Source of the DNA: the human T2T-CHM13v2.0 reference genome, Homo sapiens
NCBI RefSeq assembly: GCF_009914755.1
Contig: NC_060944.1
Reading direction: 5' to 3' (one strand)
DNA length: 64,000 nt
The position numbers and the translations under genes are program-made. A model generated the notes under the pieces. That model was not told the origin of the DNA and ran no database searches. It was given only the letters and a program-made list of their open reading frames with translations. This document shows, piece by piece, positions 1 through 64,000 of the stretch (within the stretch, counting starts at the first letter, position 1; each line of letters opens with the position of its first letter).

Positions 1-327
1 CCAGGAAGCCTCCACAGGGGCGGTAGAATGCCAGGCTTTGCAGGAAGATTCTACCACCAGGCTGCATGGAGGGCAGCTAGCTGGGGGCCCACCCTCCCTG
101 AGCTGCACCAGGGCCGGGCCACTCACCTCCCCTGATGGTCCCCTGCAAAGACTGCAGCAGCCTCTGCCAGTTCTGATCCACCCCTCGGCGTGCAGAGATC
201 ACCTGGACTCCAGTCCAGCAAAGGTTCCTGGGTCCATTCGGGGGCAGGCAGGGGAGCCTCAGTTTGGGGTTTTTGTTTGTTTTGCCTTCTTTGCTTTTTG
301 CTTTTGTTTGTTTTTCTTCAAGTTCTG

Positions 328-520
328 CTTTTTAACTTTTTATTTTGAAATATGTAATCATGATTCATGGAGAGTTGTAAGGATAGCACAGGGGTCCCAA
401 GCACCCTCTCCCAGGAAAGGGGCACGAGGAAGCTAGTGAGGGGATGCGCGTGTGTGTCTGACTCTGCCGTTTATCACACGGGTGTATCTGTTTAACCGTT
501 CTTAGGCTGCATAGCCGCTC
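328..520 (-). mobile_element. Old L1M (L1MC/ME-like) 3' end fragment
   Basis: 'tttttattttgaaatatgtaatcatgattcatggagagttgtaaggatagcacaggggtcccaagcaccctctccca' resembles the reverse complement of the ancient L1 3' terminus; preceded by a T-rich tail. Confidence 0.55.
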
Positions 521-943
521 CCACGACCAGAGAGACCTCCCCTACCCGCAGCCCTGAGGCTGAATCTGGGTGCTCAGTGCCCACCCTGGATCTCCTCTGA
601 GGGTATCTGTGAAGCTGAACATCCCAGTGTGAACGTTGGAGGTGCCCTTAAGAACTGCCTTGGTTACCTGCTTTTACCTGAAGCTGCAGCTCTTTCTCAC
701 CCCTGTGTCTCAGCTCTTGGCAGTAACTCCAAGAAGCTGTCCTGTCACTGCCCTATGTCAGCTTTTCTGTGAATTTCACCTTCCTTTTTTTCTCTTTTAT
801 TTTTTATTTTTACTTCTACGTACTTTCTTCATGTCATGCTCCCATTCTCCCTTAACAAGCATCTAAACCATATAAAATATTAGCTTTGTTCTCTTCTAGC
901 ATAAAGCATCTGTGACATGGTAAGAAAAATGACATGAAAATAT

Positions 944-1253
944 GGCTGGGTGTGGTGGCTCATGCCTGTAATCCCAGCGCTTTGGGAGGCGGAGGCGGGC
1001 GGATCACCTGAGGTCAGGAGTTCGAGACCAGCTTGGCCAACATGGTGAAACCCCATCTCTACTAAAAATCCAAAAATTAGCCGGACATGGTGGTGGGTGC
1101 CTGAAAGCCCAGCTATTCGGGAGGCTGAGGCAGGAGAATCGCTGGAAGGAGCCCAGAACCAGGAGGCGGAGGCTGCAGTGAGCCGAGATCGTGCCACTGC
1201 ACTCCAGCCTGGGCAACAAGAATAAAACTCCGTCTAAAAAAAAAAAAAAAAAA
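944..1253 (+). mobile_element. AluS (Sq/Sx-like), full length
   Basis: ggctgggtgtggtggctcatgcctgtaatcccagc...ggatcacctgaggtcaggagttcgagaccagc...ctactaaaaat linker...gcaacaagaataaaactccgtct plus A-tail; extra ~10 nt in the right arm. Confidence 0.95.
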
Positions 1254-2099
1254 TGAAGAGAGGAGAGGAGAAGAGTCGGGGAGTGAGATCACAGACATGA
1301 GGCTAATTAGGAAGTTGAAAGACAGCCAAAAATCTGAAAAAGAACAGCATCCACTATAGACGAGTGGAAGGGGGCACACATTGTTGAGGGAAGGCCCCAC
1401 ATATAAGGTGCTGATCTATGGATCGGCTGCCCCCTTCACACTTTCTTCCTGATCTCATGGCAGCCCTGAGTAAACACTTACCTCGATGAGTATTTCCTGC
1501 TCACCACATTGCTGAATGAATGAATCCTAAAGGAGAAATGAGATTTGTGTGGTGGCTTTCTAGGGAGAGTGTGTCCTGGCAAACGGGAACCCCTTGTGTT
1601 CTGTAGAATATCCTAATGGATTTGAATATGGCAAGGGTGTTAAAAGCATAGGAGAACTGCTGAGATATGAACAGAAGAGCAGGAAGTGTTTTGAACTCTC
1701 TGGGAGGACACTTTGGAAGGAAGTATAATGGATGGAGGAGAGCTGGGAGGGCAGCCGGGTGACATGGAGACCAACAATGGGAAGGGCCCTGGTAGTTCCC
1801 AGGGTATTGGCTGAAGAACCTGGTGAAATATAAAGATACCTGTCATTCAATTTGAGGCACAATGTGCACGTAAACCTTTCCTTTCTTCCTCTCTGCCCAC
1901 ATTGTGAGTTAAATCCTTTGAAAATGGGTTGGTTTCTGGTTTTACTTCGACATCTGGGTAGATGCAATGCAAAACAGAGGTGCTCTATGGGAGATGGATG
2001 GATGACGGATGGGTTATGGGACAGAAGCAAAGGTGACCCTGAAAACTGAAGCACCCTGAAAATTCCCCAAGATCTCAGTGAGACTTCAGATTCCGCACA

Positions 2100-2250
2100 G
2101 TGTAGGGTAGGGAATTGAAGCCAACTCAGGTTCCAGGGACCCACGGAGGCCAATAGTCACTCATGGCGTTGTGATAACGGAATGAACGACGCCATGTGGA
2201 GGGCAGCCAAGGCTGCCTAGTCATGTTCATCAAATGTCAGTCCCTGTTAT
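2100..2250 (+). mobile_element. MIR fragment (3' tail)
   Basis: 'gttgtgataacggaatgaacgacgccatgtgga...gcctagtcatgttcatcaaatgtcag' resembles the degenerate MIR 3' part. Confidence 0.4.
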
Positions 2251-4805
2251 TACTGCCGGTAGAATGAATGAACACGTGCATAAGTGAATGACAAGAGAAA
2301 GAAAGGGGCAGCACCAGCCTGTGTGCGGGATAAACGACGTCCCACAGTATCTGGCGACGGTTCTGAGGTCAGTGCAAGGTGGTGAATTGAAAATGTAGCA
2401 CAGCAGGGATGTATCATGTAGGGCCTGCCCCTATTTCAGTGGTGGTAATCTGTGCAATTATAGTCTGTGCTGTTACATACCCACCATTCATACAGGGCTT
2501 TCCAGGGCATTCTCTGCATTGGTCCTCCTTTGGAGGCGGGGGGCAAGCATCAGACTGGCAGTCACTGACTCCCTCTGCCAGCAGGGCGGCTCAGCATGGC
2601 AAGTGCCATTGAAATAATTGATTTCTTGCTTTGATTGTGTAAGATGGCTGCTCTGTCATTTCCTTGGTATGCTGGCTAATGTTCAATGCTTACAGTTCCT
2701 AACCTGAAATAAAATCATTTACGATATTAATTTCTCCACATAACCTCTTTAAGGACTTGATGAAAGCCTTGCCTAAGAGGTCATCTTGATGAGACCCGGA
2801 GTGCAACATTATTGTGGGGCAGAAGGGATACATCGCGTCAGTGCTTGCCTGCACACGGGCCCTGACTCTGCATGGTTTTAAAGAGAAAGAGGCTGTTTCC
2901 CTAACCTGGGTCTCCTCTGGCTATTTATATTCTTAACGCAGCGCAGAAGGCTCGAGCTTTGTGGGGACTCTTGGATCTGTGAACAGCGTCTTTATTTCTT
3001 GGTGGGCTTTAGGTCAGCTGGCCGATTATTTTATGTCCTTTTTATAGTGAGAATACCATTGTGAACAGAAAATTATCTGGCTATCTCACAATGAAAATGC
3101 CCATCTTTGTCATCTTGGAGCCGCTGTGTCAGATGCTGAACCCAAACCCAGCTCGGCTTCGTCATAATTGCCTTCTGTTCAGTTTTGAAGTAATTACTGT
3201 CTTATAGGAGTTCTGTTGTTTTATCTTAGTGGATAGTTCACTTGGGAGAGCTGATGGGAAAAAGAAAGCCATAGATTTGGCTTCCCCATGAAGCTCCACA
3301 GCTTCTGATGGTTAGTGGTATATTTTGATATAAAATCCCAGAGAAAATAGCAAGATCTCTCTAACTGGAGGAAGGCGTGCGCTCAAAGTCGTTGACTCTT
3401 CTTGGTCTTTGTGACATTATCAGCAGGGAAACCCAGGCCAGCCTTGCTGCCTGGTGAGACTGGAAGCCAGCTCAGAGAGCACGCACAGCAGCAACGTCAC
3501 GTGCCTCGGCGGCCTGGCTCACGGCCGATGCAGTAGCCCACACCATCCAGGGTGCATGAGGGCCCCAGCTGCAGAGATGAATGTGCACGTGCATACATGT
3601 GAATCTGACTCAGAAGACAAGCATGCAAGTAGACACATTTTCCAAGTGTAGACCAACCACCCAGCCCTGTGCTGGCTTCCTGGGCCTATGAGGGGGCTGC
3701 TGCTGTTCAGGGGGATTGGAGGAGGGTTTAGAGAAGGGGAGGAGCTATTGTCATGTGAGTGGAATACTGCCACCATGATGAGACAGGTAAAAATAAATCT
3801 GTAGGTTGGAGTCCGGGTCACACCCCTCGAGGAGGAGAGGAGGGATGCTTCGAGACGGACTGGAGATGCATCTTTAAGAGTTGGCAGGAATTTGCTGGCA
3901 GAGAATTTATAGAGCAGCCTTGAATCCATACATGATTTTCCTACTGATGGAAAATTCTGCTTTCATCACCCAGCAAACTCAGCGGAGATTAATTAAACAT
4001 GAGACACTGATTAATGTTTGAAGGGTAGCGGGAGTGTGGGCTACGCTGTTGGTCTGTCTTTGGGTGATTCTTGGTTCCGTTTCTGCTAATAACTCCTTAA
4101 TACTGCGAGTTCCAGCTCTGAGACGGGGGAAGCGAGTGGTGCCGGGCAAGGCAGCTGGGCCTGCTGTGGGAACGCCCAGCCTGCATTCTGGAGGGTGGTA
4201 GCTGGTGGCTACGTTTTCTGCACATGGCTGGGCAGGTGGGTGCCAGAGGCCCAGGTGGGTCCCTGGGACGTGCACCTCCATGTTTTCCCCAGCCCTGTGC
4301 TGCCCTCTCAGCTGCAGGCGCTGGGCAGGGTGGGGCACAGGAAGGCGGCAGGATGGAAGGGGACCCCGGAGAGGGAGAAGGCAGCCTGGCACAGGGTCTG
4401 GGGAGAGGAAAGCCTTGATGTAGCTGTGTGCCAGTGATTTGGGGGAGTTTTCAGCCCTTTCCCCATTTCATGATTGATGTCTGCTCAGAGGCTTCTAGAA
4501 GGTTGGCCCTTTTCATCCGCTCAGCACAGAGGATCCAAGGGAGCTCAGCAGGGTGGGCCACCCCTCCAGCTCCCCACAGCCCACCCCTCCAGCTCCCCAC
4601 AGCCCACCGGCCCCTTCTCTCAGTTGTTCCCACAAACCAGGCCTTCTCCTCCCAACCCCCTGCTACCCCAGAGCCCTCAAGGAATCATCAGACTTTGCCA
4701 CCTCAGTTCATTCTGGCTCAGAATACATCCCTCACCTCAGCACCCTTGGTTTAGCAGATGTTTCCAGCTGCCTAGTGGGTGTCCAGAAAGCCCTGATCCC
4801 ACCAC

Positions 4806-5110
4806 ACCTACAGCTTTGGGATCAGATGGGGCTGCCTGACCCACCGGGCACCACAGCACCCAGGACACCTACAGCTTTGGGATCAGATGGGGCTGCCTGA
4901 CCCACCAGGCTCCACAGCACCCAGGACACCTACAGCTTTGGGATCAGACGGGGCCGCCTGACCCACCGGGCACCACAGCACCCAGGACACCTACAGCTTT
5001 GGGATCAGACGGGGCCGCCTGACCCACCAGGCACCACAGCGCCCAGGACACCTACAGCTTTGGGATCAGATGGGGCTGCCTGACCCACCGGGCACCACAG
5101 CACCCAGGAC
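4806..5110. repeat. VNTR, 61-bp unit x5
   Basis: acctacagctttgggatcagatggggctgcctgacccaccgggcaccacagcacccaggac starts at 4806, 4867, 4928, 4989, 5050. Confidence 0.97.
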
Positions 5111-5642
5111 CACGTGATATTTAGCAGCCTCTGAAATGTTTTCTTTTAAAATCAGAAAGAAAAAATGAGTATGGTCTAGCCCAGGTTGTAGTCATCTTTT
5201 TACCAATATGGTCATGAATGAAATATAATTCTTAATTTTATTGTTCTAGAGGAAGGGGCCACCAAGGCAAAAGTGCCTGAGGCCCACAGAAGTCCTGGGG
5301 CACCCTGGGGTTTGGAATGGGGAACCAGCAGGTGGATGGCAGAGGGGTGTGGAATGGGGAACCAGCAGGTGGGTGGCAGAGAGGTCTACACTACAGAAGG
5401 AAGTGCTTACCAGGCTGGGCAGCAGGTGTGGGCAGGACAGAAGGCTTAAGGGGGAGGGTTGTTGAAGGTGATCAAAGATGAGAACAGAGAGGTGGCCAGA
5501 GCCAGGTTGTATCTGCAGGCGAGAACTTGGGGTTTTACTTGGAGCACAACAGGATCTGGCGGGCAGTTTGAAGCACAGGCAGACACGAACCGCATCATCC
5601 TTAAGAATCCCCCAATGAAGGCAGAAATAAAAGTCCTCTTGC

Positions 5643-6506
5643 TTTTGTTTCCTATTGTGCTGTAACAAATTACCATAAGCTGATTGCCACACAGTCCTGT
5701 AGGTCAGAAGTCTTACAGGGCTATAATCCAGGTGTCTGCAGGGCTGGTTCCTTATTGAGGCTCCAGGGGAGAAACCACTTCCTTACCTTTCCATTTCTGG
5801 AGGCTGCCTGCATTCCTCAGCTCGTAGCTCCTTCCCCCATCTCTGAAGCCAGAAAATGTATCATTTAGACCTCTGCTTCCATCCTCGCATCTCCTACTCT
5901 GATTTTCCTGCCTCCTTCTTTCCCTTTTAAGGATCCTTGTGATTACTTTTAGGACTGATTTGGATGATACAAGATGATCCCCTCATCTCAAGATCCTTAA
6001 CTCAGTCACATGTGCAAAGTCCTAGTTGCTATGTGTCTTAGTCCATTTTCAGTTGCTACAACTGAATAGCTGAGACTGGGAAATTTATAAAGAAAATGAA
6101 TGTCTTTCTTTTAGTTCTGGAGGCTGTGAAGTCCAAGACCAGGCAGATGCATCTGGCTGGCTTCAGGTCAGGGCCATGCACTGTGTCATAACATGAGAGA
6201 AAGCATCACAGGGAGGGGGGGTGTAGAGAGAGCCAGACTGGCTTTTATAACAGGCCCACTTTCGTGGTAACGACCCCACCCCTGTGATAACCTATTAGTC
6301 TGTTAATCCACGAATGGCTCTGCCCTCATGACTCAGCTACCTCTTAAAGGCCCCACCTCTCAGTACCGTTACATTGGGAACTGAGTTTCAATATGAGTCC
6401 CAGAGGGGACAAACATTGAAACCATAGCACTGTGTAAGGTCACAAATTCACAGGTTCTGGGGATTAGGGCAAGGCCACTAGGGGGACCATTATTCTGCCC
6501 ACCACA
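5643..6506 (-). mobile_element. MLT1 (D/E-like) MaLR solo LTR, interrupted by a nested MST LTR
   Basis: 'ttcctattgtgctgtaacaaattacca...gcagggctggttcctt...ggaggctgcctgcattcct' and end 'cacaggttctggggattagg...ggggaccattattctgcccaccaca'. Confidence 0.85.
6034..6429 (-). mobile_element. MST-type MaLR solo LTR nested in MLT1
   Basis: Begins tgtcttagtccatttt...gactgggaaatttataaagaaa, ends ...ggggacaaacattgaaaccatagca; flanked by 5-bp near-duplication ctatg (6029-6033) / ctgtg (6430-6434). Confidence 0.85.
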
Positions 6507-6889
6507 CCTCTGGAGAGAGGGAAACGTGTGCACTAATGCCCTGAGTGTGTCAGGGGACCAAGAGGTGCATGTCCCATCTCTCCTTCACCCGTGTGTCCCA
6601 TGTGTGTTGAAGAACACAGCATTTAGTGTAATCGGACCAGGCTTCCTCTTGAGACATCAGGACTCCACCAGCTCAGAAACTGTTTTCTGTGGCTGTCATT
6701 GGCCACGGTGGCTCTTCTTTGATCAGCAATGCTGTACACAGCCAGCTGCTGCTACACCAGATCCTCACGGTTTTCTGTTCCATGTTCTTTAACTTTGGAC
6801 CCGCCCTTTCCTTAATCCATCTGAGTTCCCCTCGTCATATGTGCTTTGGCACTGGGGCATCCCCAGTAGGCGGAGCCCCTGCTACATGA

Positions 6890-7292
6890 GTCCAGAAAAA
6901 AATAAATGATTCCAACACTAGTTAAAGAAGGCAAGGAAGACTTTCTGGGAGAATTTTGCTAGAAGGGAGTGGTAGAATTCAACTCTGAATACAGCAAAGA
7001 CAGCTGAGGGTTGACAGCCAGTGAGCAGAGTGAGGGGTCAGGGGATGGAAAATTACAGACAGGAACAGGATTGGATAGCAAGGGTGGGGATTCTTGCTAA
7101 AGGCAGGCCAAGCAGTTAGATACCAAGGGTGGGGAATGAGGAACTTGATCCAATATCAGGAGTGTGGAGGAGAGTTTCAGTGAATGAGCTGAGCTTTGCC
7201 AAAACCAGGCTTGGCAGGCCAAGGTCAAGGCTCCGTCCAGAAGAGGGCCCAGAGGAGACTGAGTGAAGTTCTTTCAAAAAGGGAGGCCACGT
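6890..7292 (-). mobile_element. ERV1 solo LTR, MER31/MER67-like
   Basis: 'aggaagacttt...aactctgaatacagcaaagacagc...ggggtcaggggatggaaaattac...ccaaggtcaaggct...agaagagggcccagaggagactga' matches the recalled reverse complement of MER31/MER67 LTRs. Confidence 0.7.
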
Positions 7293-7989
7293 CACAGGCG
7301 CGTTTTAATCATCGGAGCACTCCTGAGGGTGGAACAGGGTCAGCACCTCCTCACAGATGCACAGGGCTGCGCAGAGCCCTTCGAGGACGGGGAGCAGAGG
7401 CTCAAAGCCAAGGCCAGTGAACCCGCCTGGTGCCTTCGACAGCTCTACCATCCTGCCTTGGCCTCCCCCTGCACCCCTCAAGTCCTGGTCCCAGATACTT
7501 GCAATAAAGGAGCCACAGAGCCCCCGCTTTGAATGACGTGAGCGGGCTTTCCAGGAAGGGGAACTGCCAGGATGAGATGATTACCAGCCAGAGGAGAAGC
7601 ACAAGGTCACGGAGCGGGCTCAGGAGGGGCGGTCTCCCCAGGCCCCACCCGCTGCCTCCACAACCAGGGCAAAGCCAGGGCCAGAGGGGCTTCTTCAACA
7701 ACATCAACAATCCGTCTATGTGGTGGGGCTCTGCCCTACCGTTCCTGGCTTCGTGGAGTTCTGAAATACTTTGTGCATAGGAAGGGGCAGCCCACCGTCA
7801 GCCAGGAACAGCAGTCCACAAGCTGATGTGGAAACCCTCCTCCCCGGCCTGTCCAGCCTGCAGAAAACACATGCTGTGAGCTGGATCCAAAACAGAGAAG
7901 CATTTAGGGAGGAGTCGCTGAGTCGTGCGGCCTGAGGAAGGGACCCCGTCAGCCGACTCCAGACCAGCCTCTCAGCTTGGGCTGTGGGC

Positions 7990-8135
7990 GCCGGCTCTCT
8001 GTGTGCTCACATGGCGGGCGAGCTCCCGGGAGTCTCTTCTTACAAGGTCACTCATCACAAAGGCCCCACTCTATTGCCTCAGTTAACCTTCAATACTTCC
8101 TTGGAGGCCCCATCTCCAAATTCAAGCACACTCAA
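7990..8135 (-). mobile_element. MLT1A-like LTR fragment
   Basis: 'ctctgtgtgctcacatggc...gtctcttcttacaagg...ggccccatctccaaat'. Confidence 0.65.
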
Positions 8136-8229
8136 GTTAGTTACTAGGTTTTCAGATGCATTCTTTCCCTGTGTTGCCAACAGTTTCCATTGTTGTGTGC
8201 TTGTAACTCTTGATCCCATCTGCCTTTTG

Positions 8230-8345
8230 GAACAGTGGATAAGAGACAGCCAAGTCTAGAATTCCAGCTTTGCCCTGCATGGCTGTGCTATGTTACCTAG
8301 GGCCTGTTACTTAACCTCTCTGAGCAGCAAGTTCATAGTTAAAAA
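8230..8345 (+). mobile_element. MIR fragment
   Basis: 'aattccagctttgcc...gttacttaacctctctgagc' MIR core. Confidence 0.6.
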
Positions 8346-8354
8346 GTGATTGCC

Positions 8355-8653
8355 GGCCAGGTGCAGCTGCTCACACCTATAATCCCAGCCCTTTGGGAGG
8401 CTGAGGTGGGAGGATCACTTGAGCCCAGGAGTTTGAAACCAGCTGAGGCAACACAGTAAGACTTCATCTCTACAAAAATTTTTTTTAAAAGTTAACCAGA
8501 TATGGTGGCAACACACCTGTGGTCCCAGCTACTCAGGAGGCTGAGGCAGGAGGATAGCTTGAACCCAAAGTCAAGGATGCAGTGAGCTATGGTCACACCA
8601 CTGTACTGCAGCCTGGGTGACAGAGTACGACCCTGTCTCAAAAAAAAAAAAAA
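8355..8653 (+). mobile_element. AluJ
   Basis: 'gggaggatcacttgagcccaggagtttga' and 'ggaggatagcttgaaccc' J-type diagnostics; A-tail. Confidence 0.93.
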
Positions 8654-8699
8654 TTAACTGCTAACATTTCCTGGTGCTTCTGCAGTGCAGGGAACCATG

Positions 8700-8890
8700 C
8701 GGAGAGCTGCACACCCACTCTATTTCACCCCCCTTCAACCACCCAGAACCACAGGGTGCTGTGGTTATCACCTGCACACACTAAGGGGGAAACTGAGTCA
8801 CAGAGTGGTGAGGTAGTTTGCCCAAGATCACACAGCCTGCTGTGTGATGGAGCCATGACTCAAACCCAGGTCTTCTGACCCCAGAGTTAG
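8700..8890 (-). mobile_element. MIR fragment
   Basis: 'ggaaactgagtcacagagtggtgaggtagtttgcccaagatcacacagc...gactcaaacccaggtcttctgac'. Confidence 0.75.
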
Positions 8891-9449
8891 TCCTGCCCCC
8901 TCTTGTAAGGTGGAGGGAAAGATAGCGCCTTCCTCCTGAGGGTGGTGGATAAGAGGGCAGACAGCCAGTCTGGATTCCAGCTCTGCAGTGCACATGTCTG
9001 AGACTCACAGGCAATATTGTGTGTACAGGGCCTGGCCCAGCCCCAGCATGCAGTGAGCTCAGGAGAAATATTCTAACAGTCTGTGTGGTCACTCACAGCC
9101 CAGGTCATGGTTTCCACCAGGCTTGGAATCATACCCCTTTCAGCTCAGAGGACCGAGCATGCAGTGTGATTCCCGCGGTGGGAAGTCAGCTCATTAAAGA
9201 ACCCGGCACCTAGAGCAGGGGCCTCTTCACGCTGCCTGGATGTCCGTTCAGGAACTCGGCTGAAATTTAAACCTCCTGACACTCTGGTCCCCAGGCCTTC
9301 ACACACTGGGCCATCTTCCGTGAGTGTTTATTCAGCCCGCACCTGCTCAGCATCCCTGTTCAGAGCTCTGGTCAGGCATGTTCCTGCCACCTGACAGCCA
9401 CCCTTCTGAAGGGACACACACAGAGGACCAGGGCACAGTGATCACCGGC

Positions 9450-9590
9450 CGTGGGCATGGGTGTCAGACACACCTGGGCTCACCCTGGCTCTGCCATCTT
9501 CTACCTGTGTGACCCTGGGCCAGCCGTTCACCCCCTCTGGGCCTCAGCTCATTGTCAAGTAGAGAGAACGGGGTTGCTGTGGGGGATCCC
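9450..9590 (+). mobile_element. MIR fragment
   Basis: 'gtcagacacacctgggctcaccctggctctgcc...ctgtgtgaccctgggcc...ctctgggcctcag'. Confidence 0.6.
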
Positions 9591-10532
9591 TGGGGGGACG
9601 AAGGTAAAGAGGGGCCGTGCCTTGGGGCTCTGAGCAGCTTCTGCTCTCACTCCTGCAGGCAGGTGAGGGCTACAGACACAGATCAGGCCTCGGCGCCCCG
9701 GCTGCTCGCCTGCCTCCCTGAGTCCCAGACACATCAGCCTCCAGTTCATTAAGGCCAAGAGCACTAAAAATTCTGCAGAAACACTTCAAGGAAGGGCTAT
9801 GAATTAAATAACCACAGGAAAGCTTTTGCTAAGGAGTTAAGGCTAAATCCAGCCTTAAACATTTGATTAGAACATTTTCTGATTCCAGTGTACTGGAATA
9901 CTGAACTTCCACATTGGCTCAAAACTGCAAGTGTGGTTAAAACACACTGTCTGTGATTCGGGAAGACTGGGAAAGTGAAGGCTCCAGGGAGTGGGCTCTC
10001 GAGCGTTTGCCTAGTGAGTTCACTTCAGCCATTCTTGTTGTTCTTGACAATTATGCAAAATTGAGCACAGGATGCTTGGAGGGAGAGAGGGTGACACCCA
10101 CCCAGCCTGTCCTCTCCATCCACACGAATGTTTAGGGAAGGAGATGCCTCATCCAGCCAGTATAGCGCCAGGCACGTGTTCCCAAGCAGGTTCCCTTGGG
10201 TTCCCAGCAGCTCAGCCTTGGGTAGGATCAGGGTCTCATGCCCCAGGTGATTGGATCCAGAGCCACCAAAGTCCCCTTGCAGACACCCTTCCTTGCGGGT
10301 GGTACCTGGCTGTCTGCCTGGAGGCATCTCCCTCACGCTTTGCCCTAGCGCAACTTGTCCTAGCAGAAGTCCAAAAACATGATTCACATAGAATTGTAAA
10401 AAGCCAAAGGGGTGATTTGCAGAAGTAAAATGAAATTGTCAAATGCCAGAAACACATGCTTTTATGTCTTTGTATCTCAAAGTGATAGTCAAAGCATCTA
10501 ATAGGAAAAACACATCAGTATGCACACACATA

Positions 10533-10615
10533 TTCTCTCTCCCTCTCCCTCTCCCTCTCCCTCTCCCTCTCCCTCTCCCTCCCTCCCCCTCCCTCCCCCT
10601 CTCCTCTCTCTCCTC
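10533..10615. repeat. (CCCTCT)n / CT-rich simple repeat
   Basis: Run of ctctcc hexamers decaying into a C/T tract. Confidence 0.9.
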
Positions 10616-11714
10616 ACAAGGTGTCAAGGGGCTTTAGGTACATGGGTGGGGAAGATCTTCCCCACCAGGCTGATCCCCATCTGGGAGGCTACTGCTGGTT
10701 TTCCAAATGTGGAGAAGAGCCAGGCTGGTGTTCTGTGTCTGTGGGGTGCTTGCTCTGTAGGTACCACGGGGAGTTGATCACAGGCCCTGACCCATCTATT
10801 GCCTCTGAATGGGTGTTTGCTTAGGACAGTACAGCAATGTGTCAGACTCGGAGGGAGAACAGCCCCCAGGGGACAGTTAAACAGCAGCCATTATCAGAAG
10901 CACAAACCGAGACTGGCAGTCTCAGGCCACACTGGTCATGAGCACACCCCTGCAGGGGCTGCGGCCTGCCGAGTGAGTGGGGGATGGACACAGGTTGGCC
11001 GGCAGGAACCCTGACTGCTGGGTGCCAGGACAGAAGAGGAGACGCTTCCCAATTAGGGGCACGACTCACTGCAGGCAGGCGTGGGCTCCAGCCACCTCTG
11101 ACTTCCCTTGCCTGCCATTGCCCTCAGAGGAGCGCAGGTGCAGAAGGCACCGGCCACACCACACCATCGATTGAGTATTGCAGGGAACAGAAAAGGAAGA
11201 TGAAGACTTGTTCAAGATGCTAATTCATTGTCTGGGTCTTTCTGATGGAATGTGGGAATAGGAGGCAGTGAGAAGGTCAGGGCTTTCAGTAGGGAGGAAG
11301 AAGGGTCAGCCCGGGTTGGAGAGGCACCCGCAGCTGGTGATTATCAGAGCCTGCTTGTGCTTGCATTATGTATAAGGACTCACTCCTCTGTGCAGACAGG
11401 ATTTCTCACTTAACCTCTGAGGGCCGGCAGTGTGATGTGGAGAAGGCACACAGACCTCAGGTCCAACCGAGCTGGAGGCACACCCGGGTCCGCAGCTCCT
11501 CACAGGGCCAGCTCTGCCGAGCCCCACTTTGTCGTCTAGACAGTATGGGGTGGGGATTTGGAAGTGAATGCTATGATGAGCTTGCTCTCGCCCATCCTTT
11601 TCCCATTTCCCATGTTGGAGAGTCTCTCATCATTCCTTTACCATCAGAACCACTGCAGGGGGTGAATGGCGAGAAGAGCTGCTGGCTGCAGGGCATAAAG
11701 GTAGCTTTTTGAGG

Positions 11715-11885
11715 CGCGCTCCCAGGGTTCATGTTGAGCCAAGTCAAACCACCACTCTGGGTCCCAGTATTTGCATGTGTTACGGGGATAGCAATGGCCA
11801 CACCTCTCCCAGCTTGATAACGAAAACCAAGTGTGTTAACATGTAAAGTGCTTAGAACAGTGTCTGGCACTGCGATTGCTGACTA
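11715..11885 (+). mobile_element. MIR fragment
   Basis: 'catgtaaagtgcttagaacagtgtctggcac' MIR 3' tail. Confidence 0.6.
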
Positions 11886-11940
11886 CAGGTTTGCAGGAAT
11901 CCTACTTTTATGGGAAGGAGTTTGTCCTGGAGTCTGTCCT

Positions 11941-12091
11941 GCAGGTGGCCCCACCTCGCAGGTGGCCATCGGGGGCCATCTGGTCAGCCCTGCTGCAGGG
12001 GACTTGCACCAACCTCCTCTCCTCCAAATTTAAGATTCTCAATTATGTTTTATCTATATTCGTTTATTTTCTAGTGATTTCATGGTTTTAG
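11941..12091 (+). repeat. Dispersed direct duplication, copy 1 (copy 2 at 14630-14782)
   Basis: gcaggtggccccacctcgcaggtggccatcgggggccatctggtcagc...ttttctagtgatttcatggttttag, about 92-93% identical to copy 2 by eye. Confidence 0.95.
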
Positions 12092-13079
12092 CTCTGCCTT
12101 CAGCATGAGCTGATAACAGTGATGGTCACATATCTGACTAATTCCAGCCCTGTTCAACCTCACCTGCACACGTGTGTCTGCCAGTGGGCTCTTCCCCCTT
12201 CTATGGCTGCCAGATTCCAACTACATCAAGGGCGAAGACCCCACAGGGCCCCCCGAGCACGCACGCTCACCTTTTGCATCACAGACCCATCCTGTGGCCA
12301 GAGCCCAGGGTCAAGAGGAGCACGTCTGGCAGAGAGTTCAAAGAGGCGTGCTGGGCTCCGCTGCCTGGGGCCGTGTAGGCCAGGTGTGTGGCATAGATCT
12401 TCCTCTAAACCCTTTGTGCTTTCTCCCTCACTTCTTTTTAAACCACCTTCCCTTGCACACTACTCCACTGAATTCATTTTTGAAATTCTGGAAGTTGTAC
12501 ATCCAGGTCACCGCTTATCAGTTGTCATGAAACTCTCCTTCGAAAGTGAAAAACTGACATCTCTGCGGTGGAGACAGGGAATCAAGGAGCCCGGCACTGA
12601 TGACAGGTGCATCGCTTCCTGCAGGAAGAGACTTGTAGGCTTGACTCCTGCCGGGAGCGCGCGTGGCTGAACGGGGGCTCGGTATCCACTTTGGAAGATT
12701 GGATATTTGGAAACCGCAGAGCAGCTTGCAGGAAGCGTTTGTGTTTGTGATTAGCTTGCAAGAAGAGCATGGCGGGCCGTGAGCAGGTCTGTGATCTCTT
12801 ACTCCCAGGACAGTCCCTTGGCCCTGGACTCACTCGTTATTTCCTGGGCTGTGACACCTGAAAGAAGGAAGACTGAGGCAGGACCTTTTGTTAGCCTGTG
12901 TCTGACCTCCAGGACGCTGAGCTATGGCCCGGCTCCAGGCATTGTGGCCTGGGATCTGAGAGTGTGAAACTCACTGCAGAGGATGCCGGGCCTTCTGCCT
13001 GCGCCGGAGCCCTGAGTCTCCCCAGGTTGTGCCAGCAGCTCCACTCTCCTGGGCACATTTCCTAAATGGGCAGTCAGCG

Positions 13080-13410
13080 GCTATCCCAGTCTTACCTGCC
13101 TCTCCTTCTTGCCTCTTCCAGTGTATTCTCCTCCATGCCGCTGCCCGGCCCATCAATATTCTTATACCAAAAATTAGATCATGTGACTGCTTTGCTCCAA
13201 ATCCATCAGCGGCTCTGTATCCCATTTGGAGTGAAATCAGAAGAATCTCTTCCACAGGGGCCCTCCCTGCTCTGGTCACCGCTGACCTCGTTTACTGTTC
13301 AAGATTCCAGCTGCGTGAAAACAGGGTCTGTGTTTTGTTCACCAGTGACTGCTTAGTGCTGTCTTGCACAGAGGCAGCAATCTGTATATACTTACTTGTG
13401 GAATAAATGC
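13080..13410 (+). mobile_element. L2 3' end fragment
   Basis: 'aaattagatcatgtgactgctttgctccaaatcc' and 'cagggtctgtgttttgttcacc...tacttgtggaataaatg'. Confidence 0.65.
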
Positions 13411-14015
13411 CATGTTTGTCTTCTCTAATGGGCTGTATGTTTCTATAAGTTCATATGCATAAGATATATATGTACTGCGTATCTGGAAGCGTGGGTAAAT
13501 GCTGGCTGATACTGTCATTAACCGGTGTATCTTCATATTAGCCAGGAAGCTTTTCTATTAAACATTTCTTCCCTCTTACTAAGCATCTACTGTATATCAG
13601 GCCCTGTGCACAGCCAGGAGGACACACCCTGGCATGAGACAAGTAGCTTCCCCACCTTTAGAAAAACTACATCTAGAATCAGCATAGATGATCCACCCAT
13701 ATACTGAGTTTATATTGTATTTTAAAAGGTTTATTTCCATACTTAAAGGTAACAATAATTACAGGTCTTTAGTGATGCTAATTCAGAAATAAGTAGTATT
13801 TTGCTAGTTTTTCCAAGAGCTAACAATTAGCTCCGTCTCTCTTGCTGGTGTGAGATGTATTTCATGTAGATATTAGCAGGGGTTTTAATCAACACTTCCA
13901 TACACAGATTATCTATATAATTATGCTCTTCAGTGGCCCCATATTTATTTCCACCCAGGGCTAACATCGAACCTTTACTGAAGGTGGTTTTAACCCATGG
14001 CGTGCAGCACAGAGG

Positions 14016-14276
14016 GCACTGGTGTGCTTGTGTGAGTTAGCCTCGTGCTTGGCCGTGCACTGGTGTGCTTGTGTGAGTGAGTTAGCGCCGTGCTTGGCCG
14101 TGCACTGGTGTGCTCGTGTCAGTGAGTTAGCACCGTGCTTGGCCGTGCACTGGTGTGCTCGTGTGAGTGAGTTAGCCTCGTGCTTGGTCACGCACTGGTG
14201 TGCTTGTGTGAGTTAGCGTCATGCTTGGCCGTGCACTGGTGTGCTTGTGTGAGTGAGTTAGCATCGTGCTTGGCCA
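14016..14276. repeat. VNTR, 41/45-bp unit x6
   Basis: gcactggtgtgcttgtgtgag(tgag)ttagcNNcgtgcttggccgt; unit length varies by a 4-bp tgag slip. Confidence 0.95.
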
Positions 14277-14629
14277 TGGCAGTGAGTTCTGATTGCAGGG
14301 TCTCAACGCTCAGGGAAGGACGAGTGCCCCTTCTGTGCCATTTTCCAAAACTCTAGGGATATTGAGTCTTGCTCAGGTCACCCAAAGGCACATGTCCCAG
14401 CCCCGAGTCAAGCGTACAGGGGCCTCCCGGGAGCACCCTTGTGCCTGTCGCGGCGTTCCTCTCCTTCTGCCGCTTTCCCACCCCTTATGACCGGCAGCCT
14501 GTTTCACAGGGGTCCTAGGTGCGGTCAGCCCCCGCCTGGAGGCCACGGGGCGCCCTGAGCAGTGTGTGGGTTGGACTCACACCTGCACCGGGACTCTGGC
14601 TTCTCCATTTAGTTGCCCTGTTACCTCAG

Positions 14630-14782
14630 GCAGGCGGCCCCACCTCGCAGGTGGCCATCGGGGGCCATCTGGTCAGCATTGCTGCAGGGGACTTGCACCA
14701 ACCTCCTCTCCTCCAAATTTAATAATTCCCAATTATTTTTTTATCTATATTCATTTATTTTCTAGTGATATCGTGGTTTTAG
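14630..14782 (+). repeat. Dispersed direct duplication, copy 2
   Basis: gcaggcggccccacctcgcaggtggccatcggggg...ttttctagtgatatcgtggttttag. Confidence 0.95.
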
Positions 14783-15159
14783 TATCTTTCTCAGGATTCT
14801 CTCTGTCTTAATGTTAAACACAATTGTTTAAAAAATGGCATTCCGATTTTCAGTCATTCTGTCTTTGAGGCTGTGGGTGGGAAGCCATCGGGGCTGGGCG
14901 TGCCAGGCAGGGCCCCAGCTCTGGGGTGGAAGGGAGGCCCTGCAATGGTCCTGCTACTGAGGCAATAGAAAGTCACAGGGGAGAGGAGAGTCCCGCAGGA
15001 GGAGGTGATGGACCCACTGGGTGGTGAAGAACAGTTTCTCTTCCACACATTTATTTAGAAGATGGCCTCGGCCAGGACGGCAGCCTGTGGTCCCAGGGAG
15101 GAGGAAGAGTGAGCCAGGTGCCGTGGGGTCTGTGCACGTGCCAGCGCTTTTAATGTCAC

Positions 15160-15720
15160 CGTCTCTTTATTAAAGTACATAATATACACTCATGATAGGA
15201 AGAGCTGAAAATACTGGAAAGAAAATAAAAATCCTACAGAACCCCAGTATCCACGTGAAACTATGGTGACACCTTCGAACAGTTCCTTCCACCCTCTTAC
15301 TCCTTTGTATACGCAGCTATGTATGTGGTTTCGCTTATTGCAGTGGGACCGTACCCTACATACTAAATAGCACAAGGCTTGGTCGCTTAGCAGTAACCAT
15401 GCACACCTGCTGTTTTATACATTTACATCACTATTTTAAATGACTGAATTCACCATTATGAGATAACTGTCGTCTATTTAAGCGTCCTTTATGACGGTTG
15501 GCTGAGTTATCTCTAATTTTTCAAGTTCATAAATAACATGGGGATGAACACCTTTAATCTTTTTTGCATTTGTCTATTATTTCCTTAGATACATTCTTAA
15601 AAATAGGAGTCTGAGGTCACGATGCATGGACATTGATAATGCTTCTAATAAATACTTCCATATCATCTTCAGAAAAACCCGATTCCATACATCCCCACCA
15701 TTGGCATTAGAGAAAAGCCA
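15160..15720 (-). mobile_element. Old L1ME-like 3' fragment
   Basis: AT-rich, with 'ttttaaatgactgaattcaccatt', 'ttatttccttagatacattcttaa' and 'gagtctgaggtcacgatgcatggacatt' typical of antisense L1ME. Confidence 0.6.
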
Positions 15721-15867
15721 CTCAAATTCATGGAATCTTGAAATTGAATTTTTCCTGGGTAGATTCCCAAGGGTTATACTTAGGAATTAATTCATGGGGT
15801 GATTTTTTTCAAATGAAAAAAAAAAAATACATTTTCCTTTCCCATAATGCCAAAGAAAAATCAAGAA

Positions 15868-15936
15868 TTTTTTTTTTTGGGGGGGATAAAAAATGATCTC
15901 CCTTTATTACTCTCCCAAAGGTTACCAGTGTTTGAA
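15868..15936 (-). other. SVA 3'-transduced segment (15879-15936) plus second poly(A) tail (T-run 15868-15878)
   Basis: Non-SVA sequence between the SVA's own tail and the distal TSD copy; minus-strand AATAAA (tttatt 15903-15908) lies 24 nt before the second A-run. Confidence 0.8.
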
Positions 15937-17430
15937 TTTATTTATTTATTTATTTATTTTTATTTTTTTTTTTATTGATCATTCTTGGGTGTTTCTCGCA
16001 GAGGGGGATTTGGCAGGGTCATAGGACAATAGTGGAGGGAAGGTCAGCAGATAAACAAGTGAACAAAGGTCTCTGGTTTTCCTAGGCAGAGGACCCTGCG
16101 GCCTTCCGCAGTGTTTGTGTCCCTGGGTACTTGAGATTAGGGAGTGGTGATGACTCTTAACGAGCATACTGCCTTCAAGCATCTGTTTAACAAAGCACAT
16201 CTTGCACCGCCCTTAATCCATTTAACCCTGAGTGGACGCAGCACATGTTTCAGAGAGCACAGGGTTGGGGGTAAGGTCACAGATCAACAGGATCCCAAGG
16301 CAGAAGAATTTTTCTTAGTACAGAACAAAATGAAAAGTCTCCCATGTCTACCTCTTTCTACACAGACACGGCAACCATCCGATTTCTCAATCTTTTCCCC
16401 ACCTTTCCCCCCTTTCTATTCCACAAAACCGCCATTGTCATCATGGCCCGTTCTCAATGAGCTGTTGGGTACACCTCCCAGACGGGGTCGTGGCCGGGCA
16501 GAGGGGCTCCTCACTTCCCAGTAGGGGCGGCCGGGCAGAGGCGCCCCTCACCTCCCGGACGGGGTGGCTGGCCGGGCGGGGGCTGACCCCCACCTCCCTC
16601 CCGGATGGGGTGGCTGCCGGGCAGAGACGCTCCTCACTTCCCAGACGGGGTGGCTGCCGGGCTGAGGGGCTCCTCACTTCTCAGACAGGGCGGCCGGGCA
16701 GAGACGCTCCTCACCTCCCAGACGGGGTCGCAGCCGGGCAGAGGCGCTCCTCACATCCCAGACGGGGCGGCGGGGCAGAGGCGCTCCCCACATCCCAGAC
16801 GATGGGCGGCCGGGCAGAGACGCTCCTCACTTCCTAGATGGGATGGCGGCCGGGCAGAGACGCTCCTCACTTCCTAGATGGGATGGCGGCCGCGCAGAGA
16901 CACTCCTCACTTTCCAGACTGGGCAGCCAGGCAGAGGGGCTCCTCACATCCCAGACGAAGGGCGGCCAGGCAGAGACGCTCCTCACTTCCCAGACAGGGT
17001 GGCGGCCGGGCAGAGGCTGCAATCTTGGCACTTTGGGAGGCCAAGGCAGGCGGCTGGGAGGTGGAGGTTGTAGCGAGCTGAGATCACGCCACTGCACTCC
17101 AGCCTGGGCACCATTGAGCACTGAGTGAACCAGACTCCGTCTGCAATCCCAGCACCTCGGGAGGCCAAGGCTGGCAGATCACTCGCGGTTAGGAGCTGGA
17201 GACCAGCCCGGCCAACACAGCGAAACCCCGTCTCCACCAAAAAAACATGAAAACCAGTCAGGCGTGGTGGCACGCGCCTGCAATCGCAAGCACTCGGCAG
17301 GCTGAGGCAGGAGAATCAGGCAGGGAGGTTGCAGTGAGCCGAGATGGCAGCAGTACAGTCCAGCTTTGGCTCGGCATCAGAGGGAGACCGTGGAAAGAGG
17401 GAGAGGGAGACCGTGGGGAGAGGGAGAGGG
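15937..17430 (-). mobile_element. SVA retrotransposon (C/D-like), near full length, short VNTR
   Basis: On +: (ttta)n/T tail, SINE-R 'tttattgatcattcttgggtgtttctcgcagagg...' (~15971-16475), GC-rich VNTR (~16476-17010), Alu-like domain (~17011-17385), (agggag)n hexamer end; TSD agaaaaatcaaga at 15854-15866 and 17431-17443. Confidence 0.97.
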
Positions 17431-17867
17431 AGAAAAATCAAGACTTTTTAAGAAACTTTAATTGTTGATTAGTTGTGTATTTACATTGTATGAGAAGCAA
17501 TATAATCTTCAAAACACAGTCATATGTAAGATTCTTTAACTTTTCACCTGGCTCTTTTGTAATTTATTCCACAGTTTTATTCATTAGGTGTCTCTTAGTC
17601 CATTTCCGAGGTTCGTTTGGCATCAAAAACAACTTCCTAAAAATGTTTACAAAGGAAAGTTTACAAAGGAAATTAAGTTAATCAAAGCAGGATACGAATT
17701 CTGTAGGGAGTGTGGTCTCACCACTGTCAGCTTTGCCCAGGATGGCCAGCGCCAGTGGCCGTTAAACCAGTGGGCAGAGCTCTCCATGCACCAGCACAGA
17801 CTGGGGGCCACGCTGCAGCCCGGGAAGGGGCTGTGCAGGGCCAGCTGCTCCTCTGAGACGGGCAGAC

Positions 17868-17941
17868 CCAGCCCCGCTCTGGACAGGGACACGGGGGCCT
17901 GAGCCAGCCTCGCTCTGGACAGGGACACGGGGGCCTGAGCC
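17868..17941. repeat. 36-bp tandem duplication x2
   Basis: cgctctggacagggacacgggggcctgagcc at 17875 and 17911. Confidence 0.9.
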
Positions 17942-18149
17942 CATGGAAACGCGTCTGCGGAGTCCCCAGTGCTGGCTGCTGTGGGGAGGAGGCGACACTG
18001 GGTCCCAGGGTGGAATTTCAGTGTCTTCATCTGAGTCAAGTTTTGCTTGTTATCTTGACAAGGATATTACGTTTGTAACTATATTAATAGCATGTGTATG
18101 TGTGGTAGGTACACACACGTAATTATGTATGCAGGCATATATGTGTATA

Positions 18150-18340
18150 TGTCTGCTTGTGTGTATTTCACATGGGAAAACGGCTGGACACACACCTGAA
18201 AATAATCACCGAGGGTCCTTCTCAGGGTTGGGATTGTGAGTGTAATTTTTGTGCTTTAAAGTTGTATGTGCCCTGTAGTTTCCAGTGGATGATATATTAC
18301 TTCATTGACACAAAGTATGTAAATATCATTTTTTAAAGTA
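18150..18340 (+). mobile_element. Old L1ME-like 3' end fragment
   Basis: 'gggttgggattgtgagtgtaatttttgtgctt...gatatattacttcatt' resembles the L1ME terminus; followed by (CA)n at ~18349-18378. Confidence 0.45.
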
Positions 18341-18677
18341 CACACTGACACACACACTTACACACACACACATACACAGAACACTCATTTCAGCCTTGCG
18401 GAGAGTGACAAGGCAAGTAGGATCCAGTTAAAAGAAACGGCCATCGTTCCAGGCATGGCTGTCCCAGGACAAGGGGCCTCTTTGACCACTGCCGTGTTCT
18501 CCTCTCTCTCTGGGATGAAAGCCCACTTTCTGGCTGGGCCCTAGCTTCAGGAAGGGGAAGCAGAAGGCAGTGCCCACCGGCCAGGAAGCTCCACTGGCCA
18601 AGAAGCTCCGCTGGCTTTTGTTGTTAGGTTGTCAGTGTGTTCCATCAGTTGGTCAGCTCTGAAAGCAGCCTCCGTGG

Positions 18678-18800
18678 GTCATTCATTCATTCATTCGTGG
18701 GCCAGGCCCTGTTCTGTCCTGGGCATGGGGATGCTGCAGGGTCAGCCAGCACAAGTCCCTGTCCTCAGGGACCAGGTTGTCCCATCACCTGCAGGGTCAC
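18678..18800 (-). mobile_element. L2 3' end fragment
   Basis: (tcat)n followed by 'gccaggccctgttctg...ggggatgctgcag...agtccctgtcctcaggga'. Confidence 0.6.
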
Positions 18801-19186
18801 CTGTATCACCTGCATGCAGTCGGTGAACGGCACAGCCCAGGTGAAGTGTGTGGCTAATAGAGAGCAGCCGAGCTCCAAGGCTGCATGTGCCTGGAGAGGA
18901 CGTGGTTCTGAACATCACCTTGTTGTAAGAGTGTGAGAGGCTCGAGGGTGACAGCTTCAGATATCGTGAACAGTCCTGAAGGGACCCAGACCACATGAAG
19001 CCACATCACCCTGGAGGAGTGAGAGGGGCTGGTGGAGCTGAGCCCTGCTTTGGTGGAAAGTGTGGATGACATGAAGGTGGTTGAAGACTGGCTGGAGACG
19101 AACCACCCACCGTGCTCTCTGACATGCTCTTGCTTGGGATACACAGCAGGGTTTGCACTCTTAGTTAGGATGTTGCTTGGGAATGC

Positions 19187-19510
19187 ATGCTGAGGCGGGC
19201 AGGCGCGTGCTGGGGTGGGCAGGCGCGTGCTGGGGTGGGCAGGCGCGTGCTGGGGTGGGCAGGCGCGTGCTGGGGTGGGCAGGCGCGTGCTGGGGTGGGT
19301 AGGCACGTGCTGAAGTGGGCAGGCGCGTGCTGGGGTGGGTAGGCGCGTGCTGAAGTGGGCAGGCGCGTGCTGGGGTGGGCAGGTGCCTGACTGGAGTGAG
19401 CAGGTGTATGCTGAGGTGGGCAGGTGCATGCTGGGGTGGAAAGGTTTGTGATTGGGTGGACAGGTGCGTGTTGGGGTGGGCAGGTGCATGCTGGGAAGGA
19501 CAGGTGCATG
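19187..19510. repeat. G-rich minisatellite, 20-bp unit (~16 copies, degenerating to the right)
   Basis: gggcaggcgcgtgctggggt repeated with 20-bp period from ~19197. Confidence 0.95.
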
Positions 19511-21152
19511 GCCAGTGTGGTCAGGTGTGTGGCTGTTGTGGGGCGCAGCCTCCCCTGGCTGAGGCGTGGGTCAGTGTGCGTCGTCAGGCTTCTCTAGCTA
19601 TGGTCATAGGGGCCTCTGGGCTCCACAGCCACTCTCCTGGGTGGGTAGATGTGCTTCCCTGTGTCTGACCAGGTCACCTGCCATTCTGCATCGAACTGAA
19701 CCTCAGAAAATCTCTCCTCCCAGGATCGTCCCCTGCATTCGTGAATAGGAGGTGATGCCAAAGGCAGGGGTCCATTCCTCCAGGAAAGCTGCTGTGTGGC
19801 TGCGGGCAAGTCCTGTGCCTCAGCTGTGAAAGGACAGAACCAGCCCAGGTCTTAGGCTGTGTGCAGAGGCTTGGGACACAGGTGCATGTGGAGGCTGCCA
19901 GCCTTCACAACCATCAGCGCTCCATGTTGTCACTGCCCAGAAACGCCCACCTGGGATGCACTGGACACACCTCAAAGCAGTTGAGTACAGCTGAGGCCCC
20001 CAGAGGCATGTGTCTTAGAGCATCTGCAGAGTCTAGAGCCATTCTTGGGCCAGAGCAGACGCCTGGCAATATTTGAGCAAATCTAATGACTGGGCTTATG
20101 CCAAACGCACGCTCAGTCCTTTAGGGTCCACCCAGAGGGATCATCCCTCCCACCCAGGGCTGCGTGGACAAGACCTCTGCACCCTCCTCTTCAGGAGTCA
20201 GATCTCCTTCTCATCCTATCTCATGCAAATCTGTTTTTGACACAAACTTAGCTGCTAACAAAACAAGGTTGATTCTCCTACATGCTCTGAATTACGTACG
20301 CAGAAGGAGGCTCTGCTCCCCAAACGGGTTGCTTCCACAGAACCTCAAATGGTAACCTGTACACACTTCGCAGATGTATCTTTGAATAACTTCTATAGTT
20401 TAGGGGTTATAAAGATACAACCACAAGACTATTTTCAAAGCACCTTAATAATGCCGAGCTTAACCTATTAGTCTTCTGCCCTTTTTTCTCATTTACCAAA
20501 AAACATTCTAAAGGATCTCTGCGGAGGCAGATAAGTAGTCTTCCAATTCCCCAGATGGGGAAAACGTGGGGCAGAGTTTCTCCTGCCCTATTCAAGGTTA
20601 CTGTGAAGGAGAAGACAAACTGTCCTGGAAAGATCTACAGAAGTTGGATGGGCCTTCCATGGCTTTGTGCATTGACATCTGTGCTTTGCTGAAGGGACGT
20701 CGATCAAAATGAAGATATTTGCAGAATGCTTAAGAATATAAATGCAGCATTCACCTCGTAGTAAAATGTGGAGCTACATGGGATTTGTGATGGGCCAAAA
20801 ATCAATAGTGTTAAATCCATGTCAGTAAAATAACCTAATCCTTTAAAAATACAGTGCTGTGCCCATTTGTGCTACGTCACGGTGCCGGGCCTGGGAAGGA
20901 CACATGTGGAGTGAATTAGAGGCTCGTCACCGGTGGGAGCCAATGGCACTGTGTGTCTTGTGGTTCTGCTTTATGACCCTTTACTGGAGGGAAGCAGAGT
21001 GGATTAAGGGAACAGGGCCCCACACAGCTGATTATTTCACCAGCTAATAAGTCTCCCAGGACCCCAGCCAGGCACAGGAGCTCCAGCCTTCCTGCAGGTG
21101 CTAAGATCTGGCTGCGCTGTTGGCTGTTGCTTCCCCTGGAGGCTGCTCTCGC

Positions 21153-21418
21153 TTCCAGATCTCTCTATTAGAGAGGGTTCAAATGCATCTGCAACCCCCG
21201 AGCCATCCTCCCTTCCAAGTTCCAGATCTCTATTAAAGAGGGCTCCATCGCACCTGCAACCCCCGAGTCACCATCCTCTCCGAGCTCCGGATCTCTGTAT
21301 TAGAGAGGGATCCAACATGTCTGCAACCCCGAGTCATTGTCCCCTCCGAGTTCCAGATCTCTCTATTAGAGAGGGCTCCATCGCAGCTGCAATCCCTGAG
21401 TCATTGTTCCCTCTGAGC
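21153..21418. repeat. Degenerate tandem repeat, ~66-bp unit x4
   Basis: ttccagatctctctattagagaggg...ctgcaacccccgagtc at 21153, 21220, 21285, 21351. Confidence 0.9.
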
Positions 21419-22215
21419 TCGCAGGTGCCCAGGCACCTCAGAGACACTTCCTTCCACTTGGGGTGCTCTGATCTATAGGCTCCGGGTGGGATGAGTGTCC
21501 AGGGTAGGACCCCGGGAGCCTGCCCTGCACAAAACTCAGGAGGCCGAGTACCTGCAAGGAGCAAAGGATGGGTGGCCCAGGTCGTTATACACACCAGTGT
21601 GGCCCTGGGCAGGGGCTCGCCACCCCATACATGTCCTGGCCCAGGAGCCCTCCTGTCTCAGCACCAGCTGGGGCCCGGGCTTGGGGGTCTGGGGCAGAGC
21701 TGTCAAAAGCCCAAGTACCCAGGAACAAAGGAACTGGATAGTCAGAGCTGGGGGAAATACCACCCCCCCACTCCCAGGCAGCAACACCCACAGTGGACAT
21801 GGAGGCAGACAGGCCTGGTGGGTGAGGCCGAGGGAGGAGGTTGTCCTGTCCTAGTGAACCCAGGGAGGACCAGGGTAGGGGGGAGTGACATGCGGAGAAG
21901 GTGTCCCCACAATTCAGAGTGAACCCTTAGATCTCCCTACATCTGTGGCCCCCGGAGCAGCGGCTCACCCTCAAGGCGTTTCTAACAGGCCCCCAGGCTG
22001 CTGTGGCTGGTCTTGAACTCATGGTGAGAATCAACCTCATACTCCAATAGTAGCTCCCAATCAGTCTAACACTAAACTGTTCACGGTCGTAGCACCCAGA
22101 ATGTATTTGATTGGTAAGTGAAATCAATAACAGCAACACCCAAGAGACAGGAAGGAGGGCCTGGGACACGCCACGTGAGGTCCTGCACCACCCGTGACAC
22201 TCGTGGGGGTTTGAA

Positions 22216-22400
22216 AGTGGACTTGGATTCTTGTACATCGGGTTAGTGTAGATTGCAAACTCTAGGGCAACCACTAAAACATTATGAAAAGAAGCACAAT
22301 TGATCCGCTACGGAGAGAAACAGAGTTTTATAGAATGCTCATTTAAAACCAGGGAAGGCAGAAAAAGAAGAAAATGAAAAGAAACAAAGAACAAGTGCAG
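22216..22400 (+). mobile_element. L1M internal (inter-ORF / ORF2 5') fragment
   Basis: 'attgcaaactctagggcaaccactaaaa...aatgctcatttaaaaccagggaaggcagaaaaaga'. Confidence 0.6.
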
Positions 22401-22518
22401 GGAAGAGAGGGGCTGCGCTGCCCCCCACCTGGGGAGGGGTCTGCTCAGTGGGGCCTGGAGGAAGCTGCCTGCTTCCTGGAGCTCTGGCCTGGCTTTCAAG
22501 TGAGCGAAGGGTCTCAGC

Positions 22519-22782
22519 GGCTTGGAGACAGGAGGAGGGTGGGCCTCAGGCATCCGAGGCTTGGAGGCAGGAGGAGGGTGGGCCTCAGCCATCTGAGGCT
22601 TGGAGGCAGGAGGAGGGTGGGCCTCAGCCATCTGAGGCTTGGAGGCAGGAGGAGGGTAGGCCTCAGCCATCTGAGGCTTGGAGGCAGGAGGAGGGTGGGC
22701 CTCAGGCATCCGAGGCTTGGAGGCAGGAGGAGGGTGGGCCTCAGCCATCTGAGGCTTGGAGGCAGGAGGAGGGGTGGGCCTC
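22519..22782. repeat. VNTR, 39-bp unit x~7
   Basis: ggcttggaggcaggaggagggtgggcctcag(ccatctga/gcatccga); two unit variants. Confidence 0.95.
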
Positions 22783-24914
22783 CGGCCCAGGAGCTGGGGC
22801 AGGCTGCTTGCAGCGAAGGCCTGGGTGAAGTGGGCGGGCAGAGGCAGGGCTGCAGCTGCAGCCTCTGGAAAAGGAAGCAGCTCCACCTTCTCCTTTGGCT
22901 TCCTCAGTCTGTCCCCACCGTGTCTCCTGGCCCCTCCCCAAGCCTGTCTCTGTTCCTGAGTTGTCTATTCCATGCACAGTGGTGGAAAAGCTGCTGAGCA
23001 GGGTTCTGGACTCCTGCTTTTCCGGCTGTGATACCCGCTCCCAAGGGGGCAGCTCCTCGGGGATCTGCACCAGCGGTCTTCCACCCCGGAGCTAAGGATG
23101 GAAACACCCACAGGTGGCTGCGGCCGGCTGAGCCTTGGGTGACGTGGCGACCTTCCTTTCTCTGACCTTCGTCTCTGGGTGGCCCAGCAGCCCCCATGGG
23201 AGCCAGAGGCCGCCCCTCCCCGTCTTTCCTTCTTGTCTTCCCCTGCCTTGGAGCGTGGCCCTGCTGCCCTCCACTTACAACAGAAACGCCCGCAAGGCAT
23301 CTGTTCTCTTCTTATCAAACAAAGAGTGTTTAATAACTATAATTAATTCACTTTGGTGCTCCTATGAATCAGACATATTAGACAGAAGTCAGTGAATGTT
23401 AGCAGTAAAATGCCTCGAAGTGTTCATCATCGAAGGCAGGTGACGCCGGGACTCGCTTGCACCTCACTCTTGGTTCTGCTTTCCCCCAAGTCCTGCGTGT
23501 ATCCATTTTCAAACATCAGCCGTGGCAAGTCTGTTACATGTGGGTGCGCCTGACTGTTTGAATATGGATTGTGTTTGCAGCTCAGGAGGCAGAGGGGTGG
23601 ACGGGGCGGTCGTTCCCGGCAGGACCTGTGGGTTCGTGGATGTCACTGAGTCTGGACCCTCTGAGTGGGATGCGACCTCACTCTTGGCTTGGGTCCCAGA
23701 AGGCCTAGTCCTCAGCCACCCTGGGCCACCCGGGTTTTGTTTGGCTGGCAGTTGCTTTATACCTGGTTGTTACATTGAAGAAGTAGGTGCTTCGTGGAGA
23801 TACCTGGACTCCCGCGTGGAACACCCAGCAGGGGTGGAGGAGCCTCTTTGCCCGGTTTCCACAGTCCTGGCAGCTCCACCTGGGCAGCCTTACCGGGACT
23901 CATGGTCCCGCAGCCTCTGGAGTTTGTGACTTTGCTCAAGGCCAGCACTAATGAGTCCTCCATCCTTTTCTGCTCTGAATTGCTACTAAGAGCAGATTCT
24001 AAAAAATTCTAGTGGCTTTAACAGGATCATTGCCAGAAAGAAGCCATGGATGGAGGGAGGCGGCATGGACAGGAGGCATGGCGGGGGGGGGGGGAGACAC
24101 AGTGCCAGGCTCATGCCAGGTGGGTGCGGTAGGGCAGCTTCTTGCATGTTGCACCTGCTCCCCAAGCTCCACCTGGGAAGGGCCAGAAGGGCCATGGCTG
24201 TCACCGTCAGCCGGTGGTTCCGCCCGTCTGGGAGCTGGGAGGCCAGCACCCCCCAGGCTCTCACCAGGCCACCTCTGCAGGGCCAGCTCAGCCAGATGGG
24301 AAAGCTGGATTTTGCATCATAAGTCTTGTGTTTTCAGCTTGGAGGGTGGAAGTGAGCACATCATTCTGCCTCAACAACAGGAGGGAAAATGTCGCAAACC
24401 AAAACTAAGTCTCTGTTAGAACAAGGTGGTGCTCTCAGATAGCCCTTTAAGTGGGCTTTGCTTTCTGACTTTTTTTTTTTTTTTTTTTTTTAACACTCAT
24501 ACATGTCAGAGTTGGGTCTATAAAGAAACTCTTCTTTTTTAATAGCTGGAGGAAGGGCCTACAGTTGATGCCATCTGCGTCACGGGCATGATCTGACATG
24601 CGTCTTCCCAATTAACCCAGGATTAAAAAGAGGGTCTTAGGACCATGGATCCTTCGTGTTTGTCACCTTTGCCTTTGTGTTTGTCACCTTTGTGGCAAGT
24701 TGTTGCAAAGACGTCACAGCCACCGCACACATTTCCACTTTGGGTCTGGACTGACCATCTTTGAGTGTCCGCCCATCATTCACCAAACACTGACGCGGCT
24801 CGTATGACAGGCCAGGTCTCTGGCAGGTGCGGAGGGTGGGTGCGCCTTCTATGGATCCCCATTTAAATGACCTCATTCACTTGATATTGTGCCGCGGTCC
24901 TGTAACATGCAACT

Positions 24915-25005
24915 GTTGTAGGCACTGGGCAAAGGGTCCACAGGGCCTCCCTTTGCAACTCCCTGTGAACCTCAAATTCTTCCAGGGTACATGTTTTTTA
25001 AAAGG
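24915..25005 (+). mobile_element. L1M 3' terminal fragment
   Basis: 'ctgggcaaagggtccacaggg...ttgcaactccctgtgaacctcaaatt'. Confidence 0.45.
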
Positions 25006-26214
25006 TTAATTTGTGAAACCCCAGGTGTGTTGGAATGTCACATCCTATCTGCCTTCCCAAGCTGGGTTTCTCTGGGATTTACCTCCAAGAAGCAGCCTTC
25101 CATCCCCCACCACAGGCACAGACCTCCCCTTTGAACCCCAACTGACCCCCCTAATCTGCCATGGCCTGGTGTGTGATCGATGCTGGTAGACCATGCTTTG
25201 AGGGAAGTTGTAAAGACAGAGTTCTTCCAAACTGGACCTGCGCTGGACTGCTTGGTGAGAGCGCGTGGGAATGGCCGTGGCAGAGGTAGGCCCTGGGCCC
25301 CTTTCTGGAGCCATCGCTGGCTTCCTGGAGCCGCACAGCGCAACCTCTGTCAGGGCAAGTGTAGCACCAGGTTGTGCTGTCCAATTAATGATGAAACAAC
25401 CTGTCCTCAACGTTCTCAGCTCCGTGCGCGGCTTCACCATTCCGAGCTTGGGAGGACGAGGGCGGCTGCCCAAAGGCACAGGGAAGAGAAGCCTGAATGA
25501 GACTCGGACTGAAAGGGACAGGAGCTGGGGGCTGGGGGGCACAGGACGAGCACACAGAGGCCCCCTGAGTCCCCAGCTGTGGCTGTGTGCCTGGAGGACT
25601 GGGGCGTGAGGAAAGGACATCTCGCAGGGCGTCAAGTGCACTCAGTCCCCAGGCTGATTAGAGAGAGGAACGGACAGTGTCTGAGGTGAAGCTGTGCCCA
25701 GCTGCTCGCGTGGCCAACACAGGGCGGCTCACCTGGACTCCGGCCAGCAAGACTCGGGATGGCGAGGGTACCTGTGCACGCAAATGGGAGGTACCGTTTC
25801 CTGCAGCACCCCAGGGAGGCTCACACAGTGCCCTGCCCTCCTATCTCCATGTCCGCCTACAGGGTAGAGCCGGTGGTGCAGGCCCAGGATCGGGACACAG
25901 GTCCAGCAGAGGACTGTTAGCGGTCCCTGACTCAGCACCCATCTCTGTCCACTGAGACTCTGCCTGTCCCTCAGGGCCTCTCCTCCTCCCCTCCCCACAG
26001 GCACTGGCACAGCGGCCCGGGGTAGAACCCATGGCCCTGACTCACCTCCCCCTCCACCATGGTATTGATGACAATGCTGCCCAGCGCAGGCAGTGTCGAC
26101 ATGAAGCAAACCATTGTTAAAATATTGACTGGAGGAGAAATGGAAATGAGGCTACTGGGCCTGCAGCTCCATGAGTGTCCACGCCTCCGTGTGTGGACTG
26201 ATGAGGTAAACGTT

Positions 26215-26430
26215 CTGTGACAAAGCCCCTGTCCCAGAGGAGCTTTCATCGAGGGCTTGGCGCCCACGACAAATGAGTCCATGCAGGAAAGGAGTGGCAC
26301 CCGCAGGAGGCCTGTGCTGCGGAGCTCCTGGGAGGGTGACGCTGGGGCAGGGGCTGCTGCGGACAAGCGTTGGGAGGCCTCTCTGAGGAGGCAGTGTTTG
26401 CGCTGAAACCTAGAAAAAGAGCTGCGTAAA
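26215..26430 (-). mobile_element. L2 fragment
   Basis: 'gggaggcctctctgaggaggcagtgtttgcgctgaaacct'. Confidence 0.45.
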
Positions 26431-29400
26431 AGACAATAATTCTGAAGGCTCTGGGTCGGGGGCATTTCAGGCGAGGGTCCTAGAAATGCCAATGCTGGGG
26501 ATGCCGCCGAGTGGGTCAGAGGGGCCGGAGGAAGGTGAACAGGGCAGGGGGCAGTGGGGCTGGATTTTATCCCAAGTGAGTCGGGAGCTGCTGGGACGGC
26601 AGGACCGGGTGTGTGTGTCCAAGAGACCATCTTGGCTGCCCAGGGGAAGCGGGGACTCGAGGAGAGCAGGGAGTGCTGTCTTCCCGGCGGGAGCTGGCGG
26701 TACTGAGGAAGGACGTGCAGAACCAGGCAGGGCTGACAGACGCGGGGTCGGGGGAAGATCAGGAGCTCCCGGTGTCCAGGCTGCACAATGTGGGCACCAC
26801 TGAACACGGGGTAAACCAATCACCAGTCACTCCCACGCTGGGTCTTCCAGCTCCCTCGAGGCCGCCCTGGCCCTCCACACTCCCACCGCTGGCGCCAGCA
26901 TCTGTGCCCGCGGCAGTTTAGAGTGACACTGTCCTCTGTCCAGCACCGGTCCACGTTGAGGTGTCTGTGTGCCACCGGGACCCTTCCGTAGACATGCACC
27001 ATGAAGACCAGGCCTGGTGACAGGTGCTGAGGGGTCCAAGGGCATTGTGTGGGGGCTGACCGGGCCTCAGTCAGTGCCAGAGAGGACGCCCTGCATGTGT
27101 GATTTCCACTGACCCTGCACCGTGGGCCATCCCAGCCTCTCCCCAGTGGAAATGCCTCCCTGCACAGGGTCACACCACTTGCCTCTAGAATCCACCCACT
27201 GGGAGAGCAAGTCCAAGGCAGACCCTGGGCCTGTCCGCCCACCCTCCTGGAGCTGTGCTGTCACCTGCCTCTTGACATCCACATGCCCCAGGCATTGCAA
27301 TGGCCCCTTGTTTATTCCTGTTGCTAGTTTTAAGTCAAAAGCAGGATGGGAAGGATAGGGGACTCCTGGGCCTGGGAGTGGGGTGGGGGCAGAAACCACA
27401 GCTGGGGCATGGGGAGAGCTGGTCCCCACTCCTGTGTGGCTGAACACCGCGGCCTTTGCAGCATTCTTCCTTGAAGATCTCCGAAAATGCAGCAGCCTGC
27501 ATCAGCCGGGCTGGGAGCCGGGCCCAGGAGTCTGGTTTTAAAGCAGCATGCGGAAAGCTGAGAACCCACACCGCATCAAGAGACCCAGGAGCAGGTCTTG
27601 CCCCCAAGACCCTCACACGAACACTTCTACTCCCTGAGATGCTTGTGTTCAGAGATAGAGCCTGGGCAGCCCAGAGAAGTTCTCTCAGCCAAGATTCTTC
27701 CAGTGACATCTGTGGACGTTGGCTCAGAGCCCAGGCTTCCACCTCAAACACCCTGCCCCAGTTCCTTCCTTCCAGGGGTCTGCCTGCTGAGAAATCAGCA
27801 GACTCCCAAGAAATCCATAATCTGTTGCTCTAATGTGGCGTCTTGGTGTCCACAATTTAGACCAATCTTTTCAACACTTATTTGGAAGAGGAAAGCAGCA
27901 TGAACTGAATGAAGTTTCTTGAAATTAGCAACAGTCATCATATCTGAACAAAGAGGCTGCCCAGAAAATAAGTTTGACAGTTGAAATTACTTCTACCAAC
28001 CCATTCGTCTGAGATTGAGTAAATGAAAATCTCTAGCTGCCAGGATGTCACCACGTGGGGACGTCGCTGGCACGGGTGGCTCCTCCCTGAGTCAGAAGGG
28101 AGGTGGGACGAGTTGAGAAGGACAATCCAGCCGGATCCGGGTGCCGCAGCCTGAAGGGCCCGTGTCTGTTGAGCTGATAGTGGCGTCTTGGTCACACATC
28201 ACAGACGGGAAGGCGAGCACCATGCTGGTGGGCTGGGGGCGGCCTTGGCCTCCAGACCCAGGAAGCTGCCACCAGGGCTCCCGCCCTTCAATTCGGCAGC
28301 TGTTTCTGCTGTTCTCTGGCTTGGCCAGGGTGCTTAATGCTCACTCGTGAAATGGCATACCCAACAATTTGACCTTTCATCAGTTAAGCGATGCTAAAAA
28401 CAAAAGCAGCCTGGATGTGCAACTGTGGGTTGAGGGGAGGCTGCCCGCAAAGACCAGGGTAGTTTCTCATCAAGGGTTTGCCTTTGAATTTGCAGAGTGC
28501 CTTCTTTCCCTGGGTTCTCCCTTTTCGGAGAGCCGAGGTCCCCGTCAGATCTCCTAGTGGGTGATAAATTCCCCCCATGAAGCTCACGTCCCAGGCGGAG
28601 GGGCCTGGAGCATCCACCAGCAGCGCTTTGTGATGATGGATGCGAACGAGTGCTCCCGGCAGGCTCATGTTTATTCATTTTTGATGAGGTGTGCACGCAG
28701 CCAAGGGCAGCTGAGCTGTCTTACAATACACGGGGGTCACCTAACATCGGATTTATCTCCGACCTTTGAGTGTCTACAGGCAGGCTGGTGGCTGCTGCAT
28801 GCACAGCGTACACGGTCCTCCAGCAAACCACAGCTGCATTCTCTGGACCCTGGGAATCTGCCAAGCGATATTGGCTGTCAGGAAGCCCAGGAAAATCGCA
28901 GCGGTGGGACCGAGGGGCACCTGCGGCTACATATTAAGGTCACGCGTTGGAAGGTTGGTTCCTGCAGTTCTGGGCGGGGTCCAGGTGGGAGAATGGCTGG
29001 GGACTCCAAACGCTGACCCTGGCCATCCCATACCATCCAGCCAGCCCCACCCAAATGGACGTTGGGGCCCAAATCCCACTTGTGTTTTCCAAAACGGCAG
29101 ACAGAAACTGCAAGCCCCATCTTAATCCTGGCTTGCAAGTAAGGCCATGGCCTCCTGCCCTCATCGTCAGGCTATTCTTGATTTTCCCTGCCAAAAAGTG
29201 GGGTGGCTGTTGCCACACTTTGTCCAACAGCAGTCATGCCTCCCCACAAGAGATGGCTGCACAGATGAGAGCCACGGTGCCTGGAGCTGGGGAGTCGGCC
29301 CTGTAGACGAACTTGAAATTCACCTGAAGAAAAGCTGCTAAGTGAACACCAGCTGCTGCCGGCACAGCCAGGGCCACTGCGTCCCTGCAGCCCGAAGAAA

Positions 29401-30329
29401 TCCACTTCTGCCCTTGGTGCTGGAGCCAATCCCACTGGCAGTGCACAGGCATCAATGCTATGACTTCCATGAAAACAGCCATGGGCTCAGGCGGACAGAC
29501 TCCCTACAGAGGGAGGATGATGGCATGGCTGATGCTGGCCGAGGTCCACTGAATTCAGAGTCCACATGGAGGACGGAGCTGAGGCCTAGGGCTCACAGAG
29601 GCCACATCCGCAGAACTGTTGCTTCCGGAGGGCCAGCCCAGGCAGGACTAGGGACTCCAGGAGGGATCCCATCCCCCTGCAGAGCCCTGAGAACCCCCTC
29701 CGCCCCAGATCGCCACTCTCCACACACAGCTCCTGGCTGACCAGATCTTACCCTCGATGGGGTGTTGGGAATCTGCCGGCCACAGTGGCAGGAAGCTGCT
29801 CACAGCTCACTGTCAGGAAAGGGTGAAAGAGGCATGAATCCGAAGACAGCAGAGTCTGGGCCCAGCTTCCGCTTCCCCTGGGAGTGTGGTTACACTTGCC
29901 AGGGTGGGGGTGCTGTCTTGAGCAAAGCCTGGAGAAGGGTGAGAAGCATCCCTCACCCGCACACCCGGTCAGTCTGTATGTCCAGACGACTGCTCCCTGG
30001 CAGCCCACGCAGTGCTGGCACCACAGTCTGTATGGACCGTGCCCTTTGGGCATGACGCCACCATCTCATAAGCTGCACCCAGGGTCCCTGTGGATGTGCT
30101 TGATCAGAGAAAATTGGGACAATGTGATGGAGGCAAAGAAGGGGCCGGTCAAGCCAGCACCTGGAGCCACAGTGGTGTGGGAGGCAGGGAGCATGGGGCC
30201 ACCCCACCCTCAGGAAGGCTGAGAGGGTCTTGGGCAACCAGGTATGTGGAGAAACAGTCGGCCGGGATGGCCCTGCTCACGGAGCCCTCGATGCACATCC
30301 CGCCCACCCTGGGGCTCCGCATGCAGCAT

Positions 30330-30490
30330 TTCTATGCACACCATCCTCACCATTCTGTGAGCCAGGGACCACCATGAGCCCTCTTGACAGATGAGGAAAC
30401 CGGGGAACAGAGAAGCGGGGTTGCATGTCAAAGGTCACAGAGCCAGAAAGTGACTTGGGACTCAAAGGCGGATCTTTCCGCTTTCAAACC
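30330..30490 (-). mobile_element. MIR fragment
   Basis: 'ttgacagatgaggaaaccgggg...aaggtcacagagcc...gggactcaaa'. Confidence 0.7.
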
Positions 30491-31599
30491 TGTTTCCAGA
30501 GAGGGTGGCCGGCACCAGATGCTGGCATAATGCGCCCAGACGGCCCCACTGCACCAGCTGCACATGTGAGCATACACGTGTGCCCCCACACACACCCTGG
30601 GAGGTGATGGCCCAGGACTGGGTAGGGCCTGGGCTTTGTGTGTGGCACACACACACACACACCTGCACACGTGCATGCACACTCATGCCCTGGGAGGCAA
30701 TGGAAGGGGTCGGGCTGGACTCGGGTCTTTATGTGCCCTATATCCTGCTCTCAGCCCACTGACCTTGCTGCTGGGTCCTCGGTGAGTTTCCTGGACAAGC
30801 AGGCCAGGAAGAGTGAATGAATGCAAGGGGAGAGGAGCAAGGAACTTGTTCTGAACAGGAAATGCACGTCTTAAAAGCAAGACTGCAAGGCGGAGGGACC
30901 CCACCAAGTCTGAGGCTGCCAAATGTCGCATGTGGCTGTCAGGAGGGCAGCCAGGGAGATGATCATTGCAGACATTAGAGTAAGTGCTCTTGAGAGGCTG
31001 GAAGCACTTTGTTGCCCAAGGCTTCTAAGACCAGAGAGATGCTAAGTGCTTCTATATTGAAAAGAGTGAGCATTCCTAATTTGTTAGGTCCCTGCTATCT
31101 TTTAAATTCTCCAACCCTAAGAGAAGAAAAGCCCTATTCTCCTCCAGAGGTCAGGTTGGGTATCATCCCAGGGAAGCCGAGCTTTTATGCTGTGTGCGCC
31201 CATGTGTTAGTGTGTATTTATCTAGCGGGAGGAGCTGGAAGCTGTAGGTGCAAATGGGTGTGTGCATGTGGGTGGATGTTTATCCCTCTATTGACAGACA
31301 GACACGCACATGCATGTGCAGGCAGGGGGAATTTAGCCCAGGCTGCCCCGAAGCCACAGAGGATGCACCTGCCTGGAAAAGGAAGCACAAAACCCTCTGC
31401 ACATGACCCTGAGAACACACGGTGAATCCAGATTTTAGAAGCCAAAGCAGTGCCCTGTGGAACCAGCTGCCCCTGCTGGAGGCTGTCGTGGGGCGTGCTC
31501 ACCACTGGGGCCCATGTGCATGCTGTGGAGTCTGATGGTGCTGGGTTGTCCAGGCTGCCAGCACCTGCTGGCCACTGCTGTCCAGGGCAACTCCTCCTG

Positions 31600-31720
31600 T
31601 GTACATTCCCCCAGCCCCATGAGAGAAAAAGAGACTGGGGTCAGAGAGGTGAAATGGCACACCCAAGGTTAAGCAGCCTGGGAGCTTCACTGCTGTAGGA
31701 TCAAAGCCCAGGTCTTCAGA
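31600..31720 (-). mobile_element. MIR fragment
   Basis: 'gagactggggtcagagaggtgaaatggcacacccaaggt...ggatcaaagcccaggtct'. Confidence 0.55.
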
Positions 31721-33164
31721 GAAGGTTGCACTGCATGTCTGCACTCCAGGGGGATGCTGGTTCCAGGCCCCTGGGCCCTCTACTTACCGCTTCTTGCTTC
31801 CCACTGCTGAGTGCTATTGCAGAATCATCCAGGGAGAAAGGAAAGGATGCAAGGAAAACGTACTTAGGATCCACCAGCAGGCCCGGGTGCCTTCCACCAG
31901 CACCCGCCTGTTCTCATCAGAGCACCGTCCGCCAGCCCCTCTCTCCAGTCTGTCCTTGGGACAACCCTGGGAAGCCAGTGGGACAGGTGTTCCAGGAGGA
32001 CCCCTGTCCAGCGAAGCTCAGGGCTGCGGCAGGCCGGCGGCAGGTCAGGTCCTTCCTTCACCCTCGGGGATGGTGCCTGCCATAGCCCTGGGCCTCCTGG
32101 AACCCACGTTCTCCAGCAGTAAGTTAAGGAGCGGGCATGGGCACACCTCGGGGCAATAATTCCCTGTGAAGGGCATTCAGAGCACTATGGGATGGAGAGG
32201 ACAGGCTTCCCCAAAGACATGTGACTGTGGGCCTGGAGAGTTAAAGGGAGCCAGTCCCGTGGAGGATGCAGCACCGGCACCCCACACAGCGAGCACCACA
32301 AGTGCCAAGGCAAGCCTGGGCCAGGGCAAAGCCTAGCAGGTCCACCATCTGGTGACCGGCGGGATGGGAATGGGAGCCTGGAGGAGGGCCCAGGCCACAG
32401 AGGGCCTTGGAGGGAGAATGCACCCAGGAGGGAACTTAGGGTTTATTCTCACATCACTGGGAGCCTCTGAGGGTTTCAGCAGGAGTGGAGGCTGTCGATT
32501 TAATTGGAACTTAGGTGGCCTATGCCTCAGCCCCTGTTTTCAAGCCCAGAGGAAGTAAAGAATGGAAGGAAAACTGAAGAAGGGTGGCTCAAATCCCATC
32601 AGAAACTTATCCGGTGTGTAATGTTCCTGGAGAAGAGAAGCTCTTTCCTGAAAGTCAAATCTACCACTGAGCCAGAGTGATCTTTTTCTTTAAATGCTCT
32701 TCCTTTTGCTGGCAAAAGAGGGTCCTCCCTCTCAATCTTCCCGTACCCTCCGCTACAAAAGACTTTAATGAAAATAACTTCTGACAGCTGTATTTTTGAG
32801 AGACTGATCCAGGATGGGATGTGACATTTCAGTATAAATAAATTGTATAAATCTATGCAGGACACGGCTCTGGGAGCAAATAGAAGAGCGGGTTCTGCTC
32901 CCATGAGGTCACTGGTGGACCTGAGCTCCAAGCATGGGAGGCAGCCTGAGACAGTGTGGACCCTCGAGCTGTGTGGATCGGCCAGGCTGCAGCATTAATA
33001 CCCTTTCTAGCAGGAGCTGATCTAATGAGTATGAGGAATGCATGACCCCCAAAGGTGGTGCTGACAGGAGGCAGATGCTGGCCAGGGCATTTCCAATTGC
33101 AGGCAATAAAACCATAGCTCCGAGTAGCTGGACAGCATGGCTGCCACATGACATGCAGGGAAAT

Positions 33165-33610
33165 ATGGATTTCAGGAATGGCTAGACTCAGGTGCTCTGC
33201 AACACCACCAACAAGCTCTCGCTGCTTCCCTTTGAGTTGACTCTGTGCTCAGGCAGGTCCTCACCCCCATGCTGGTCCCCAACAGCTTCTGACTTCTGTC
33301 CTTAAAGTTCAGTAGGAAGAGAAAAACTGTTTTCTTCCCCCATAGTTCCAGGAAAATATTGGGAGTGACTGTCATTGTCCCAGCCTCAGTCATATATCCA
33401 CCTCTGACCTGGTCATGGGGTCTAGGCCATGGCCTCTGTGCACTGGCCAGACCAGCATCACGTGTCCCCTGATGGAGCCAAGGGTGAAGTCAGCCCATTC
33501 ACCAAATGGACCAAGATAACAAAGGAGTGGTTCCCTACCGAATACTGGAGGTACCATTGCCAAAAGAGGAGGGAAACATCCAAAGCTTTGTCCAGCACTC
33601 TAGGAGGATG
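33165..33610 (-). mobile_element. Old MLT1 (K/L-like) LTR fragment
   Basis: 'ttcaggaatggctagactcaggtgctc...tcaggcagg...cactggccagacc...ggagccaagggtgaagtcagccc'. Confidence 0.5.
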
Positions 33611-34061
33611 CTGGAAAAAGTGCAAAGCACTTGTTTTTGTATGGGGAGTGCGAGGCTGATGAGGCTGTTCAGGAAAAGCAAAATCAAAGTGGTTTGTGAG
33701 GATTCCCATGACTTCTGTGGCCATTCTTATGGGTGGGGCCCAGGGTGTCAACGAGGATGAGGGAAAGGGATGGAAATGTGGGGAAGTCTGGGGCACTGTT
33801 CTCCCGTTGATACGGGATAGAAAGGAAGGAAGGGGCTGGGATCAGTGGAGTGAGGGGTTCCAAACAGGTTTTGCTGCATCTCAGCTCCAAGGCCTTCTCC
33901 ACAAAAGGAAGGGCCCCTAGGAGGTAAGACTGAGGAAAACAGACTCAGCCCTAAAAAACCTGTGAGTGTCCAGGTATAAACTCTGGTCCCTGCCCTTAGT
34001 GAATTACATGTACATATCAAATCCGGCTGCACAGTTAACAGTCGAGTGTGTATGGCATAAG

Positions 34062-35313
<1,252 letters not shown>

Positions 35314-35899
35314 AGAATATTCCTCCAAAAGCATATCAGGTGCTCTGTACGTGGTAGGATTGTGTGCCAGGTGCTGTCCCTGTCCTGGAGATTCCAAGAC
35401 GAATTATGCAAAGCCCAGTCCATCAAGGAGCCCTCCGCAAAGTCAGACACACAGACTTCAATCAGGTGTGTATGTGTTGCACAAGAGGGTAGGCTCTGTC
35501 CGTGAAGTGTGTTCACAGCTTCCACCTCCAGCACTGTGCTTGCTGTGTAGTAAGGGCTCTGTGAGAAATGAGGTGTGATTCCAATGAGTGAAACTGCCCA
35601 TAGTTAGGACAATACCTGAGACCACGGGAGGGGCAGCAAGTCTGAGCCGAGTCTCTGGGGTGGACAGTGAGGCATCTGCCAAGGGTGGGAGTTGGTGCTG
35701 AGCATCCCTCAGGGTCACTGGCAGAGACTGGAATCTTCACTGGGAGGGGTGGGAGAAGATTATGGAGCATCCCTGGGAACCCGACGGGGCTCAAGGACTG
35801 GGGCCCTGTGTCCCTGCTCAGCTGGGAACTGCAACCTGACAGGGATCAAGAAGGGAATGGGTGAGGCGCAGGCCTGAGGGGAGGGGAAGAGGTGGGGAG

Positions 35900-36270
35900 A
35901 GGAGGAGGTCATCCTGAGTTATCCAGTGGGTCCTAAATGCCATCACTAGTGTCCATAGAAGAAGAAGAAGGAGGCAGGAGAGTGACAGAGAAAGAAAGAG
36001 ACGCAGAGAGAAAGACAAAGATAGCATCAGAGAGAGAGATTGGAAGATGCTGTGCTTGAGGATGAAGGCAGGACCAGGAGTGGGGATGCAGACGGCCTCT
36101 AGAAACTGGAAAGACAAGGAAGGGCTTTCTGGCCTGGAGCCCCCAGAGAGAACGCAGCCCTGCCCACACCTTGACTTCAGCTGCCCCTCCTGCACAGTGA
36201 CCTCTAGAGCGCTGAGATGTTTTTGGCCACCAGACTTGTGGTTATCATCAGAGCAGCCCTAGGAGGCTCA
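35900..36270 (+). mobile_element. MLT1 (D-like) LTR, 5'-truncated
   Basis: 'atcctgagttatccagtgggtcctaaatg...ggcctctagaaactggaaagacaagg...cagccctgcccacaccttgactt...gcagccctagga'. Confidence 0.8.
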
Positions 36271-37559
36271 GGACTTCGGAGCCCCTGAATCTCAGCAGCA
36301 GCTGCAGCATGAGTCCATCCTGGAAGGAATCCAAGGACAGCTCAGGGCCAGCACCTGCTTCCGGGGCAATCTTTTTGTGCCTCCTTTTAAAGGCCCACGT
36401 GAAGGGCATGGTGCTTATCACCGTGGGGCACACAGGGAGGCTGCGTGCCTGGGCCCTGCCCTTCTGCTCCTAGCAAGCAAGGAGGCAGTTGAGGAGCCTG
36501 GCGGTTTTCACCTTAGGTGAAATGTCAGGTCTGATATTCCGTGGGAGCAGCTACATCTTTGTTAAGGTCTCATTATCTCAAGAACACGTGTCCAGGGCCC
36601 AGAAGGCCGCCCGTTCTTGAATATTTATCCATCCTTCCCGGGTGACCAGCCTGGCAGGCTGGGGAGGGTCTGGCGGTCGAGTGCAGAGTTCATTAGTCTG
36701 ATTCAGCATGTCTCAGGTTCATGGTGCTTTCAAGAGACATCATGAAATAAATTCAAAATGGGTTATGGAGATGCCCACAGAGCAAATAACACGCGCAAAT
36801 TACCTCGCTGCTAAGGGGGAAATAAAAATCACATCTCTCTTCTAGACAATATGACAAAATGAGACAGAAGTCAGGGAAAATGTCCTTCAGGAAATCAAAG
36901 TCCTTGCATTTGCATCCTGTGACGATCTCCTCCAAATTGGCACCCATTGAAAGATTACATTTTTCAGTCTTAACATATATCTTAAGAGAAACAAATGGAA
37001 GTCCTCAAAAGAAGGCCTGATCGGGAACAAACCTGTTTTTCACATGACTTGAAAGGGCTGCCTGGTTTTGGGGGTGTGCAAATGAGACCTTATTCCCTAG
37101 CTTTCTTCTGCAGCCCAGAATCTGTTCAGCAAATACTCCCCAAGCCTGCCTGGCCAGGCACCGAGCCCAGCACAGCACACGCAAGGAAGAGCCAAGACTA
37201 GTGGAGCCCCAAGCCTGAGCTGCCCCGAGTCCCGTGGGGCGGAGAGACACAGGGTGACAAGGGCGAGGTGGAGGAGAGGTGGAGGGAGGGGTGCCGAGCT
37301 TGGAGCAGGAGTCACAGCATGTTGTGTCGTGCTGGTCACAGGGCGTCCAGACCAGGGCCCTTGTGGAAGCAGCATCAGGCTAAGGAGGGTGGGCATTAAC
37401 TAGAAGGCTGGGAGTGACAGGCAGCAGGCCTTTCGTGCAGACAATGGGAAGGACACATGACAGTTCACAGGGAGCAGGAGAAGCCGGCTGCTCAAGAGAC
37501 CCTGGGCCCAGTGCTCAGCAGGGCCCACCACTTGGGGCCACCTCCACCAGCACAGTCCC

Positions 37560-37800
37560 ATAGAAATGGCATAAGAGCGCTTCTGTATTCTTAAATTTTC
37601 AGGAGCCACATTCAAAAAAGTAAAACAGGCAACATCCTTGTTAATGCTATATTTTATTTAACCCAATATATCCAAAATGTTCTTTCAACATCCAGTCCAT
37701 ATGAAAAATTGTTCATGGGAAATCTGACATTCATTTTGGGGAGTGAGGACTGCAAAGCCTTATGTGTATTTCATGCTGATTGACTGCTCAGCCCAGTTAG
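37560..37800. mobile_element. MER33-like hAT-Charlie DNA transposon fossil
   Basis: 'aaattttcaggagccacattcaaaaaagtaaaa...tatattttatttaacccaatatatccaaaat'. Confidence 0.75.
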
Positions 37801-37826
37801 AACCAGCACAGCCCTAGAACCTAGAC

Positions 37827-38050
37827 TGTGGTCGTCAGCAACCTACAGTCCTCAAGCCAAGTCTGGCCCCCTGCCTATTTTGTAAATAAAGTTTTATTGG
37901 CACACAGCCATACCTATTCCTGTACGTATTGTCTGTGGCTGCCTTTGCCTCTGCTGTGGACCAGGTGAGCAATTAGAAAGAGACATTGTGGCCCACCCAC
38001 CCACAATATGTACTGCCTGACCCATTACAGAAAATGCTTGCTGCCTTCTG
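37827..38050. mobile_element. MER58A-like hAT DNA transposon
   Basis: 'ttttgtaaataaagttttattggcacacagcca...attgtctgtggctgc...ttacagaaaa'; flanks acctagac / ctctagac resemble an 8-bp hAT TSD. Confidence 0.85.
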
Positions 38051-38239
38051 CTCTAGACAGAGATAGAATGGGGTCTTCATTCTAGCAGTGCAGGAAGGGG
38101 CTAGGTCTGAGCGACGTGTGACAGGCTGCTGTTTTTTGGCAGAAATCCCTGCAGCTGGTAGATGTGGCATGAGGTTGGGTGGAGGACAGCTCAGGGACAG
38201 GGTTAGACGGTGTTGTGCCCACCTCTGCTTTGGGGAGAA

Positions 38240-38914
38240 GGAAACAACCATCATAGGGGCTGAGGCTTTGGGCTCAGCCAAGCACTCCCATGGAAACAAC
38301 CATCGTAGGGGCTGAGGCTTTGGGCTCAGCCAAGCACTCCCGTGGAAACAACCATCGTAGGGGCTGAGGCTTTGGGCTCAGCCAAGCACTCCCGTGGAAA
38401 CAACCATCGTAGGGGCTGAGGCTTTGGGCTCAGCCAAGCACTCCCGTGGAAACAACCATCGTAGGGGCTGAGGCTTTGGGCTCAGCCAAGCACTCCCGTG
38501 GAAACAACCATCGTAGGGGCTGAGGCTTTGGGCTCAGCCAAGCACTCCCGTGGAAACAACCATCGTAGGGGCTGAGGCTTTGGGCTCAGCCAAGCACTCC
38601 CGTGGAAACAACCATCGTAGGGGCTGAGGCTTTGGGCTCAGCCAAGCACTCCCGTGGAAACAACCATCGTAGGGGCTGAGGCTTTGGGCTCAGCCAAGCA
38701 CTCCCGTGGAAACAACCATCGTAGGGGCTGAGGCTTTGGGCTCAGCCAAGCACTCCCGTGGCAACAACCATCGTAGGGCTGAGGCTTTGGGCTCAGCCAA
38801 GCACTCCCGTGGAAACAACCATCGTAGGGGCTGAGGCTTTGGGCTCAGCCAAGCACTCCCGTGGAAACAACCATCGCAGGGGCTGAGGCTTTGGGCTCAG
38901 CCAAGCACTCCCGT
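38240..38914. repeat. Homogeneous VNTR, 52-bp unit x13
   Basis: ggaaacaaccatcgtaggggctgaggctttgggctcagccaagcactcccgt; one 51-bp variant copy at 38760. Confidence 0.98.
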
Positions 38915-40684
38915 GCTTTCAGAGTTTGAGGCCAGGGTGCCCCTCACTGTGCTTTCCAAAAGGCCCACCTGCACTGTGGAGGGTTGCTCTACCTGGAGGC
39001 CCACTGCACACTCAGCCCAGCTCTCCCCTCCTCCTGCCCAGAGCACAGGCTCAGGCTCCTGGCACTGCCTGCTTAGGACCCTCAGACGGCCTCAGGATGT
39101 CACAGATAATGTAATTGGGCAGTCGGTGGGGGGAGCCTCAGCGAGGACCGAGTGTGGGGTCCAAGGTCTGAGACTTAATTCCAGGTTCTCTGAATGGGGC
39201 CTGCCAGTTCGAATTTGCACGTGCAGAAAATCACATCCTTCCGTCATTCCCATTAACATTCGCCTGGTGTCAGGAACGGTCAGGAACGGTGGGCTGTAAT
39301 TGACTCAAGTCTATTTGCCAGCCACAAAGACAATCTTTATAAAACTCAGGTTAGGAAATGAATAGTGCGATTGAATACTGCGGCCCCCAGAGGAGGTGGG
39401 ATTGCATTAGCACCTTCTTTCCATTCCAATTTGGATCTTCCAAGGCATCCATCTTTACCTGAAAAAGAAGGTGGATGGGGGAGGGATGGTGTGAACAATG
39501 GAGGCCCGGGGCTCCCTCCTCCTGGGTCTACCCCTTTAGGAGCAGGGTGGAGGGGGACAGACATAAGGGAGGTGAGAAAACTCCTTGTCTGCAGGGATGG
39601 GTCTGCTTGGAGACCCCGGGTCAGGCTGTGACAGTGCCCTGGCTCTGTGCACCCAGCCAGGGTTCACTGAGTGTACCTGGCATTCTCTCAATTCTCTGCA
39701 CATGCCCTCAACAAACAAACTCAATCCCACACACCCCCAGGAGCCTATGGAAGTGACCAGATGATAAACCTTGATGTAATACAAATGTAAATGATGCTGC
39801 ATTTCAGAAGGTGGTGTTTGCTGCGAGAAAGGGAAAGTGGGATCAGGATGAGGCTTGGAGTGGAAGGGGGTTGCTGTTGTCCAAGGGGAGGTCAGGGGAG
39901 GCCTGGCTGGGTGGCCTTTGCCAGGGGAGGCCTGACTGGGTGGCCTCTGCTGGAGGACCTGATGGGGTGAGGTGGTGGGCCAGGCTGCAGTGGGACCAGC
40001 GGTCCAAGACCTTGGGGCAGGAGGGGCTGTGGTGTGGCCCCAGCAGAGCAGACCAGGAGGGTGCTGAGGACCAGACAGAGAGAGGACAGGTGCAGTAGGT
40101 CCTTCGTAGGGCCTTGTCACCTGTCATGAGGACCATACCTTTTACTCCGCATGCGGTAGGGAGCCTTGGAGTTGAGGACCCCTGGGGTGTGCAGTATACG
40201 CAGGAAGAATGACTGCTGGGACTCCCCAGGGTGGAGCTGGCTGGAGTAGGGGAAGGAGCAGGGCCCTGGCCTCTGTGATATCTGCGAGCAGGGCAGACTC
40301 CTGGTTCAGATTCAAGTACAGGAAAAGGGCATTTAACTTACTTAAGATGACAGCCTGTATGCAATGCACGAGCAGCGCCATTTGCAGGCAGCAAACGTGC
40401 TCAACCCTCAGCACCAGGCACACAGAGAAAGCGGCCTCCCTTCTGTGGGAGGGCCTTCCCTCCAGACTCCTGCCTCACAGCATGCAGTTCACTTTTACTT
40501 TTTGTTAATGTGTTATAGTTGGTGTCAGTGTATAGACCTGACGATAATACAACTGTCTTTTTTAAACAAAAAAACACAGCACTTTACACTTTAGATTTTT
40601 TTACTCATTCAGACTACCTCCTTCTGCAGCAGGCACATCCCCGTCAGATCCAAGTTAAGAGAGGTTAGTGGGATGCATTCTAAT

Positions 40685-41440
40685 GACAAAAGGATAAGTG
40701 GGTAGTAGGTGGGTGGGTGGGTGGGTGGACAGACGGACGGACGGACGGACGGACGGATGGATGGATGATAGAAGATAGGCAGGTAGGCAGGTGGATGGGT
40801 GGATAGGTGGATGGATGGTTAGATAGATAGATAGATGAATGGATAGATACATGGATGATGGATGGAAGATAGATGGATAGATAGTGGATGGAGGACAGAT
40901 GATAGGCTAGATAGATAATAGATGGATAGATGATGGATAGATGATAGATGGATGATGGATGATAAATGATAGATGATAGATACATTAGATAGATGATGGA
41001 TGTTTGGAGGAATGGATGATAGATAATAAATTATAGATAGATGGATAGATGATACATAGATGGATGACAGAAGATAGATAATAGATGGATAAATAGGTAG
41101 ATAGATGGATGATGGATGGATGATAGATGCTGCATGCATACACACATAACATATATTTTGGATGGATGATAGATGATACATTAGAAGATGGATGGAAGAT
41201 AGAAGGATAGGTAGATAGATGGATGATGGATGATGGATGGATGATACATAGATAGATGCATGCATGCATCCACACATACACAGATGACAGATACATAGAT
41301 TATGGATGGATAGATAGATGGATGATAGATGATAGATGAGATAGATACATGATGGATGGATGGGTGGATGGATGGACGGATGGATGGATGGATGGTAAAT
41401 ATAAACGTAGATCAGTATAGACATGGGTATATAGAAGTAG
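40685..41440. repeat. Compound (GGGT)/(GGAC)/(GGAT)/(GATA)n array
   Basis: Tetranucleotide motifs shift along the array. Confidence 0.95.
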
Positions 41441-41621
41441 CTTCATAATTTTCTGAAGATGGTAACTGGGTAATTGGTTCAGAATCTTCAGAAGGAGAGT
41501 AAGTAGACAGGAAAGCTATCAACAAGGTCACAGACATTAATAATGCGAAAGTGTGGTGGGCGCAATGACACCAGGTAGCCAGGAAAGTAAGCATCTCAGC
41601 AACGCAGTTTCTGGGTGCCCG

Positions 41622-42023
41622 TGTCAGTTTCCTGCACTGCAGTAACAAGTGCCACCAACTGGGCACCTTAAAATGACAGAAACATCTTCTCTCCTCGTCC
41701 TGGAGGCCGGGAGTCTGAAATCCAGGTGTGGGCAGGGCTAGCTCCCCCAGGAGGCTCCTCTGGGAGTCCGCAGCAGCCCCACTCAGCTCTGGGGCTCCAG
41801 CTGCCCTGGCGTCCAGTGGCTTGAGGAAGCCTCACCCCATCCCTGCCTCCAGCCTCCCATAGCCATCTTCTCCCTGTATGTCCTTTTCTGTTTCTTATGA
41901 GGATGCTCTCATTGGATCCAGCATGAGCTCCAACTCTCCTTGCCTCTAATTACACTGGCAGATAAGGTCCCATTCTCAGGTTCTAGGAGGACATGAATTT
42001 GGGGGACACTATTCATCCCTGCA
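41622..42023 (-). mobile_element. MLT1B/C-like solo LTR
   Basis: 'gtcagtttcctgcactgcagtaacaagtgccaccaactggg...gtctgaaatccaggtgtgggcagggc...ggacatgaatttgggggacactattca'. Confidence 0.85.
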
Positions 42024-42366
42024 GTGTCCAAGAGGGAGAGTATGAAAATGACTCAGGTTTTCTTTTTGCCCTGTGGATTTCACACGTGTCTCTGAAGGTT
42101 GCCTAGGGTTCCGGTTGGATCTGTCTTGTTCCTGCCGCACCCAGAGCCCGGAAGAGCGAACAGCACACACGGTGACAAGGGTCAGAAATGCTACCAGGTT
42201 GGGTGGGTCAGTGGCTGCGTGGCATGGCCTGGTGTTTGCAGTTCACACTCAGCGTCCACCTTCCATCTCTGTCTCCTCATGGCCTTCCTTTCCTCCATAA
42301 AACACATCCCTGTGTCCTCGTCTCTCTTACTCTATTTTCCAGCTTTTTTGCAGCATAGTATAGAAC

Positions 42367-42535
42367 AGAGGTTCTAAATTTGAGTGCTTGTCAGGGCCCC
42401 TGGAGGGCTTTTGTCAAAACACAAGTTGCTGGGCCAGGCCTGGAGGTGAGGGGTGGGTCCCAGGTATTTGCACTTTCATCAAGTTCCTGGGGATCTCGCT
42501 GCTGTGGCCCAGCACCCCACGTTGAGGACCACTGG
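42367..42535. mobile_element. MER5A-like hAT MITE
   Basis: 'cagaggttctaaatttgagtg...cctggagggcttttgtcaaaacaca...atttgcactttcatcaagttc...gttgaggaccactg'. Confidence 0.75.
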
Positions 42536-44471
42536 TCCAAGAAAACACAGAAGGCTCCTCTAGATTCCGAAAGAATGGCACTCCAGTTCCAGCTCCACCA
42601 ACGCCAGTGCACACCCAGGAAGCCACTAGCTGCTGGGGATGTCAGGGTCCTCTCCTGACATCTGAGGTTAACAGCAGCACCCATCAAGATCTGCGGGGCA
42701 GGTGAGCAGCTGCGTGGGGAGCAGGGGCCTCCCCATCATCTTCCGCCACTGGTGGTGCTGTGAGCACGCCAAGGCCCAGGAGGGAGCCTGTGGCCCCTGT
42801 GTGTAGCTCCCGACTTAGGAAGGACGTTCTGGTTTCAGCAGCCCGCTGGCCTGCAGCAGAAACCTGGACCACATGTTAATTCCACCTGGAGCAGACCCCG
42901 GAGCTTTGCTTTAGCTCTCAGGGCCCCCATCTGGGTGGACCTCCAAGGCTCTTCACCAGGTTCTCATGAGAGAGCCATTTTGTCTGTCAGTGGGAACTGC
43001 CCAGGGCCTCGGGTAGCCTGAGAGTCCCCAAGAGGAGACCCTCGTACCCGAGTGAAGCTTGCAGCCCCCAGGAAGCTGAGGAGCCTGTCCACAGCCTGGG
43101 GCACCCGGCGGAGAGGAAAGGGGAAGCAGGAAGCCATGGAGGACCCTGCCCCAGGGCTGCACCCTGCATCCTGAAGCGAGGAACAGACGCCATCTTTAAG
43201 CACCCCAGGACCCAGCACCACCTCCCCAGGACCAGGGGCTCCACCATAGCCCAGTCACCACCCCCTGCCCCTGTCCTCCACAGGAGCCCTGCAGCCCTGG
43301 CTCTGTGTCAGGATCCAGACCATAAGGAGGGACAGGGTGCCAGGCTGGGACTAAGACGGGGAAGAAGCTGCTGTGGGACCCGCACTAGGGCTGAGGGGCG
43401 CTGGGCTGGGCAAGGCCCAAATGGCCTGATGGAGGTGGCTCCTGCCTCCGTGACCTTGCCCCAAGGTCCCTGGCCAGGGCCTCCATTCAGGGTGAAATGT
43501 GATGGGAGGCTGTGGGGAGAGTGTGAAACAAGACGGTCACTCAGGGCCACTGTGACAGAACAGTCAAGGGGACAATGCATGATGGGCAGGGGCTCTAAAA
43601 ATGGGAAGGAAGGGCAGAAATGAGGAGTGGGGGAAGGGCGGGGAGAAACACAAAGAGCCGAGCATCCCCCGAGGATAGAAGGGCGCCCTGGTGTCCTTTC
43701 TAAAGAAATGGTTCCCTGTGGATTTTCAGAGCTTCGGTAGTCATGGTTCAGCAAGTTCGATGCTTTCCTGGCTGTTTCTGGGATCGTGGTAGTTGGAGCG
43801 TTGACTCTGTAGAGAATTCCGTCTCCCCGGGATGCAGGACCTCGGACAGCCTCAGCCAGTGCCCTGGAACCTCAGCTCTGTCCTGAGTTCCCCCCTGTGT
43901 CTTCTTCTCATCCAGCGTCCTTCAGAGGGACTGGATGGAAGCCAGGGGTGGCCGCCTGTCTCCAGGATGCACCATTTCTTCCCTAGAGACACAGCAGGTG
44001 GCTCAGAGGCTAGCTCTCTGGGCAGTGAGGGCAGAGTTAGAATTCCTATTTGTTCCCTCCCTTTCCACCCATTTCTTTGGGAAGACAAATAGGTGACATT
44101 CCAGAAAGAAACATGTAGCTTCTCTAACATAATCCCTCTGTGCCGTGCAATTATTAACACATCGCTTGAGGGCATTGTGGATGTGGGCCCTCCAGAATTC
44201 AAGAAAATGTCTCTGCAAGGGTAAAACACCCGCCCTCACGTCCTAATGGCTTTTTTTCTCTTTCAGCCACACACAGTCAAATTTGAGGCATAATTTGCTG
44301 TGAATTACCTACAAATTGTATACAGTGCTTTAGGACTAAGTAGCTTTTTGCAAGGCTTGGTATGAATTTTCTCTTTTGTCCAAATCATACAAAATACTCT
44401 TTCTAAATTGTTAAGATTTTCTGCCACGCATAAAAATGAGGCTGAAATCACCCAAAAGGTGACAAAAATGG

Positions 44472-44641
44472 ATTAGACAATCCTTGGAACTTTATAACTG
44501 TGTGCGTATTTCAAGGGATCTGTTGGCTTCTGAGCTCTTGTTCTGAGGGGTGGGAGAATTAGACAATCCTTGGAACTTGATAACTGTGTGCATTTTAAGG
44601 AATCTGTTAGCTCCCGAACTCTTGTTCCAAGGGGTAGGAGA
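44472..44641. repeat. ~86-bp tandem duplication x2 (diverged)
   Basis: attagacaatccttggaactt...aggggtgggaga at 44472 and 44558. Confidence 0.9.
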
Positions 44642-45194
44642 AAAAGGGGGCATCATCTAGCAGCTGGGAGGAGTCTCAGGATCCCCCTGCAGGAAGCCCG
44701 GAATCCCTTCCACAGGCACAGAGCTGAGGGTGCTGCAGAGCCCCTAAAGAGCTTTCTGGGCATCGGGAAAGTCCGGGCTCAGTGCATGTGGAGCTGCCAC
44801 CCTAGAAAGCCCTGCGTCGGTGTTGCTGTGTTCTCAGGCCCGTGCAGCTGACATTCCTTTGGCTTCCTGGTGATGGAGGGACAGACAGAGCATCCCCACA
44901 TTTGTCTTTGAGGGTGTGTGGTGTATACGGGAGCAAGCAGGTTCAGCAGAAAATGACGTGATGCCAAGGCCAGGGCTGTGAACTTGCAGGAGCTGCCTGT
45001 GACCCCAGGGCAATCTGGGTTGTCATTGCAGAAGGAAGCCCAGTGGGTTTCAGCTGCTAGTGGAGAACCTATGGCTTCAGTGCTAGCAGTTGCTGTATCC
45101 TGCTAAGCGTCTGCCTCCATTCTGGGTCCTGGCTTCTGGGCCAGTCCCTGCCTTTATGACACTACCTTCATGGGGTGTGGGAAGGTGGACCAAG

Positions 45195-45695
45195 GAATGG
45201 GTGGATAGAGGGTAGATGGATGGACAGGTGGATGGGTAGATGATGGATGGAGGGATGGATGGACAAGTGGACAGATGGATAGAGAAATGGATGGATGGAT
45301 GGTTGGACAAGTGGACGGATGGATAGAGGAACAGATGGATGGATGGACAGGTGGATGAATGGACAAAGGGACAGATGGAAGGAGAGAGGGAGGGAGGGAG
45401 GAAGGGAGAGATAGATGAATGGATGGATGGATGGATGGTGGATGGATGATGGATGGATAGATGGATGGACAGAGGGACAGATGGAAGGATGGATGGATGG
45501 AGGGGTGGGAGAAGGGGAGGGAGGGAGGGATGGATGGATGGACAGATGGATGGATGGATGGACGGAGAGATGGACACACAGGTGGATGGATGGATGAATA
45601 CATGGATAGGTGGAGGGATGGATGGACAGAGGAAGGGAGAGATGAAGGGACAGAGGGAGAGATGGGTGGAAAAGTGGAAGGGAGGAGAGGAGAGA
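45195..45695. repeat. (GGAT)n / GA-rich array
   Basis: ggat/ggac/ggga tetramers. Confidence 0.95.
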
Positions 45696-47949
45696 ACAGG
45701 GCATTAAAACTCATTAATGATAAAGCAATTACTGGAGGAAGCATGGATTTTACCTCCCCATGCCAGGAATGATTTTACCTCCCCACGCCAGGAATGTCTG
45801 ATGTTTCTGGCTTAGTGAAGAGGAAGCTTGGGAAGTCCAAGGTGATTCTAATCTGTGGAATGTTGTATTACTCTCACATTTGTAGGTTTATGGCATTTGT
45901 TATGGAAACGTTCTTATTGTGGGGCAATCTACCCGTAAGCAAATCCCCTGAAGGTAGAGATCAGCTGCTCACCCATCTAGTATTTCCTTTTATTTGTGAA
46001 AATGCATTCAGTGAGAAAATGTATAAGAACCAATTGTGAATGGTTCTCTTTCAGCTAGTTCTCAAAAAATCCTGTATCTTTTTATAAAGATGGAAATGAC
46101 AGCCCAGAGTCTATTAAAATAAATATAAAGTCACCATGCCGGGGCCTGGCAATGGGACTGGCTGCTTATGGCTTTGATTCAACATTTTCTCCCTGGAATG
46201 TGTTTATGGGAGTTTATAGGCTGTGTGTGAATGTGCAGAGTACGGAGAAGTGCACGCAGCTGTACTCTCCACGTCTGTGCAGTATAGGGCAGACGATAAG
46301 TCTTGAGATCCATATGTTTCTTATAAAATTCTGATCTTTGGAAGGATGAGTAATAGGCATTAAGATGGCAGAGAAAGAAACGATCACAAGAGGAAATCAT
46401 GCACTTCAGAGGCAGTTTCTGCTTCACAAAGAAAGTCTCCAGCAAAATCTACTGTACCCTGCAGTGAACGGCACGGGTTGCTTTCCTTGGAGCTGTCACG
46501 GTGTATCTGGTGTCCCCCGAACCGCGAGTCGTGGAGGCCCGTGGGCAGGTGCCCCGGGAGTGCGGCCCAGGCAGATGGTACCAGAACGGGGTGCCGTGCT
46601 AGAAGAGCACCCCAAACTGCACGCATCTGCTTCCTCAGATCCCGCAGATGGGCCAGGTGTTCAGAACCTTGTTGGTAGCTTGTCAGTCACCCACAGAGTG
46701 AGATGCATACTTTGTTGATAGAATGAGATTTAATGTTCAGGTCAAATATGAAAATGTGTTTGCTTGGAGGGGCATGATCTTTCTGTAGAAGACTCTTCCT
46801 GTCATACAGTTACCACTCACTGTCCTCTTCCTTCAAGCCAGGCTCTGTGCTAAGTAAACGATCCTGATTAAAACCCTGTTTTCATTGTCTGTTCTTGTAC
46901 AAGCCTGTGCCTGCCTGCCGTGGGGTGAGGTGCACCGCCTAGCTGGCACTTCACAGTAGAGAGCAGCCAGAGGGATGGGTGGGAGTTGGGAGGCTGGGCT
47001 CTTCCTGGCGGTGGGTGAGACTGTAGCCCCATCACAACCACATCATCCCCTTCCCAGGAGCTCCTCGTGTCTGGGGAGGTGGGCGTGGCAGGGACTACAG
47101 CCAGAGCTGGGTCTGTTTGGTGCTTCTTCCCTGTGTGTGGATTCATTTAACAGGGTTGGCTGATACCTACTGTGTAGCAGGGATTGCAGTGGCATCGGAC
47201 AAAGCCTCTGCCCTCTGGATGCCAAACATTCTAGAAACCCCCAAAGGAATAAATGCAGCCGTTGCTGCTGGTGAAGGAGGCCGTCGGAGTGCTGTGAATG
47301 AGGGGGACTGGCCGGCCTGGGAAGTGGCCTGGGAGGTGCTCAGAGGGTGGCAAAGGGGCGACCATGCGACTGAGCCCTGTGGGAAGAGCAGGGGGGCCGC
47401 CCAGCTAAGGAAGCAGCAAGCGCGGAGCACGTGGCCTCAACCTCCGTCTTGCTTATGCTGGTTAAGTAGGTCTGATGTTAACCAAGCCAAAATGCAGGGG
47501 CAGGGACATCTCAGGACCTTTTATACAAAATAGCCTTGAGCCTGGGCAGAATTCGGAGGCAACCATCTCCTGGCCGCCTGTTCCATATCACACACAAGGT
47601 CCAGCCCCCTGTGTTGTTCTGCAGCTGGGAATCCTGGGCTCCGTCCTGGGGGCTGAAAGGCTCCTGGGGGTTCAGTCTCTAACCTGCTCTTTAAAATTTT
47701 AGGGCTTTCTTGGGTAGTTTCATTTTATCTCAAAGTCTTACAAACCATCTTAGCGTTTTTGTGCAAACAGCTCCCAATCCTCGCCAGCACCTGGGACCTG
47801 CCACACCCACCCAGCACAGCAGCCTCCCTCAATCTGCAGCCCACAGCCGCCTGCCGTGACCACCCCTCGATGTGGGTGAGGTTTCTAAACTGCTCCTGAA
47901 GCTTCAAACACACAATTCATCTGTAAATATTTGCTCACTCTATTTCTAA

Positions 47950-48340
47950 CCACGTTATTAAGATATAAAAACTTACCGTGAAATTCCCCTGTTTAAAGTG
48001 TACAATTCAATGGTCCTTAGTCAATTCAGAGTTCCATGTATAGTGTAGAGTTGAGTATATGTTACAGAGAGCAACTGTTGCTGTCATCTAATTGTGCAAC
48101 TTACTCATCACCCAGCAGGGAAACCCCGTACCCATAAGACAGCCACTCCCATTCCCTGCCCCATCCCAACAGCCACAAATACACCTTCTGTCTTTCCGTC
48201 TCTAGATGTGTCTAGTCTGGGTATTTGCTACAGGTGGGATTGTCTTTGGGGTGGACTTCTTTCACTTAGCACAGTGTTTTTAAGGGTCTCCCATGCGGTT
48301 TGGGTCTGTTCCTGGGAATATATTGTGTTGCCTCACTCTC
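47950..48340 (-). mobile_element. L1MB-like 3' fragment
   Basis: 'tttaaagtgtacaattcaatgg', 'aaaccccgtacccat', 'cttctttcacttagcacagtgttt'. Confidence 0.75.
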
Positions 48341-49400
48341 CATGCGCTGCTACTGGCTTCAAAGCCGCCTCCACTCAATTCATGTCTCAAAGCAACTTGG
48401 TCTCTCCACCACCCTTTGTGTGAAGCGGGGTGACTGCCCCTCCCCACAGGCTCATGACAGGGGTTGAGCAAGTGCTCTGTGTACCAAGCCATTCTTGCTG
48501 TACCTGCCTCATAATAAAAGCTTGGGCCCCTTCATCTCCCCTGCGGAGAGTGCCTGCTCTCATCAGTCCCGTCTCTCCCCTCTGGATTGCAAAGGCCGCT
48601 CCTCGGCCCCACCACCCCGCTGTTTGTGGCGCTTTCTGTCAGTGTCCTGATTCGGTCCTAGTGACCACCACCTTATCCCAGCCTGGTCACTCAGCCTCTG
48701 TGTCTCGGGCTTTGACTACGTCACCCACACCCCTTTGCACAGAGTGAGACTGTCCTCAGACCCCTTCCCGCTGTCCGGACTCAGAGCATCCGAGGCACCT
48801 GCCCTGGGAGAGCTCCTGGACTCCAGTCCTCACGGGGCTACCCCTCGTCCCATGTGCACCCTCAGCCCCCTGCAGAAACCTGGAACACACTTGATTCAAA
48901 ACCTTCACATTAATCTCAGGTGGGATAGTCCGGGCTGTGGGATCCCCACTGGGTGGTACCCGCACACCATTTAGCATTCCAGATGGCGGAGTTCTGGAAG
49001 GGAAAGCTCTTCTTTCCAAACCCCTCTCCTGCCTTTCATCAGAGAAAATTGTGCAGTTCTTGAAGATCTCAATAAATACTGAAGGCAAAAATAATGTCAA
49101 TGTTAGCACCATCAGAGGTGATGGGATTTTTTTTTCTTCCAGTGAAAATAGACCAGCGGCATCTGTACCGATGATTTTATAGACTTTTCTGCCAAGAGAA
49201 TGAGGATCTTGCCAGCTTTTCCTAAAAGAATCAGAAGTTTCACGAAACTCCTAGAGTTCTACAAACTGTTTGCTAATCTGATGACAGTTGGTTTCCTTGC
49301 AGAGCTCTCTGCTAAGCACTAGCCAGTCTCCACATCTGCGTGGCTGGGAGGCCTGCCTGTGAGTGCCAGTAATGGAAAGACTGGAGAGAACAAGCCCAAC

Positions 49401-49893
49401 TGTGCGTGTATATGTGTGTATGTGCGTGTGCATTCGCATGTGTGTATATGTGTGTGTGCATTCACGTGTGTATGTGCCTGTACATTTGCGTGTGTATGTG
49501 CGTGTGCGTGTGCATTCGTGTGTGTGCATTTGCGTGTATATGTGCGTGTGTGTGCATTCGCGTGTGTGTATATGTGTGTGCATTCGTGTGTGCATTTGTG
49601 TATGTGTGCATTCGCGTGTATGTGCATGTGCATTCGCGTGTGTGCATTCATGTGTGTGCATGAGCACGTGTGTGCATGTGTGTATCTGAGTGCACATTCT
49701 CGTGTGCATTCGCGTGTGTGCATTCGCGTGTATGTGCGTGTGCATTTGTGTGTGCATGTGTGTATGTGCGTGTGCATTCCCGTGTGTGTGCCTTCGTGCG
49801 TGTGTGTGCATATGTGTATATGTGCGTGTGCATTCGCGCGTGTGTGTGTGCATGTGTGCATGTCCACTTGCATGCATGTGTGGTCATGTGTGC
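49401..49893. repeat. Complex TG-rich array with tgcattcgcg and tgcatg submotifs
   Basis: (TG)n interleaved with tgcattcg / tgcatg. Confidence 0.95.
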
Positions 49894-52214
49894 AGGGTTT
49901 GTTAGGTTTTGTGCTAGGGATTGTGCATGTACAGGACGGAGAGTGATTAACTTGCTATCAGATCCTCTCGAGTCAGGTTAAAGCTTCCCCTCCAAACCAA
50001 CCCCCGCCCCCCGACCCAGCAACTCTGCTCCCCCGACTAGCAAGGTGTTTTTTCATCGTGATCATCACCCCTGTGTTCAGCTTGGGCGGTGCCCTTGCTG
50101 GAAGTCTCTGCTCCGAAGATTTCCAAGGACGGTGGCAGGTGATTGATTAGGCGACCTCCCCGCACGCCCTGGCCAGTCCCTCAGACTTCACTGGCAACAC
50201 TGAAGTGCGTGTTCGGTGTCCACTGAAGCAACCACACCCTTTCCAGAAAGCTGCAGAGGTGCCCTCCTCTCCCGCTCCACAGCCTATTGTCCCGTTTTTA
50301 TTTCTGACACCAGACATCATCCACTGGACTGAGCTGGACAGTGTCTGCTCTTCCCCTTTCCCTGTTGGGATAACTTGTTCAGGGGAGTTTCTTACACAAC
50401 CTCGTCTCCCTTGTCAGTGACCGTCTGTACTCGGAGGCAGCGCTGTGCCGGGAGGAATGAAGGTGTGTGAAATGGACCCAAAATGTGGATGGGCGCCCCC
50501 GGGGACCCACAGACACTGCCTCCTCAGCCACAGCCTGGGCGGGACTTGCTGACTCAGGCAGGAGTTTAATCAGTAACTTTATTTTAATTCCATAAAACGA
50601 CCCAAGAGTTAATTTAGGAGTAGTTTTAAGCACAAAGAGGAAATTTATCTAAAAATAGATTTGACAAAATGTAAAACAGGCTAGGGTTTCCTCTCTGCTA
50701 AACAAATGCGTGTAAGTTTTTTAAATTCCCAAGTAAATGATTCGGAAATTCCTTCTGCCTTAAGTCTGATCAAAGGGAAGTCTTGACAGATTGCATTTAT
50801 CACAGGGAGCACCACCTGATGAAGCAAAAATTTATTTTAAAAAACCAGAAATGTGGTCCGCGGACTACAATTACAATGTGTCTAGGGCATAGAAAATATT
50901 TCCACTAAAAGGACTTAGCCTACCTTAGACCACAGGGGAGCCTGGGGGCTTTTGGGTTTGGGTTTTTTAGTATTCAGGTCCTTTCTCAGCAGGAAATGAA
51001 GTCACATTCCTTAAGCACAAGCATTAACCTTGTACTAACTTAGATATTATTATGACTTCATAATAAGTCGTAAGTGCAGGAGTCTCGGGTACAGATGAGC
51101 AACCCTAGGCTGGAGGAAGCTGGCCCAGTGGGGTGGACAGGATCACAGGACCCCGCCGACAGCCCAGGTCTCCCCTACAGCAGCCTCTGAGCTTCTGCAG
51201 GGCCTCCCCTAAGCTGGGCTCATAGGGGTCAATGTTAGGGGTGACGTCGTGACCAGAAACACCCTTCTTCCACGGGTTTGTCTTTCCACCACCATTAAAT
51301 TGAGCAATACCATGCAAATAGCTGCCAGATCAAGGGAATTTCTCCAGCTGGGGTCTTTGTCTTTCTCCCTCCTCCCACCTTCCTCCTCCCTCCTCTCTCC
51401 CCATTGTGTCCTCCTCCCACCGACACCCACCACCCAGTGCCTCAAGGAACTTCCTTCTGAATGATGGTTTATTAAGCACTTCTGGAATAGCTGTCAATCT
51501 GATAATGATAAGAACAGCAGCAAACACATTCAGGGTCTTCACGTGCCCTGCCCTGACAGCAGCACTAACTCTTGGTCCCCTGGACCGCACTCTGGGCAGG
51601 ACACCTGCTTCTCGGCCGCCTTCCGGAAGCACTGGGACACAGGCTGGAGTCCTCCAGGGACTCGCAGCATCTCTGCAGCTCCGGAGCCTTCACAGAGCCC
51701 AGGCTCCCTGACTCGGGCCCACGCTATAACCATGTGCATGCCGCCTCTCCCGCTCAGAGAGCTTCCGCCAGTGCCCCCAACTTAGAGTCGTTCCTCAATC
51801 TGAGAGCTGTTAAGGAATCAATTCATCTTTTAAATTATATTTTTGATTGTTTTTTCTGATAACACAAGTAACATAATGCAGAAAAATTTCACACACAGGA
51901 GTGTGCAACCCAGCAGGGGAAACGTCCCTGTCATCTCAGCTGCTTAGAGAGAGGCACCGCTAGTTAGGTGGTCCTCCTTCAAGATCTTCTCCTTTGTAGA
52001 AAGTGAAAAACACACATGTATCCTGTATTTTATTCTTTCAAACCGAAAGCCCCACTGGACCTGCCTTCGCAGCTCCCTCCTCGCCTTCCCTGTGTGTCTT
52101 GGGAGGATACCATGTTCCACTTTGGATGAATTTCTCCTATCTGTGGGTAGCTGTGACTGACTCACACCAGCCCTATTGCCACTGGACACTGGTGACAAGT
52201 CTAAGTAACGCAGT

Positions 52215-53346
52215 TGGGCAGGGACATTGTTTGGTGAGGTGATGTGGAATCAGGCTGGGACAGTGGTTGGTGAGGTGATGTGGAATCGGGCTGGGACAGT
52301 GGTTGGTGAGGTGATGTGGAATTGGGCTGGGACAGTGGTTGGTGAGGTGATGTGGATTCCGGCGGGGACAGTGGTTGGTGAAGTGATGTGGAATCAGGCT
52401 GGGACAGTGGTTGGTGAGGTGATGTGGAATCGGGCTGGGACAGTGGTTGGTGAGGTGATGTGGAATTGGGCTGGGACAGTGGTTGGTGAGGTGATGTGGA
52501 TTCCGGCGGGGACAGTGGTTGGTGAAGTGATGTGGAATCAGGCTGGGACAGTGGTTGGTGAGGTGATGTGGAATCGGGCTGGGACAGTGGTTGGTGAGGT
52601 GATGTGGAATTGGGCTGGGACAGTGGTTGGTGAGGTGATGTGGATTCCGGCGGGGACAGTGGTTGGTGAAGTGATGTGGAATCAGGCTGGGACAGTGGTT
52701 GGTGAGGTGATGTGGAATTGGCCTGGGACATTGTTTGGTGAAGTGATGTGGAATCAGGCTGGGACAGTGATTGGTGAGGTGATGTGGAATAGGGCTGGGA
52801 CACTGGTTGGTGAGGTGATGTGGAATTGGGCTGGGACATTGTTTGGTGAGGTGATGTGGAATAGGGCTGGGACAGTGGTTGGTGAGGTGATGTGGAATTG
52901 AGCTGGGACGGTGGTTGGTGAGGTGATGTGGTATAAGGCTGGGACAGTGGTTGGTGAGGTGATGTGGAATTGAGCTGGGACGGTGGTTGGTGAGGTGATG
53001 TGGAATCAGGCTGGGACACTGGTTGGTGAGGTGATGTGGAATCAGGCTGGGACGGTGGCTGGTGAGGTGATGTGGATTCGGGTGGGGACACTGGTTGGTG
53101 AGGTGATGTGGTCATCCGGCAGGGACGGTGAGTTGGTGAGGTGATGTGGATTCTGACAGGGACAGTGGTTTCTGAGGTGATGTGGATTCGGGTGGGGACA
53201 CTGGTTGGTGAGGTGATGTGGTCATCCAGTGGGGACAGTGGTTGGTGAGGTGATGTGGAATTGGGCTGGGATAATGTTTGGGTGAGCTGATGTGTAATTG
53301 GGCGGGGACAGTGGTTAGGTGAGATGGTGTGGTCATCAGGCTGGGA
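52215..53346. repeat. VNTR, 36-bp unit x~31, with a 144-bp higher-order repeat in the left half
   Basis: ggctgggacagtggttggtgaggtgatgtggaatcN; variant order aatcag/aatcgg/aattgg/attccg repeated three times. Confidence 0.97.
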
Positions 53347-54317
53347 CCCTCTGCTGTGACTGAGACCCGTGTGTATTGTCACTCCCGGGAGGCTTCCCGG
53401 AGGTGGTGACATTGTGTGTGATCAGCATGTGTTAGTAAGTTTGGTGCATTCAAAGACCAACTCTGAGTCCATTGCCTCAGCCCCAGGGTAGCCCAGGTGA
53501 TGCCAGGAGGGAGGGGCTACAGGGTTTGCAGTTCTGGGTTGGAAAGGCCGAGGCCAAGGAAGGAGTGTGGACCCAATCGGCTGCCCACTTAGTGTCCCCG
53601 CCCAAGCATTCACTGTCTTTACTGAAGAGCCTCCTGGAGCAGGTCTGCTGCATGTCTCTGTTCCTGTTCGGAGTGCTCTGAGCGTTGGACCTGAGCTTTG
53701 GAGGACGGGGGGAGTTTCTCCAGGTGGACCTGGCAGAATGAGAGGAGGGCGGGGACAACTCAAAGACCACCCCCCACCCACCGACCAGGGAGAGTGTCCA
53801 CCTCTCCTCACAATGGACTTGCTGCGAGTCCTCATTGGGGAGTTTGGTGATGGCATAGCCTTCCTGAAGGAGACAAGGGAAAGTGGCCTTAGGTTTTCCA
53901 GAGTCTGTGAGGTTTCAGGGAAAAGCCAGGTCCAAGCAGAGGCATTTCTGGAGCTGCCGGGAGGGGCATGTCCTGAGAGGGGCACACTTGGGGGCCACAG
54001 CCTTGCAGACCCCCCGCCCCAGGGCTGAGCCCTCTAGACTTTCCAGAGGCCCAGCCCTTCCTGGGTCGAGATGAACTCACAGAATGATTTTAGCATTTGG
54101 TACCTTTTCCTTTTCCTTCTGAGAGTGATGCCACCTCTCACAGCTCCCGGAAGTGCATGGCCACCGAGTCCCTCCCCACCCCTCGGCCAGCAGGGACATG
54201 ATTTACCGCTAGATTTGGTCTCCAGAAGCCCCTTCACACTGACTCTGCCCTGAGACTTCCAAATACTGGGTTGTGACCAATCCCAGGACTCGGGGAAGCA
54301 AGAGCAGTAAGAATTCA

Positions 54318-54545
54318 GTGTGTGTGTGCAAGTGTGTGTATGTGCGTGTGCATATGTGTGTGTATGTATTTGTGTGGATGTGTGTGTGCAAGTGGATGTG
54401 TGTATGTGTGTGTATTTTTGTGTGTGCATGTGCATATGTGTGTGTATTTGTGTGGATGTGTGTGTGCAAGTGGATGTGTGGATGTGTGTGTGCGTGTGCA
54501 TGTGTGTCTGTGTGTATGTGTGTGCATGTGTAGTGTGTGTGCATA
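54318..54545. repeat. TG-rich array
   Basis: (TG)n with a ~90-bp internal duplication (gtatttgtgtggatgtgtgtgtgcaagtggatg twice). Confidence 0.95.
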
Positions 54546-54579
54546 CGTTATAGATGTAGATATTAGGGACATATATGTA

Positions 54580-54918
54580 CAGTCACACTTCACTTAATGA
54601 CAGGGACATACTCTGAGAAATGCGTCAGCAGCTGATTTCATCACCGTACAAACATCAGAGTGAACTGATGCAAACCTACATGGTCCAGCCTTCTGCACCC
54701 CTCGGCTTCATGGTAGAGCCTGTTGCTCCAGGCGGCAAACCTGTCCATCCTGTGACTGGACTGGGTACTGCAGACAGCAGTAACAATGGTATTTATGGAG
54801 CTAAACAAATCTAAACACAGAAAAGGGACAGTAAAAATACAGCATTCTGATCCCACGGGCCCACCACCGTGTCTATGGTCTGTCACTGGTGGAGACGTCC
54901 TTACGCAGCACATGACTG
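54580..54918. mobile_element. Tigger3a/MER7A-like TcMar-Tigger non-autonomous DNA transposon
   Basis: TA|cagtca...ttaatgacaggga...ctgagaaatgcgtc...agcctgttgctcc...acagtaaaaatac...catgactg; ~340 bp with terminal inverted repeats. Confidence 0.85.
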
Positions 54919-55145
54919 TGTATCGCACACCTGTCTATGTGTGTATGTGTATATATGCATGTATGTTTGAGTCCTTAAAATAAACTAGCACCCATGACAG
55001 CCTACTGAGCACTTTTGTGTATTATCGGAATCTGCAAAGAAATAAACCCTTGCTGTTTTTGCCAAGGACGTAAAATTCTTCACCTTGTCTTAGAGCAAGG
55101 AAATTTCCAGACATTAGGTAAAACCAGGTCCAATGAGGGGTAAAG

Positions 55146-55365
55146 ATGTGTGTGTGTATGTGTGTGTCTGTGTGTATGCATGTGTGTGTCTGTGTGTGTC
55201 TGTATGTATGTGTGTATGTATGTGTGTCTGCATGTATGTGTTTATATGTGTCTGTATATGTTTGTGTGTATGTCTATGTGTGTATGTGTGTATGTGTGTG
55301 TATGTATGTGTGTGTCTGTATGTGTGTCTTTGTGTGTGTGTGTGTGTCTGTGTGTGTGTGTATGT
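55146..55365. repeat. TG/TATG-rich array
   Basis: (TG)n with tatg/tctg interruptions. Confidence 0.95.
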
Positions 55366-56779
55366 AACTTGTTTTTATATTTGTTTTCATCACCTATGTG
55401 CTCAACTTGAATCAAGGAATTTATCAGAGGAATATTTATTATTTCCAAAGGCATCAAGGTATTTTATTTTTGTTCTGGTTAACATCTTCTTAAAGAGATC
55501 TGTTTGAAATAGATAGACTGACATAAGACTAATCTCCCTTTAGGCTTAAAAGAGAAAGGATGAGAAAAAGTCCTGGCCTCTTAAATCACGTGAATTTGCT
55601 TTTACTGTGGGCACATTTTGTGCCACGTTTCCTAATAAGCATTTATTAATTGGACCAGGAAATTTTCTCAGATCTGTGTCCGTGCGAGCAAATCCCCAGG
55701 CACGGAAGTGTGATGGGGCAGGGGCAAGTTTATAACAACTTTATACCATTGCAAAAGCACATCTGTGTGCCATATGACTCCATTTGCGGCTACTCATACA
55801 CATTTCTGCAGCAATTGATCAGAAACATTGATTTAGATTCTATTTTAATACTCTGTTTTCTACTAGCAAGCAAGCTTTTTTGTTTTTTGTTTTTTGTTTT
55901 TTTTTTTGCAAATGCTAGATAGGACCTCAGAAATGCCCGTGTGGATATTGGTCAAAAGTTAGCACATTTTCCTGAAAGCCTTGAAGCTAGTTGTGTGAGG
56001 AGGTTTATGAAAGGAGAATTTTTTTCCAGTTATCCAATTAAAATGATCCATGAGCTCAGCCAGCCCCAGGATGGAGAGGAGGGAGAATGCCAGCTGGGTC
56101 TCGAATGGCTATTTTGGGATCTACAGGGACTCTGTTAACTGATCACCGGCTCACCTGGTCACAGCTCAGCCTGGTGACAATCAGAGAGGCCAGTCACTTT
56201 CAAGGCACACCACAGTATATCAGATGCTTCCCTGTGATGAAGGCGGGTACGAGCAGTCACTCCAGGCCTGTCCCTGATGCTTTCCTGTGATGAAGGCCAG
56301 TGCAGGGGGCCACGTCGGGCCTGTTCCTGGGCTGTGCTGCCTCCCTGGTCTCCTTTCACAGGCAGATTCTGTGGACTGCCTGCTCTGCTCCAATGCTGTG
56401 CTGGAAATGTGGGGGAGGCCTGGGGAGTGTGTAAGGGGAGCGGCTTTAGCTTGACTTCTGATGAAACTGCATAGGATCTTTGAGCAAAGGTAATTCTGTG
56501 GGTGGGGCAGCGAGCAGATGACCACGTGTGGGCTTGAGTCCCCAAGGCCGAAGGCACTGGTCATGCTTGGCCTCTGCCACTCAGCACCTGCTCCACAGTG
56601 CCTGCTGCCCAGCCCACCTGCCTCCTCTGCCCTGCGTCCGCTCCACTGCAGCCTTTTAGAGCGTGGATCACTCTCTAGAATTGTGTTTATTTATTTCCTT
56701 GGAATTTTCAGCCTTCCTGAGCTACAGCGTTAGAGGGCAAAGGCCTGGTCTCATCCACCTGGGCATCCCCAGCACCTAG

Positions 56780-57236
<457 letters not shown>

Positions 57237-59512
57237 CAGACACTCATAAAGGCACCGTTTCCTAAACGTGCAGGGTGTCGGGAAGAGGCGCAGGTAGAGT
57301 GGGAAGGAGGAAGCCACACTGACTTGCCTGGCATTCTTTATGGACCAGGCACTGCTGTTTCTACTCCCTCCTTTACGGAGGAGCTACAGGCACTGGTTCT
57401 GCATCAACACTGCTGGACTGTGCCCCTTCCCAGGCTTGAGGCGGAGGAGAAAATCACTTCGCAGGGTGGTCAAGGTGCAGCTTTCAAGATGACCCTTTGA
57501 CTGAGGGAAATGAGGAGGTAAACATATCTTTAAATCATCCTTGCCAGATAAAATGTGAATTTGGATTTCAAACTGGAAAAGAGAATGCTTTCTCGGATGG
57601 AGGCTGTGCACCTTGGGGATGCCAGGGCTCACCCAAGATAATGAGCACACTTGGAGGAAGGCTGAACTGGGGTTCTGGGATAGAAGTAAAAACTCCTAAA
57701 AACAGGCACCTCCAGGAGGAGGGGCTGCCAGCCCCACAGTTGGACACAGGGGTGTGAGGGTACCTTAGATTTCCAGTCTCCTGCGTGCTTTAGAGATGAG
57801 AAGCCACTCCTGTCTCCTGGCACCGTGAAGAGGAGATTAGCAGGCGGTTTTCTCCTCTGCACGGGAGCCACCTTCACAAGCCTGCTCTGCCGAGCGCTGG
57901 CGATACGCGGCAGATAGTGCTGACAGAAGCCGAAGTGAAATGTCATAGCTTCAGATCCCGTGCGCCGCCGGAGAGCTGGAATGAGGCCTGTTGTGCCTTC
58001 AGAGACTAACAGCTAAATCCTTCATTCTTTCAGCTCCCAGCATATGGCATGAAGTAGGGAGTGAAAGATAGATTTCTTTGGATAGGTGCAGAAAATATGT
58101 GCAACGTTTTCACTGCCTGGCTGCATAGAAGGATCAAAACAGCCATGTTTTCTGAGAGCAGAATTTGAATGCTTTGAAGCCGTGCCTCCAGATTGGTAAT
58201 GTTGATTCAGAATTAATACCTACTTAGAGTAATTAGCAACTTATGCAGTAGGCACAGAGGTCACCGAACAAGGAGAGGATTAACTGAAGACACATACCCT
58301 GCCTCTGCCGGAGGTTACAGGCCAGTTGCCCGCAGAGGCGTCCTGCCCGGGAGGCATGAACCAGCTTCACTTCATTCTTCTTGCTGGCCCTGCTGCTGTG
58401 GGTATCAGATGTATTCCACGGGGCCCTGCAAACTCACACCATCAGACCCGAACGAGGGTCTGAACTGTCCTGGAGCTCAGGTTGCTCAGGAGAAACTGAG
58501 TACAGTCTAGGGGTGCCCAGCAAGCCCCTTTCCATGGTGCCTCTCATCCTTGAGCCTGAGATCACCACAGAGAGGGCATGTCTCGCTCTGGGTCTAGCCA
58601 CAGAGGAATCCGAGGTCTGCCATCAGCTCGGGACCTTGTGAGGTTCCACATGGCGGTGCTTTTGTGCTGGGGACAACAGGAGAGAGCAGTGAACCCCTGG
58701 ATCCTCCAGCACGTCCCACAGGGGAGGTCAAAAATGCAGGGAGGCAGTCACAGTGTCTGAGAGAGGAGCTTCGACTTGGAAAATGGTGAGCCCTGGCATC
58801 TCATCTAGCTGGGGACGCTCGGTTCCCTCGGAATTTGCACCAACCTCCTTCGTCCGATCCTTCCCCTCTCTGCAGTTGGACTGCTGAGCTGGGCTTTGCC
58901 CCAGTGACTTGGCCGCCACACTGAGCTACACAGCAGGAAAGGATGCAGCTCCTCCTGTGGGGTCTCCAGGCCCGGCCTCACCCACCCGCTGCCAGGCCTC
59001 AGGCACCCGACCAGCCCCCTCCATGAGGCTCCTCTTCCATGAGGCCCCTCCTCCTCCAGGCCCTGGTTCTGCCAGCTGGGCTGCACCTCCTAGCCTACAG
59101 GTCTGTCCCACCTGCGTTTCCTGAGCCCCTCTTGCAAGCCTCACATCCATGTCAGCACAGAGACAGATCTAAAGAGGAAGGGGCCATGTCTGTGCCAGGC
59201 TGGATTGTGGGCCCCTCCCACACATGCCTTGGTCTACCAACCAGGTATGCTTGAAGGAAGCAGAAGGAAAGAATGAGAACCGCCCCCCACAAACCAACAA
59301 GGCCGACTCGGGCACAGAAGGAAGCTCCGAGGCCTTTACAGGGCTGAGCCAGGGGCAGGGCCTGGGGCCCAGATGTCCAGTACCTCAGGGACTCTTTCTC
59401 CTGGGCGCAGGAGGAACTGGGAGGCAGGTGCAGCACCCCTGGTGAGACTTGGGCTGAGGATGCTAGAGAGGGGCGGGAATGGATGTGAAAGTGTGGTCAA
59501 GACTAGCACTGG

Positions 59513-59567
59513 CTGAGCGCCAGCTGTGTACTGAGCACCAGCTGTGTACTGAGCGCCAGCTGTGTAC
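59513..59567. repeat. 18-bp tandem repeat x3
   Basis: ctgagcRccagctgtgta at 59513, 59531, 59549. Confidence 0.9.
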
Positions 59568-59777
59568 AGCAGAGCTCACTCCTCCACAACATGGTCCTTA
59601 AGACGGGACCGGGGCTGAGATCCCAGCAGGCCAGTGCCTGGGTCAGGGAGGGCAGGAGCTGAGGCTTGAGGGGGTACTCTGGCCCAAGTCCACCCTCTGA
59701 CCCACTACCCTCCATGGTCCATGGGGCTGCCCTGGCCCAGGGCTCTAGAACATACTACCAGGGAGGTGGCAGAGGAG

Positions 59778-60183
59778 AGTGGGCTGAATGGAGGCCCCCA
59801 AAACATACATCCATGTCCTCACCCCCAGAACCCATGAATAGGACATTACTTGGAAAAAGAGTGTTTGAAGATGTGATGGAATTAAGAATCGCAAGATGAG
59901 ATCATCCTGGGTGATCTAGGCGCACCCTAAATCCAATGGCAGGGGTCCTTACGAGAGACGCACAGAATGCAGTTGGGGAAAAGAGAGTAAGGCCGCAAGA
60001 AGACAGAGGCCGAGACTGGACTAATGCAGCCACAAGTAAGGAATGTCCGGAGCTCCCAGGGGCTGGAAGAGGCTGGAAGGGCCCTCCCCTAGAGCCTTCG
60101 GAGGGAGCATGGCCCTGCACACACCTTGATCTCAGACTTCTGAAATCAAGAATGTGTTGCAGCAGCCCCGGGAAGCTAACATA
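59778..60183 (+). mobile_element. MLT1C-like solo LTR
   Basis: 'tgggctgaatggaggcccccaaaa...ttacttggaaaaag...atgagatcatcctgg...ccctaaatccaatg...cccctagagccttcggagggagcatggccctg...gcagccccgggaagctaacata'. Confidence 0.88.
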
Positions 60184-60371
60184 GGAGGCCCCAATTGCAA
60201 ACATTCGGATGTGCGGATGAAGGATCCTAGGGGTTCCTGGGGCCTGAGAATGAGGACGAAAGATGGAAAGGATGGAAGATGCTGATGAGAAGCCCAGTTC
60301 ATAGGGCCCACACCCAGGCGAGTCTGGATCCTTAGGAAAAGAACATCAGATGGCACAGAAATAAGACAGAA

Positions 60372-60887
<516 letters not shown>

Positions 60888-61694
60888 TCACCTGTCCACC
60901 TGCCCAGGAGACGCTTCTACCCATTCCCACACCCGGGTCTCTCAACCCTCCCATCTGTTTCTTCTCTTTTGCGGAGTAAGTGCCTCCCTGCAGAGCCAGG
61001 GCTGGGCAGCAGAAGTCAGAGATGGAGCCAGGAGAAGAGGGTTCTGGCCTGGCCGGCCATTCCTTGGCTGTTTTGCTCAGGCTCCTCACTGAGCTGGCAC
61101 CATCTTGGGCCTGTCTCACACTGCCACACTGCCCGAGACAGCAGCCATTAGCCGCACGTTGCTGGACAGCACAGACCTGGCACGTGTCGTCCACCCTCGG
61201 AGGGGTCCCCTTGCACGGGCTCCACTCCGGACGGTCCCTGAGACTCTCCCGCCCTCACGCCTGCTCTCTAAGCCAAGCACAAAGCCAAGTGCAGCCCCCA
61301 CTGACCATTCCAGCCCATGCCGGCGTCTGCCCCAGGCCCCAGATCCGTCCTGCTGGTGCGATTGAGGGCACAGAGTCGAGCCTTCAAGTAGGTCTTCTAA
61401 TATGGCTCCATTCATGCAGAAACCTCCCAGTGGGGCTGTGCCAGGCACTTGGAAAGTGGGAGCCGCAGCCCTGCCGTCCGGGTGCTTCCCATTCAGGGGA
61501 AGCAAGTCAGAAACCAAGGCAAGGAGCTCATTCCCGGGGCTGGTGACTGCAGGTGCCCGCAGAGGGCACGGGGGACGTGCCCTTGGTCAGGCGGTCAGCA
61601 GCAAAGGCCTCTCCCAGGAAGGCACCTGAGCTGGGACTGGTGGGCTTGCAATTGTGTCCTGGAGTGGGTCTAGGAGAATACGCTAGAGCCTGTC

Positions 61695-61845
61695 TCCAGC
61701 CTTGGTGCTGCCGACATGTGGGGCCAGAGTCTCAGCTGTGGGGCGTGCACTGTGGGGTGCTCAGCAGATCCCTGGTCCCCACCCAGTAGACCCCCCCGCA
61801 GTGTGACAACCAAGGAGATCTCCAGACATTGAGAACCTCTGGGGG
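61695..61845. mobile_element. MER20-like hAT fragment
   Basis: 'gtgcactgtggggtgctcagcagatccctgg...acccagtaga...gtgtgacaaccaa...tctccagacattg'. Confidence 0.7.
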
Positions 61846-62806
61846 TCACTGCTGGAAGGAAGGAACCCGAGCTTGGATGTGCTTAGCCTTTTGTGTCCGC
61901 CTGATATCGGGCTGCCTTGGGGCATGGGGCTGAGAGTTCGGAGTGTGTTAAACCAGTAACTGACTGAGGGCAGCTTGATAAGCTACTCACTTCGCATATG
62001 CAAGGATATCCCCACCTTTGGTGGTTGCATCCCGTTACAGATTCACCCACTTTATGCTACACAAGAATGGCCGCTGGCAGGTCCCCACAGTGGCTGGTCA
62101 TGTGGAACGTGTTTACAGTGTCTTTATCTGGAGAAAGATGACTTTTCTGTTCTCATTACAGCCTCGGCCATGGACATGATTTGTTAGAACCTTACTATGA
62201 AGTGTGTGGTGGCGCACAGGCGCTCTGACCTTCTCCGTATCCCTGCATTTAATTAGCTGGTCATCCTGTCCTTCGGTAAAGGTCACGGTGGCTGTAAATG
62301 CATTTGGGGGGATGCTGGCCAGCATGCGGCCTGGCTGATGAGGGGGCAGAGAGGCAGGGTCTGTGGTGCTCACACCTCGAACGCCCCCAGTCATCACAAG
62401 CCCCCCCAGTGCAGGGCGGGCACTGGGGCTCCCTGGGCTAGTGACAGGGCCACGGTTGCCAGGTCAGCGGGCACAGCCAGCTGCCCCTCTCCACAGCTCT
62501 GCCCAGGAGCACTGTTCACCGTGGGTAAGCAACCCCAAGTGGCTAATTAGGATATGTGGCAGCAGCACTTTCTGGCTCTCCGAGTTGTTGTCCACTCGAG
62601 AAAGTGTTATTTTCAACAGATTGCTTCTCACACAGCTTCCTGCCAAGTCATGTCCCCAGGCTGGATGACATCACCCCACTCAACCTTTCTCGAGCCTGTG
62701 TAGTTGTTTCGTGGAGGTCACTGTGTCGTTAGCGTCAAAAGGAAAACAGAGCTGAAGACAAATTAGAGGGGAAGAAAGAGTCTGAGCGGGAGCAGGCCTG
62801 CTGCTG

Positions 62807-62871
62807 GGGGCTTTCACCGCGGACCCGGGGCTTTCACCGCTGACCCGGGGCTTTCACCGCTGACCCGGGGC
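62807..62871. repeat. 20-bp tandem repeat x3
   Basis: ggggctttcaccgc(g/t)gaccc. Confidence 0.92.
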
Positions 62872-63655
62872 ACACACATGTCGTGACCAGCCTGTAAGAA
62901 CATCTTCACTTCCAAGGGCTCAGCTGCATGGGCTGGCAATGGCTGAGTGAGTACAAACCAAACAGTGAGGCCAGGGGTTTCCACTGTTGGGGGGCCCCAT
63001 GTCAAGCCCAGGAAGTGTCAAAATGTGAGCAGGTGGCTGCTGAGGAACGAGGCTCACAGCGCCGGAGCTGCAGGTATCCGTGCAGGCGTGCACTCGGAAC
63101 ACCCCACCCCCGGGGACAAGGAAGGGGGCCTCTGGTCAGAGGATGTGGTGGCTTCCCTTCTCCTGGTGCCTCAAAGGTCCCAGAGGGTGGAATGCGCCAT
63201 GTCCTGTCCCCTTCACTCCAGCCGTGAGCTCTGCCTGCTCTTGCCTTCAAAGACTGATTCACAGTGAGGGAGGCCCAGTTCTGCCCGCAGACATACATTC
63301 CCTAGATCTGCACGTCAGGGGAGCGCTCAGCATCGACAGGGAAGACAGTTTTTTCATTGTCAGCCGTTCTGACTGGCCGGGTAGGAAATATGCCTGCGTG
63401 GCTGGTCACGTCTCCTGCATCTGGGATATATTCTTGGTCTGTCCTTGGGCTTATATTAGACTCTTGGGGTCAGGCCTTCCTTGAAAAACGTGTGGATCAG
63501 AAACTTGGTCTTTCTTTACTCCAGCGCATGACAGAAGTTCCTTGGTAGCACGTCAGCCCAGAGGGCAGGAACCCAGAGAGGTCTCAGGGTTGTCACCCCA
63601 GCAAGGGACCCGCTGTGTCATCAGCCTCCGTGCATGCCTGGTCAGTGAAAGAATG

Positions 63656-63783
63656 TCACCCCGTACGGCCTCACTGTGGGGCCACACATCACCCCATACA
63701 GCCTCACTGTGGGGCCACACGTCACCCCATACGGCCTCCCTGTGGGGCCACACATCACCCTAAACGGCCTCACTGTGGGGCCA
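63656..63783. repeat. VNTR, 33-bp unit x~4, followed by (tcttcatg)-like low complexity
   Basis: tcaccccRtacRgcctcactgtggggccacac. Confidence 0.92.
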
Positions 63784-64000
63784 TGTCTGTCTTCATGGGT
63801 GTCTTCTTCATGTCTTCTTCATGTCTGTCTTCATGGCCCAGGCCTGGGGCAGAGCCGGGGTTGCCGGCTCAGCGGGTGAGTGCCACATGAGTCTTGCCTT
63901 CAAAGCTGGAGTGCCTGATCTTGACAGCGGACCGACATCTTCAAGGGAACGGCGGCTCCCCCCTTTTTTGCAGAACACTTTCAAAGGTGTATTCGTGTTC

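What the first reader, a model, noticed from the sequence alone, without database searches (positions are those of the whole stretch)
15854..17451. SVA with a 3' transduction: second AATAAA and second poly(A) tail inside the TSD
Seen: the TSD (agaaaaatcaaga, then one mismatch a/c, then ttttt) is at 17431-17449 next to the hexamer end. Its partner is not beside the SVA's own tail (~15937) but ~70 bp further out, at 15854-15872. On the minus strand the order is SVA, A-rich tail, 58 nt of non-SVA sequence (ttcaaacactggtaacctttgggagagtAATAAAgggagatcattttttatccccccc), A11, TSD. The AATAAA is 24 nt from the second tail. The right junction reads TTTTT/AA (17445-17451), the canonical L1 endonuclease site. 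Established: SVA/L1 transcripts read through their weak poly(A) signal and carry flanking DNA to new sites. Inference: this copy descends from a source SVA elsewhere, and 15879-15936 is a barcode for that source and its sibling insertions.
Basis: partly seen in the sequence, partly recalled or inferred. Interest (0 to 1): 0.8.

Follow-up and report, generated by a model that had tools for sequence, protein, structure and literature searches.

The report
SVA with short 3' transduction tag
This is an ordinary full-length SVA retrotransposon in a CDH4 intron that carried along about 55 bases copied from an ABCE1 pseudogene on chromosome 7, where the parent SVA is no longer present in this genome.

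Summary
A full-length minus-strand SVA (15937-17433) is followed by a non-SVA stretch containing AATAAA, a short second A-tail and a 19-nt target-site duplication (15854-15872 / 17431-17449, 18 of 19 identical). No shuffle gave such a pair (0 of 300). The insertion site reads TTTTT/AA.

The tag occurs at three places in the assembly: here, chr7:23,700,344-401 (56 of 58) and chr4:148,446,3xx (55 of 59). Chr4 is the ABCE1 3'UTR. Chr7 is an intronless ABCE1 processed pseudogene. The tag is antisense to ABCE1 and matches chr7 better.

Neither locus has an SVA beside the tag or within 10-20 kb. No other SVA in this genome carries the tag. In both paralogues the SVA-tail/tag junction falls on TT/AAA, and the tag ends 20 nt after the first AATAAA downstream of that point.

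Best reading: a classical 3' transduction from a source SVA once inserted in the chr7 pseudogene, now lost or absent from this haplotype. L1 template switching is the main rival. The kind is well known, so interest is low.

The parts
15854..15872 (.). Left copy of the target-site duplication (3' TSD in element orientation), AGAAAAATCAAGAATTTTT
   Evidence: (D6)
15868..15878 (-). Run of 11 T on + (A on the element strand). 15873-15878 is the second, terminal poly(A) tail; 15868-15872 is shared with the TSD.
15879..15882 (-). Four extra C (G on +) between the tag and the terminal tail. They are absent from both donor paralogues and are unexplained.
15883..15940 (-). Transduced tag. It matches chr7:23,700,344-401 at 56 of 58 (antisense strand of the ABCE1 processed pseudogene). 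15937-15940 (TAAA) is ambiguous with the SVA tail.
15903..15908 (-). AATAAA inside the tag, 20 nt before the end of donor homology and 24 nt before the terminal A-run
15937..15973 (-). The SVA's own internal tail, degenerate A-rich with (AAAT)n
15971..15976 (-). The SVA's own AATAAA at the end of SINE-R (GATCAATAAA)
15977..16490 (-). SINE-R module, 98.6-99.4% identical to 29 other SVA copies
16492..17015 (-). VNTR module (period about 40/77/156), short for an SVA
17016..17378 (-). Alu-like module, 96.4-97.4% identical to 29 other copies, with CpG decay
17379..17433 (-). 5' hexamer-type region, (AGAGGG)n on + with two ACCGTGG interruptions
17431..17449 (.). Right copy of the TSD (5' TSD in element orientation), AGAAAAATCAAGACTTTTT
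17445..17451 (+). TTTTT/AA, an L1 endonuclease-type nick site at the insertion point

Best explanation
A source SVA once sat in plus orientation on chr7, immediately left of CHM13 position 23,700,344. That is inside, and antisense to, an old ABCE1 processed pseudogene. It had inserted at an ATT/AAATTC L1-endonuclease site.

A transcript of that copy ran through its own AATAAA and through its genomic (AAAT)n tail. It was cleaved and polyadenylated about 20 nt after the next AATAAA in the flank. The L1 machinery then inserted this RNA by target-primed reverse transcription at a TTTTT/AA site in a CDH4 intron on chr20. The product is SVA, old tail, 54-58 nt tag, new short A-tail, flanked by a 17-19 nt duplication.

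The source copy is absent from this assembly. It was either never fixed and lost, or it is still segregating at low frequency.

Shown: the anatomy, the donor mapping, the empty donor sites and the absence of siblings. Inferred: the existence of the source SVA and the read-through transcript.
For: - One TSD encloses SVA plus tag plus second tail (D6). It arose in 0 of 300 shuffles.
- TTTTT/AA lies at the insertion point.
- The tag has exactly three places in the genome. This comes from BLAST with 65 nt, with 491 nt of the paralogue, and from a whole-genome pattern scan allowing up to 2 mismatches.
- The tag matches chr7 at 56 of 58, against 55 of 59 with an indel for chr4. It shares three chr7-specific states: GGG, the A6 run, and T at the CpG site.
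- Chr4 is ABCE1 and chr7 is its intronless pseudogene. PF04068 hits lie at chr4:148,421,820 and chr7:23,703,491. A chr7 ORF matches PDB ABCE1 chains at E = 2.6e-113. The two 3'UTRs are 90% identical.
- In both paralogues the sequence is continuous across the junction point and reads TT|AAATTC. TTAAA occurs only 12 times in the 1678-nt pseudogene 3'UTR on that strand (0.7% of positions).
- The AATAAA used is the first AATAAA/ATTAAA downstream of that point (offset 32; the next is at 138). Donor homology ends 20 nt after it, at CCC|A.
- The internal tail is a degenerate (AAAT)n, as expected for a transcribed genomic tail. The terminal tail is pure A.
- Kirby et al. 2025 (PMC12593883, passages read) report transduction origins without an SVA and attribute them to lost or low-frequency sources.
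Against: - No SVA is seen at the donor. There is none beside the tag, and no SINE-R or VNTR match in chr7:23,680,000-23,709,999 or chr4:148,446,000-148,465,999.
- No sibling SVA carries the tag.
- In Kirby et al.'s Table S2, the consecutive chr7 rows shown jump from 21.35 to 24.41 Mb (hg38), so no non-reference SVA is listed in that interval (first 20 of 88 'chr7' matches shown). No TD group or source element is listed at 7p15. Placing the CHM13 donor position inside that hg38 interval is my assumption.
- Four C's between the tag and the terminal tail are in neither paralogue.
- The tag differs from chr7 at 2 of 58 positions and the TSD copies differ at 1 of 19. That is somewhat more than the 2 private substitutions in 512 nt of SINE-R would predict, though the counts are too small to be significant.
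Confidence: 0.8

Rival explanations
1. Template-switch chimera. L1 reverse transcriptase started on a polyadenylated cellular RNA, an antisense transcript of the chr7 ABCE1 pseudogene ending at the same poly(A) site. It copied about 55 nt and then jumped to the 3' end of an SVA RNA. On this reading no SVA ever sat on chr7.
For: It gives the same final anatomy: one TSD, a terminal A-tail, and an SVA complete to its own tail. The donor locus is empty and there are no siblings. Kirby et al. [quoted passage not shown]
Against: The switch point would have no reason to fall on a TT/AAA endonuclease-type site, which covers 0.7% of positions. It would also have no reason to sit just upstream of the first available AATAAA. 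The internal tail is a long, degenerate (AAAT)n of genomic type. No antisense transcript of this pseudogene was shown here.
Confidence: 0.12
2. The same read-through mechanism, but the source SVA sat in the 3'UTR of the ABCE1 gene itself on chr4 (minus orientation), not in the chr7 pseudogene.
For: Chr4 has the same TT|AAATTC site and the same AATAAA. At one position (T in GGTAACC) the tag agrees with chr4 and not with chr7.
Against: The tag shares three states with chr7 against chr4: GGG against GGA, A6 against A7, and CAGTG against CAGCG. Overall it matches chr7 at 56 of 58 and chr4 at 55 of 59 with an indel. Chr4 is also empty.
Confidence: 0.05
3. There was no single event. Either the tag is native chr20 flank or an earlier small insertion with the SVA landing next to it later, or the TSD is a chance repeat.
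For: None beyond the AT-richness of the flank.
Against: The tag is 97% identical to a unique chr7 locus and has no extended homology to the chr20 flank. The 19-nt repeat arose in 0 of 300 shuffles. No second repeat pair brackets the SVA alone: D6 is the only family pairing the two flanks.
Confidence: 0.02

Closest known systems
SVA-mediated 3' transduction (Xing et al. 2006, recalled and not held; Hoyt et al. 2021 preprint 10.1101/2021.07.12.451456, passages read; Kirby et al. 2025 PMC12593883, abstract, passages and Table S2 rows read)
   Same: The SVA is followed by unique flank from another locus, with a poly(A) signal 10-30 nt before a second A-tail, all inside one TSD at an L1 endonuclease site. 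Kirby et al. also report donor loci that lack an SVA, which they attribute to a lost or rare source.
   Different: Nothing in kind. In this instance the source is not present in the assembly, the tag is very short (54-58 nt), it comes from the antisense strand of a processed pseudogene, and four C's at the tag/tail boundary are not templated by the donor.
L1 3' transduction (Moran 1999; Goodier 2000; recalled)
   Same: The same read-through and target-primed reverse transcription logic, and the same use of the tag as a source barcode.
   Different: The carrier here is the non-autonomous SVA, mobilised in trans.
Chimeric retrocopies made by L1 RT template switching (U6-L1 type, recalled; the CKS1BP-SVA case in Kirby et al. 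2025, passage read)
   Same: Two unrelated RNA-derived parts within one TSD, with the 3' part carrying the terminal poly(A).
   Different: Here the junction coincides with an endonuclease-type site in the donor and with the first downstream AATAAA. Read-through predicts that; template switching does not.
Orphan transduction (Solyom 2012, cited in Kirby et al. 2025)
   Same: The source is traced only through the transduced sequence.
   Different: In orphan events the offspring lacks the retroelement. Here the offspring keeps a full SVA and it is the source that is missing.

Membership tests
SVA retrotransposon | Composite order: hexamer repeat, Alu-like, VNTR, SINE-R, AATAAA and A-tail | tested here: met
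   Searches show the hexamer-type repeat at 17379-17433 and the VNTR at 16492-17015. SINE-R is 98.6-99.4% identical to 29 genomic SVA copies. The Alu-like part is 96.4-97.4% identical to 29 copies.
L1-mediated (TPRT) insertion | A target-site duplication of about 7-20 nt flanking the whole insert, and a TTTT/AA-type nick site | tested here: met
   TSD of 17-19 nt, 18 of 19 identical, arising in 0 of 300 shuffles. TTTTT/AA lies at 17445-17451.
3' transduction | Non-element sequence between the element's own tail and a second terminal poly(A), inside the TSD | tested here: met
   tag at 15883-15940 and terminal A-run at 15868/73-15878.
3' transduction | A poly(A) signal 10-30 nt upstream of the end of the transduced segment | tested here: met
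   AATAAA lies at 15908->15903, 20 nt before the end of donor homology. It is the first AATAAA/ATTAAA downstream of the junction in the donor.
3' transduction | The tag maps to a unique locus elsewhere in the genome | tested here: met
   Three places in all: self, chr7 (56 of 58) and chr4 (55 of 59).
3' transduction | A source element of the same family lies directly 5' of the tag at the donor locus | tested here: not met
   The donor sites on chr7 and chr4 are continuous and empty. No SINE-R or VNTR match in 30 kb of chr7 or 20 kb of chr4. Other human haplotypes and apes could not be tested with these tools.
3' transduction | The donor junction looks like an insertion site of the source (endonuclease motif at the tag's 5' edge) | tested here: met
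   TT|AAATTC in both paralogues. TTAAA occurs 12 times in 1678 nt.
3' transduction | Sibling insertions share the tag | tested here: not met
   A whole-genome pattern scan allowing up to 2 mismatches found 3 places and no further SVA. This feature is supportive, not required.
3' transduction | The orthologous pre-insertion site has one TSD copy and lacks both SVA and tag | not testable with these tools
   No ape or other human assembly is held.
Template-switch chimeric retrocopy | The 3' part is the 3' end of an independently expressed polyadenylated RNA | not testable with these tools
   No expression or poly(A)-site data are available for the plus strand of chr7:23,700,3xx.

The most novel reading that the evidence does not exclude
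No source SVA ever existed on chr7. On this reading the tag is the 3' end of a polyadenylated antisense transcript of the ABCE1 pseudogene. L1 reverse transcriptase copied it first and then switched onto the tail of an SVA RNA. The locus would then be a germline SVA-cellular RNA chimera, and the four untemplated C's would be a trace of an unusual RNA 3' end.
Probability: 0.1. Interest if true: 0.35.

Novelty: already known. Interest (0 to 1): 0.2.

Why it matters
It matters little beyond bookkeeping. The tag records an SVA insertion in the chr7 ABCE1 pseudogene that this genome no longer carries. It is one more example that transduction tags can outlive their source elements. If a pangenome or ape assembly holds an SVA at chr7:23,700,344, the pair would give a dated parent-offspring link for an SVA lineage with (AAAT)n tails. 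The insertion is antisense to CDH4 in an intron, and nothing here suggests an effect on the gene.

Tried and rejected
- Source SVA near the donors. BLAST of the whole element against chr7:23,680,000-23,709,999 and chr4:148,446,000-148,465,999 gave only Alu-type hits (65-93% identity, to the Alu-like part) and A/T-rich tail hits.
- A third ABCE1 3'UTR copy. One search found none. A third PF04068 hit at chr16:1,367,612 has no 3'UTR match and was not pursued.
- Spliced transduction. Rejected because the donor has no AG acceptor before TTCAAAC; it reads ATTAAA|TTC.
- Homology between the chr20 flank and the ABCE1 3'UTR, which the MAFFT layout seemed to suggest. BLAST with 491 nt aligned only the tag, so I treat it as AT-rich chance similarity.
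- Subfamily. The 5' region resembles the D-labelled polymorphic copies SVA_Chr7_222 and 223 in Kirby Table S2. It lacks the GGACGG seen in the five full-length E-labelled rows shown and the short form seen in the F-labelled rows. No RepeatMasker-type classification was possible, so the subfamily stays open.
- Dating. There are 2 private substitutions in 512 nt of SINE-R. In the Alu-like part there are 2 private changes plus 7 recurrent transition differences, with a CpG count of 18 against 20-27 in relatives. The tag has 1 change per lineage. With recalled neutral rates this suggests a few million years, but the interval is too wide to say whether the insertion is human-specific.
- Literature.
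  - 'SVA + transduction + ABCE1' gave 9 papers, none relevant.
  - 'SVA + CDH4 + retrotransposon' gave 6 papers, none about this element.
  - PMC8149882 has no mention of chr20 or CDH4 in the main text.
  - The PMC12350158 supplements had no 7p15.3 or 20q13.33 entry, but one file was cut when stored.
- Not available:
  - Xing 2006.
  - The Science version of Hoyt et al. and its Table S13; bioRxiv supplements are closed.
  - The supplement of PMC9311842, which is too large.
  - Earlier-findings notes.
  I therefore cannot say whether this particular insertion is already catalogued as a transduction.

Full report
**What is in the window.** Reading 15700-17600 shows a complete SVA on the minus strand.
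- In element orientation it starts with a short hexamer-type region: (AGAGGG)n on the + strand at 17379-17433.
- It continues through an Alu-like part (17016-17378), a short VNTR (16492-17015; periods 40/77/156) and SINE-R (15977-16490).
- It ends in GATCAATAAA (AATAAA at 15976->15971) and a degenerate A-rich tail with (AAAT)n (15937-15973).
- After this tail come a non-SVA stretch containing AATAAA (15908->15903), seven C's, a run of 11 A's (15878->15868) and the flank.

**The duplication is real.**
- The repeat finder reports 15854-15872 against 17431-17449 as a 19-nt direct repeat at 95% (D6).
- It is the only 19-mer pair with at most 1 mismatch between the two 300-nt flanks, and 0 of 300 shuffles produced one.
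- The right copy is followed by AA, so the + strand reads TTTTT/AA, the L1 endonuclease motif.
- Five of the 11 A's belong to the TSD, so the terminal tail is 6-11 A.
- No other repeat pair brackets the SVA alone. SVA, tag and terminal tail therefore went in as one unit.

**Where the tag comes from.**
- A 65-nt query (15876-15940) against the window's own assembly hit three places: itself; chr7:23,700,344-401 on the opposite strand (97%); and chr4:148,446,326-378 (96%).
- A 491-nt query from the chr4 locus found the same three places.
- So did a whole-genome pattern scan allowing up to 2 mismatches; the reversed control pattern gave 0.
- The chr4 and chr7 loci are paralogous over about 1.7 kb and 90% identical.
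- Chr4 is the last exon and 3'UTR of ABCE1. A splice acceptor precedes the final coding stretch, and the Fer4_RLI domain (PF04068) lies 24.5 kb upstream on the same strand.
- Chr7 is an intronless, stop-ridden copy of the same mRNA. PF04068 lies 3.1 kb upstream, reading frames run across the exon junctions, and a 164-aa ORF matches ABCE1 chains in the PDB at E = 2.6e-113. Chr7 is therefore an ABCE1 processed pseudogene.
- The tag is antisense to ABCE1.

**Which paralogue is the donor.**
- Over the homologous 58 nt (15883-15940) the tag matches chr7 at 56 of 58. It matches chr4 at 55 of 59 with one indel.
- It shares three states with chr7 against chr4: GGG, the A6 run, and T at a CpG. It shares one with chr4 against chr7, and one is private.
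- With chr4 as outgroup, that is one change on the chr7 lineage and one on the chr20 lineage since the copy was made.
- Chr7 is the likelier donor.

**The donor is empty.**
- In both paralogues the sequence runs straight through the point where the SVA tail meets the tag.
- BLAST of the whole element against 30 kb around the chr7 site and 20 kb of chr4 on the side where a source SVA would lie gave only Alu-type matches to the Alu-like part and A/T-rich tail matches. There was no SINE-R or VNTR match.
- The source SVA is therefore inferred, not observed, and no other SVA in this genome carries the tag.

**Why read-through from a lost source is still the best reading.**
1. In element orientation the donor reads ...ATTATT|AAATTCAAAC..., which is TT/AAA. 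TTAAA occupies only 12 of 1678 positions (0.7%) on that strand of the pseudogene 3'UTR. A source SVA inserted by L1 would sit exactly there, and its 3' TSD would be the first bases of the tag.
2. The AATAAA in the tag is the first AATAAA/ATTAAA downstream of that point (offset 32; the next is at 138). Donor homology stops 20 nt after it, at CCC|A.
3. The internal tail is a long (AAAT)n microsatellite, while the terminal tail is pure A. That is what one expects if the internal tail was transcribed from a genomic copy and the terminal one was added to the RNA.
4. Kirby et al. [quoted passage not shown]

**Points against, or left open.**
- In Kirby et al.'s Table S2 (543 non-reference SVAs from 35 genomes), the consecutive chr7 rows shown jump from 21.35 to 24.41 Mb (hg38), so no insertion is listed in that interval. 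I saw the first 20 of 88 'chr7' matches. That the CHM13 donor position falls inside this interval is my assumption.
- Their tables have no 7p15 or 20q13 source or group.
- The supplements of the 1,019-genome study showed no 7p15.3 entry, but one file was cut when stored.
- Four C's (15879-15882) between the tag and the terminal tail are in neither paralogue. I have no tested explanation. Possibilities are a longer C-run allele at the source or later slippage.
- Template switching by L1 reverse transcriptase would give the same anatomy. Kirby et al. describe one such SVA case. It does not predict the endonuclease-type junction or the use of the first downstream AATAAA. I give it about 0.12.

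**The element itself.**
- SINE-R differs at 3-7 of about 512 positions from 29 genomic copies. Only 40 of 1968 candidates were scored.
- It has 2 private substitutions (two further 'private' columns there are alignment-end artefacts).
- The Alu-like part differs at 10-14 of about 384 positions from another 29 copies, with 40 of 4926 candidates scored.
- The Alu-like part has 2 private changes and 7 transition differences shared with changing subsets of copies. Its CpG count is 18, against 20-27 in the relatives. That pattern is CpG decay.
- The 5' region carries GATGCCGAGCCAAAGCTGGACTG and the longer T-rich form of the Alu-like part. This resembles the D-labelled copies SVA_Chr7_222 and 223 in Kirby Table S2. 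It is unlike the full-length E-labelled rows shown (GGACGG) and the F-labelled rows (short form).
- I could not run a formal subfamily call.
- With recalled neutral rates the few private changes suggest an age of a few million years. The interval is too wide to say whether the insertion is human-specific.

**Comparison and verdict.** This is a textbook SVA 3' transduction. Every defining feature tested is met except the presence of the source element at the donor, which fails in this one assembly. Sibling insertions, which would be supportive but are not required, are also absent.
- Hoyt et al. (preprint, passages read) catalogued 55 highest-confidence SVA 3' transductions in CHM13 and further lower-confidence ones in a table I could not open.
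- Xing et al. 2006 is not held.
- I therefore cannot say whether this insertion is already listed.
- The kind is already known and the interest is low.

Noticed in passing
L013, L015, L017, L019, L020, L025, L026 (3' ends printed): About 7 of the 29 closest SINE-R relatives show, by eye, a short non-A stretch (about 10-60 nt) after the SVA tail, followed by a run of 10 or more A's. These look like short 3' transductions of the same kind. Their TSDs were not checked.
   Followed up: no
window 15937-15973, and 12-13 of the 29 relatives: (AAAT)n tails recur in this group of SVAs. Each AAATAAAT repeat contains AATAAA. A genomic copy with such a tail therefore carries a string of poly(A) signals ending at its 3' edge, which would favour cleavage a few tens of nt into the flank and so favour very short transductions. 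This is an idea only.
   Followed up: no
window 15879-15882: Four extra C's on the element strand lie between the end of donor homology (ATCCC) and the terminal A-run. They are absent from both the chr7 and chr4 paralogues.
   Followed up: partly
L007 (G000:C16:1,367,612-1,367,710, minus strand): A third Fer4_RLI (PF04068) match, 57.9 bits in a 92-aa open frame, with no accompanying ABCE1 3'UTR match. It could be another ABCE1-derived fragment or a different gene. It was not examined.
   Followed up: no
L002 about 1198-1320 and 360-600 (chr7, downstream of the ABCE1 pseudogene): In mRNA orientation the pseudogene ends in a short A6 remnant of its poly(A) tail. What follows looks by eye like L1 ORF2-type sequence and Alu elements. 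This is ordinary repeat context, read by eye only.
   Followed up: no
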